The notes under the pieces: generated by a model
Told to the model about the DNA's origin: nothing
Seen by the model: only the letters and a program-made list of their open reading frames with translations
Database searches by the model: none
Part shown: piece by piece, positions 1-64,000 of the stretch
Numbering within the stretch: the stretch's first letter is position 1
How the letters are laid out: every line of letters starts with the position of its first letter
Assembly (NCBI RefSeq): GCF_036971445.1
Contig: NC_091471.1
Coordinates: forward strand, 297,476,001-297,540,000
Source of the DNA: Narcine bancroftii
Lineage: Eukaryota
DNA: 64,000 nt
Direction of reading: 5' to 3'
Position numbers and translations under genes: made by a program

Positions 1-53
1 AGGCTTTGAGGAAGACTCAGTAATCTAACAGAATGTTAATTCTTTCCACTTTC

Positions 54-474
54 CCCATCCCGGTAATGAGCCTGGCTCACTAACACCACCCAGGTACAGG
101 TAAACTCAAACTCCGCATGTACAACTTTCATTCACACTGGCCCATCCCAGTAATGAGCCTGGCTCACTAACACCACCCAGGTACAGGTAAACTCAAACTC
201 CGCATGTACAACTTTCATTCACACTGGCCCATCCCAGTAATGAGCCTGGCTCACTAACACCACCCAGGTACAGGTAAACTCAAACTCCTGGCCCATCCCA
301 GAAATGAGCCTGGCTCACTAACAACACCCAGGTCCAGGTAAACTCAAACTCCGCATGTGCAACTTTCATTCACACTGGCCCATCCCAGTAACGAGCCTGG
401 CTCACTAACAACAGCAAGGTACAGGTAAACTCAAATTCCGCATGTGCAACTTTCATTCACACTGGCCCATCCAG
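54..474. repeat. 87-bp minisatellite, ~5 copies (third copy has a 23-bp deletion), intronic in MOB3A
   Basis: Unit cccatcccagtaatgagcctggctcactaac...ttcacactgg restarts at 54, 141, 228, 292, 379, 466. Confidence 0.95.
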
Positions 475-639
475 GAAGATTCAGTTAAATTCTGCATGTA
501 AAAGATCCATAAACATTAGTTCCAGTAAGACTCCAATAATCTGGCATCTTTGGGACTTTGGTTGTGTTGGACTGGGAGTTTTTCCAGACATTTGGATATT
601 TCCTTTCTTAGTGTACCTGCACACCTTAATTTTATTTTT

Positions 640-835
640 TTTTTAAAAACTTGGACATACAGAGCAGTAACATGCTCTTCTGGCCCACAAGCCCGTGCCA
701 TCCAAATACTCAATTTAACCTACAACCCCCCCATACATTTTTGAAAGGTGGAAGGAAACCGGAGCACCCGGAGGAAATGGAGAACATTCAAACACTTTGC
801 AAACAGCACTGGAGTTTTGCTGCTACACAGTTGTT
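640..835 (-). mobile_element. V-SINE/HE1-like tRNA-derived SINE
   Basis: Core ggaaggaaaccggagcacccggaggaaa; related copies recur across the window (12850, 16340, 41760, 44460, 55430). Confidence 0.65.
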
Positions 836-1181
836 TAGTTAATTTTCCAGTGAGCCAGCTGTTTAAAGAGAACTTAAGAACAATGTGCCAATGTGTTCAA
901 AGGGAGCATGACGGGTCCCAGCCTGTTTAAAGTGAGAACAGGACTGGGTTTAAAGTGGGCATGGGACCAGGGCTCTGGTGAGGCATATACTAAACCATCA
1001 AGAATTTGAAACTATGGAATAACAGATGATCAGAGATTTAGAGCATATAGAGAATCCCCCTCCCCCCCCCTCCCCAACCCCCGCCATCTATTGCTGTGCT
1101 GTATTTATGAAGCAGTTAACAGTAGAGTTAAAAAAATCTACCCATCATCCCTACTGAAAATTGGTTGATAAAGTTACATAC

Positions 1182-1384
1182 CAGGGGCACCAATTCTTTG
1201 TTGTCTATAAGATTAAACTCTTTAACGAAGTAGTAAAAATGTTTGTAACAAGTATTAACGTGTGCTTCTGCTCCCATAAAGCCGATTCGGTCAAAATGGT
1301 GGATGTACACGTGGACAAAAACACGGAAAAGGCGAGAAAGAATCTTCTTGCAAACTTGCTGGAAGTTTTTTGGAAAAGGAGTTC
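1182..1384 (-). CDS. MOB3A: MOB kinase activator 3A, second coding exon (203 nt)
   Basis: (G)[67 protein letters not shown]; AG at 1386-1385, GT at 1181-1180; phase matches the upstream exon. Confidence 0.93.
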
Positions 1385-2437
1385 CTGAGGAGAAATGAAA
1401 AATACAGTTTAATCATCTTTAAGATCTGAATGCTGCTAACAATTCAATACTTCTCTGCAGTTCAAAGGCAGAAGGTTTCCTTTAGAGCTGAAGCTCCTGG
1501 CACCATCTTCATGGTGACTATTGATTTGAGTAACATTTGAAGGGAACACACAGCAAGGTGGTTTTAAGAACTGTGAATGATGATAGGAATTAGTTGAGTG
1601 TAGATTACTGAACCAAGTTTTTTTTCCCACAGTGATATTTTAGAACCAATCTGCAGACCAGCCATGATCACAAGAACTAGCAGTGAGGGGCTGGGCTGAC
1701 TTCGGTCACCATTTGGTGGTCAATTGCTGTGTCCTCTCAGCAGTTTGATTTGAGCTTACAAGTAAATCTTTATAATTATTAACATATTACAGTCCAATCG
1801 GACAAATACCGTGACAGAAATGAACTGTCCACTCACATAGAACTGTCAATTATTATACTCAGTTCAATACTGAAATACTGTTGGATTGAAATTTGAAGTA
1901 TCCTGACATCAGATGATTTTCAATGCACTGGCAAAAAAAAAATGCATTTATGCAATATTTCTCTCAACTTCTGGGTCATCACCAACGAAGGACGTTTTGA
2001 ACTGCAGTTTCTAGTCACAGAGATGGTGGCAGCAGATGGATCAGGGAAAGGAAATCTCTCTGAAAAGGCAGCGCTAGAGTTGCCTCATCCCATTAGTAGT
2101 GAACTAATCTTGGCAGACGGAGTCCACAGATAGAATTATATTTTCAGATAGTAGTATGAACTATGGTTTAAAAAAAATTCAGTTGCCGCTCCTTTAACGA
2201 GTCCCAGCATTATCAAGGGTTTTTACATATCCCTGTGAGATCAGTAAATTGACCACATATGTAAAGACTCGGTGCACAAGTTGTGGAAGAGCAAAGCATC
2301 ATTGACATGAACCTCTGTGGGGTGGCACTGACCTCTCTTGAACTCTGCACTTTTGTACTGGGTCTTACTTGTTGAACTATGTAACAAAACGTCCACTGGT
2401 CTGCTCGCAAACCACCTCTATCACTTGCATTTTAATA

Positions 2438-3639
2438 CAGTAAATCCCCGGTATCCGGCACCTATAGGGATTGGTCAATGCCAGATAAGTGAGTTTGTCA
2501 GTTGCTTGAGATTGTGCTGTATAATTGGCAATTCACAATTTACATTAATGATCTGGATGAGGGGATTGGATGTAATATCTCCACATTTGCAGATGACACT
2601 AAGCTAGGAGGGGTTGTGTGCACGGAAGAGGGGGTAGGAAGCTCCAGTATGATTTGGATAAATTGAGGGACTGGGCAGATACATGGCAAATGCCCTACAA
2701 TGTGGATAAATGTGAGGTGATCCACTTTGGTCATACAAACCGGAGGGCAGATTACTATTTGAATGGCAATAGATTGGGAGATGGGGAAGTGCAGAGAGAC
2801 CTAGGGGTACTTGTACACCAGTCTCTGAAGGCGAGCATGCAGGTACAGCAGGCGGTTAAAAAGGCAAATGGTATGTTGGCCTTCATATCAAGAGGGTTTG
2901 AGTATAGGAACAAGGATACCTTACTGCAGCTGTACAGGGCCTTGGTGAGACCCCACCTGGAGTATTGTGTGCAGTTTTGGTCACCTTATCTAAGGAAGGA
3001 TGTTCTTGCAATGGAGGGAGTGCAGAGGCGATTCACCAGGCTGATCCCTGGAATGGCAGGAATGACTTATGAGGAAAGATTGCGCAAATTGGGATTGTAC
3101 TCGCTGGAGTTTAGAAGATTGAGAGGGGATTCATAGAGACCTATAAAATTCTGGCAGGACTGGACAGAGTGGATGCAGATGGGATGTTTCCAAGGATGGG
3201 AAAATCCAGAACCCGGGGCCATGGTTTGAGGATAATAGGCAAACCATTTAGGACCGAGATGAGGAGGAATTTCTTGACCCAGAGGATGGTGAATCTGTGG
3301 AATTCATTGGCACAGAGGGCAGTAGAGGCAGGTTCATTAAATATATTTAAGAGGGAATTAGATCTATTTCTTCAGTATAAGGGTATTAAAGGTTACGGAG
3401 AGAAGGCGGGGACGGGGTACTGAACTTTAAGATCAGCCATGATCTCATTGAATGGCGGAGCAGGCTCGAAGGGTCGAATGACCTACTCCTGCTCCTATCT
3501 TCTATGTTTCTATGTTTACCTGCAAGGAGGCACCAATTTTAAACTTTTGTAGTTTTGAGCTATTTATTTTCTGTGCTTTTTTTTGTCAGTTGCTCGATGC
3601 TGCTGGTTGGCTCAATTCCGGATAACGGGGATTTTCCTA
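2438..3639. mobile_element. Tc1/mariner (Tigger-like) MITE split by a CR1 insertion (halves ~2438-2530 and ~3518-3639)
   Basis: TIRs cagtaaatccccggtatccgg / ccggataacggggattttccta with TA on both sides; an uninterrupted family copy lies at 30828-31038. Confidence 0.75.
2531..3517 (+). mobile_element. 5'-truncated CR1 LINE (RT C-terminus and 3'UTR), fairly young
   Basis: FTIYINDLDEG..FADDTKLGG, LVRPHLEYCVQFWSP; (tctatgtt)n tail. Confidence 0.92.
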
Positions 3640-3910
3640 TATATGCGATAATTAGGCATTTTCAATATATGTATACAGGTTCTGTGTGTATGTTCAGTTT
3701 GTATGCATGTTATGTCTGTATGTATCTTTGCGCTGTTTTTGCACCGAGGACTGGAGAACAGTTTCATCAGGTTGTACTGTTATAATCAGATGATAAATAA
3801 AGTTGAACTTAAACTTGGACTCAGTGGGCTGAAGAGCCTGCTTATGGCATTTCTCAAAAAAAAGAACATATTGCAAATCCAAGGGGCACCATTTAAATTT
3901 TCCAACTCAC

Positions 3911-4328
3911 CAACATTGGTTGGAAATATGTTTTCATTGTTCACTTGGGTTTCAATCCAGTCCATAAGAAGACTCATATATTGTGGGGCTGATAATGCTG
4001 TCGGCTTCCTGTACTTATTCTCATCTTGCCATCTATATTCATACCGAGACCCTCCTGACATAACGGGGCACGAGGTATCAGTGCAGAACTCGGAGACAGT
4101 TCCGTAAATTAGATTAATACGGTTGAAGAAATCCACCACATGGACAGCCACCCAGTCATTGAGGTCCTCGTTTGAAGGAAGTTGAACTGCGACTTTCAAA
4201 TCCAGGCCAGCATTCAGCGATGCCTGTGCCCTCTTGTGCAGCTCAAATCTCTGCGTGCCAGGCTCAAACTTGCGCTTGGGACGGAAAGTCTTGTCCTTAT
4301 TGAACACTTGCTTCAAGGCCACAGCCAT
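3911..4328 (-). CDS. MOB3A: MOB kinase activator 3A, first coding exon (whole exon 3911-4446 including 118 nt of 5'UTR)
   Basis: [44 protein letters not shown]...FPTNV(G); ATG 4328, donor gtgagt 3910, acceptor tttttcacag 4447. ASLNAGLDL and PTNVGTPFPK plus linkage to FZR1 favour 3A over 3B/3C. Confidence 0.92.
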
Positions 4329-4599
4329 ATTAAACTCTGTGATGATCTGCCAAGAGCAGGACTGATAATTCGTCAAAACAAAAGATGGAGCTTGAGGGAA
4401 TGACTTTGCTTCCACAGGTGAAAAGGTTACTAACAATTCTTCAGTTCTGTGAAAAACACAAAATAAATTTATGTCATACTTTACCACCTTATAATTCTAT
4501 AGTTATTTGCCAGTTTTACCTATTCTAGCCATAGTCAAGAGGAATTGATTTAGAATGACGCAGTGATACCCCTCCAAAAGGTAATGCCCATGACATCAC

Positions 4600-5055
4600 A
4601 GGCAAAACCCTCCCCACTATAGAGAAGATCTACAGAGAATGCAGCCATCAGAGGGCAGCAGCAATCATCAAGGATCCACACCATCCGGCACACGCTCTGT
4701 TCTCGCTGCCTCTGTCAGGTAAGAGGTGTAGATGCCACAAGACTTGCACCACCAGGTTCAGGAACAGCTGCTACCCCTCCATCATCAGCTCCTCAACAAC
4801 AAACCCAATCAAGGACTCATTTAAGGACTCTTAGTTATGCACTTTATTGATTTTTAAAAAATTCTCCATGTATTGCACAGTTTGTTCACATTCGTTATCT
4901 GTTTACAGTTTGTTATTTGTTTACCTGTATATGCTGTGTATTTTTTTTTCACTACCAATAAGTAGTAATTCTGCCTCACCCACAGGAAAATGAATCTCAG
5001 AGAGGTATGTGATGTCATGTTTGCACTGTACTCTTGGCAATAAATCTGAAATCTG
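4600..5055 (+). mobile_element. Rex1/Babar LINE 3' fragment
   Basis: LPTIEKIYRE..IIKDPHHPAHALFSL..TTRFRNSCYP followed by the family 3'UTR. Confidence 0.75.
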
Positions 5056-8000
5056 GTCTTATGTACAACACATCTACTATGTGCAACACTAACACAGAAC
5101 TCAGTGACAGAATTGGTGCAAAATAAAAGTACATGGATTACTATTCATCTCATTTTCACCTTAAATAAAAAAAATTGAAAAAATACTGCATCGTCAAAAG
5201 GAGAAGGTAATTTTGTTTTCTGCAGTTTCCATTTTATTTCTAATCTGCACATCAATCAAACACGCTGGTGATGAAATATATTACTTGCACGGAACCTTAT
5301 ATTTCACTATTATATCTCCCTTGCTTCCTCAGATTAATCTAAATTATACTGGGCTAGAGGGCAGCAAGCAACTGAAGGCTCTGCCTTGGTTACAGTGAAT
5401 ACTGTGTGCAGTGTATGATTACACCAATCCTGGAATCCACACTCTGAATTTGGATGAATTATTGGCTTGGTCAGAAAAGAGATGCTTTGCTTTATGCACA
5501 TCTATTTTTCATGAAGTTTTGAAAAGATTAAACAAAGTAAAGCATTATCTGAAGTAGAATACTTTCTTATGCACTATTTGACAGTAATCCTCTTTGGTTA
5601 GGAATGCATAATTGAAATACTTCCTTGTTTTTTATTTTCTCAGGACTTGCTCAATTTAGATCATCATGTTTACACAGGCAGGCACAATTTTGTTCAAACA
5701 GCTTCATGCTGCAACACGACAGTTCCATCACTTCAGAGAATCACAGACAGTAGATTGCCTGTGAATAAAATTCTGCTTTCTTTACTGAAATGTAAAATAA
5801 CACACAATAAAGATTTCCTATCTTTGCCAGGTTTAAATAAAGTACAATGAATCTTAAAATAGAAGAACAGTTCAAAATGTTAAAGCCAAATTAAGAACAA
5901 TGCAAAAGTTGCCCCTGAGAAAATATTAAAGGGAAACCTCTGATAGATGAATGGATGAATGCAATACAAGAGCAATTCCATCCCAACTTGTGCCAATTCA
6001 AATAAACTATCCTATTTTCCTATCAATCTGTTCCTGATCTCAATCCCTCCCACACTTGCACTGAGACAATTTCATTTTAAAACCACTGTTTAACTGTCAA
6101 TAAGAAGCTAGCACACAAGTAGTTGTGGACGTGAAACTTCCTCTAATCCATTTGCAGTGTGGGACAGCACCTGAAGAACTGTTTAACAGAGAAATGAGTG
6201 GCTACAGAAATACACATTTTTCAAAGGAGGGATGTCTGTGAGTATCCTCGACAACAGGCCCAAATGTGTATCCTCAGATCTATAATCCTGGTTAGTTGAT
6301 GACCAATCTGCGTGACACTAGTAATCAACAGTACACATAACATGTAAACTGGCCTTAAAAACAGAAAATGCTACATATGAACTCAATGACCAAAAATTAT
6401 AGACCATATAGAACAATTCAAAAAGGGAACCCAGAATAATGTTCATTACTTTCCCAACGCATGCAAGCTAAGGCAGACATACAATCAAGCAGAGGATTTC
6501 TGTCCACTACAAAGTTCACAGCCTTTCATCCACTGGGAACACATCACACAAATAACACACTGGGAATAGGTATCGGCAAACCAAGGTGTATGCTAAGATG
6601 TAGTTCCTAAAATTAATAAGTATATCTTCATGACTTCAGAACATTACCTTACTATACAACCATAGTTATATCTTTAAAACTCAGACCAATAACACACATT
6701 AGCAATGTATTAAAGATGGATATCCAAATATGCAGATGCCGTGGTTTAAAGCCCTTGCTTGTAGCAGATTCCTGCAATATTTTGAATTCTATGATTCAAT
6801 AAGCACCAATTTATGTACTTCCTGATTCTTTCATTTTCAATATAATTAAAGCAAAAAAATCTTAAAAATAAGCAGATCTTAATGAAAATGACAAAAATAG
6901 AAGGTCATATTCCATTCCAAACTTTTCAGTAATTTTTAAAAACTGCCTATCTCTGGCAGAAAGTGTTTCGTTTTGCTGGTGCATCTAGTTTATCAGCCAA
7001 TTCCAAACAAGCTGCAAGTTTTCTTTTCAGACACAACAAAGAGTACCCCACCTTTGAAATGATGTATTCACTTACTTTTCTATATAAATATTTCATTCAC
7101 CATTGCTAAAGTCTGTGAAAATATGGACTTTAACATGAAACTGCCTTCCTGAAGATGGAATTTTACACACATTTTCAGATCAAAAATAAAAATAAAGGAA
7201 CAAAGACCTAGCAAACAGTCTTGACACTTCGCAGCTGCCTTTGTGAACAGGATGGTTTGCCTGGTTCCTTTATTTATAACGTTCTGAATTTCTCCTTTAA
7301 TTACATTGGAAGGTATCATAGTGAATGTAGTCATGGGGAAATCCAGCCATCAGCATCCACCCTCGGAAACTTCCCTTTAGGCCTTTCCTCGTTTTTTTTT
7401 TATTATTGATTTATGTGAAATACCAACTACTAACAAGAAATTAATTCAAATGACTGACCACTCAGATACTGGAGTTGAATTTCCCCCCAAAAAATCACTA
7501 AGAACTTAGGCAAGTAACCAATCGTTTATTTTTCGTCATCTTGCAAAAAAAGCAGCTTAGGACTAAGGTTCTGGGTTTCAGAACCTCAAACTGTTGCCTG
7601 GGATGATTTCAGGTGAAATAAAATTCATGCTCTTCTTTAAGGAACACAGGTACAGTAACATGTAACAAGGTTGCTGGCTGGGACAATTACAGAATTATGG
7701 AACGCAGAAACAGCACTCAAAAAACAATACTAATTGCTTGAAATTATGTCAATATCAAAGACTGTGCTGTATCCTTTTAACATACAATTTTAATCTATTT
7801 CGTGAATTAATGGGCAACTGTCTAAACATGAAATTCACTCACTTGGACTTCAAGACAAGGTTATTGTCATCTGATTATACAAGTACAAACTGACAACAAA
7901 GCCTTCTCTGGTCCTCAGTGCAAAACACGCATAAAGCCAGATATTAGAGATACAGACAAACAATACATATACAGGACTAGTATTCATATATACAAATAAA

Positions 8001-8109
8001 TAAATATTGATCTGTGAATATGAAAGATTTGTGAACATGAAGATGTGTGAGCAGTTCATTTGGTTGTTCAGTGTTCTGATCTCCCGTGGGAAGAAGCTGT
8101 TTCTCAGGA

Positions 8110-8640
8110 CCCAAATATTTTTGATATAGAATTGAAATTGAAATTAGATAAATATCAAAAAGAATTCGTTAAAATAGCCCTAACGGTAGCAAGAAAATGT
8201 GAGGCAGTAACTTGGAAATCAGATGTTTCATTTGGGGATGGGTAGATGGCCGTATTGAAACAAATAGTTGGAAACCACTTGAAAAGATTACATACAATTT
8301 ACATAACAAATTTGAAATTTAAAAAAAATTTGGGAATCATATTTACAAATTGTAGGATTTAAGTTATAATCGCCCAACCTGAATCTTCCGGCTCCTAAAA
8401 TCAAATCAAGAAAATTAAGGTATGTTAAGATTTTATTTTATAGTTTTAGTAAGTTTTTATAATTATTATTGTGAGTTTTCTTTCTTTTGTTTCCTTTTTT
8501 TCTATTGGGTTGTTGGGGGGGAAGGATGGGAGCAGGGAAAAAATTTTTAAATCACTATGTATTAATTTTTTATTATACTCGAATAAGCAATCTATGAAAA
8601 AGGTTTTTTTTAAATGCATATGTGAAATTAAATTTAAAAA
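8110..8640 (+). mobile_element. L1/Tx1-like LINE ORF2 C-terminal fragment
   Basis: LKLDKYQKEFVKIALTVARKC..TWKS..LEKITYNL; similar to the fragment at 38215-38780. Confidence 0.55.
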
Positions 8641-9942
8641 TTAAAAAAAACCCACTACTGTTGTATTTGTTCCAGGCACCCACCACCCTGCCTTGTATAC
8701 CTCCATTTCCCTTTAGCCCATCTATATCCAATCTACACTTGCATGCTTGGCACACTCTGCTATTGAGTAGCAGGATATTACACACACTGTATACTCAGAA
8801 GGTGGATCCAATCCTTTAACCTGATGCTTGAATATGGCAGATCACATATTAAGCCACAGGTGACCCAAAACTTTAACATGCTGACGACAGAGCTCTGAGA
8901 TGGGTGCAATGATATTTCAAATGTGTACATTAAATAAATAATGCATATAAATACAAGATGAGCTGTATAGGGGTTTTTTTTTTCAAAATACTGTAAAATT
9001 TCCTGTCATTAAATAAAAGATCTGGGGATTTCCTATCCCCACATTAAGTTTCCAATCCTTGTATAATTACTTTGGTTACATTTCTGTCTGTCATCAAAGA
9101 AGCTGCTAAAAATAAAAGCTGGTTTTGTTTAATTCTTTGTGGTTATAACAGAGAATTTAGTGGTTGTAGATGGAAGCTACTGCAGGAAGAATGATGCTCA
9201 GCATAAACCTGTAAAAAAGTTTTTTGTACACACAATGGTGTATGGAACAATCTGCCAGAGTAGAGTTGAGGAAGGTACTATTGTTAAGAAACATTTGGAC
9301 AGATAGATAGATAAGATAGGATCAGAGGGGATATGGGCTGAACAGAGGAAGGTGGGACTAATGTGGATGGGATATTTTGGTTGGCATGGGCTCTAGGGGC
9401 TGTTTCCATGCTGTATGACTGAATTTTGCTCCATATGTCCATTGCCCTGTGTATATGACAATAAACTCATTATCATTAAACCTCCAATGCTAATTTTAAA
9501 CTGAAGTCAGCAATGGAAGCGAATAACTTGCATATACAAAGATCCTTTCATTGAGTCATGATGTTGCAATGTGCTCTCCACTCAATCAAATTCTTTGTGG
9601 AATCTAACCTTTCTAGATTAAATAAAGAAATGTACAGTAGAAATAAAATTAGCAGCTGCCTAGAGAACTGAAGCTGCTACTAAACTGTCTGCCCACAAGT
9701 ATCAAATTAGTTAAAATGTACTGAATGCATTAAGAGGAAAGATTATTTTTATACATGCAAACTAGATGAAAGATTCTAATGAATAAAGGCTACAAGATCT
9801 TAAACAATAGGAGGCAAAATAAAAATAAACTGCAGTTGCTCAAAATCTAAAACAAAATTCTACAAATATATTTCAGCATCTGTGGGAAGAGACTCAACAT
9901 TGCACTTTGAAAACATAAGTTCTGATGTTAAAAATGGAGGTA

Positions 9943-10173
9943 CAGTGAAACCTCGTTAGAATGCGATTTGTTAATCACCGAAATCGCTTATAGCGCGGGT
10001 GTCTGTGCACCTCAAACTGCTAAGGAGCGGGGTGCCCTTGCCCCAAAGTCCCACGCCAGCAGCCCTTGCCCCAAAGTCTCGCATCGGCCGCCCCTGCATC
10101 TGTTCCGCGACTTGGCTGTAACGCAGTATGAAATCTTGGACCCCAACTACTGCATTCTAACGAGGTTTTACTG
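9943..10173. mobile_element. Tigger/pogo-like MITE, complete
   Basis: TIRs cagtgaaacctcgttagaatgc / gcattctaacgaggttttactg, TA target duplication. Confidence 0.85.
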
Positions 10174-10859
10174 TATCTGGTAAATGAACTGCTTTGCATT
10201 CTACAATGACATAGATGGCCCTAGAGTTAATAACGAACAGCTATAGCCTTAACCCTTTGAATGCCATCTCCCTGTTTTCAGGGACTACCAACAAGCGCAT
10301 AAACTCCATGTACCCCTTTAAGGACCAAAAGCTTTTTGGGATAGACATCCATAAACAAGAGGAACAAAATGGCTTGGATCCACACCAGATATGGAAGATC
10401 AGCTGGATATGGATAATTAATTTTTAAAATTACAAATGCTTGGAAACTATTATCAAATGACATGCATTTTGCAAAAGAGTTAGGAGTTAACGATCCAAAG
10501 TTCAGTTTAAATTAAATCACAAAATTCTGTAGACACTGTAGTTGAAGTAAAAACACAAAATGCTGGAGAAGCTCAGCAGGTCGGTCTCTTTTGTATAGCA
10601 AAAGCAAAGATACATAACCTACGTTTCGGGCTTGAGCCCTTCTGTTTATGTATGAAACATCAGTTTAATTAAATAACTGGCAGAGGTAACATGAATCTGC
10701 ATTGTTGTCAACAGATCATCTATGGTGTACACAAGTCCTAGTTTGTAAACATAGGTCCAATGCAGGATGAGATGAACTGATGTCAATATTTTATTTCGAC
10801 TCTCTGCTATGCTTAATTTAACCTGCTGGTCAGTCATAGGTGCACACTCAACAGTCTAA

Positions 10860-11046
10860 GCAAGCCATTTTCTGGCTATGTCCCCCTTAAGGACTCTGCT
10901 CAATGTTTATGGCCACCTTCCCTGTGAAGCAATTGTTGAGTTGGTTTCTTCCTAACTTCTCTCCTACCGACCACACAATTTTTTTTAAAATGGTTTCAGT
11001 CCATGGCCCCCAGGGGAAACGCATTTTCCCAGCTGAGAATGGCTGG
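10860..11046. mobile_element. hAT (Charlie-like) MITE
   Basis: Ends caagccatt / gagaatggctg, flanks gtctaag / gtctaaac; homologous copy at 57634-57817. Confidence 0.6.
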
Positions 11047-11949
11047 TCTAAACCAGTAATGAGAAACAATGATCTTGGGTTCAGGCTTGAGCAGGTAAAT
11101 AGAACTTATTTTCAACCTTTTCCAACATTTCTGCAATGACTCACTCGCAGATAGTCACAAACTCCTCCTGAATGCCATAGCACCCCCTTGTGCAAGCAAT
11201 TAAATAATATCCAAGTAGAAAATGTATAAACAATACGGGTGATAAGAGAGAGGGCAAAGCTCAGCATGAAGTACAAGTGTCAGTGATCAAAAATAGTTGA
11301 TAAGCATGATCACCTCCCTTCGATATGACGACTATTTTGCTCCTACTAAATTCAAGGTTATCAAGCTGAAGTGAAACACTAACTTGCGCACATCTAGCTA
11401 CTTCCAACGGTAAACATTTGCCACAACGCTCAACTGATAGTTGAATAAGGGACTGTTTCTTTTAAAACCAAAAAAGTGAGTTGACTATATTGCTGGTTTT
11501 CCCAATGAAGCATCAGACAGTGCGCCACAGCATCTTCCTTTGCAGGCAATGCAAATCGGCTCTGAGACCTTCAGCAACAAATGGATTCCGTCCTCTCACA
11601 TTCACGCTCTCCTCAGAGCTCCTCATTTTAGTTCCTCATCAATGGTTGCCATCCCCCTTACAAACAATAATGGCCATTATTTGGATATTGTTGCCCCCGT
11701 TATTCGATTTACTCCTACAGAAGAAAGTGTGTGGGCCCACATGCAACACTTGCATGACTAACTTAAACTGGCAAGTTGATAGCAGTTTTAACTTTTCTCT
11801 CTTCATGGCATATGTGCTATTCCATTTATATCATACACTATAACCTGAGCCTTTTTGTCCATTAAAAAAAAGACAATTTCATGAATGTTCTTCAGAACAT
11901 ATCTGCTAGCCGACATGCAACTTTAGACTCAAAACAACATATTTGGTAG

Positions 11950-12395
11950 TGGTATGGTTTGGTATGGAAACACCAATACCCCTAAGCATAAAACCCTGCA
12001 AAAGGTAGTGGACACAGCCCAGGGTGTCACAGGCAAATCCATCCCCACTATTGAGAACATCTACAGGGAATGCTGTCTTCGGACCACCCAGCAAGTGCCC
12101 TGTTCTCACTGGAAAGAAGTAGAGGTGCCACAGGACACACCACCAGGTCAGGAATAGCTGCTACCCCACCACCATCAGAGTCCTCAACAACAAACTCAAT
12201 CAGGGACTCATTTAAGAACTCTTTCTTTTGCACTTTATTGATTTGTTATTTCTCTCTGTATTGCAGTTTGTTTACGTATCTACATTGAATATAGTTTATG
12301 TTTTTTCACTACCAATAAATAGTAATTCTGCCGAGCCCACAGAAAAAAGAATCTCAGGGTTGTATTGATGTCATAGATGTACAATAAACCTGAAA
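11950..12395 (+). mobile_element. Rex1/Babar LINE 3' fragment
   Basis: VWYGNT..LQKVVDTAQ.VTG..PTIENIYRECC; 3'UTR matches 4800-5055. Confidence 0.75.
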
Positions 12396-12849
12396 TGTGA
12401 ATTATCTCTTGTGTAGGCTAGCAAGCATCAAATTGAATCTTTACTCCTCTGGTAAAATGGAAAAGGACTAACAGTAATAAAAAAGAAGCACTGAACTTAG
12501 TAAGGTAAAAACATCAGCAACAAAATCTGGAAATGTATAAATATCGACTGGCCAAGAGTACCTCACCTTTTCCCTTTCTCTCTTTTATTAAACTTTTTTT
12601 TAGTGTCCTGAGAACTTCAGTCAAATCCGTAATGTTTCAAATTACAGGGAATATAATCACAGCTTGCATAGTACTTCCTAGGTATCTACTGACTGGTGAA
12701 TTTTTTTGTCAGTTGCCATCAAGGCAATAGTACTCCAGCTATTATCTAACGAGAGCTTCATACACAGGTAATACAATTTCTAGCTCCTTTATTCTAATCT
12801 CCTAGAGATCATGTCCAGTACTTTAATTTTTAATTTAATTTTTTTCTAA

Positions 12850-13060
12850 ATTTTAAATTTAGACATACAGCATGGTAACAGGCCCACAAGTTTGTACTGC
12901 CCAATTTTATAGCCAATAACTCATGCAACGCTTGGAATGGAATGGAAAACCCATGTAGACATGTACAAACTCCTCATAGATAGCGGATTTGAACCTTGTC
13001 CTGATTGTAGGTCCTGTAATGGCATTGCGCTAACAGCTGCACTAACCATGCCACCCTCAA
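12850..13060 (-). mobile_element. V-SINE-like SINE
   Basis: gacatacagcatggtaacaggcc...tacaaactcctc...tttgaacc...gcgctaac, matching other copies. Confidence 0.6.
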
Positions 13061-13392
13061 TATTTTATATTTTCAATGATATTTTATAGAAATGCATCCC
13101 TATATCTCTCAGGGTTCCACCATTTCAAACATAGTTGTATAAAGTTAGAATAACAAAGCTATTTTACAATTGAGCATTAAACATTACACATTTTTGTAAC
13201 ATTAAAATGGGGTGAGGAAGGGCATAGAAACATAATTCTTATTGAAGTTAATGATAATCGTCTCCATCTGCTTTTCCCACAAGCAGTTTATAACTCGCAC
13301 TTGTTTTTCTATCAGCCAATCTCATTTCCTGACTGCAGCCACCACAATTGTGGATGTTTTAAAATGACAGATTTAATCAACATTATTGCAAT

Positions 13393-15500
13393 GTAGAAAA
13401 CCTACAGCACTATACAGGTCCTTCGGCCCGCAAAGTTGTGCTGAAACACGTCCCTACTTTAGAAATGACTAGGCTTACCCACAGCCCTCTATTTTTCTAA
13501 GTTCCATGTACCTATCCAAAAGTTTCTTGAAAGATCCCATTGTATCCACCTCCACTACAGTTGCTGGCAGCCCATTCCATGTACTTAATCAACACTCTCT
13601 GTGTAAAGAAATCTACCTGATATCTCCTCTGTACCAACTCCTCAGTTCCTTAAATCTGTGTCCTCTTGTGGCAACCATTCCAGTCCTAGGAAAAAGCCTC
13701 TGACTATCCACACAATCATCATCTATTAGATCACCTCTCATCCTCTGTCACTCAACCTGTTTTCATAAGGCATGCTTCCTAATCCAGGCAACCTCCTTGT
13801 AAATCTCCTCTGCACCCTTTCTATGGGCTCCACATCCTTCTAGTAGTGAGGCAACCAGAACTGCGCACAGTACTCCAAGTGGGGTTTGACCAGGATTCTA
13901 TATCGCTGCAACATTACTTTTTAATTCAATTCCATGTTTAATAAAGCCCAATACACCTTATGGCTTCTTAACCACAGAGTCGACCCGCTCAGCTGCTTTG
14001 AGTGCCCTATGGACTCAGACCCCAAGATCCCTCTGATCCTCCATGCTGCCAATAGTCTTATCATTAATACTATATTCTGCCATCATATTTGACCTACCAA
14101 AATGAACCACTTCACACTTATTTGGGTTGAACTTCATCTGCCACTTCTCAGCCCAATTTTGCATCCAATCAATGTCCTCTGTAACCTCTGACAGCCCCCC
14201 ACACTATCCAAAACCCCCAAACTTTGTGTCATCAGCAAACTTACTAACCTATCGCCCACTTCCTCATCCAGGTCATTTATAAAAATCACGAAGAGTAAGA
14301 GTCTCAGAACAGATCCCTGAGGCACACTGGTCACCGACCTCCATGCCTTCTGTGGTCAAGCCAGTTCTGGATCCAGTTCTTGGATCCTATACCTCCTTAC
14401 TTTCTCAATAAGCCTTGCATAGGGTTCCTTATTAAATGCCTCGCTGAAATCCATATACACTACATCTACTGCTCTTCCTTCATCAATGTATTTAGTCACA
14501 TCATCAAAAATTAAATCAGGCTCGTGAGGCACAAACCTGCCCTTGACAAAGCCATGCTGACCATTGCTAATCATATTATGTCTCTCCAAATGTTCACAAA
14601 TCCTGCCTCAAAAATCTTCTCCATCAACTTTCCAACCACTGAAGTAAGACTCACTAGTCTATAATTTCCTGTGCTACCTCTACTCCCTTTCTTGAATAAA
14701 GGAACAACATTCACAACCCTCCAATCCTCCGGTACCTCTCCCGTCCCCATTGATGATTCAAAGTTCAGCAATCTCCTCCCTCATCTCCCACAGCAGGCTG
14801 GGGTACATCTCATCCAGTCCTAGCAACTTATCCAAAGCTCCAGCGCATCCTCTCTTAATATCTGCATGCTGAAGCTTTTCAGTCTGCTGCAAGTCGTCAC
14901 TACAATCACCAAGATCCTTTTCCATAGTGAACACTGAAGTATTGATGAAATACTTCTGTCATTTCCTTTGGTTCCATACACACTTGATAGGTCCTGTTCT
15001 TTCACGTCTTATCCTCTTGCTCTTCACATACTGTACTTGTAGAATGCCTTGGGGTTTTCCATAATCCTGCCCACCAAGGCTTTCTCATGGCCCCTTCTGG
15101 CTCTCCTAATTTTCCCTTTTAAGATCCTTCCTGTTAACCTTATAATCTTCTAGATCCTTATCATTACCTGGCTCTCTGAACCTTTTGTAAGCTTTTCTTT
15201 CTTTCATGACTAGATTTATTACTGCCTTTGTACACCACGGTTTCGGGTCCCACCATAACTTCCGTCTCATTGGAACATACCTATGCGAACTCCACACAAA
15301 TATCCCCTGAACATTTGCCACATTTCTTCCGTACTTTACCCTGAGAACATCTGTTCCCAATTTAAACTTCCGATCTCCTGCCCGATAGCTTCATAATTCC
15401 CCTAACTTCAATGAAGCACTTTTCTAACCCCTCTGTTCCTATCTCTCCAATGCTGTTGTGAAGGAGACAGATTATAACTATCTCCAAAATGCTCTCCCAG
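13393..15500 (-). mobile_element. Decayed CR1 LINE (ORF2 and 3' end)
   Basis: Minus-strand ORF pieces GEVPEDWRVVNVVPLFKKG, QHGFVKGR, VPQGSVL..FINDLD. Confidence 0.88.
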
Positions 15501-15789
15501 TTGGACTTGCAAACTTATGAATCAGAAAATCATTTTTCAGTGGCTGTACTTTTTGCTTACTGTATTTTTTCATATTCATTAGGCTTTTAAAACTGCAATT
15601 GACCTTTGTAAAATAGATTTCTTTCCTTTTACAGGACTTTCACCCCCCCCAAAAAAAAATTATATCAACAAATTATACAGTGTAGTGCTTTTTCCTATAT
15701 TGCCAACTTATTAGGATAAACTACAGTAATGCCACAATTCATAGTTTCTTTTGCAACTATCAGCGTACCCGAGTACTGCAAGATCAAAA

Positions 15790-16840
15790 CAGATCTGGGG
15801 AATCATTCCTTCCACTGTCATTAGTGACCTGTACAGCCTCTATCCTCAAGGTCCTTCATCACTCAAACTATGCTACCATCAGGAAGGAGGAACAGGAGCC
15901 TGAAGAAAAACATCCAATGGTACAAAAACAGTTTCTATTCCTTTATCATTGATTTCTGAATGGACAATTAATCACAAACACTACCTCACTTTTTCTTTCT
16001 TGGCACTAAATTTTAAAAAAATGTGATTTATAGCAATTTTTTCACACATAATCCTGCCACAAAACAACAAATTTTGTGACATTTTCATGACAATAAATTC
16101 CAGTCACTCTGCATCTATTCTGACAAAGGGCTGCAGATTGACTCAACTTCTCCCCTCCACAGCTGGTGTCCAATCTGCCAAGTGTCTCCCACAATTTGTT
16201 TTTAGAAACCAAGTTGGTGGCCATTTGGCCCATCCTGTCTGTTCCACCATTCAATAAGATCGTGGCTGATCTGGCTCTGGACTCAACTCCACTTTCCTAC
16301 CCATTTCCTAGGCCCTTCTGGCCTAAGAAACCGATTGCTCCCTTGTGACCAATTAACCTACCAACTCTGTAAGTCTAAGGAATGTGGGAGGAAGCCAGAG
16401 CACCCGGAGGAAACCCAAGGGGAGAACAGACAAACTCCTTACAGAAAGCAGTGAATTGAATCCCAGTCACCGGTGCTGTAATAGCGTTGCACCTACTGTG
16501 CTACCCTGATTTTTTCAAATTCAAATATCTATCTGTATGTTACTTGAAAACTTATACAGGTATACCATAGAGAGGATTGTGTCTGGTTGCACCATTGCCT
16601 GGTCTGGAGGTGTCAATGCTCAGGACAGGAAAAAAACTACAGACACTTGTTAACTCAGCCTGCAATCCCAGGGGGACCCTATTGAGGACGGTTCTCAAAA
16701 AAGCAGCCTCTATCCCCAAGGACCCCACCACCCAGGCCATGCCTTCTTCACTCTGATATCATCAGGGAAAAAGTACAGGAGCCTGAAGATGAGCACTCAA
16801 CGGCACAAGGACAGCTTCTTCCCCATTGCTATCAGATTAA
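15790..16840. mobile_element. Cluster of Rex1 3' fragments (15790-16100, 16560-16840) and a V-SINE (16340-16505)
   Basis: aaggaccccaccacccaggccatgccttc...ggacagcttcttccc (KDPHHPGHA..DSFFP); SINE core gggaggaagccagagcacccggaggaaaccca. Confidence 0.6.
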
Positions 16841-16902
16841 TCAATTGACCAAAGGCACGCCCTTACTTTTTGTGCACGATTATATTTTTTATAGGAATGA
16901 TT

Positions 16903-17985
16903 CTCTCCTCACACCCGTCCCCCCTCGTCCTCTCCTCACACCCGCCCCCCTCGTCCCCTCCTCACACCCGCCCCCCTCGTCCCCTCCTCACACCCGCCCC
17001 CCTCGTCCCCTCCTCACACCCGCCCCCCTCGTCCCCTCCTCACACCCGCCCCCCTCGTCCCCTCCTCACACCCGCCCCCCTCGTCCCCTCCTCACACCCG
17101 CCCCCCTCGTCCCCTCCTCACACCCGCCCCCCTCGTCCCCTCCTCACACCCGCCCCCCTCGTCCCCTCCTCACACCCGCCCCCCTCGTCCCCTCCTCACA
17201 CCCGCCCCCCTCGTCCCCTCCTCACACCCGCCCCCCTCGTCCCCTCCTCACACCCGCCCCCCTCGTCCCCTCCTCACACCCGCCCCCCTCGTCCCCTCCT
17301 CACACCCGCCCCCCTCGTCCCCTCCTCACACCCGCCCCCCTCGTCCCCTCCTCACACCCGCCCCCCTCGTCCCCTCCTCACACCCGCCCCCCTCGTCCCC
17401 TCCTCACACCCGCCCCCCTCGTCCCCTCCTCACACCCGCCCCCCTCGTCCCCTCCTCACACCCGCCCCCCTCGTCCCCTCCTCACACCCGCCCCCCTCGT
17501 CCCCTCCTCACACTCGCCCCCCTCGTCCTCTCCTCACACTCGCCCCCCTCGTCCTCTCCTCACACTCGCCCCCCTCGTCCTCTCCTCACACTCGCCCCCC
17601 TCGTCCTCTCCTCACACTCGCCCCCCCGTCCTCTCCTCACACGCCCCCCTCGTCCTCTCCTCACACTCGCCCCCCTCGTCCTCTCCTCACACTCGCCCCC
17701 CTCGTCCTCTCCTCACACTCGCCCCCCTCGTCCTCTCCTCACACTCGCCCCCCTCGTCCTCTCCTCACACTCGCCCCCCTCGTCCTCTCCTCACACTCGC
17801 CCCCCTCGTCCTCTCCTCACACTCGCCCCCCTCGTCCTCTCCTCACACCCGCCCCCCTCGTCCTCTCCTCACACTCACCCCCCTCAAACTCTCCTCACAC
17901 CCACCCCCCTCGTCCTCTCCTCACACCCACCCCCCTCGACCTCTCCTCACACCCACCCCCCCCCCGTCCTCTCCTCACCCTCTCC
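16903..17985. repeat. 26-bp C-rich minisatellite, ~41 copies
   Basis: Unit cacacccgcccccctcgtcccctcct; switches to cacactcgcccccctcgtcctctcct from ~17510. Confidence 0.97.
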
Positions 17986-18289
17986 TCTTGTCCATCCTGC
18001 CTCAGCAACCCCCACCTCCTTCACCCCTATCCTCTCCCCCCACTCCCCCAGACTTGGACACTATGACTACGGCCCTAGGCTGTTCCATCTCCTCATTCTG
18101 CCCCTCATTTGGGGAGCCTTGTGTTCCCCTCCACCACCCCCTCTCGTCAGTGCTGCGTGAGGATGGGGAACCGGCCCCAGGGCCTCAGCGCCCTCCCGCT
18201 AAGGACCTCCCTCCCGGGGCTCCTGGCCCCTGGGGCGTAGCATTCGCCCAACCCAGACCGCACACCTCCCTCTCCCGACGGACCGTTAC

Positions 18290-18370
18290 CTGACTTGAAC
18301 CGGCCGTCAGCGTCAGCCCCCTCGCCGGTCACTTATCGCGGGGCCCCACCGGCCGCTCTCACACCCAGGC
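18290..18370 (-). other. MOB3A: Candidate non-coding first exon of MOB3A (5' end uncertain)
   Basis: Donor CAG|gtaacg at 18289 inside a CpG-rich island; the first coding exon opens with a splice acceptor, so an upstream exon is required. Confidence 0.6.
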
Positions 18371-18384
18371 TCCCGCCGACTGGC

Positions 18385-18460
18385 GCCTGACTGCGCAGGT
18401 GCTCCCGCCACCGGGCATGCCGGGAGAAGTAGTTCCCCCGTTCCGGCCAGTTGCAACAAA
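18385..18460 (-). promoter_or_regulatory. MOB3A CpG-island promoter: ZNF143/THAP11 SBS-like motif and NRF1-like site
   Basis: Minus strand 18436-18415 GGAACTACTTCTCCCGGCATGC resembles ACTACAnnTCCCAnnATGC; ctgcgcaggtgc at 18391-18402. Confidence 0.6.
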
Positions 18461-18519
18461 GGCGTTGGCCAGGTTGAGCTGTGTGTGGTAATGGGTCGGT
18501 GACCCGGGTAGAACTGGGA

Positions 18520-21500
18520 GTAGTAACGGGCCGGTCTCCCACTTGGAACTGGATGCAGGAAGGGCTATGTCTTGGGGAGAAGTAGGTGCAGTAACGGGCC
18601 GGTCTCCCACTTGGAACTGGGTGCAGGAAGGGCTGTGTCTTGGGGAGAAGGGCGTGTTGTAACAGGCTGGTGTCCCACTTGGAACTGGGGACAGGAAGGG
18701 CTGTGTCTTGGGGAGAAGGGCGTGTAGTAACAGGCTGGTGTCCCACTTGGAACTGGGGACAGGAAGGGCTGTGTCTTGGGTAGAAGGGCGTGTAGTAACA
18801 GGCTGGTGTCCCACTTGGAACGGTGCAGGAAGGGCTGTGTCTTGGGGAGAAGGGTGTATAGTAACAGGCTGTTGTCCCACTTGGAACTGGGTGCAGGAAG
18901 GGCTGTGTCTTGGGGAGAAGGGCGTGTAGTAACAAGCTGGTGTCCCACTTGGAACTGGGTACAGGAAGGGCTGTGTCTTGGGGAGAAGTAGGTGCAGTAA
19001 CGGGCCGGTCTCCCACTTGGAACTGGGTGCAGGAAGGGGTGTGTCTTGGGGAGAAGTAGGTGCAGTAACGGGCCGGTCTCCCACTTGGAACTGGGTGCAG
19101 GAAGGGCTGTGTCTTGGGGAGAAGGGCGTGTAGTAACAGGCTGGTGTCCCACTTGGAACTGTGGACAGGAAGGGCTGTGTCTTGGGGAGAAGGGCGTGTA
19201 GTAACAGGCTGGTGCCCCACTTGGAACTGGATGCAGGAAGGGCTATGTCTTGGGGAGAAGTAGGTGCAGTAACGGGCCGGTCTCCCACTTGGAACTGGGG
19301 ACAGGAAGGGCTGTGTCTTGGGGAGAAGGGCGTGTAGTAACAGGCTGGTGTCCCACTTGGAACTGGGGACAGGAAGGGCTGTATCTTGGGGAGAAGGGCG
19401 TGTAGTAACAGGCTGGTGTCCCACTTGGAACTGGGTACAGGAAGGGCTGTGTCTTGGGGAGAAGGGCGTGTAGTAACAGGCTGGTGTCCCACTTGGAACG
19501 GTGCAGGAAGGGCTGTGTCTTGGGGAGAAGGGTGTATAGTAACAGGCTGTTGTCCCACTTGGAACTGGGTGCAGGAAGGGCTGTGTCTTGGGGAGAAGGG
19601 CGTGTAGTAACAAGCTGGTGTCCCACTTGGAACTGGGTACAGGAAGGGCTGTGTCTTGGGGAGAAGTAGGTGCAGTAACGGGCCGGTCTCCCACTTGGAA
19701 CTGGGTGCAGGAAGGGCTGTGTCTTGGGGAGAAGTAGGTGCAGTAACGGGCCGGTCTCCCACTTGGAACTGGGTGCAGGAAGGGCTGTGTCTTGGGGAGA
19801 AGGGCGTGTAGTAACAGGCTGGTGTCCCACTTGGAACTGGGGACAGGAAGGGCTGTGTCTTGGGGAGAAGGGTGTGTAGTAACAGGCTGGTGCCCCACTT
19901 GGAACTGGGTGCAGGAAGGGCTATGTCTTGGGGAGAAGTAGGTGCAGTAACGGGCCGTTCTCCCACTTGGAACTGGGTCCAGGAAGGGCTGTGTCTTGGG
20001 GAGAAGGGCGTGTAGTAACAGGCTGGTGTCCCACTTGGAACTGGGTACAGGAAGGGCTGTGTCTTGGGGAGAAGTAGGTGCAGTAACGGGCCGGTCTCCC
20101 ACTTGGAACTGGGTGCAGGAAGGGCTGTGTCTTGGGGAGAAGGGCGTGTAGTAACAGGCTGGTGCCCCACTTGGAACTGGGTGCAGGAAGGGCTATGTCT
20201 TGGGGAGAAGTAGGTGCAGTAACGGGCCGGTCTCCCACTTGGAACTGGGAGCAGGAAGGGCTGTGTCTTGGGGAGAAGGGCGTGTAGTAACAGGCTGGTG
20301 TCCCACTTGGAACTGGGGACAGGAAGGGCTGTGTCTTGGGGAGAAGGGCGTGTAGTAACAGGCTGGTGTCCCACTTGGAACTGGGTACAGGAAGGGCTGT
20401 GTCTTGGGGAGAAGGGTGTATAGTAACAGGCTGGTGTCCCACTTGGAACTGGGTGCAGGAAGGGCTGTGTCTTGGGGAGAAGGGCGTGTAGTAACAAGCT
20501 GGTGTCCCACTTGGAACTGGGTACAGGAAGGGCTGTGTCTTGGGGAGAAGTAGGTGCAGTAACGGGCCGGTCTCCCACTTGGAACTGGGTGCAGGAAGGG
20601 CTGTGTCTTGGGGAGAAGGGCGTGTAGTAACAGGCTGGTGTCCCACTTGGAACTGGGTACAGGAAGGGCTGTGTCTTGGGGAGAAGGGCGTGTAGCAACA
20701 GGCTGGTGTCCCACTTGGAACTGGGTACAGGAAGGGCTGTGTCTTGGGGAGAAGTAGGTGCAGTAACGGGCCGGTCTCCCACTTGGAACTGGGTGCAGGA
20801 AGGGCTGTGTCTTGGGGAGAAGTGGGTGCAGTAATGGGCTGTTGTCCCATTTGGAACAGGGTGCAGGAAGGGCTGTGTCTTGGGGAGAAGGGCGTGTAGT
20901 GACAGGCTGGTGTCCCACTTGGAACTGGGTACAGGAAGGGCTGTGTCTTGGGGAGAAGGGCGTGTAGTAACAGGCTGGTGTCCCACTTGGAACTGGGTAC
21001 AGGAAGGGCTGTGTCTTGGGGAGAAGGGCGTGTAGTAACAGGCTGGTGTCTCACTTGGAACTGGGTACAGGAAATGCTGTGTCTTGGGGAGAAGTGGGTG
21101 CAGTAACGGCGCGGTGTCCCACTTGCAACTGGGTACAGCAAGGGCTGTGTCTTGGGGAGAAGTGGGTGCAGTAATGGGCTAGTGTCCCATTTGGAACAGG
21201 GTGCAGGAAGGGCTGTGTCTTGGGGAGAAGTAGGTGCAGTAACAGGCTGGTGTCCCACTTGGAACTGGGTGCAGGAAGGGCTGTGTCTTGGGGAGAAGGG
21301 CGTGTAGTAACAAGCTGGTGTCCCACTTGGAACTGGGTACAGGAAGGGCTGTGTCTTGGGGAGAAGTAGGTGCAGTAACGGGCCGGTCTCCCACTTGGAA
21401 CTGGGTGCAGGAAAAGTTGTGGCTTGGGGAGAAGGGCGTGTAGTAACAGGATGGTGTCCCACTTGGAACTGGGTACAGGAAGGGCTGTGTCTTGGGGAGA

Positions 21501-23660
21501 AGTGGGTGCAGTAATGGCTGTTGTCCCATTTGGAACAGGGTGCAGGAAGGGCTGTGTCTTGGGGAGAAGTTGGTGCAGTCATGGGCTGTTGTCCCATTTG
21601 GAACAGGGTGCGGGAAGGGCGTGTAGTGACAGGTTGGTGTCCCACTTGGAACTGGGTACAGGAAGGGCTGTGACTTGGGGAGAAGGGCTTGTAGTAACAG
21701 GCTGGTGTCCCACTTGGAACTGGGTACAGGAAGGGCTGTGTCTTGGGAGAAGGGCGTGTAGTAACAGGCTGGTGTCCCACTTGGAACTGGGTACAGGAAG
21801 TGCTGTGTCTTGGGGAGAAGTGGGTGCAGTAACGGCGCAGTGTCCCACTTGCAACTGGGTACAGCAAGGGCTGTGTCTTGGGGAGAAGGGCGTGTAGTAA
21901 CAGGCTGGTGTCCCACTTGGAACTGGGTACAGGAAGGGCTGTGTCTTGGGGAGAAGGGCGTGTAGTAACGGGCCGGTCTCCCACTTGGAACTGGGTGGAG
22001 GAAGGGCTGTGTCTTGGGGAGAAGTGGGTGCAGTAATGGGCTGTTGTCCCATTTGGAACGGGGTCCAGGAAGGGCTGTGTCTTGGGGAGAAGGGCGTGTA
22101 GTAACAGGCTGGTGTCCCACTTGAAACTGGGTACAGGAAGGGCTGTGTCTTGGGGAGAAGTGGGTGCAGTAACGGGCCGGTGTCCCACTTGGAACTGGGT
22201 GCAGGAAGGGTTGTGTCTTGGGGAGAAGGGCGTGTAGTAACAGGCTGGTGCCCCACTTGGAACTGGGTACAGGAAGGGCTGTGTCTTGGGGAGAAGTAGG
22301 TGCAGTAACGGGCTCGTGTCCCACTTGGAACTGGGTGCAGGAAGGCCTGTGTCTTGGGGAGAATGGTGTGTAGTAACAGGCTGGTGTCCCACTTGGAACT
22401 GGGTACAGAAGGGCTGTGTCTTGGGGAGAAGTAGGTGCAGTAACGGGCCGGTGTCCCACTTGGAACTGGGTGCAGGAAGGGCTGTGTCTTGGGGAGAAGG
22501 GCGTGTAGTAACAGGCTGGTGCCCCACTTGGAACTGGGTACAGGAAGGGCTGTGTCTTGGGGAGAAGTGGGTGCAGTAACAGGCTGGTGTCCCACTTGGA
22601 ACTGGGTACAGGAAGTGCTGTGTCTTGGGGAGAAGTGGGTGCAGTAACGGCGCGGAGTCCCACTTGCAACTGGGTACAGCAAGGGCTGTGTCTTGGGGAG
22701 AAGTGGGTGCAGTAATGGGCTAGTGTGCCATTTGGAACAGGGTGCAGGAAGGGCTGTGTCTTGGGGAGAAGGGCGTGTAGTAACAGGATGGTGTCCCACT
22801 TGAAACTGGGTACAGGAAGGGCTGTGTCTTGGGGAGAAGTGGGTGCAGTAATGGGCTGTTGTCCCATTTGGAACAGGGTCCAGGAAGGGCTGTGTCTTGG
22901 GTAGAAGGGCGTGTAGTAACAGGCTGGTGTCCCAGTTGGAACTGGGTGCAGGAAGGTCTGTGTCTTGGGTGAAGGGTGTGTAGTAACAGACCGGTGTCCC
23001 ACTTGGAACTGGGTACAGAAGGGCTGTGTCTTGGGGAGAAGTGGGTGCAGTAACGGCACGGTGTCCCACTTGCAACTGGGTCCAGGAAGGGCTGTGTCTT
23101 GGGGAGAAGGGCGTGTAGTAACAGGCTGGTGTTCCACTTGAAACTGGGTACAGGAAAGGCTGTGTCTTGGGGAGAAGTGGGTGCAGTAACGGGCTGGTGA
23201 CCCACTTGGAACTGGGTACAGGAAGGGCTGTGTCTTGGGGAGAAGTGGGTGCATCAACGGGCCAGTGACCCACTTGGGACTGGGTGCAGGAAGTGCTGTG
23301 TCTTGTGGAGAAGTGGCTGCAGTAATGGGCCGGTGTCCCACTTTGAACTGGGTGCAGTAAAGGCTGTGTCTTGGGGAGAAGTGGGTGCAGTAACGGGGCA
23401 GTGTCCCACTTGGAACTGGGTGCAGGAAGGGCTGTGTCTTGTGGAGAAGTGGCTGCAGTAATGGGCCAGTGTCCCACTTTGAACTGGGTGCAGTAAAGGC
23501 TGTGTCTTGGGAAGAAGTGGGTGCCCTAATGGGCCAGTTTCCCACTTGGAACTGGGTGCAGTAAAGGCTGTGTCTTGGGGAGAAGTTGGTGCATCAACAG
23601 GCCAGTGACCCACTTGGAACTGGGTGCAGGAAGTGCTGTGTCTTGGGGAGCTGTGGGTGT
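18520..23660. repeat. 68-bp satellite array, ~75 units, two main unit types and a 678-bp higher-order repeat
   Basis: Unit acttggaactgggtgcaggaagggctgtgtcttggggagaag[ggcgtgtagtaacaggctggtgtccc | taggtgcagtaacgggccggtctccc]. Confidence 0.98.
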
Positions 23661-23664
23661 AGGG

Positions 23665-24150
23665 GCATGAGTATAAAAGTGGGAATGTTCTGATGCAACT
23701 TTTCAGGTCTCATGTCACCTCATGCCTAGCTTTGGCCTCCATATTTTAGGATTTACTGTTTATATTACATTGGAGGCAGTGAAGAGGTTCTTTCTGATTG
23801 GATTTGGGAATGAAGGCTGGTTGATCCTATCACCATTGGAGCTTAGTAGAATGGGTGTAAGAATATTCTGAAAGGAATATTTCCGTTTGTAGGTGAGACT
23901 GGAAAGGGGGACATATTTGGGGAGCAGATTTATGTCAGAGGTGAAGATGGACAGCTTCTCTGAGAGTAATCAATCTATAGAATCCTCTGACCGAAGGAAG
24001 CAGTGGAGGCTATCTGACTGAATCTTTTTAAGGTAGTAGCCATGGGTTTTTGAATCGGAGCAGAATGAAGGGTTTTTGGATACATGGAAGTCCGCTATCA
24101 GATCAGACACGATGTCATTGAATATTTGAGCTGAACTATTTTACTGGCTC
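23665..24150 (+). mobile_element. Highly decayed CR1 3' fragment
   Basis: gagtataaaagtgggaatgttctgatgcaac (EYKSGNVLMQ), gcagtggaggct, gatcagacacgatgtcattgaat. Confidence 0.5.
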
Positions 24151-24159
24151 ATCTCACTG

Positions 24160-24760
24160 ACCAGCACCCAGGAGGGGAATTGAGGGTTCTTGTTCATCCA
24201 ATGTTGATGAAAACCTCGTCACCATTAGTTACTTTGTTGCTCTGGACTTGTGCAGCTTGCAGGTATCTTGTGCTTTAACAGTGCAGCTTGTTTCGTAAGC
24301 TCGATAGCTTATGTGGATGCAGTTTTGTGCGAGTATTTCTCAGGTGGCCACGAGTATGCCAATGAACTTCAGGGAAGCCTTTAGTGTGTCTTTGTAACAT
24401 TTTTTTCTGCCCTCCATGTGAGCATCTACCAATAGAGTTTCCCAAAAAGGAGTTACTTGGGTATGTGCAGTCTGGCACACAGATGACCCCACCGGGTCTG
24501 TGCTCTCATCAACAGTGTGTGGACAGATGGTAGACTTGCTCTAGAGAACTTCAGTGCCTGGTACTTTGTCTTACCATCTGATGCCTAATATTTTGCAAAT
24601 TATATGAAAATGATTGAGCTGTCTTGCATGCCTTCAATATAATCCATGGTTCACAGGCATACAGGAGTGTAGTGACTACCACAGCTCTTTAGACCTTCAG
24701 TATTGGATAGTGAGGGAGGTGGCCTGGGCTCAGAGCAATGAGATTAAGCAGAAAAATAGT
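24160..24760 (-). mobile_element. RTE-clade LINE C-terminal fragment
   Basis: Minus strand GHL..MPD....GRCSHGGQKK..KDTLKASLK across frames. Confidence 0.6.
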
Positions 24761-25399
24761 TTAAGCACATACCAGCAGAGCCAGAGCTTTTTTCTGTGCT
24801 AATAGTGTTCTATGGCCAGTTGGCAGAATCTTGCTGCTTTTTCTTGTGTTCTTTTGATCTTACTGAAACAGACACGCTTCAAAGTGGAATTTTATAAGTG
24901 TGATGCTAAGAACCAATAAGCGATTTCCAAATCCAGAAGCCAAAGTTTTTAAAAAGGTGCTACCCATCGAGACATTTCTCCTCCAGCGTGTCCTCTGGAG
25001 AACTGCAGAGCCAGTTTGAAAATGCAATGCTGGAGAAATTCAGCAGGTCAGTGTGGGGATGCTGGTAGCATTGACCGTCTCTGGCTCAGTGGAGTAAAGG
25101 CACTGGAGATCCATTTAAGTTTCTGGTTCTATGCGATTTCAAAACTCTCAAAAACAATCAGTCAGAAAAAATTGCTATTTGTAAGCATTGTAACACATTT
25201 TTGATTTCTTTTTCTTGATTCTATTAATCTCTTGGAACTGCAGTTTGTTTGGTGTCATGCTTGTACGCTGGTAAATTTGATGACTTGACAACCTGTAAAC
25301 ATTACAATTAGTCATATTACCTAACACCAATCTAAGATTTTCAACAGCTTTACTCATTTCTATTGAGTATCAGAAGGTTCATTCACTATTATTACAGGA

Positions 25400-26226
25400 T
25401 AAGGCAAAAAGATTTACAGCAGAATATATAATCACATACAGTTTAACAGAAATGAGTTGACAGACATCAAATCTTGATAATGGTCACCACTAAAAAGATT
25501 TTAAAAATTCAAGTGCTTTACCATCCATATTTGTAAAGTTTAAGACAAAAGTGTTTAACATTATAAGCAGAAAGATCTTTTAATTTCCACACACATTTTG
25601 GGGTTTATGTCGCAATGGTTACTTATAACCAGTCTTAGAATTTTAGCCAATTCATAATTTAAAATAAGTATTTTATGCAGTTCAACATGATGTTAATCTA
25701 CAGTAGCCAGAATTTTTAATACTTAATAGAAGTAAACTTCCTGCAAATTTACTGAAAATCGTTGCAATAGTTACTATACATTATAATATATACGTAGGCA
25801 CATTGGAAAGCCTAATATTCAGATTTAAATATGCTTCTCGCCATAATCAAGCTTTGTTTAGCATTCTCACTACATTTCTACATAAATGTTATGTTCAATG
25901 TACATTTCCTACAATAACAAAAATATTTACAGTTTGCACTAAATAAAAATCACTTGTCTGACAGTGAAAAGTAACTGGCTCTTTATACAAACTGTACAAA
26001 GAAAATTAGAATATAGCACTTGACCTAATTAAAGACTTTTGGCAGTCTTTTTCAAACAGTTCTTTGTAAACAAACATAATTGAAAATATTTGACAAAAAT
26101 TCGAGCTGTTTGGAATGAGCAGCAAGATTCTTTAATGTGTCCTCCAGTGCCAACATGATGAAGCAATCTCTTGTGTATTTATGGGACTGCTGCCTCTTCC
26201 CTCATTTGACATTATTTCTTCAGTTC
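25400..26226 (-). other. FZR1: Probable FZR1 3'UTR (distal end uncertain)
   Basis: Repeat-free AT-rich sequence after the stop, with TGTA motifs and ATTAAA-type hexamers near 25580 and 25715. Confidence 0.45.
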
Positions 26227-26268
26227 TCATCGTATCCTCGTAAAAAGATTTAGCACAGATATGGATTC
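26227..26268 (-). CDS. FZR1: Fizzy-related 1 (Cdh1), coding exon 13 (last)
   Basis: ESISVLNLFTRIR-stop, IR tail; AG 26270-26269. Confidence 0.96.
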   Translation of the reverse strand, partial: ESISVLNLFTRIR

Positions 26269-26933
26269 CTGTAAATCAAGACAAAAAAGTTTCCATGCTT
26301 TCTTTCCTCAAGAGTTGATTTATGTTCTACTATTCACATCCTGTAAGCCCTAGATTACATTTACAAAAGAACCATTTGTCACTAAAAGCATTTACACTAG
26401 ACACACAATAATTCTATTATTATATATGATAAACATAACTCCTTTTAATTATTACCACTTGCAAAGCATTTAGCCAATATAATAAATGTATGATTCAGTG
26501 ATGTTCCTCGTCCTGAAGTGCCAAATATAATGAAGCTGAATTGGTTAATGTACCATCAGAAATAATGTGGTGATCTGTAGAAGCATCTATTCATTGTTTC
26601 AATGCAACATTAATAAGGAACTTTCTCAAGGGTGGACCTCATTGGACACGGGATTGAGGGTTCCAGTGAGTGGGGAGGCAGCACGGCAAACATCACTTTT
26701 AGAAGGTTGGCAACTCCATTCTAATGAAGGGAAAGGTCCGTGTGGAGCCCAGAAATGGAAAATCTAATGCATCATTTCCAACCTGCAGCACATTCTTCAT
26801 ATCAGTACTTGAGTAAGCAGGTGCACGAATCCAGAACCCATGCATACCACAGTAAATCCACCACCTTGTGATCAGAATGACCTGAACTAACATCACTTTG
26901 ACCCCTGCCCCAGCTGCCCACCACACCACATAC

Positions 26934-27026
26934 CTTAGTTGAACGAGTTTTACTAAAAACATTCCAGAATCGAAGTGTTTCATCTCCAGCACCAGTGACT
27001 ATTGCTTCTCCATCTGGGGACATTGC
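26934..27026 (-). CDS. FZR1: FZR1 coding exon 12
   Basis: AMSPDGEAIVTGAGDETLRFWNVFSKTRSTK, 93 nt, AG/GT. Confidence 0.97.
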
Positions 27027-28231
27027 CTATAGATTAAAGAGAGAATTTAGTGTATGCATAATAATGCAGTCCTCTTAAAATACCAACATTCTTTTTCAGT
27101 TACATTGGTTTCTACAAAATCTGCTTTTATTAACAGCTTTTCTCTTGTCGGTCCTAAATTTTCCTAACTGGAAAATTTTGACTCATTTAACCTCTATTGC
27201 TGGATAGATATGTATAAAGAAGTCCCTTTGAAAGTTCACATTCATGGTTTTATTTATTGCCTCTACAGGTGTACATATTTTGACATCGCTTTTCTGCAGT
27301 AAACTCAGTCCAGAAAACAGATCCAATAAATGCCAGGTTGCTACCTTACAAACTGCGAGTCTCATCACTTAATAGTCTTCGGATTATCTAAAAATAGTTA
27401 AATAGACAAGGTTATGCACTGGAAAAACCTATTGCTGGTAGCAGTGCATCAGACTTCCGTGCTCGTGTAGTATGTGGTGTGATGAAGTGCAATTTGGTTC
27501 CACATCCCCCCCCCCCAATTGGATCGAACTTCAGTCTTTGCTGTGGATGTTAATGACCACATTGCTTAGAATAGAGATGCAGACACAGCATGCTACTAGA
27601 AAGGGGAGAAGGCATTGTTGCTCAGTTCTCAAGATGCTACAACTCGTTGGCCACACTGATCTTGGTGACAAGGTAAGACCTGTTCTAGGCTATTCCTAAA
27701 CAGCAGTTAATTCTCTCTCCATCTCTCAGAACTGCTTTGCCACTTCTATTCATCACACTGTTCAAGTAACTGGTGACCAATGCCAACAAGTTATTTGTCA
27801 TAGGATGATAATTTTGCTTGGCTCAAGAGGAGAGTTTAATTAAAGCTGAAAGGACACCCCAATGCTGGTTAAATGCATGTTGCCATACAAATTAAACAGT
27901 GACTCAAGGAGTTTGATTTTGGGTAACTAATGGAATAAATTTCATTTGTTGAAGTGGTAAATATGTCTTAAAAGTATGAGCCAATTTCATTGTACCCATA
28001 TTTTGTTACTGAAACAGCCATACGATAAACCAGATCAGAGTGTCGACACACAGCAGTAGGTTTCTTTTAGTCCTGGATTCTAGAGGTCAGTAATGTTAAA
28101 ATGAATGTTGTGGCATAAGAGGATTTGCCACCCTGAAGATAGCATCCAGAATATGCAAAATTAGGGCATTATACAAATGTGCTGGAGAAACTCAGGTTAT
28201 GCAGCATCCAGAGAAGCAACTTTTCTGGCCT

Positions 28232-28570
28232 GAGGCCTTTGTCAGGAATGTGGGAAAAAAAGGTAGATGCAAGAACATCTTGTGAGGGAAGGGGAACAGG
28301 AGGAGCACAGGCTGAAGCTGAGAAGTGATAGAGGATGATGATGAGGAGGAGGCCTTTGTCAGGAATGTGGAAAAAAGGTAGATGCAATAACATCTTGTGA
28401 GGGAAGGGGAAGAGGAGGAGCACAGGCTGAAGCTGAGAAGTGATAGAGGATGATGATGAGGAGGAGGAGGCCTTTGTCAGGAATGTGGAAAAAAAGGTAG
28501 ATGCAAGAACATCTTGTGAGGGAGGGGAAGAGGAGGAGCACAGGCTGAAGCTGAGGATGATGAGGATAGA
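28232..28570. repeat. ~118-bp tandem repeat, ~2.8 copies, inside a repeat-derived segment
   Basis: gaggcctttgtcaggaatgtgg...gatgatgatgaggag restarts at ~28232, ~28349, ~28468. Confidence 0.9.
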
Positions 28571-28900
28571 AGTCTAAAGATAGCTCTGTGGAGAAAGGAG
28601 GGATACAGGACAAGGAGGGTTCAGCAGAAATTGAAGTCAGTATTGATATCATCTGGTTGGATACTGCTGAGACAGAATATAAGGATGTGTTCCTCTCTTT
28701 TGGCCAGTGACCAAAATTAACATCTTAAAAATATACACCATCAAAGTGGCTAATTTAATATGAGCAAAGCACAAAGACCAATGTGCTATTCAGAAAAAAA
28801 TGAGGATTGCAGATTTTCAGATGGATGTAGTTCAGAGAGCCAATGGATTATTTTGATGTTGTGTTCTAGATAAGAAATGAGAAGTACTAAAGCCACCCAC

Positions 28901-29005
28901 CAAGTAGAGCACTCTGTACGAGTGCCCAGTCAGTTTGGCCACTTGTGTCAATGACGGATACTTCCAAACGAGGATTTGATTCTGGGAATATCCATGAGTA
29001 CTCAC
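28901..29005 (-). CDS. FZR1: FZR1 coding exon 11
   Basis: VSTHGYSQNQILVWKYPSLTQVAKLTGHSYRVLYL, 105 nt. Confidence 0.97.
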
Positions 29006-30827
29006 CTAAGGATATGAAAAGAATTGGTTTACTTACAAAAAAAATTTCAAAAGCAATTTAATTATAAAACATTGGAATGAAAACACTACATTTATGATAG
29101 AAGTACACAATAGGTACAAAACTGCTTGTGAACTCTACAATTTACCAATCAGCCCTTAAAAACCCTCCAGTGAAAACCACAAAGCTTTGTATTCTCAGTA
29201 AATTTCCCTCAAATTAATTGCACTTAGTGATTCGTGTTGATTTACTGTCACGCTGCATTTCCCGACAGGAGCTGAGAGAGCAAGAATAAATGCGAGCAGG
29301 AGTGTTCAAATAGCAATGGGAAAGGTAGGTGCTTGTTTATTTCTTCCATTAGCTTATTAGCTGCGGCCAATAAAAGGAAGAGTCACCACTTTGGGCTTTG
29401 ACAAGCAGAAGTGATAGTGCAGGAACCAGCCTCTCCAGGAATAAAAAGATTCAACAAGAAAGCACAGGTAATATACATATTTTATATTTTTTGTAGTTCA
29501 TAGACAGAGGGAATGGCAGGCGGGTTGGGGACCTACTCTCTTGAAGTAGGTGAATAATCAGGGAAGCCAACAGTGTTGGGGAAATGGAGCAGGATGAACT
29601 CCAGATCATTCAAGAGACTTGAGCAGGAGTTAAGCAATTATACCTAGGAGGAAGGCAACTGGGTACAGGGCACTCCTGTGGCTGTTCTCTATTACATATA
29701 GTTTTGGATAATGTTGAGGAGAATGATCTACCAGTGACAGGCCAAGCAAACAGGTCTCTGGCACAGAGTCTGGGATTGTAGCTTAGAAGGGAAGTGAGGT
29801 GAACTGTAGTGACAGGGGATTCTTAAATTATGGAAACAGAGAAGAGGTTCTATGGAAGAGATCAAGAATTCTGGATGGCATGTTGTTTCTCAGGTATCAG
29901 GGTCCAGGCTGTCTCAGAATCCACTGTATTCTCAAGAGGGAGGGTCCAAGTAGGGACCAATGATGTAGGCAGGAAGGGTGTGGAGTTCCTGCAAAGAGTT
30001 CAGGTGTGAAGTTGAAGGACTGGACCTCCAGGTTTGTGATCTCAGGATTGCTATCTGTGCCACATGCTAATGTGGTTAGAAATAGGATGATAATGCAACT
30101 TACTATATGACTGAAGAGGTAATGCAGGAGGGAGGGCTTCAGGTTTCTGGACCATTGGGCTCTCTTCCAGGGAAGGTGGGACCTGTTCTGGCAGGTCAGT
30201 TTGCATCTAAACTGAAGAGGGACTAATATCCTTGGGTGAAGGTTTGGTAGAGATGCTCTTGGTGGGGGGGGGGGGGGGGTTTAACTAGATTTTCAGGTTA
30301 GAGTGTCAGAGCAGATTGCAGAATGGAGTGGAAAAAATGTTAAGACTGCAAAGATAAATCAAAGGGTTGTGCATGGTGGGAATAATGGTAGGTCTATTTC
30401 AGTGCAAGGTGTATTGTAGGAAAGGCAGATGAGTGTAGAGTATGGATTGGCCCTTGGCATTATGACACTAGCTATTAGTGAAACTTGGTTGTAGGAAGGC
30501 TAGGACTAGAATTTCAGTGTTCTGATGTATCAGATGTGATTGAGCCGGAGGGAAAATGTCATAGCTATGCTCAGACAGGAGGCTATATATGTGTGCAGCT
30601 GAGGAACAAGAAAGGAATCTCTACATTAATAGGGCTATGTTATAGACAACCCATAGCCAGCGAGAACTGGAGGAGCAAATCTGCAGGGAGACTGCAGACA
30701 GCTGCAAGAAAAAGTTGTTCTAGTAGAGATCTTAACCTTCCACATATTGACTGGGACTTGCATACTGTAAAGAGCTGGATGGGTTAGAGTTTGCCAAATG
30801 TTCAAGAAAGTTTTCTAAATCAATATA

Positions 30828-31038
30828 CAGTTTAAAAAAAAAGTATCTGGCACCCATGGGGATTGGCAGATGCTGGGTAAGTGAATTTTACTGTTGCTTG
30901 AGATTGCATTGTGTGATTGGCAAATTAACCACTATGGGTGCCAATTTTAAATGTTCATAGTTTTTACCTATTTATTTTCTGTGCTGGTTGCTTGAGGGTT
31001 CCAGTTACTTGAATTTTGGATAAGGGGGAATTTTACGA
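30828..31038. mobile_element. Tigger-like MITE nested in the CR1 (same family as 2438-3639)
   Basis: Shared internal sequence gttgcttgagattg...ccaattttaaa; TA duplication splits CR1 aatcaatata|tagaaaactagagag. Confidence 0.75.
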
Positions 31039-32260
31039 TAGAAAACTAGAGAGAATGCAATTGTGCATCTCTTATTAGGGAATGAAACAGGTGACAGAGG
31101 TACATGTAGAGGAATACTTTGGGTTCAGTGATCATGATCCCACAGGTTTCAAGATAATTATGGATAAGGATATGTCTGGTTCTCTCTAAATTGGAGAAAG
31201 GTCAATTTTGAGGTAATGAAAAAGGATCCATAATGCATGAATTGGGTCAGGTTGTTTAATGGCAATGATGTACTCGGTAAGTGGAAGACCAAATATTCGT
31301 GTAAGGAACAAAGGCAAAGCTAAGAGGCATCAGGAATCTTGGTTTTTGAGGGATATTGGGGATCTGCTTAAGAGAGCTATAAGCAACAAGAAGCAAATGA
31401 GATACTTGAATATAATAAGAAAATGTGAGAAAAATCAGGTGGGGTTAAAAGAAGACACTAGGGTACTTTGGTAGACAAAGTGAGAAAATCCTAAGAGTTT
31501 CTACAGATATATCAAGAACAAAAGGATAGTAAGGGACAAAATTGGTTATCTCGAAAATCAGAATGAGGCAATCTGATTTTTTTTTTGTTTCTATATTTTC
31601 TCCGGAAACTGGCACAGACACTATGGAAAAGAGGCAAACAAGCAGTGGGGTCATGGAACTGATACAGATTAGAGAGATGGTGCTTGCTGTCCTAAAACAA
31701 ATAAGGGTGGATAAATCTCTAGAGCCTGACAAGGCTATTGTATAAATTGCAGGGGCCCTGGCAGAAGTATTTAAAATCTCTTTAGCCAAGGGTGTGATAC
31801 CAGAGACTGGAGGGTAACTAGTGTTCTGTGATTTCTTTTTAAAAAAAAGGCTCTAAAAATAATCCAGGAAATTATAGGCCAGTGATCTGACATCAGTAGT
31901 TGGCAAGTTATTGGAAGATGTTCTTAGAGATATTTACAAATATTTGGATAGACTGAGAAGGGATAGTCAACATGGCTCTTATGTGATAGGTTGTTTTTAA
32001 CCAATCATAAAATTTTGAGGACGTTACCAAGAAAGTTGAAACAAAAGATGTGGATATTGTACATATGGACTAAAGACCCTGCATGGGAGGTTAGTCAGGA
32101 AAGTTCAGTCACTCTGTGCTCATGATGAAGGAGTAAACTGGATTCTACATTCTCTTCACAGAAGCCAGAGAGTGGTCATGGATGACTGGAAGCCTATGGT
32201 GTGCCTGAAGGATTGGTGCTGGATCCATTGTTGTTAGCTATTTACATCAATGATCAAGAT

Positions 32261-32540
32261 CATTCGTTTTCAAACTTTTTCTTTCCACTCACATCCCACT
32301 TTAAGTAATCCCTATATCATAGGTGCTCTGTGATTAGTAAGGGATTACTTAAGGTGGTAGGTGAGTGGAAAGAAAAAGTTTGAAAACCACAGTTTTAATC
32401 GTACCCATTTGACTCGTTATGTGCACGGTTTCAGAACTCCAAAGGAAATGGGCCAATGACAATTTTTCTCAAGCAAAATATTTCAGTAACAATTGCATCT
32501 ATGGCATAGGGATTACTTCAAGTGGTATGTGAGTGGCAAG
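32261..32540. mobile_element. Palindromic hAT-like MITE nested in the CR1 RT region
   Basis: gttttcaaactttttctttccactcac...gtgagtggaaagaaaaagtttgaaaac long hairpin 32261-32392, then a partial repeat arm. Confidence 0.7.
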
Positions 32541-33259
32541 ATTCCCTTAAGGTGGCATCACAGGAAGATAAGAGTCAAAGAGAGCTATTGGCACATTGAC
32601 CTTCATAAATCAAAGTATTGAGTAAGGAGTTGGAATGTTATGGTGAAGTTGTATGAAACATTAGTGAGGCCAAATTTGGAGTATCATGCAGTTTTGGTCA
32701 CCTAACTATAGGAATGATATCAATAGGATTGAAAGAGTGCAGAGGAGATTTACAAGGACATTGCCAGGTCTTGAACTAAGTTACAGGGAAAGATTAAACC
32801 GGTTAGGACTTTATTCCCTGGAGTGTGTAAGAATGAGGGGAGATTTGATGGAGGTATGCAAAATTATGAGGGGCACAGATAGAATAAATGCAAGCAGGCT
32901 TTTTCCAGAGGTTTGGTGAGATAAAAACTGGAAGACATGATTTAATGGTGAAAAGTTTAAAGGAAACATTAGGGGGAACTTCATGCAGAGTGCTGAGAGT
33001 GTGGAACAAGCTGCCAGCTGAAGTGGTGAATGCAGGCTCAATTTTGACATTTAGGAAAAATTTGGACAGATACATGGAAGGGGTATGGAGGGATATGATT
33101 TGGGTGCAGGTCAGTGGGATCATAGTTTGGCATAGACTAAGGGTCAAAGGGCCTGTTTCTCTGCTGTAGTGCTCTATGGATCTATCAAATCAGACTCACA
33201 TGGCGTGGAAACAGGCCCTCAGTCCAATTTGCCCAAGTCGACTCAAATGTCCCACCCAG

Positions 33260-34620
33260 GAAAAAGGTATAGGTGGCACAAGACTAACTACCAGGTTCAG
33301 GAACAGCTGCTACCCCTTCATCATGATCCCTAATGACAAACTCAATCAAAGACTCATTTAAGGACTCTTACTTGCGCACTATTAATTTTCTTTTGTTCTC
33401 TCTGTATTGCAGTTTGTTTACATTTGTTATCTTTTCTGTTTACGCTGTGTACAGTTTATTTTTGCACTACCATTTAGTGGCAATTTTGTCGCGCCTGCAG
33501 TAAAAAGGAATCTTAGGGTTATAATGTGATGTCATTTATGTAATCTGACAATAAATCTGAATCCATACAATCCCACATGTCTGCATTTCACTTCTGTACC
33601 TCTAAACCTATCTTAACTATACATTCATTCAATTATTTTCTTAATCTTTGCAATAGCACCTAGCTCAACCTCCAGCATACACTCACTACCTTGTGTAGAA
33701 CAAGTTACCCCTCAGTTCCTGTTAAAATTTCTCCTCCCTCACTCTAAACTCCTGTCCCCTCATTTTCAGTTTCCCTACTCTCGATGAGTGTTTTGTGCAA
33801 TCTACTCCTTGCATTAATTTGTGTACCTCCAAGTTCTTCCTTCATCCACCTGAGCTCCTTTTGTACTGGCAACCTCCTCAAAAATTTTCTGCACCCTCCT
33901 AATTTGACTATGTTGAGCTCTGCCCACCTGTCCAACCAATCAATAATCCTGCTGCAATCTTTGGCAACTGACTTCACTATCTACAATATCAACCACAAAC
34001 TTACTAATCATGCCACATATACATTTTCAACCAAATCATTGGTATAGATGTCAAACAGCAATGGGCCCAGCACCAAACCTGGTGGCACACCGATAGTCAC
34101 AGGCCTCCAGTCCAATAAACCACCTTCCACCATCACCCTCTGCTTTCTTCCACAAATCAAATTTCCTGTCCATTCTGGTATCTCACCTTGGACCCATGTG
34201 ATCTAACCTTCCAGATCAGCCTATGAAGTGGAACCTTATTGAAAGCCCTGCTGAAATCCATAGATACAACATCCACAGTCCTGCATCAACCTTCTTGGCC
34301 ACCGTCAAAGCGCTCAGATTTGTGAGATGTGTTCTGTTACAAAACCATGCTTACTAGCCTTAATCAGTCCATGACCAGCCAAATGTATGTGCACCTCCTT
34401 CAGAATACTTTCTAGTAACTTACCAGCCACAGATATTGGGCTCTCTGGCCTGCGGTTCCCAGGCTTTTCTCTGCAGCCCTTGTTTGAACAGGGGCACAAC
34501 ATTAGCCACTCTTCAGTCTTACGGCGCCACACTCAACATCTCAAAACTCTCAGCCAGGGCACCTGCAATTCCCTCTCTAGCTTTCCTGTGTCCTTGAATA
34601 CATCTGATCAGACAGAAGAG
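33260..34620. mobile_element. Rex1 3' fragment (+, 33260-33560) and decayed CR1 (-, 33600-34620)
   Basis: TTRFRNSCYP; minus strand REKPGN.RP.S..SVAGKLLESIL..HGFV. Confidence 0.65.
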
Positions 34621-35268
34621 TTTAATAAGCCAAGAACCACCATCTTCTGGTGAAATATTCAGCAATAATTGAGTGGAATTTTACAAAAACGGACAGCATG
34701 AAATCTGCTATGCACATCCCTCTTAAACAGGGACTCAATATGCCAAAACCAAGCTCCAAGTCTTACCTTTAATTCTGACAGGAACACAAACTAACCTCAA
34801 AATGTCACCTTCAAAAGCACTCATTTGCCAGGAAACAACCCGTCCTAATCCACACTTACATAGAACATAACAGCACAAAAACAGACGCTTTTGCTCTTAG
34901 TCTGCGCTGAACCATTATTCTGCCTAGCCCCACTGACCTGCACTAAGTCCACAGCCCTCCATACTTCTCTCATCCATGTACCTGTCAACATTCTTAAAAG
35001 TTATAACTGAGCCTGGTGCTTTCCAGATCCTTTCGGATACCATCAAAATTGGCTTTTCCCCAATTTAGAATCTCAATCCAAAAAACAGACCTATCCTTTT
35101 TAATACTTATTTTGAAAGTAATTACATGATAACTAGATCCAAAGTGTTCCTTACGCACACTTTCATCACCTGCCCTGTTGATTTAGGAATTGGCAAACTC
35201 TAACTCAGTCAATGTGGAAAGTTAAAATAGCTTATTACCTGCAACTGACAACTATCCAAATTTGTACT

Positions 35269-35307
35269 CTAACCCTAAGCCTAAGCCTAAGCCTAAGCCT
35301 AAGCCTA
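35269..35307. repeat. (CCTAAG)n hexamer microsatellite preceded by one CCCTAA
   Basis: ctaaccctaagcctaagcctaagcctaagcctaagccta. Confidence 0.85.
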
Positions 35308-35506
35308 CAAATTTGCTCCTCCAATTCTTGCCGACTGTTAAGGTCTATACCATAATACCATCAATGTGTTCATCCCTTTGCATTCCTCAATCAGGTCATG
35401 TGAAATCACCAGTAACTTTTTTTTTTTTTAAATGAAGTTGCTCACCACCAGCAGACCAACATCACTAGGTTCAGCAAACCAAATGGTGGAAGAGATTGAT
35501 ATGGTA

Positions 35507-35598
35507 CAGGGATACGATCCTTTATCCGGAACCCTTGGGGAACAGTGTGTTCTGGATTTCAGATTTTGGAAAGCCTGATTTAAGCCCACCCAAATTGT
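35507..35598. mobile_element. Truncated MITE end, inverted relative to 36558-36823
   Basis: Reverse complement of 36732-36823 with about 9 mismatches. Confidence 0.85.
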
Positions 35599-35741
35599 CC
35601 CACACTTGTGTGGGACTGGATACAGGCCAAACCAGACAAAGACAACTTTCTTTTTAACAATACTGGTTTTTATAATTGCCTCACTTTTATAAGTACAAGC
35701 AGCATTAAAAAAATCCACGTGGAGTAAATTTTTCCACTTAC

Positions 35742-35975
35742 TAGTTCATTTGCGTGTTTGGACCAGGCAAGGTTGCACACCTGGGAACCTGTATCAATGC
35801 ATTGCAAAGGTTGAGAGGTAAGTGTGTTCCAGAAACGAATGCAGCGGTCCGCAGTTCCACCACCTGATGCGAGGAGGCCATGCTGGTGGGGAGACCAGGC
35901 AATGGCTTTCACAGCTGCAAGATGCTCGGTATACTGCTGCACTGGACCTGAACTGGAGTTGTTCCATACCAGAAG
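35742..35975 (-). CDS. FZR1: FZR1 coding exon 10
   Basis: LLVWNNSSSGPVQQYTEHLAAVKAIAWSPHQHGLLASGGGTADRCIRFWNT...SKHANEL, 234 nt. Confidence 0.97.
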
Positions 35976-36557
35976 CTAACCAAATGAGCAAGTGTAAAAT
36001 AAAAAGAGATGCAATGTCATATTTTGCAATGCAAAATGAAACATTTTTTACTTAAACATCAAAGGAACAAGAACAGATCTCGTAAAGCCTGTTTTTACAA
36101 AAAGAAGTTCATTTTTCAGGAGCAGGAGATCAAGCAAAAACCAATAGCGTTTTGAACCCCCCCCCCGCCCCCCCCCCCCGAAGATGCTCAAGTATGACCA
36201 TCCTGGCAGCTCGTCTAGGTTTCACAATGCAGCTTGAAATTGGGTTCATCTGTGAGAAACACAGAGCTCATGTTATTTGACAACAGTTCCTCATCCCTGT
36301 CTGCAATACCTGCAGTCTAGAGCCAATCCAAAATGCGCTTCATGACAAGATCTAATGGGGTTTAATTCACACCGTTTGTCCATGCACGTTTCAGAAACGA
36401 ATGGTCATGCTGTATCTGTTCAAATGCTCCCTTTTGTGCCAAGAGCCGCACGGGATCCGGCAGTGGAAACCCATTCCTCCCTTCACAATGTGTCAATGAT
36501 GCTGGGGCAACCAAGATTTCTTCAGGCAACACAACCCTGCTAAAGTCAGTAATAGTA

Positions 36558-36823
36558 CAGGTACACGATCCTCAATCCGGACATCTAAAATCCAGGAAGC
36601 TCCAAAATCCAGCAAGAAGGGAGAGGAGACTGCCAGCACGGGTCGGGCGGCCGAGAGACCGGAAATGCGAGTCAGGGGGGCGAGGGGAGACAGCAGGGCG
36701 ACTGGAAGGGGGCGGGGGTGAACACAGCAGCACAATTTGGGTGGGCTTAAATCAGGCTTTCTGAAATCTGAAATCTGGAACACACCGTCCCCCAAGGGTT
36801 CTGGATAAAGGATCGTGTTCCTG
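36558..36823. mobile_element. Tc1/mariner-type MITE, complete
   Basis: TIRs caggtacacgatcct / aggatcgtgttcctg, TA duplication. Confidence 0.8.
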
Positions 36824-36842
36824 TACCATATCTTATTATTAC

Positions 36843-37027
36843 CTTGTTGTCATTTCCTCCAGAAGCTAGAAGCTGGTGATCTGTCGACCATTTCAAACCA
36901 CAAACTTCCTGTCTGTGACCCTGAAGACGTCGCTCAGATTGCAATGGTGGGGTGCGGATATCCCGCTGGAGAATGAGACGATCCCTACTTCCTGATGACA
37001 GCTGATCAGCATTCCATGCCAGGGCCC
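36843..37027 (-). CDS. FZR1: FZR1 coding exon 9
   Basis: (G)ALAWNADQLSSGSRDRLILQRDIRTPPLQSERRLQGHRQEVCGLKWSTDHQLLASGGNDNK, 185 nt. Confidence 0.97.
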
Positions 37028-37689
37028 CTAGAGAGCAATCAACTTTAAGTATAACCTGTCATTTTGAAAATATGCACAGGTAGAAATCACAACGAATGCT
37101 TTAAACAGAATGTTTAATTTGATTAGAAATTTTCCTGGCTCTAGTAAAAATGTTTCATTCTGCCCATTCCATTAGGCTTAAAATCTGTGATTTCTTCATG
37201 TTTTTCCAATTGAAGGGAGGCTGTTTCATGAGCATCTCAAACCAAACTTGCAGATTTAACTGCTCAAAGATGGTAGTGAGCCACTCTTCCAACCAATGTG
37301 GTACTCCCAGCACATTATATACATGTTCTGATCTAGCTTCAAGTGATAAACTTCCAGACCAGGATGCCCTGGGAATCTCCAGGATTCTTTCCAATATGCG
37401 TGTTCAGATAAGAGGTTACAGGTTTAGACAGGTGTTGTTGAATAAGCTGAAAGCAATAAACATTGTGAAAGACTCCACACATTCCGCATGTAAACTGTTC
37501 TCCCTTCTGCTATCTGGCAGGAGGTACTGAAGCACTCAGGCCCTTATGTCCAGAGTGGGAAACAGATTTTTCCCTCAAGCCATTAGGATCCTGAACTCCC
37601 AGTACAGTTGTGCATAGAGCGCCGTGGACTTTCAGTTTATACATCTTAATTCCATAATATTTTAATGGGTTAACTGCTTTCCTAACTTG

Positions 37690-38212
37690 TGTTATGAGCC
37701 CAGAAAACCCCAAAACCCAGCAGCAATAGATAGTCACCAAGACAAATGGTTAAACAAAAGTTGCTCTTAATTACCTTTAAACATGAAAACAGGATCAAAC
37801 GTTAACTTATTACTTTTAACTTAACTAACCTAACTTAGACTCCTAATTCTAAGCGCACGTATATGTAACATGTAAGTTCAGAAAAGTTCTTTGATTCACA
37901 GTCCAATCTCACTTCTCATTCCTCTAAGTTTACTGGTTACAGACAATTCTTATACTGTGCACAGAATTTAACATTTATGAAGTTCACCAGGCTTTGGTGC
38001 TTGAAAGGTAAATGGTTACCGCTCAGGAAGGTTTTTGTTGGTTTTCAGAGAGAGATTTGTTGTTCGCTGGACACCCACAACTGATTCCTTGTAACCAGCC
38101 ACTTCAGTGTCTTGCGAAAGAAATTGCCCTATCAGGGCTCTCCAGATGATAACCTCTTTCTTTCAGGTCACCACAGAGTTCCTTTTTGTTTCTCTTGTTT
38201 CAAGTGAAACAT
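37690..38212. mobile_element. LTR-like repeat fragment (starts tgttatgag), joined to an L1 fragment
   Basis: TG start and LTR-like composition; no matching CA end or TSD found. Confidence 0.4.
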
Positions 38213-38214
38213 TG

Positions 38215-38780
38215 GTTAGAAGTCAGTAATTTTGGAAAGAATTATTGAGTCAAGTTCCTACAAGATCCAATGTTATTTTTATTGAGTAATATTAAGGTTA
38301 TAAGACCCAAATTAAAATTAACAATGTATCAAATTGAATTTGTACAAATTGCTTTAGCACTTTCTAGGAAAAGTACGGCAATATCATGGAAGTCAGATTC
38401 AGATTTAGGTATGGATCTTCGTAGCTGTATACAACTTGAGAAGATTACTTACAGCTTACGAAACAAATATTATGTATTTTGGAAAATTTGGTGCCCATAT
38501 TTACAAAATCTAGGTTTGTATGTTTAATAGACTCTCTGAAGACCTCATTTCTTTGTAACCTTCAATATTAGACTTTATGATATAAATGCTCTATTCCCAT
38601 GGCATTCTCTGGTCCTTTTTCTGTTTCTCTTTTTTCTTTCTAGGGGTTTGGGAGGAGGGGGAGGAAGTGGGAGGTTAGAGTTTATATACCCACATGTATA
38701 ACTTTTTAAAATAACCTTTGAATTGAATGTAATGCAATTATTATTGTGGTTTAAAATTTGTAAATAAAATATTTTTAAAA
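38215..38780 (+). mobile_element. L1/Tx1-like 3' fragment
   Basis: IEFVQIALALSRKSTAISWKS..LEKITYSLRNKY.VFWKIWCPY; A-rich tail. Confidence 0.55.
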
Positions 38781-38882
38781 AATGCTTTAAGTTTACATTT
38801 CACTTTTGATGAGGATTTGAAAAATTACCATCTTCATGACCTGAGGGGGAATCCTTAACTACCTGGTACGGTTAGTGCGAAC

Positions 38883-39078
38883 GAGAGATTTGTTGTTCGC
38901 TGGACACCCACAACTGATTCCTTGTAACCAGCCACTTCAGTGTCTTGCGAAAGAAATTGCCCTATCAGGGCTCTCCAGATGATAACCTCTTTCTTTCAGG
39001 TCACCACAGAGTTCCTTTTTGTTTCTCTTGTTTCAAGTGAAACATTAGTTGGAAGTCGGTAATTTTGGAAAGAATTAT
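38883..39078 (+). repeat. 196-bp direct duplicate of 38050-38245, inserted in a SINE head
   Basis: Offset 833 bp, only about 3 mismatches. Confidence 0.93.
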
Positions 39079-40052
39079 CCGGTGCTGTCTATAAGGACTC
39101 CCTATGTCTGCATGGGTTTCCTCCCACAGGGGTTGTAGGTTAATTTGGGTGTAATTGGGCAGCATGAGCTTAAATGGCCAGAATCAGCTTCTACCGTGCT
39201 ATAAAATACCTCAATCATTTTTTTAAAAATTGAGCTTGTCACAAAGGTTCCAATATTCAAATGATCAAATCTAGTTCACACACAATTACAGATGATTCAT
39301 CTAATTTGTTAATATCACTTGTTCTTATTCACGTTTAATTGCTTATCTTTGCAAACCTGACAATATTTCCAATTACTATTTTAGCAACAAATACATTTGA
39401 CAGCAAATACCTCTTGCACTTGGGGAATTAAAAGTACGGTTTGGGAAAGGAATACAAGAGAGGTACAGAAACAGTTGAAGACACACATGTCAAATATGGT
39501 GTTAAAATACACGGAACACAGTCAGAGCAACCAACTGCAGTAACAGCAGTAGTTATGGAGAAAGATCAAAAGGTATGCTAAAAACTGTATTAAACATCGA
39601 CCAGTGAAAGTCAAATTGGGTGAAAAGTAGGATTATGAGCCAAGCTGGAGCTTGGGCAGCCTGTATAAACAGAAAATTAACATTAAGTAATCAAGAGATA
39701 ATAGGTAACCCTAATGGCAGGCAGGATGAAGCAGGGCTATTGTCTATCCTTGGAGATTGACATGGGGCAAAACATTCCAATGGTCAAACTTAATTGAAAA
39801 CAAGGAGTTAGATAATGGTGAGAAATGAACATTTTTTGTAGTTCAATTTTAAAAGTGGATCATATTTAGCCAACGGCAAAATAAACTGGAAACCAATCGA
39901 AATGAATTACTTAAAAGCTTATTTCTTTCTATTTGTTAGATAAGGTTTGCTTTCCAAAATGCTGTGGCAGATTTGAGAGTGTTTAAAAGTTTCTGACCAT
40001 CCACAAGGGTCAAGGTCCATTCTGTTCCATAAACGTAAATGCAATGACTTAC

Positions 40053-40155
40053 CCACTCTGGCAGAGTGACCTTCAAGTGTGGATAATTTCTTCCCTGCAG
40101 CTGCATCCCAAATTTGAACATATCCTTTGTGCGTTCCCACTGCTACCAAGTTTCC
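40053..40155 (-). CDS. FZR1: FZR1 coding exon 8
   Basis: GNLVAVGTHKGYVQIWDAAAGKKLSTLEGHSARV(G), 103 nt. Confidence 0.97.
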
Positions 40156-40755
40156 CTAGAGTAAATTAAAAATTAAGATTCCAAGAACTTCAGCATGACG
40201 AGAAAATGCAAAACCATTATTTGCCTTCTTTGACTGAATATTATTTCGTCCTTGATTATTTTAAAATAATCAAAATTCTTGCATGAAATTTACATTTATT
40301 TTGTCATTACACATTCATACTTTAGTTTAAAAAATTTTACCCAAATTGCATGCATCAAATATTCAAAAGCGACACAGCTCTTGTACCATAAAAAAAAACT
40401 CAAGCACTATTCAGTTAATGTTTGAATGCCTGCATCAGCGAGGTGTCCCAATGCTGACTGAAACAAAACAGTTGGCTAGGATACCACAAGAGCCTCCCTG
40501 CTCCTTTTGAGCAGGGCCAAGTGATCCCCCTTGCCTATGCACAGGATCCTGGAGTGGACCTTCATAAAATATAACTTGTGTAGGAATACAATGCATCTTA
40601 AAGTACATTGAGTAAATGAAAAACCATCTTTGATGTACATTTTCACAAATTAACAAATGATTCATAGGAAAACAGTAGTTAAACGGAAGATCATTTTAAA
40701 TAAAGTACAAATAAAATGTATACTTTATTTTTAAAACCATAAAACTGATATTTAC

Positions 40756-40821
40756 TCTCTCTGACCAGCCAACTGATGTCACAGAATCTCCATCTATAGA
40801 TAGGTCACACAGTCTGGTCAC
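40756..40821 (-). CDS. FZR1: FZR1 coding exon 7
   Basis: VTRLCDLSIDGDSVTSVGWSER, 66 nt. Confidence 0.96.
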
Positions 40822-41433
40822 CTAAAAAGGCACAAAGTTAATCTATAATTTGAGCAAACATCATTAAAAACTTAGTATGATACACATTTTCTGAAATTTA
40901 ACATGAAAAAATTAAATGTTTTCTAAAGCAGTTACTTTATGACACTGAACTTTAATACTCAAAACAATACTTAATTATAAAACAATGTATTTCACAATTA
41001 CTTTGCTTTGGTAGATTGAATAATTTGTTTCTTTTGATCAGGTTGATTGGCCTGTAAGACAATAACTTGCAGAGGAATGGGAATGTTTGAGAGCTGGCAC
41101 AGACTCAATGGGCCAAAGAGTCATCTATTTCTAACACATGGAAATGAGAATCTACGTCTCAACCCCACTAAGGTCATTTCCTTCATGCTCTCTCTCTATC
41201 CTGGCTGTGGAGGCCAAGTCACTGAGTCCATTTAAAGCAGAAGTTCATTGGTTCTTGATTAATAAGGATGTCAAATGATACAGGGTTTACATTTGTTTTG
41301 TTCTGAGAAAATATCATTGACATGAAATGTTAAATACGTCTCTACCCACAGATACCACCTAACCTGATGATTATTACCAGCATTCAAATCACATAATGCC
41401 CAAGCATGAGGGTATTGCATGCTGGAGGCTCAC

Positions 41434-41617
41434 CTGGCTTGTACAGGCACTCCAAAGATACACACAAGTGCCAAGTCCAACACTTAATACATTTAGGGAA
41501 GACCAGTCTACAAGATTCAAGTAAAAGTCATCCTGAAGTTCTGGGGCATCGAGAACTTTAAATGGAATCTTCGAGATTTTTCGAGTAGGTTTTCTTGGTG
41601 ACCGCAACAGTTTTTGA
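41434..41617 (-). CDS. FZR1: FZR1 coding exon 6
   Basis: QKLLRSPRKPTRKISKIPFKVLDAPELQDDFYLNLVDWSS...ACTSQ, 184 nt, KLLR motif. Confidence 0.97.
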
Positions 41618-43599
41618 CTGTTTAAGAAATAAATGTAAAAATTAAAAATTGAAAATAGCTGTTGTTAAATCTTATAAAGATTCATGTGCTGTGCCACCAG
41701 GGTTGAATTCTACCATTTAAAGAAGAAAGCATGCTAATTTTATTTTGACATACTGCATTGTAAAATGCCCTTTCAGCCGACCAGCCCATACAAATTAATC
41801 TACAATCCCTGTACGCTTTTGGATGGTAGGAGGAAACTGAGGACTCAGAAAACCCACATAGACATGGGGAGGACATACAAACTCCTCACAGACAGCACCA
41901 GATTCAACCCAGATCGTGGGTGCCATCTGTGAGGAGTAAGCTAACCATGCTGCAAATGTTATTTTGTTTTTATTTCATAATTATTAAAAAAACCCACTAA
42001 AATCGATGTAGAAAATGTTTTTATAGCTCATTTAAACCATATCAGCTAGTAATTCATTAATTTTGTAATAAAAATAGAACCCTAGAAATCCATCTAATTT
42101 AAGTTAGATTTTAAAACCACTGAGTATTTCCATCAGGAAGGGTGATCTTTAATAGAATACCTGTATGATGACAATCTATTTCATGGTAAAGTTGGACTAA
42201 TATTTCCCTATCCTAAGCCCAATGCAAAATACATCAAATGCCAAACTGGTTTATATTGTAGAATGAGCCTGGTCTGGTGATCAAGGTTCCAGTGGAGTGC
42301 ATTTTGGGAACGGTGGGCAAATGTTTTAATATAGCTGTGGATAAAGATGTGACTGGTCTTTAGGTCAAAATGCAACATAGGGGTCGGCTAATTACAGCAG
42401 TATTTAGGCAGGAACTGTGCACTGCTATAAGAGGCAAATCCAGACCAGACACACGAGTCTTTTAAAGGTCAGTTGATAAACATGTTCCTGTAAGGATGAA
42501 AGACAAGAATGGCAAGATTCAAGAACCTTGGAAGACAAAATATATTGCAAGTTTAGCCAAAAGCAGAAGGTTAGGAAGCTGAAATCAGACAAAGCAACAT
42601 CTTTCAGCAACTCCTGCTGGGAAAGAGATACAGGAGTATCAGAGCCAGAACCACCAGGCTGAGAAACAGCTTTTCTCACAGGCAGTGAGACTGCTGAATG
42701 ACAAAGAATTTCTCATACAAAACCTCTGAGACTCTAAATTTATAACAATATTTTTATACATGAATATACTCACTGAATATTTATTGTTGTCTGTATGTGT
42801 TTTATGTCTGCATGCGTGTTTGCACGTTTCTGCACCAAGGATCGGAGAACACTAGTTGGTTTGTACAATTGGATAATAATAATCATGGATACTTGAAAAT
42901 ATAAAGGATCAACAAATTAAGAATGCTAAAAGGGGCCGTGAAATATCCCTGGCAAGTTGGATTAAAGGGAAGCTCAAGGTTTTTTATTCCTATATTTGTG
43001 CAAGAAGGTCCACCCACGGAGGGCATTTAGGTATGGAGCCAAAGGTTAATGGGTGACTACTTCATATCAGCATTCACCACGAAGAGGGTACAGATGATGG
43101 TGAGATCAAAGAAAATGCTCATACTAACCATCAGAGCCTCATATTCATGAAACAATATTTATTTGTATAGTTGAAATACTTGTCCTGCATATGTATTATT
43201 TGTCTGTATGGGTGCCTGTGTGTTTTTGCACAGAGGACCCGAGCGAGCACACCATTTCATTGGGTTGTATTGGTTCAATCAGATGACAATAAACTTGACA
43301 TCAGCAGGGTTACGTTGATATTCTATGGCATCTCAATATTAAGGAAGAGGTGTCGAGCAACTTGAAAAATTAACATTGAAACATCCAAGTTTTATTAAGG
43401 TCAGAAACCTCCATCCTCGAGAGTAACACAAATTATAACACTTACTATTGTCTGTCATTTAATAGAATAATCACCCAAACACTATTCATAACTAATGAAA
43501 TTTATAGAGTATCCAGTCATTGATCAATATCAGGAAACATTATAATTACAAGTTTAAAAATGGGCAATTTTACCTATTTCTGCAAGACATGTTATTTGT

Positions 43600-44240
43600 A
43601 ATGCAGGGAGCCTATATTCAAATGCATTGGGATGAAAATGCAGTGGTCTGATTTATAAGATGGAGCAGTGGATAATGAGAAAAATTACCAAAGGATACAG
43701 AATATAGAACTGTTGGAAACATGATTAGAGAAATGTCAGATGGAATTTAATCCAGCCAAATATGAGGTGATTCATTCCATGTCAAATGTAAGAGAAAAAC
43801 AGTAGGAACCCAAAGAACACTTGATGAATAGAGTAATCTTGGTGTGCAAGTCCTGAAAGTGGCTAGGGTGGCACAGAAGGCATGAATCATGTTTGCCTTC
43901 AATAAGGGCATATATTAAAACCATGCTGCAATTGTCTAAAAGGTTGATCAGGTCTCATTTGGAGTATTTGGACAGGAAGATTGCAGAGGATTTGGAGAGG
44001 GTGAACAGGAGCAACCAGGGTACTGCCTGGATTGGACTGCATCAGCTACAAAGAGAGGTTAAGCAAATTTGGATATTTTCTGTAGAGCATAAGAAGCTGA
44101 AGGGGTAATCTGGTAGAGGTATAGAAAATGAAGAGATGCATAGACAGTAGGGAGTCTTTTTCCAAGAGTAGAGATATCAGTACTGCAAAGCATAGCATTA
44201 GGGTATGAAGGCGAAACATTCAAAGGAGACATGCAAGGTC
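43600..44240 (+). mobile_element. Highly decayed CR1 3' fragment
   Basis: QMEFNPAKYEVIH, RSHLEY, SVEHKKLKG.LVEV. Confidence 0.55.
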
Positions 44241-45144
44241 TCCTTTGCCCAGGCTGGAAAGCATGATGACAATCAATTTTATATTGTTCTTCCACCTGCA
44301 GAGCAGTGTAAATGTGTCACAAAGTCGCATCATGGTGTTAACAATGGCAGAATTAAGACCTAATTTTTTTGAATTGATGCATTGGAAAATTAGAATTAAG
44401 CTACAGATGCATCACTCAAACAAGGAATGAATTTAGGGCATTGCACACAAATTTTTAAATTTAAATTTTGACATACTGAACAGCAAAAGGTTCTTCCAGT
44501 CCACAAGCCCATGTCACCTAATTACACCCAATTAACATACAACCCCCGTACGTTTTGAAGGGTGGGAGGAAATCTACAGACACGAGATAAATGTACAAAC
44601 TCCTCAGTGCCAAATTTGAACATGGGTCGATAGTGCTTTGACAGCGTTGCACTAACTGTTCCACTCCTGTTCAATATCTTAAGAACTGTACTTACAAGAT
44701 GAAAATCCGAGTGGTTTCAAAATCTAAACTGAATTAAGTGGATTTCAAGCATTTATTTAAAAATAAATCATCAATGAATTTATTGCTTATGCCATCCAAA
44801 GGATTGATTCTTTCCAAATCTCAGATCAAAGAACCAATCAAGGGACACTCTGAAGAAAAGCAATTCAAAGCACAAGGATGGTTCACATTCATTTTGAGTT
44901 CTACACAAATTTTTTATTACTTGTTGAAGTGAATTTAGCAATTCTAAATGAGATTTAAAATAAAAGTCAACAAAAGGTTCTATTGTGTTAAAGCTAAACA
45001 AAAAGTCAAGGATTTTTTGAACCAGTTTTCCATAACTGCATTTAAAAGGTTTTCAAAATGGAGAACTTGAATGTAAACGATACAAGTACAGAGCCACTAT
45101 ATAATGTCAAAGAAGTCATTACAAAATGGCATAATCTAGGTTAC

Positions 45145-45227
45145 CTTTTATTGCTAACTGGAGATAAGGAATATGGAGAAATATCATTTCCATCATCAGG
45201 ACTTGCATGCTTCGAGGTGAGAGAGTA
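45145..45227 (-). CDS. FZR1: FZR1 coding exon 5
   Basis: YSLTSKHASPDDGNDISPYSLSPVSNK(S), 83 nt, CDK SP sites. Confidence 0.96.
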
Positions 45228-46101
45228 CTAGAAAATAAAACAATTGGAAGACAATTCTGATTAAAGACAATAAAATAATGCATTTGAATCCTGCATTAAC
45301 ACTCAGTTCAGTTCTTTCTAAATAATTCCCGAAGGAGACCTCAAAAATTATTAACTGGGTTTCTTGGTGAGATCAGATTACAGTCAGTTAAAAGAATATT
45401 TCGAGCAAGAATCAATTTGCTGAAACTCAGTGGGTCAGCAGCTTCAGTGGGAGAAAAAAATGTTTCAGGTCTGAATCCTTCATCAAGACTGGATCATTAT
45501 TTATTTAAAAAAAACATTCAGTTCATAGAACTTTAGATCAGGTAATTACAATTATGAATTTCCTGGCTGGAAGAATAGATTCAGATTCAATGTACCTTTC
45601 TCAAGGGTCAGCACATAAATGAGAAAACAAAGGACAACAGACCCCATGGATCCAGGGATAACATTTGGACAGGATGTTAATCCAAGCCCTACAGTATATT
45701 GTGGCTGACAGCAGCCAACACTCACTCTTTTGCCTGGATGCCAAAATGCAAGATCAGACTCTATCCAATAGTAATTCTGCTCAAACTTCAGAGTAAGGGG
45801 TTAAGTTTTGGTGCACACTCATCCTTCCGGTGACGCAGCTTGCTCTAACTTCTCAATTACAAACAAAAAGCTATTCTTGCACACTAATTAATGCTAAATT
45901 TGGTCTGTAATGACCTAACCAGATTTGTGCTTTCAAACTAAGCAAACAAGTATTTATGCACTTTGGCAATGGTTTATGAAATCATTCCTCATCTGTCTTT
46001 AAATCTTACCTAACACTTTCAGTCCTTTTTAATGGGACAATGAAATTACCTTCAAGAGTATGCATGTGAATGTTATGTTTTGTGGTATTGACAGATTATA
46101 C

Positions 46102-46229
46102 CTTAAATAAACTTTTCTTTTCAGGTGTTGATGGCTGTAATCTCCTATCCTCAGTCTGAGGGTCCTGAACCTTTTCAATCCCTGCTCCAAGAAGCTCATT
46201 TCTAAGTAATGCAGAATAAGCAAGTCCAT
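46102..46229 (-). CDS. FZR1: FZR1 coding exon 4
   Basis: (D)GLAYSALLRNELLGAGIEKVQDPQTEDRRLQPSTPEKKSLFK, 128 nt. Confidence 0.97.
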
Positions 46230-46409
46230 CTATAAATAAAACATTCAGAGAAAGTTTACAAATTTAAAGATTACATGAAAAACTGTCATAATGTTGAGCA
46301 ATGAAAAACAATCTATCTTTGGCAGTTTCTGTCATAGAATAGGTTTTAGAAACTAGAAACTGAAACATTACTTCTAAATGCTGGAGTCATCTTCTGATGT
46401 AGCATGCTA

Positions 46410-46830
46410 TTGTTCAAAGTACAGATTTATTGTCAGAGTACGCACAGTACATGACATCACATATAACCCCAAGATTTATTTTTCCTGCAGGCCAGGCAGA
46501 ATTTCTACTTCATTAGTAGTGCAAAAAAAAAAACTGTACTTAGGCAAAGTAAAATTCTTAAACGAGTTTCTGATTGAGTTTGTTGCTTAGGAATATAATG
46601 GTGGAGGAGTAGCAACAGTTCCTGAACCTGGTGGTACAGATCCTGTGGCACTTATACCTCTTTGCTGATGGTAGCAGCAAGAACAGAGTGTGTGTTGGGT
46701 GGAGTGGATCTTTGATTGCTGTTGCTCTCTGACAGCAGCGTTCCATGTAGATTTTCTTGATGGTGGGGAGAGTTTTGCCTGTGATTTACTGGGCTGTGTC
46801 CACTACCTTTTGCATGGCTTTATGCTCAGA
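46410..46830 (-). mobile_element. Rex1/Babar 3' fragment
   Basis: AIKDPLHPTHTLFLLLPSAKRYKCHRICTTRFRNCCY. Confidence 0.75.
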
Positions 46831-48206
46831 TATTATTTTGGTACCTACTACCAGAAAGCCCACAACTTACGAACACAAGAACATTAGGAGAACCAGCATA
46901 GACCATTTGTGCCTTCACACCTGATCTGTCATACAAGGACGATCAAAGGTGATCCTTTACTTCTGCATAATGTTTCAATATCACTCCCAAATCCCTCAAT
47001 TCTCCATGTATCCAAAAATCCATTGCACTTGATCTTGAACATACACACCTTGCATACCCATCAGGTTTTCTGAATTTATACCCTTTGACTTCTGATCTGT
47101 CCTGAATGGCTGAACCCTTATCGAGTAACAAACCAGAAGGCCTCAATAAGTAGGCCATTGTGACTAATCCAATACTGTTCAAGTACTCTTTCTTCACAAC
47201 CTTTGACTCACTGAAATCTCAGTCGCAGACTTAAATATACACACAGGCTTGTCTCCATAGCTCCACGAGACAAGGTATTGGAAAACTCACAACCCTCCAG
47301 GATAGATTCAAGCTCATCTCAGTCTTAAATAGATGTGCCCTTATTTAGAAACTATGGCTTTAGTTCTGTAATCCACCACAAGGAAACATCCTCTTAGCAT
47401 TTACTCATTTCAACCCTTCAAGAACCTAATGTGCTTCAGTGAGATTCTCTCTCATTTGTCTAAACTCAGTACTCACAGCCTGGTTGGCTTCACATAATAG
47501 CACAATCCAGTCAGATCTGGTGACCCTTTCCTCAATTGTCTCCAATTAAATAATATCTTTCTGGTAGTACTCTAAACAAGGTCTACGAGTAACAAGATGT
47601 TAGGCCACGTACACTTACTGAACCAGTCAAGACAAAAGAAATGTCAGTGAATGTGTCTGACCTATTCAAAAACTATGAAAAAGTAAACAAGACCTTTAAA
47701 TATTGTGAAAAATTCAAAGCTACCCAAGTTTTATCTTTCTCTCTCCTGGCCATACTTTCTCAATGAAACAAAGGAGTCATCAAATTTACAAAAGATCCAA
47801 TCTGATGCAGATTAAATGTATTAGTATAACCACTGGAAAAGAGGCAGTTTGCCCTTTCCTGCTAGAAAATCATGATTTGAACCATGGTTACCATCAGCTG
47901 CAAGGTTTAGGGTGAACATGTCTGCTTGAGTGCATGTATGAAATTTCCTCAGCTTGCAGAGACAAATTCACACAACTCAATGCAGAATTGGCAGATTTTA
48001 TACAAATATTCAATTTGATTATTTTGTCTTAATTTCCCCTCTTGGCAAAACAAATGAATTCCCCTGCAATGTTTTACCGTTATTAGGCTTTTTAAAAATA
48101 TCTGCATATAATCTGAAAAGGCCCTAAATATGCATATTCTATAAAAGTACATTGAATTTCAAGAATGAGAAAAAAATTAAAATAACTAAAAATGTATATA
48201 TTAAAC

Positions 48207-48270
48207 CTTTTCCAGTGTCAGAGGTTACATCTTTTGCTTTTCTGTTTTGGCTGGGTGACTTTTCATTTTC
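48207..48270 (-). CDS. FZR1: FZR1 coding exon 3
   Basis: ENEKSPSQNRKAKDVTSDTGK(D), 64 nt. Confidence 0.96.
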
Positions 48271-48349
48271 CTGAAACAGACAAAAATCAGAATACATTTT
48301 CAAATACATGTGTTCATTGCTCAGCTTTACACAGATCTTTAAACAACAT

Positions 48350-48590
48350 TGGGGCAGCAGGGCTGTCATAGTGCTTGCAATATTATTACAGCGCCAGGGA
48401 CCAGGATTCGAATCTGGCACTGTCTAAGGAGTTTTAATGTTCTCCCCACGTCTATTTGGGTTTCCTCTGGGTACACCAGTTTCCTCCCATCCTACAAAAC
48501 ATTTGGGAGCTGTAGATTAATTTAGTGTATTCGGGCAGCATTGGTTCAAGTGCCGGAATGGCCTATAACAGTGCCATATGTCTAAATTTA
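48350..48590 (+). mobile_element. V-SINE-like SINE with tRNA-like head
   Basis: B-box-like ggattcgaatct; core gggtttcctctgggtacaccagtttcctccca. Confidence 0.7.
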
Positions 48591-49180
48591 AATAAATCCT
48601 CTGAGAAATGGCCCTCCAATCTATTCATAAATGGTGATATCCAATATATGTAGATTAGTGTGGGCATTTTTGGTACACACTACTCAATAGTTTAAACAAT
48701 TGGCCCTATGATGTACAACTCAAAGTCACTCAATACTCATTGGGAGGTAAAAATGAACTAAAAAGATTTGCTATGACCAAACTCTTATGTAACAAGTGAC
48801 TTTCAACTTAAACAAAATAGTCCACATCCAATGAAGATTTTATTTAAAAAAAAATCAAAATCTAAGATAATTTCTTAAGTATTAAATCCTATGGGGGGTG
48901 GGGGGGGAAAACGGAAAGAGCTTGAACTTTGCAAAACACTTTGCATAGAATTGATAATTATAAATTGTAGTCAACACAGATTATGTTAACATTGACAATG
49001 ATAATGTTGATAACTGAGTTTAAGTTTGGAAAATCGTAAATAAAATATACAAAAAAATTAAGATCATTTGGTTCTTAATACACACAAGTTTTACCCAAAA
49101 TTATCTGGGTGGCGTGTTCTGGAAAGGCTTGTATCACCAAATTTAAAAAAGTAAAACAAATGATTTTGAAAACAACATAC

Positions 49181-49306
49181 ATTTATTCTGTGGAAGTTTA
49201 TACTCCAGTTTGCTGATGCTCTTGATGGAATAAATCGGTCGCCACTTTTACTTGGTGATGACACTGGTGAATTGGAAGGTGTTAACGTTCTCCTAACGTC
49301 TGATAG
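49181..49306 (-). CDS. FZR1: FZR1 coding exon 2
   Basis: LSDVRRTLTPSNSPVSSPSKSGDRFIPSRASANWSINFHRIN, 126 nt, C-box DRFIPSR. Confidence 0.97.
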
Positions 49307-49574
49307 CTACACAAGATCCAAAGAGAATTATATTAAGTTCAAATTAAATTGGCAATTAATAAAAGACTACAATTCAGATTTCCAAGTTTCTTAATTTTCA
49401 ACTTGTTTTCTAAAACTATAAAAATAAATGCAATTTAAAAATTCATGGAAACACACAATAGCCTAACCCTTCTGTTAAGAAAAAACAGGTTAATTTTCGA
49501 GGCATGTTGCAAATGAGAACGAGACCCTTTTAGCCTGTATACATTTTCCTTTAATCGATAGGAACAGATTTAGA

Positions 49575-51570
49575 AATATAACCATATAACCACTTACAGC
49601 ACAGAACAGGCCAGTTCGGCCCTACTAGTCCATGCCGTAGCAAATCCCCACCCTCCTAGTCCCACTGACCAGCACCTGGTCCATACCCCTCTAGTCCCCT
49701 CCTATCCATGTAACGATCCATTCTTTCCTTAAATGTAACCAATGATCCCGCCTCGACCACGTCTGCCGGAAGCTCATTCCACATCCCCACCACCCTCTGC
49801 GTAAACAAATTTCCCCTCATGTTCCCCTTATAATTTTCCCCCTTCAATCTTAAACCATGTCCTCTAGTTTGAATCTCCCCCTTTCTTAATTGAAAAAGCC
49901 TATCCACATTTACTCTGTCTGTCCCTTTTAAAATCTTAAACACCTCTATCAAGCCCCCCCCTCAATCTTCTACGCTCCAGAGAAAAAAGCTCCAGTCTGC
50001 ACAACCTTTCCCTGTTACTCAGACCCTGAAATCCTGTCAACATTCTCATGAACCTTCTCTGCACTCTTTCTATTTTGTTTATATCTTTCCTATAATTTGG
50101 TGACCAAAACTGTACACAGTACTCCAAATTTGGCCTCACCAATGCCTTGTACAATTTCATCATAATCTCCCTACTCTTGAATTCAATACTCCGATTTATG
50201 AAGGCTAACATTCCAAATGCCTTCTTCACCACACCATCTACCTGAGTATCAGCCTTGAGGGTACTATTTACCATAACTCCTAAATCCCTTTGTTGCTCAA
50301 TTGTCTACCATTCAATGTATATGACCTATTTAAATTTCCCTTTCCAAAATGTAGCACCTCACATTTATCTGTATTAAATTCCATCAGCCATTTCTCAGCC
50401 CACACCTCCAGTCTTCCTAAATCACCTTTTAATCTACAGTAATCTACCTCACTGTCCACAACACCACCAATCTTTGTGTCATCCGCAAACTTGCTTATCC
50501 AATTCTCCACCCCTACATCTAGATCATTAATATATATAACAAATAATAGTGGACCCAGGACCAAACCCTGAGGAACTCCACTAGTCACCGGCCTCCAATT
50601 GGACAAACAATTTTCTACCACTACTCTCTGACACCTCCCATCCAACCACTGCTGAATCCATTTCACTACCTCTTTATTTATACCTAATGCCTCCACCTTT
50701 TTTCCTAACCTCCTGTGGGGAACTTTGTCAAAAGCTTTACTAAAGTCCAAATAGACAACATCCACAGCTTTCCCTTCATCAACCTTTTTTGTAACCCCCT
50801 CGAAGAACTCAATCAGGTTTGTCAAGCATGATCTACCCCTGACAAAACCATGCTGATTACTCCCTATCAATCCCTGTACCTCCAAAAATTTGTAAATAGC
50901 ACCCCTCAGAACACTTTCCATCAACTTGCCCACCACAGACGTCAGACTTACAGGCCTATAATTCCCAGGTTTGCATTTGGACCCTTTCTTAAACAGAGGA
51001 ACCACATGCGCCACCCTCCAATCCTTTGGCACCACCCCCGTGGCCAGTGACATCCTAAATATCTCTGTTAATGGCCCCACTAACTGTCCACTAGCCTCCC
51101 TGAGTGTCCTAGGGAATATTTTGTCCGGTCCGGGAGATTTATCCACCTTTATCTTTTTTAACACAGCCATCACTACCTCCTCGGTTATCCTTATATGCTT
51201 CATGACCTCCCCACTATTTTTCTTTACTTCAACTGGTTCAACATTTTTTTCCCTAGTGAATACCGAGGCAAAGAAATCATTCAAAATTTCCCCCATTTCC
51301 TCAGACTTCTCACTCAGCCTACCCTCGCTATCTACAAGGGGTCCAATTTTATCTCTCACTAATCTTTTACTTTTAATGTACTTATAGAAACCCTTTGGAT
51401 TTATTTTTACTCTGTCAGCCAAAGCCTCTTCATGCCTTTTTTTGGCCTTTCTAATTTCTTTCTTAAGATTCCTTCTACACTCCTTGTAGTCCTCCTTCAA
51501 CTTCTCAGCTTCCTGGTCTTTATCTTGTACAACTCCCTTTTTCTCCTAACCAAATTTCCAATATTCCACT
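49575..51570 (-). mobile_element. Young 5'-truncated CR1 LINE (RT domain open over 406 aa), sense to FZR1
   Basis: ORF 50280-51500 with PGNYRPVSL, QHGF, DFSKAFD, GVPQG, FADD; continues in 49936-50274 and 49656-49952; (tatggtta)n tail. Confidence 0.95.
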
Positions 51571-53079
51571 ATTTAAAAAAGATAATAAGCGTGAAAGTCC
51601 TAATGCAGGATCATGATCCAAAACATGGACCATGCCTTTCCCTCCACAGATGCTGACTGACCTTCTGAGCTCTTCCAGTGCTTTGTTTTTTCTTGCACAA
51701 GTTTTGAAGTGTATCCTGTCTTTTCTCTTGAAAGCAAGACTATTTCTTCTAATCCTAGATGCCAAAAAAAGTTTATTCTTTCTTTCTACCCTGTCAGTTT
51801 TGGAGCATTTAAATGTACAAAAGATCATACAAATTTTGCTTATAAATCCACGATACTCTAGATGAATACAAGCTGTCTAAACAATGACACAAGTGTGTTG
51901 AGTTCTCTAACTATGACCATACTACATTTTGCTTCCTTGTATTCCAGTCCTCGGATACTAAAGAACCTAACCCTCAGGTCAGCATTTTATTATTAATGCA
52001 TCCTGTGGCTTTGAACTTCGACTCTTTCCAAATTTTCATCATTTAAAGCAATTTGTTCTATTTTTGGTGCATGCTCATTGGCAACATAGAAAATATTTAT
52101 TAAATGAAAATATCCCATATACTTTAAATCAGAGTGGATTACATAAAATCTAATTACATCACTCCTTGTGTTGTAGATTACTGCAGAAAGGTAGCTTACA
52201 GCAACTTTTTATGTAATCGCTTCAATCATGTTTCAATGACAACAGCTTTTTCCGATTCATTCTTTACAAATTATTTGAATGCTGCTATTAACAGCTACGG
52301 CAATGTTAACGGGTCCACTCTGCTTCATCAGTTAAAACACAAATGCTGCAGGAACTCAGCTGGTGTCTCAGCATCCACTGGAGATAAAGCTATAAATGAC
52401 ATTTCAGGCCTGAGACCTTCATCAAAAGGTCTATTTGCTCTATTGAAACACTACTTTTTCTCCTTGCACTAACTATAACTGTGAATCTTTACCTATCTAT
52501 CCTTTCATATTTATTATCTGTGTTTTGCCATATTGTGGTAACATATAATGTATACTATTATAGTTGCTTGGCTGCAGCAAGAATTTCAGTACATTGTACA
52601 TGGCAAACTCATCAGTCATTAAATTTTCGCACTTCAAATGCATGCTTATCATTTGACAGTGCCCAAGGAATTTGATGCCACAGTCCTTCAATGCCATTGA
52701 CAGATAATGCTCTAGTTTAACAAACTAAACCAAGCAGCTTGACACAGCTATGTCACACAAGGTTTGATGCACAAAGAATCCCAATATCTGGAATTGGTCC
52801 CATATACAGAATGCATGTTTCATTGGGTAGTTAGGCAAATTTACTAATTATCGGTAGTGTCCAATAGTGCTGGGTACTTGGCTAATCTAATGCTTTATTC
52901 AGGCAAGTTCTTATTGCTTTCAAAGGTACCTAACCTTCAAAGGTACCTAGTGAAAATGGTAATTGCTGCCATAACATTGATTGAGGGAGATAATTCTCTT
53001 CCATTCCTTGAAATACTGCCCTGTTACTCAGGTTCCATCCACTTGAATTCCCCACCTTCAGAGATGCAAAACATTATAA

Positions 53080-54130
53080 AACACATTTCAACTTTGTTGT
53101 CACAGAGCACATACATGACATCACTTACAATCGAGATTCTTTTTCCTGCAGGTGTGGCAGAATTACCACTTATGGGTAGTGCAAAACAAAAAAAAATCTG
53201 TGCACAACTTACACTTGCAAACAAGAACTAAACAGATAGCGAATGTAAACAAGCCAACTGCAATACAGAGAGAATTTTTTAAAAAATCAATAAAATGCAC
53301 AATTAAGAGTCCTTTAATGAGTCCCTCATTACGTTTGTTGTGGAGTCTGATGTTAGGGTAGCAGCTGTTCCTGAAACTGGTGGTGAGAGTCTTGTGGCAC
53401 CTATTCCTCTTTAGCCTTCAAAATTATGCTGACCTAAACCTACTTCATGACTCTATCCCTTCCCTCCAACACAGTCCATAACATTCCATTTTTCTTAGAT
53501 CCATGTACCTGATAATTTTCCCTACTGTCTCAGCCTCTACCACCACCCTATAAAAAGCCCATTTATGATATCACCAAGGTGCTGGCTGTCCACTTCATCC
53601 ATGCCTCTCAATCTTTTAGACCTCTCGAGTGGCCTCCATCCCCTGACCCACCAAAGACAAAATCCCTAGCTTGCTTTTCATGACATGTTCTCCAATTCAG
53701 ACAGCATCCTAGTAAATCACCTCTGCACCCTCAAAGCTTCCACATCCTTCCTGTAATGTTGCAACCGGAACAGAACACAATTCTCAAAATATGAATTAAC
53801 CAGAGTATTAAAGAGTTGTAATATTACCTCACAGCTCTTGAACTCATTCCTGTAACTAATGAAGGCTAGCATGGGGCTTCTCAACTACCCTATCAATTTG
53901 CCCAGCAACTTTGAGAAAACTATGAACTTGAACCTCAAGATCCCTCTGTTGCTCCACATTTTAAATTCTGCCATTAACCTTGTATTTTGCCTTCAAGTTG
54001 GATCTTCCCAAGCGTATCAATTCACTCTTCCAGATAGAACTCCATCTGTCACTTCTCTGCCCAACTCTGCACCCTTTCCATATACTGTTGTAACCTATAA
54101 ACATCCACAGTTCTTTTGTGACCTATGACA
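53080..54130 (-). mobile_element. Rex1 3' fragment (53080-53410) and decayed CR1 3' part (53420-54130)
   Basis: 3'UTR matches other Rex1 copies; CR1 motifs atcctagtaaatcacctctgcaccctc, ccggaacagaacacaattctc. Confidence 0.55.
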
Positions 54131-54454
54131 ACCATCACCACCCCTCCCGATCATCATCGCCCTGACTGCTGCCGCCTCTTTCCCCCCCCCCCCTTTGATT
54201 GTGAGCATACATTTAAGGAAGGTAATTTGCCAAATTAAACAGATTGATGAGCTTAGGATATCATAAATCACTCTAATTCAATAATTTTGTTTAAAAGAAT
54301 AATTGAAGATTTATAACAAAAGACGGGATAATCATAGTTTGTCTGATTTTCAACTAGATAGCATTTTTAAGCCACCCAATGTGGGAGATCACACAAAAAA
54401 ATAATCAAAACGAATGTGAAATAGATGAAATCCAAATTAAAAGATGATACTTAC

Positions 54455-54523
54455 ACAAGGTACCATGTTTTCATTCTGAACATTAATCTGTCTTAAAAGG
54501 CGCCTTTCATAGTCTTGATCCAT
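54455..54523 (-). CDS. FZR1: FZR1 coding exon 1 (whole exon 54455-54568)
   Basis: MDQDYERRLLRQINVQNENMVPC; donor gtaagt, acceptor ctgatttcag at 54569; the 13 exons sum to 1482 nt = 493 aa plus stop. Confidence 0.97.
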
Positions 54524-56951
54524 AGTTAATGGAGATAAATGACGGTAAGTTTTATCAAGATGGCAGATCTGAAATCAGGAAAGGAAAGTTATTTCTAAAA
54601 CAAATATAAACATTTGTCTACATGTTTTGGGTGGTACAGCTGCACTGTTTTACTGTTACAGAGACCCAAATGTGAACCTGATCTTGGGATTATCTACATT
54701 AAGTTTTTAAATCAATAACCATGCAGACTTCCTCTGGGTATTGCATTTTCCTCCCACATCTCAGACAAGTTATACTTTAGTTAGACTAGTATCCAAAAGA
54801 ATCAAAGGGAAGTTGATGGGCAAATGTGAGAGACATTTATTACACATACACAGGCAATAATTTGAGGGAGGGCAAATTATAAGCAGATAAATTCACTTCA
54901 TAACCATCTTGGGGGACATCAGTGCTTGAACTAACTGCCAAATTTGATCAGATAAAAAAAAGCATCAAAAATTCTACAAGAATTCACAACCTCAAACATT
55001 TGGAAATCCCAAATCGAAAGTTGCCACAAAGGAATTATGGAAATGTAACAGGTTTGCAGGAGGTAAATACCCATTCCGATGGCTATATCCGTAGCCTTAT
55101 AAATTATGGCCAAGGCCCATTTAAATCCACTGTTCTCCAACAATGCTATCCTTTCCCACAAAGTGCACCAGTGCATCTCCATCCTGTCTGACCAGTATTG
55201 TAGAAATTATTTTTCATGAATTTTTGTAAATTAATGACTCTGGATTAAAAAAAAGTCCTTCTTATACACTTTAGGGTCTTCAAACTTGTACACTTAGACA
55301 TTTTAAACCCCTCTGTTTAAAGACTCAGTCTAAATAATGACTGCTCTCCAACCATCATTTGCATATGGTTGCAGCTCTCGTATGTTTTGAATGGTCTTCA
55401 GATAGCATTATGCCATGTTCTTTTAAATATAAATTTAGACATACGGACCTTCTGGCCCACGAGCCCATGCCGCCTAAATATACTAATTGACCTACAAATC
55501 CCACACATTTTTGGAGGATGAGAAGAAATCCACACAGATACAAAGAGAACATACAAACTCCTTAAAGAATGCGCCATATTCCAATCAAGATCACTTCAAC
55601 AGTGTGGCAATAACCACTAAATTAACTTGCCATTCTCTATTAAGTCTCAATATTCTGCTTCATCTTCCCTTAAAAAGTTCTTAAAAGATTAAGTAAATGA
55701 AACATGACTGAAAACATTGCTCCAAACACATGTTCTTTGCCAATTCAAATTTATAGCTAGGTTCTTTTTCCTTATGAAATAACCTTATTCAATTAGCAGT
55801 GGTCCGAGAAAGGAAATGAAAATAACTTCCAATTCTCATGTAGACAAAATATTTGGATAATACATATGGCAGTATTCATGGTTCCATCAACAACAATGCA
55901 ACAATTCTGTAAAAGAGAATGCACGTAATTGGGAGAACCAGAAGTTGTTCTGGTGAACGGTAGACAAAACTACCTTAATTCTAAAAAACTAATCACACCT
56001 TGGGAACAACAACTGTCTGAACAAGCAGGATCAGTGAGATAAGGTATGCCTGCAGGTTAACATTCAAACCAACTGATTAGTAACTATTTTGCAAAACAAC
56101 AAATGTGGCAATTACAGCAAGTGATGCACATCACATTGAACGACAGGAATTGGGGATTATGGCGCATTCCTTCACATTACAAGGTAACCATTAGATATTG
56201 ATTGCTATGTTAACCAATTCCACCATAATTTAATAAGCAGAAGTAGATACTGAATTAGATGGCCTTTCCTTCAGCAACTTTGGTTAACAAGTACAATGAG
56301 TACAGAGTACTGATATTCTTAAAGATAGTTGAACAGAATTAGAACAAAATCAGGTACTGAACTGACATAACAGATTTTGTTGAGGAATTGTGTGTACCAT
56401 CTTTATTTTTAAAAAAAATTGTATGCAAATCAGGCCTGTATACTCCCAATAAGGTGAAATGACAGAACCGCAGATCTTAGAACAGTAAACAGCACAGGTA
56501 ACAGGCTACCACAGTTTATGATGAGCGCTTACAGAGATCCATTTCATCTTACCTAGAATAAAAGAACTAGGAGGCATGGTCTGCTTTTGGAGATGAGAAA
56601 CATGAATTTGCTCAAACAATATTGCAATCAAAAAAGTGGTTTTAGCTCCAGTGGGATGACTGTTAGCTAGAATTCAAGCATCAGGCAAAAAAAACCCAGA
56701 TACTGCCTCTCTGTTAGTTCTCCATTCATAGAACGAACATGCAGTCTCAAGCAACTGGAAATCCATGTACATGTTGGATACCAGGGTCTTTATTGTATTA
56801 AAATACAAATTGGATTATTTATTCAGAAAGTTATACAATATGAAATACATGACAAAGATGTGGCCCATGATTCCCAAAGCACCAACACCCTTCACTTTTC
56901 TCCATGTCTAGCCAAGAGATTGCCAGTAATAAAGTCCATTATCATTGTACT

Positions 56952-57315
56952 TGTTAGGTCTGCTTTGTTCATGAATGAGTGAGACAAACACCAGACTGAG
57001 TCGAAATCAGGGTTCTTTGTTCTTTATTACCGGATTGTAACACTTGCAACTAACAATGTTAGTCGGAGAATGCATTCTGCCGTTATCAGCAAAATGGTGA
57101 TTTTTTTATACCCTTGGATACGTGCTTAGAACATCATCATATCATTACTTGTCCAATGACTAAAACTGTTGCTATCCTTTCCCTGCTAGCTTCCTGCCTC
57201 TCAATCCATCAATGTCTCTCTTATCTTGTAAGTACAAGGATGCATTCACATCTTGTTACAGCCCTGCACAGGATAACTCCTTACACATTCCCATCTCATG
57301 ATGTTTTACCTTACA
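56952..57315 (-). mobile_element. Solo LTR (364 bp) with 4-bp TSD, Gypsy/ERV-type
   Basis: tgttagg...ccttaca termini, TACT on both sides (56948-56951, 57316-57319); minus-strand TATAAAA 57110-57104 and AATAAA 57028-57023. Confidence 0.85.
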
Positions 57316-57633
57316 TACTGCACACACATTATGATAATAGGTGAAGAATCCAAACCAAAGCATAGAAAAGATAAACGGTTTGCAAAACAAAAACCTGTGG
57401 GAGTGTTTTGGGGGCAAATTACCCTCATCAATTTCACAGCTCAATTCAAGAATAATTGTTGTCAATAGTTCTGTCACCAATTATTTCCCACAAGTATAAT
57501 TTTCTATTTACATTGGTTTATACAGAAATCTAGTGTGTTACATGGAGATGTGCTTCATGTTGTGATCTAAATCCTAAACTTTAGCATTCTGCTCTTTTCA
57601 GATACTACATGATCTGCCTTTATCAAATTAGAC

Positions 57634-57817
57634 CAGCCATTCCCAACCTTTTATTGACTACAGCCCCCTTAGAACTCTGCTCAAAGTTTATGGGCCCCCT
57701 TCCCTGTGAAGCAGTCTAGTTGGCTTCTTCTGAACTTCTCTCCTACTGACTACATAAAAAACATTTATGATTTCAGTCTTCTTTCAGTGTGCTGTGGCTT
57801 CCATTGAGAATGGCTGG
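57634..57817. mobile_element. hAT-like MITE (same family as 10860-11046)
   Basis: TIRs ccagccattcccaa / ttgagaatggctgg. Confidence 0.65.
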
Positions 57818-59156
57818 ATCAGAGGAATTATTTTTTTAAATTACACCGCACGCAAATAAAAAGGAATCAAAATGTTGTGACACTTAGGAGATACAATGAA
57901 AGGGGAGCAGAAAATCAGCCCCGTGGAAACAAACAATTGTGAATGTTTCAGGTCACCTGTCAGAGCGTGTTTGATACAGAAAGTTAATTCATTCTATTTC
58001 TCCAGCTTACTGAGTGATTCCAGCAATTCTGCTTTAGCTCCCCATTTATAGCACCAGTCTAAATTTTTTTAAATTTTATGAACAAGCCTGACCAATGATT
58101 CACACTCAAAACAAAAAAACATGAAATGAACAGATCTCATACCCCAAATACCATTGGTGGGTCATTAATATGCCTAAAGTGGCATTGGTGTGATTGTGAA
58201 CAGACATGCCAGCACATTAAATATTGTGTGGGTTCAATGATAACCTGCAGCCTGTTGACAAGTAGTGACAATGCAGAAAGACTGAACAATACATTTTTGT
58301 TTGGAGAGGTTACACGGTCATTGAAAGCAAATTCCTACAGCTGAAAGACAGATCTAAAACTATAAACTGGACTAGAATGGAGGCGTTGTCCTCTAAGGGA
58401 AGGACAAATGCCCAGGAATTCAGAGTAAGCCTACCTAGCTCCAGTTACCTGCTGAGACCAAGAAATGCATTGGAACAAGTACCAACTAGGAACATCATAA
58501 CAATAGGTACCTGTCAGGACTTGGTACTCCCCTGCCACCAGTTACCTGCAAGGATCCGGCAACCTCTTGGCCTTTACACTCCTCTCACAGAGTAACCACC
58601 AGAACCAGATACACCCTTGCACCAAACACAGCCATGAGACACCACTTTTCCATTTTAACAGCCACTCCCAGTAGCAGGAATTGATACTGAGTAACTCCCT
58701 GCTAACTACGCCTTCCCTAGCACCAGATACCCATCACAGACACACACCACCCCCTTGGCATCAGATACCCATTAGTACCATACAACATTGGAATTAATAT
58801 TCCCCTGACACCATAACCTACCAGACTGAATACAAGCAGGACTCTGTACCCCAGCAGAACTCTGGCACTGGGGACCAAACTCAGATAGTCTGGATAGGAA
58901 AGTCTCCAGCTTCACAAACACCCAGCCCGGCCCCTCCAACCACCCCCCCCCCCCCCAGGTAAACGCGCCCCGGCCCTTCCACCCCCCCCCCCCCCCCCCC
59001 CCCCCCCAGGCCTATCGCCCGCGTACCCGCCGAACTCCCCGCGACCGGCCCCTCCCCTCCCCTCCCCCCCCCCCCCACGACCATGTCGCCGGACCCCGCG
59101 CCCGTCCTTCAACCGGGACCCGGTCCCCCATTTCCTCGGCTGATTCCAACACGGAC

Positions 59157-59235
59157 CTGGTGATACCCAGACGAGCTCCGGCCGCCTCAGCACAACATGG
59201 CGGCACCTCCTTCCGGCGCAGATTCCAGCCGCCCG
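59157..59235 (-). other. FZR1: Candidate non-coding first exon of FZR1 (donor CAG|gtccgt at 59156; alternative donor AAG|gtaacg at 59243)
   Basis: CpG island, YY1-type gccgccatgttg; the ATG exon opens with an acceptor, so an upstream exon is required. Confidence 0.5.
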
Positions 59236-59520
59236 ACCGTTACCTTTGTGACGTCACAGAGATTCAAATTGACGACGGAAGCGCGTCGTCACCATGGCAT
59301 CGTCGTGAGGCGGCGGCGATCGAAGGCTGGGAGTCAGTGTGTTAGCGGGTTCCATCCACCACCCGGCCGGGACAGGCCTTCGCACCGAACGCCCAAAGCC
59401 CCAACCCGATGGGCGAGAGGCCAGGCATCGCTCATGGAGACGGTCGTTTGCACGGGCTCGGGTCCCGGTGGGGTGGTCGCGGGCACTTCCGGGTTCAGAC
59501 AGCGGCCTGGAAGATGGTGG
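59190..59520. promoter_or_regulatory. Probable bidirectional CpG-island promoter: YY1, CRE, CHR and ETS sites
   Basis: aacatggcggc 59194; palindrome tgtgacgtcaca 59247-59258; TTTGAA (minus) 59268-59263; cggaag 59276; cacttccgg 59484; aagatggtgg 59511. Confidence 0.7.
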
Positions 59521-59619
59521 AGAGAATGGTGCTCTCCGTCGTGGCTCTGAACAGGAGGGTTCCTGTTACTGATGAAACGCCGCGCCGATGGCGAGGGTCC
59601 GGGGCTGGTGAGGGTCCGA

Positions 59620-60065
59620 ACGCCGATCCGAGCCCGGGATCCTTTCCCCCAAGGTTCAACTCAACCCCTAAGGATCCAAGGCTTTACCCGGGTCCGAGCC
59701 CCCCCCCCGGATACATTCCCCTGGGGTTCAAACCCCGGGATCCGAGCCTGCCCCCCCCCGGGATACAATCCCCTCAGGTACAAACCCCGGGATCCGAGCC
59801 TCCCCCCCCCCCCGGGATACATTCCCCTGGGGGGTCCAAACCCCGGGATCGAGCCTTCCCCGGGATACATTCTCCTGGAGTCCAAACCCCGGGATCTGAG
59901 CCTTCCCCCTGGGATACATTTCCCTGGAGTCCAAACCCCGGAATCCGAGCCTTCCCGCCGGGTTACATTCCCCTGGGGGTCCAACCCCTGGATCCGAGCC
60001 TTACAATCTCCCAGAAGAACACATCTTCCCCAGGGATCCAAGCCTTTCCCCAGGATACATTCTCT
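59620..60065. repeat. Degenerate ~50-60 bp GC-rich minisatellite, ~8 copies
   Basis: Recurring ggatacattcccctgg...caaaccccgggatccgagcc+(c)n. Confidence 0.85.
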
Positions 60066-61871
60066 TCGGGTTCTGTGCCCCGCCCCCACCCAGGAATTGT
60101 GGCATTACCTGCCTAATCTGTGCTTTCTCCCCCGCCGCCAATCCATCACCCATAGGATCTATTCTCCCAGCCCCCCTACCAGCAGTATCTATGCTGTTTC
60201 CTGACCCCCACCCCTCCCATCACCCCTGAAATCTAAGCTGCTCTCCCCTTCCACATCTAATGCTCTGTCACCCCAGGATCCTTTCTATTCCTCCGCCCTC
60301 CAATGATCCGACACCCCCAAGATCCGTGCCCACATCCCTTGAGATGCGTGTTGTTCCTGCAGGATTAGGGCACTACGGGACATCATCCCAATTTCATTGT
60401 CACCCACTCACATCCACAGGGTCAGAATGGATGGTAACCCTGTTGGCAAAGCTCATTCTTTGCTTCGCTCTCTAAAGATCAGTCCAAATCTCCCCCACTG
60501 CCTGCCAAAAAAAAAACAAATGCATGTCTACGTTCCAAAATATTCCTTCACTCGGACTAGGATTGATAGTTGTAATCTGATTAGATTTTTTAAAAAAAGA
60601 TTTAAAATGAGTGGGGAAAGTTACAGAAAAGACCAGAGGGGCACGTTTGTCTCATGGAGGCTGTGGGTATATGGAATTGAATTCCAAAGGAAGTAGAAGA
60701 TGCAGGTGGATAGGAAAGGTTTGGATGAATATGGGCAAAATACAGGCAAATGTGATTAGCTTGGTTGGCATTGACAAGTTGGGCTGTAATTCTGTGGGGA
60801 ACTATCAGAAACCTTGTGCAAACCATGAGAAGCTAAAGGGACTCAGCAGTTCTGGCAGCATCCATGGAGAAAAATGCAGTTAATATTTCAGGTAAGGACC
60901 CTCTTGGAGATTCTTAGTAAGGAATCCTTTGTTAATAAGACATTCTAGTAAGAATCCCTGACTGGAAACTGAAGAAAATAGAAGCTGTGGTACTTTTGGA
61001 TAAAAAAGAAAAATATTTCAAAAAATAGGTGTATTGACCTAATCTCTATTTTGTTTTGATTCAGATTCAGTGTTTTGTGTACTAACAACAGTTTTTATTG
61101 TCTTATGATATCAGTGTTCCAATGGGCTAAATAACCATATGTGTTTTAAAACTTCATGTCTGTGATTGTCATGACAAAATGGTATCCCTGTCCCCTGACC
61201 AATCTTCCCACCCTAACCACATTGTGTTAGCTATCTCTTCTCGGCTTGCTCAGTCTTCATAAAGGGTTCTGACCCAAAACACCAGCAGTTCTTTTGCCCC
61301 CACTGAGTTCCTCCAGCAGATTGTTGCTCCAGACTCCAGCGTATGCAGTTTCCTGTGCGCTATCCTTTTGTTGCTTACATTTTCGAGCATGCTTTCATTT
61401 GTGTACTGAGGCTGCAACATTTAGTTTTATTTTAAAACTGTGGTGCAGATTAACTTGCTACTCCCATTTAGAATTATAGGTTAAATTAATTCTGTGTATA
61501 CTGATTTTATCATTAAATAGGTCTTGGTTCAGTGGAGCTGTTCTTTCTAAACTGGATGTAATTCAGATATTTTTATTTCTCTGGAAAGTATTGTCAGGAA
61601 ACATGGAGAATTCCTGGAAATAGTTGCTGCACAATTTGTGTCACAGAAGTCATGGTACTGGGTGCATGAAATGAAGTGTTCAACATCCCTTCCTTTGAAT
61701 CCAATTATTGCCAAGATTTCCTTTTGCATGCTATGATACCACATCTCAAGGCAGAAAGAAACCAATACCAAGTCCCTTTGTATTATCTCTTGAAAAAAGC
61801 ATGTTATTAAATCCTGTAGTATTTCTGAATGTTTAAGTAGGATACATAAAGATTTTCCTCTTTGTTTGAAG

Positions 61872-62890
61872 ATGGTGATGGCACATGGAGGTAGTAGCTC
61901 TAACTATCCAACAAGGATCTGGTGTGAGCCCAGAAGCTCAGATTGGTGGGAACATGTTGCTTTGAAGAAATTTCAGCCAAATGATTGGCTAGAGAATTTT
62001 TGAATGTCTCAAGGAACATTGTTTCATGTGCGTAACACACGTTCAACACTCACTTGCGTCCAGCACTACCCCGGAAAAGAGAGTTACAGTGGTATTTTAG
62101 TGACTCACTACTAATGTGGAACACAGAACAATTGTTTGGAATAGGCCGTTCACCTGTGTGTAAATGAGAGAGGAAGGTATGCCATGGCATTGTGTCTCTT
62201 AAATCTTCATATCTGAGTCTGCCTTCTCATGAAGAATTTGAAAGCATGGCTCAAACATTTAGTAGCAAGTGGAATTTCCCCAATGTGTTGGTGCAATTAA
62301 CAGCTGCCACATACCCATCATCACCCCTCCTCATTCAGTTGTGCTACAAGGTATAGTGGACGACACTAGAAAATTCTGGGATATCAGCACTGAATTTTCT
62401 GGTAATTCTCTTGATACAACCATCCTGAAGAATTCTGACTTGTGGAGAATGGCAACTGAAAGAAAACTGTTCCCTGACTGTACAGAAAACATTATAGGCA
62501 CTCCAGTGAAACACCTCCTAATTGGCAGCTCTTCATATCCACTGCAGGAGTGGCTGCTAATGCCATATTCAGAAACTGAAACACTGACACTGCATCAGCT
62601 TGCATTTAACTACGGGTTAAGCCATTTGGATGGTTCAAAGCACTTTGGCAGTGTCTTCTCAAAAGGAATGACTGCAGCCTTGAACTAATTCCAGTGATAA
62701 TCACTGCTGTTGTTTTCTTCACAATGTCTGTGAGAAGCACAAAGATGGGTGTAACAGTGAATGGCTGAGTGTTCTTGGGCAGAAAGAAATTTTGTTAACC
62801 GAACAGTGTCTGATAGAACAGTTGACAGTAAAGCAGAAGAAATTTGTGAGGTATTGTCCATTTAGTCTATGGGTTTGCAGGAAACATAGT
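61872..62890 (+). pseudogene. Harbinger/PIF transposase-derived (HARBI1/ALP1-like, DDE_Tnp_4) pseudogene
   Basis: IWCEPRSSDWWEHVALKKFQPNDWLENF*MS, LFGIGRS, FPQCVGAINSCHIPI, HSVVLQGIVD, IGSSSYPLQEWLLMPY, FGWFKALWQCL, LHNVCE; in-frame stops (e.g. 62001) and frameshifts. Confidence 0.85.
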
Positions 62891-63539
62891 TATCCTTTAG
62901 TTGTATAATTTTTAGTACTTGAAAATTTTTTTCAACACATTTTTTGAATAGGGAAGTCTTGATATTGTGTTATGCCTTTACAATAAAACTCCACTTGCCT
63001 CATTATTCCATGGAAAGCTTGTTGCATTTGTTATGTATGAATGATATTCTGCAATTGTTTGGTTAAATATATCTGCATAAAATTTGATAATACAGTATTT
63101 TAAAATATTCAGTTTGAAATAAATGCAAATGTGAGAAGAGAGTGGAATTGGATTCGAGTTCTGATTCATGTCTAGACATAACTGGCAGTTGTAAAACATT
63201 AAATTGCTACTGCCTTCTAATTTCTACAATCAAGATAAATAGTAGTTTGCCTATGCCACACCTGAGTGTAACTTTTACATCGAAGAAGAAAAAAAACACC
63301 TGATTTAGGAAAATCAAATCTCTCACAATGGATAATAATAGCTATATAAAATTGCAATTTATGCATATTAAAATCCTGGCATTCATTTTCTTTGTAAAAT
63401 CATTTCACATTTTCCCACAGCATTGGAGGCTGCCATCTGGCTCAGCAAGCGAACACCAGTTAATTTAGTTCTGTATCCATTGTTTTTTACATTCTCCTGA
63501 AGCTTTTCCTCTATTACAACAGCTTAATCTGTTCAATGC

Positions 63540-64000
63540 AAAACAAAACAAATTGAGGCACTAGATGAATTCAGCAGGTCAAGCATCAACTATGGAGGCA
63601 TTGGCATGGTCGATACTTTGAGTTGAGCCCTCAAATCAGTATAGAGTATAAAGGTGAGGTACCCAATAAAATAGAGGTAAGGCAGCAGTTGATGGGCAAA
63701 TTGAGACAGGTGTATGAGGGAAAGGTGGAAAAAGGAGTGAAACACAGAAGTCTGCAGATACTGGGATTATAGAAAAACACAATAAATGCTGGAGAAACTG
63801 AGCTGGTCTTGAAGTGTCCATAGGAGCTAAAGGTGTATTACCAATGTTTCAGGCCTGAGCCCTGCTTCCAGGTATAAGCAAAAAGGAGGATACATCTGGC
63901 AGAGAAAGGGAGAAAATGGAGGGGGAGAAGTCCAGACCAACAGACAAAAGGTGTCATTCAGTTATGATAAGAGGGGTGGAGCTATAAGTGATAAAAGTTG
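63540..64000 (+). mobile_element. Repeat-derived short elements (family of gctggagaaactcagc..gcctgagccct), as at 10550, 28170 and 52330
   Basis: aaatgctggagaaactgagctggtc...tttcaggcctgagccct recurs across the window; class not assigned. Confidence 0.5.

What the first reader, a model, noticed from the sequence alone, without database searches (positions are those of the whole stretch)
59490..62990. Harbinger-derived gene remnant, apparently spliced and catalytically altered, head-to-head with FZR1
Seen: a plus-strand HARBI1/ALP1-like reading frame at 61872-62890. It starts right after a polypyrimidine/AG acceptor (ttttcctctttgtttgaag|ATG) and is followed by AATAAA at 62982. A possible upstream coding exon lies at ~61599-61770 (aacATGGAG..FLEIVAAQFVSQ after a 1-nt shift), and there is a donor CTG|gtgagg at 59608 in the FZR1 CpG island. 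The family motifs GAIDG and LGD.AYPL read GAINS (62299) and IGSSSYPL (62527), and the segment carrying the VE glutamate is deleted. I see no TIRs and no Myb/SANT partner ORF. Established: Harbinger transposases have been domesticated repeatedly (vertebrate HARBI1, plant ALP1 without catalytic activity), and DOHH is head-to-head with FZR1 in human. Inference: a once-domesticated, non-catalytic Harbinger gene using the FZR1 bidirectional promoter, possibly within the first intron of DOHH, now pseudogenised in this lineage.
Basis: partly seen in the sequence, partly recalled or inferred. Interest (0 to 1): 0.7.

Follow-up and report, generated by a model that had tools for sequence, protein, structure and literature searches.

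The report
Dead tamed transposase gene, still spliced
In this electric ray, a gene tamed from a Harbinger jumping element, intact from sharks to birds, is broken by stop codons and frameshifts yet is still spliced into an RNA that is likely a non-coding by-product of a promoter shared with FZR1.

Summary
The stretch is a single-copy, broken orthologue of an unnamed 425-aa gene derived from a PIF/Harbinger transposase. The gene is intact in chimaera, sharks, sawfish, skates, coelacanth, ray-finned fish, caecilians, axolotl, turtles, crocodilians and birds. Its protein tree follows the species tree. It shares a contig with DOHH in 18 of 18 species where both were listed. Here 5 stops and 5 frameshifts survive correction with reads (2 other frameshifts were assembly errors), and 45 of 227 invariant residues changed. 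Four RNA-like runs still splice it, from a new repeat-derived donor (60892) to the old acceptor (61872), head-to-head with FZR1. Nine successful literature searches showed no description of the gene. Likely a natural knockout of an unstudied domesticated transposase.

The parts
54454..54568 (-). FZR1 first coding exon (ATG at 54523)
   Evidence: PDB match to FZR1 residues 1-22; spliced to 59157 in runs X2 and X8 (loose ends, located)
59157..59221 (-). FZR1 non-coding first exon (least extent)
   Evidence: contig piece in X8 and GT donor at 59156
59001..60000 (.). CpG island holding both 5' ends; inferred bidirectional promoter
   Evidence: GC 0.65-0.68, CpG o/e 0.63-0.99; contig ends of the two transcripts 59-90 nt apart, a weak hint only
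59295..60891 (+). exon 1 of today's transcript (old coding exon 1 plus the 5' part of the old intron)
   Evidence: one 2737-nt contig in X8 covers 59295-60891 and 61872-63009; same joint in X1, X2, X6
59514..59607 (+). remnant of ancestral coding exon 1, frameshifted and apparently short of about 25 codons
   Evidence: tblastn of P0001 residues 14-47 at 59560 (E 0.77, weak alone; LLMKRRA identical); frames; exon boundary inferred from isoforms that diverge before MVMA
59608..59613 (+). likely ancestral splice donor, not used in the contigs
   Evidence: sequence; 4 of 4 RNA-like runs read through it
59687..60002 (.). 49-bp tandem repeat, 6.3 copies, length-variable between samples
   Evidence: 54-nt and 105-nt skips in X2 and X3/X5
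60700..60897 (.). decayed interspersed repeats that supply the new splice donor at 60892
   Evidence: many 80-90% alike contigs from elsewhere pile on 60702-60891; donor sequence
60892..61871 (+). 980-nt GT..AG intron now spliced
   Evidence: joint in X1, X2, X6, X8; absent from DNA runs X3, X5, whose contigs cover the intron
61872..62889 (+). broken main coding exon (HTH plus DDE/RNase H-like core), 79% identical to the sawfish protein; stops at 62001, 62098, 62101, 62165, 62863; frameshifts near 62043, 62072, 62131, 62626, 62793; 12-codon deletion at 62332
62246..62688 (+). longest residual ORF in the old frame (147 aa once the assembly error at 62277 is allowed for)
62982..63009 (+). AATAAA and likely 3' end of the transcript, 2.3 kb before the DOHH start codon (G000:C8:297541245, outside the window)
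   Evidence: X8 contig stops at 63009, X1 at 62976, X6 at 62953, X2 at 63208; DOHH exons

Best explanation
This is a unitary pseudogene: the only copy in this genome of an old jawed-vertebrate gene derived from a Harbinger transposase, broken by 5 stops and 5 frameshifts, and still spliced into a 2.7-kb RNA that is likely a non-coding by-product of a CpG-island promoter shared with FZR1. Shown: orthology, breakage, splicing, head-to-head layout. Inferred steps: (1) a Harbinger transposase settled next to the FZR1 island before cartilaginous and bony fish split, gained an intron and lost its Myb/SANT partner ORF and its ends. (2) It kept D-D-E at first and lost triad residues separately in cartilaginous fish, caecilians and most teleosts, so the function kept in those lineages does not need cutting; by analogy with HARBI1-NAIF1 and plant ALP1/HDP1 it likely acts as a chromatin scaffold with a Myb/SANT partner (untested here). 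(3) After the electric-ray line split from sawfish and skates the protein was released from selection. (4) Transcription goes on because the promoter is kept for FZR1; the old donor decayed, a repeat-derived donor took over, and the old acceptor and polyA signal still work.
For: Single DNA match in G000; best tblastn match of the sawfish protein is this locus, the other 138 matches are 29-50% identical. Intact orthologues in 12 named cartilaginous-fish species in one cluster plus skates and across bony vertebrates. One clade, SH-aLRT 99, that mirrors the species tree. Same-length contig as DOHH in 18 of 18 species, consecutive accessions in 7 of 18. Breaks present in contigs of 4 of 4 RNA-like samples, with 0 other letters and only 3 single-base indels over the coding exon. 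45 of 227 invariant residues changed against 1-19 in intact rows; 13 of 67 pan-vertebrate invariant residues changed. GT..AG joint in 4 of 4 RNA-like runs and 0 of 3 DNA runs. 24 ATGs lie upstream of the old exon-2 start in the transcript. 23 of 63 human domesticated genes sit in bidirectional pairs (PMC2777200, passages).
Against: All RNA-like runs come from one study, their RNA status is the tool's guess, and they are unstranded contigs, so starts, ends and levels are not shown. A lesion-free stretch of 458 nt is longer than expected (p 0.03, post hoc) though its substitution rate is not significantly lower (11 of 77 against 34 of 150, p 0.16). Synteny elsewhere rests on contig lengths and accession order, not on DNA; 11 of 18 pairs are not consecutive, no teleost pair was available, and the FZR1 side was tested only here. 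The tree is the quick version, and one long-branched unnamed protein falls inside the clade. The scaffold role of the intact protein has no direct evidence.
Confidence: 0.85

Rival explanations
1. The protein is dead but the transcription unit has been kept by selection, as a long non-coding RNA or as a splice-and-polyA trap that stops divergent FZR1 transcription from running into the DOHH promoter.
For: Spliced in 4 of 4 RNA-like samples; acceptor and AATAAA intact; no listed joint or continuous contig reaches DOHH 2.3 kb further on.
Against: The donor in use comes from a decayed repeat and exon 1 holds a length-variable tandem repeat; transcription is explained by the shared island alone; no DNA of a related species was available to show conservation (run X9 proved identical where it lay).
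Confidence: 0.09
2. A truncated 147-aa core fragment (62246-62688) is still made and is under weak selection.
For: Longest lesion-free gap, p 0.03 post hoc; 14% against 23% of invariant residues changed.
Against: Difference not significant (p 0.16); 14% is well above intact rows (0.4-7.7%); the piece carries D>N and a 12-codon deletion and lacks the last helices; more than 24 ATGs lie upstream.
Confidence: 0.03
3. An ordinary dead Harbinger transposon that landed near FZR1.
For: DDE_Tnp_4 match; the genome holds many Harbinger-like copies (139 matches; 148 Myb matches).
Against: Single copy; 79% identical to a single-copy sawfish gene against 29-50% for the other matches; no Myb ORF within 262 kb, whereas other copies have a Myb match about 2-3.5 kb from the transposase match (e.g. 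on C1 at 445.79 Mb, C22 at 68.90 Mb, C15 at 84.88 Mb); species-tree phylogeny and DOHH linkage.
Confidence: 0.01
4. The gene is intact and the breaks are assembly errors.
For: Five single-base assembly errors lie in 59632-62787, three in the coding exon.
Against: After allowing for them, 5 stops, 5 frameshifts and the deletions remain, and contigs of four RNA-like samples match them letter for letter.
Confidence: 0.01

Closest known systems
HARBI1 (with NAIF1), jawed vertebrates
   Same: [quoted passage not shown] Databases often label the intact orthologues 'putative nuclease HARBI1'.
   Different: HARBI1 is present in mammals; no named mammal is among the best 120 hits of this gene. This gene lies beside DOHH; human HARBI1 lies beside ATG13 and is about 350 aa (both recalled). 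No HARBI1 sequence could be obtained for a direct comparison. Here the gene is dead.
ALP1/ALP2 and HDP1 (Arabidopsis), PANDA (rice), insect PIF-derived genes
   Same: Domesticated PIF/Harbinger transposases; ALP1 is a PRC2 accessory and HDP1-HDP2 act in a histone acetyltransferase complex (titles and abstract starts only). Loss of catalytic residues as in the shark, caecilian and teleost orthologues.
   Different: Independent domestications in other kingdoms or phyla; 'ALP1-like' labels on these vertebrate proteins are similarity names. No partner or complex is shown for this gene, and 14 of 30 orthologues keep D-D-E.
Domesticated transposon genes in head-to-head CpG-island pairs (TIGD1-EIF4E2, THAP9/THAP9-AS1)
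   Same: First exon overlaps a host CpG island and a separate downstream exon holds the transposase, as modelled in PMC2777200 (passages).
   Different: That survey covers human and mouse and does not mention Harbinger genes (0 occurrences); this case is far older and shows the end stage, with transcription outliving the protein.
Transcribed unitary pseudogenes (class recalled, e.g. GULO, UOX in primates)
   Same: Loss of the only copy of a gene kept in relatives.
   Different: The lost gene is transposon-derived and unstudied; the transcript has been re-spliced through a repeat-derived donor.

Membership tests
PIF/Harbinger transposase-derived protein | DDE_Tnp_4 (PF13359) domain with upstream HTH | tested here: met
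   Window piece E 2e-8; 5 of 5 intact orthologues pass the DDE_Tnp_4 cut-off, HTH_Tnp_4 E 2e-6 to 2e-4 with 1 of 5 over its cut-off. Foldseek best match ISCth4 transposase, only E 0.006.
Autonomous Harbinger transposon | Terminal inverted repeats of 25-50 bp (PMC9179366) | tested here: not met
   No flanking pair of that kind among the 25 longest of 67 inverted pairs in 59101-65620; best 29 nt at 72% between simple G/C-rich repeats.
Autonomous Harbinger transposon | Second ORF for a Myb/SANT-like protein | tested here: not met
   Profiles from 20 plus 11 Myb matches of G000 give no hit under E 1 in 262 kb; none of the listed matches lies at this locus.
Autonomous Harbinger transposon | Dispersed related copies | tested here: not met
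   1 DNA match in G000.
Autonomous Harbinger transposon | Intact D-D-E triad | tested here: not met
   N, S and deleted here; D-S-D in 21 and D-S-H in 1 of 22 intact cartilaginous-fish rows. Triad positions are recalled and agree with transposon-like relatives printed.
Domesticated transposase gene (intact orthologues) | Single-copy orthologues inherited with the species tree | tested here: met
   Clade of 24 named orthologues plus 4 unnamed proteins, SH-aLRT 99, topology follows species (quick tree, 60 rows).
Domesticated transposase gene (intact orthologues) | Conserved synteny | tested here: met
Teleosts and the FZR1 side not tested outside G000.
Domesticated transposase gene (intact orthologues) | Purifying selection | tested here: inconclusive
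   86% amino-acid identity chimaera to horn shark, 64% to coelacanth implies it; dN/dS not run because no orthologous DNA was available.
HARBI1 orthologue | Groups with human HARBI1 in a tree | not tested
   No HARBI1 sequence was returned by any search; two motif patterns found nothing in G000.
HARBI1 orthologue | Present in mammals and at the HARBI1 locus | tested here: not met
   No named mammal among the best 120 of 951 hits; locus is FZR1-DOHH. HARBI1's mammalian presence, its locus recalled.
Unitary pseudogene | Disabling lesions that are not assembly errors | tested here: met
   5 stops and 5 frameshifts remain and are matched by contigs of 4 samples.
Unitary pseudogene | No working paralogue in the genome | tested here: met
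   limit: 107 of 2292 candidates were scored.
Unitary pseudogene | No protein product | not testable with these tools
   Needs ribosome profiling or proteomics; residual 147-aa ORF.

The most novel reading that the evidence does not exclude
Jawed vertebrates carry a second, undescribed Harbinger-transposase gene that may still be a nuclease in coelacanth, gar, turtles, crocodilians and birds and a non-cutting scaffold in sharks; the electric ray lost it together with its Myb/SANT partner (no NAIF1-like or HARBI1-like match turned up in this genome), making it a natural knockout of the whole domesticated Harbinger module, while the dead gene was kept as a spliced non-coding unit that shields DOHH from FZR1's divergent transcription.
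Probability: 0.1. Interest if true: 0.75.

Novelty: new member of a known kind. Interest (0 to 1): 0.5.

Why it matters
The paper read on vertebrate Harbinger-derived genes names HARBI1 as the transposase-derived one and started from human genes (PMC9392472, passages). This gene has been kept for roughly the whole history of jawed vertebrates, is hidden under 'HARBI1-like' and 'ALP1-like' labels, and was not seen in mammals. The electric-ray copy shows that it can be lost in a living lineage, independently of mammals. That gives a gain-and-loss pattern for finding its partner by co-loss, and a clear case of a domesticated transposon gene whose promoter borrowing outlasts the protein. The patchy D-D-E triad makes a simple test possible of whether cutting matters.

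Tried and rejected
Upstream coding exon 61599-61770: no match to the intact N-terminus, inside the spliced intron. Nesting in DOHH intron 1: no listed joint to DOHH (5 further joints were not shown, and contigs drop rare forms). Fused X-DOHH protein: 0 proteins matched both among those held (123 DOHH-like, 357 X-like), although a bird cluster mixes the two. A relative's DNA: run X9 ('organism B') was identical to the window where it lay uniquely, so it gave no outgroup. The run search listed no holder on record as RNA; I treat X1, X2, X6, X8 as RNA because they show GT..AG joints for this gene, FZR1 and DOHH. HARBI1 in G000: two motif patterns, 0 matches; an ATG13 family search meant as a landmark also found nothing, so these searches cannot show absence. 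NAIF1: none of 11 PF13873 matches looked like it by recalled sequence; inconclusive. Structure: AlphaFold model of P0001, pLDDT 74.5; no PDB match at E under 0.001; the Atlas added only family names. Literature: nine searches ran; none listed a paper on this gene; the one 'ch211-133l5' hit concerns .7, not .8; PMC9004415 passages do not mention DOHH or FZR1; PMC3369469 has no Harbinger mention. Sinzelle 2008 and Kapitonov and Jurka 2004 were not read, and no supplements were opened; a mention there or in Repbase cannot be excluded. No complex prediction was run, since no partner is claimed. The last column printed is one residue off for the third triad position; I read that residue from the printed motif.
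Full report
What is in the window. The plus strand at 61872-62889 holds a transposase-like coding remnant spread over all three frames. Its longest open piece matches Pfam DDE_Tnp_4 (E 2e-8; 1 of 6 pieces scanned). FZR1 lies on the minus strand, with its start codon at 54523. DOHH begins 1.2 kb past the window end on the plus strand, with coding exons at extended coordinates 65245, 68744, 70529 and 73968. The order is FZR1 (minus), CpG island, the gene (plus), DOHH (plus). The first DOHH exon is 100% identical to a protein labelled Narcine bancroftii, so the genome is an electric ray's.

An intact gene exists elsewhere. The open piece finds a 425-aa protein of horn shark (E 1e-51). Its cluster has 24 members; the 15 listed come from 12 species, chimaera to sawfish, and a second cluster holds skates. 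Searching with the full protein gives 951 hits; the best 120 include coelacanth (65%), sturgeon, bowfin, gar, many teleosts, caecilian, axolotl, turtles, crocodilians and birds, and no named mammal, lizard, snake or frog. That blank is limited by the 120-row cut. A profile search of 50% representatives gave no further close lineage beyond caecilian-, bird- and teleost-like proteins, judged by sequence because that library has no names. In a quick maximum-likelihood tree of 60 proteins, 24 named orthologues and 4 unnamed proteins form one clade (SH-aLRT 99) that follows the species tree, apart from 32 other Harbinger-like proteins.

Synteny, tested indirectly. For 18 species both this gene and DOHH were listed; in all 18 they lie on contigs of equal length, including scaffolds of 1.3 and 4.0 Mb in birds. 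In 7 of 18 the accession numbers are consecutive: two sharks by GenBank number, basking shark, two skates, gharial and alligator. That accession order reflects gene order is an inference; the other 11 pairs are 9 to several thousand numbers apart. No teleost pair was available. A teleost cluster mixes this gene with GNA11, which hints at another neighbour there.

It is dead here, and that is not an assembly artefact. Against the sawfish protein the assembly shows 5 stops and 7 frameshifts. Contigs of four RNA-like samples and one DNA sample agree on three single-base errors in the coding exon. Allowing for them removes two frameshifts and alters a third; 5 stops, 5 frameshifts and deletions of 6, 12 and 8 codons remain, at 79% identity (266 of 335). 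Of 227 residues invariant in ten intact cartilaginous-fish proteins, 45 are changed here, against 1-19 when each intact row is tested the same way. This is roughly 0.09 substitutions per site of free drift (crude). The DNA has one match in the genome, and the sawfish protein's other 138 matches are 29-50% identical (107 of 2292 candidates scored).

Catalytic residues. All 22 intact cartilaginous-fish rows read IDS and IGSSS and carry D (21) or H (1) at the glutamate position. So the S at 62527 is inherited, whereas the N at 62299 and the deletion at 62626 are later decay. Across 30 orthologues 14 keep D-D-E: coelacanth, sturgeon, bowfin, gar, tarpon, a halosaur, axolotl, two turtles, gharial and four birds. 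Cartilaginous fish, caecilians and the other teleosts each lost one or more residues. The ancestral gene therefore had a full triad, and losses happened at least three times (inference from the tree). The triad positions are recalled and match transposon-like relatives.

Gene structure then and now. Intact isoforms diverge just before MVMA, which marks the exon 2 start at 61872. The old exon 1 survives at 59514-59607, frameshifted and apparently shortened, ending at CTG|GT; the blast support alone is weak (E 0.77). Today four RNA-like runs (four samples, one study) show a GT..AG joint from 60891 to 61872, absent from three DNA runs. In X8 one 2737-nt contig runs 59295-60891 and 61872-63009, ending 22 nt after AATAAA; the exon model gives the same length. 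The donor in use sits in decayed repeats. FZR1's first exon covers at least 59157-59221 and splices to 54568, so the two 5' contig ends are under 100 nt apart in one CpG island. Contigs cannot show true starts, strand or level, and the RNA label is the tool's guess, backed by the splice joints. DOHH is covered by separate contigs with no listed joint from the island.

Not a transposon. No flanking inverted repeats, no Myb/SANT frame in 262 kb, single copy, spliced, species-tree phylogeny. Other Harbinger-like copies in this genome do have a Myb match a few kb from the transposase match, as PMC9179366 describes for autonomous elements (passages).

How it most likely works. Shown: broken orthologue, spliced RNA, head-to-head layout. 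Inferred: the RNA is a passive divergent transcript of a promoter kept for FZR1, with 24 ATGs before the old exon 2 start. Bidirectional CpG promoters host 23 of 63 human domesticated genes (PMC2777200, passages). For the intact protein I commit to a non-cutting chromatin scaffold with a Myb/SANT partner, about 60%, by analogy with HARBI1-NAIF1 (PMC9392472, passages) and plant ALP1 and HDP1 (search listings only); retention of D-D-E in 14 of 30 leaves nuclease activity open in those lineages. The model shows a long N-terminal helix, a helical domain and an RNase H-like core (pLDDT 74.5), with only weak PDB matches to transposases. A residual 147-aa ORF is a weak rival.

Novelty. Nine searches of the held library listed no description of this gene; the two founding HARBI1 papers and all supplements were not seen. 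The scan's own notes record the intact gene in 7 other genomes (AI notes, read after my reading was fixed); they agree and are not counted as support. New here are the lineage-specific loss and the re-spliced surviving transcript. Class: new member of a known kind (domesticated PIF/Harbinger transposase; transcribed unitary pseudogene). Interest 0.5.

Noticed in passing
window 59632, 61154, 62277, 62706, 62787 and L034 4568-5382: The assembly has frequent single-base errors here: five in 3.2 kb that RNA-like and DNA contigs agree on, and more downstream in DNA contigs. Frameshifts called in this genome need checking against reads.
   Followed up: yes
G000 as a whole: No NAIF1-like sequence among 11 PF13873 matches and no match to two recalled HARBI1 motifs. 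Could be co-loss of the Harbinger-derived module, but the ATG13 landmark search also failed, so absence is not shown.
   Followed up: partly
window 61711-61760: Intronic stretch that resembles, by eye, the alternative N-termini predicted for sawfish (P0006) and thorny skate (P0017); perhaps a batoid alternative exon or conserved intron sequence.
   Followed up: no
protein clusters: The bird cluster of this gene also holds DOHH proteins and a teleost cluster holds GNA11 proteins, which suggests fused gene models and adjacency; the gar orthologue is named si:ch211-133l5.8.
   Followed up: partly
P0344, P0347, P0367: Fast-evolving teleost-like paralogues; P0344 and P0347 fall inside the clade near eel sequences, possibly from the teleost genome duplication.
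   Followed up: partly
P0115 (hagfish), P0346, P0137: Other Harbinger-like proteins with changed triad residues outside this clade; possible further domestications.
   Followed up: no
window 3786-4496 (-): Exon of a MOB1/phocein-family gene (E 1e-42), probably MOB3A, which fits the human 19p13.3 neighbourhood (recalled).
   Followed up: no
window 16700-23700: GC-rich tandem arrays, about 7 kb, giving long spurious ORFs.
   Followed up: no
window 50280-51545 (-): LINE reverse-transcriptase fragment inside an FZR1 intron (RVT_1, E 6e-33).
   Followed up: no
L002 3200-5950 (past the window end): DOHH start codon directly in the first covered exon, followed by about 2.4 kb of G-rich tandem repeats in its intron.
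   Followed up: no
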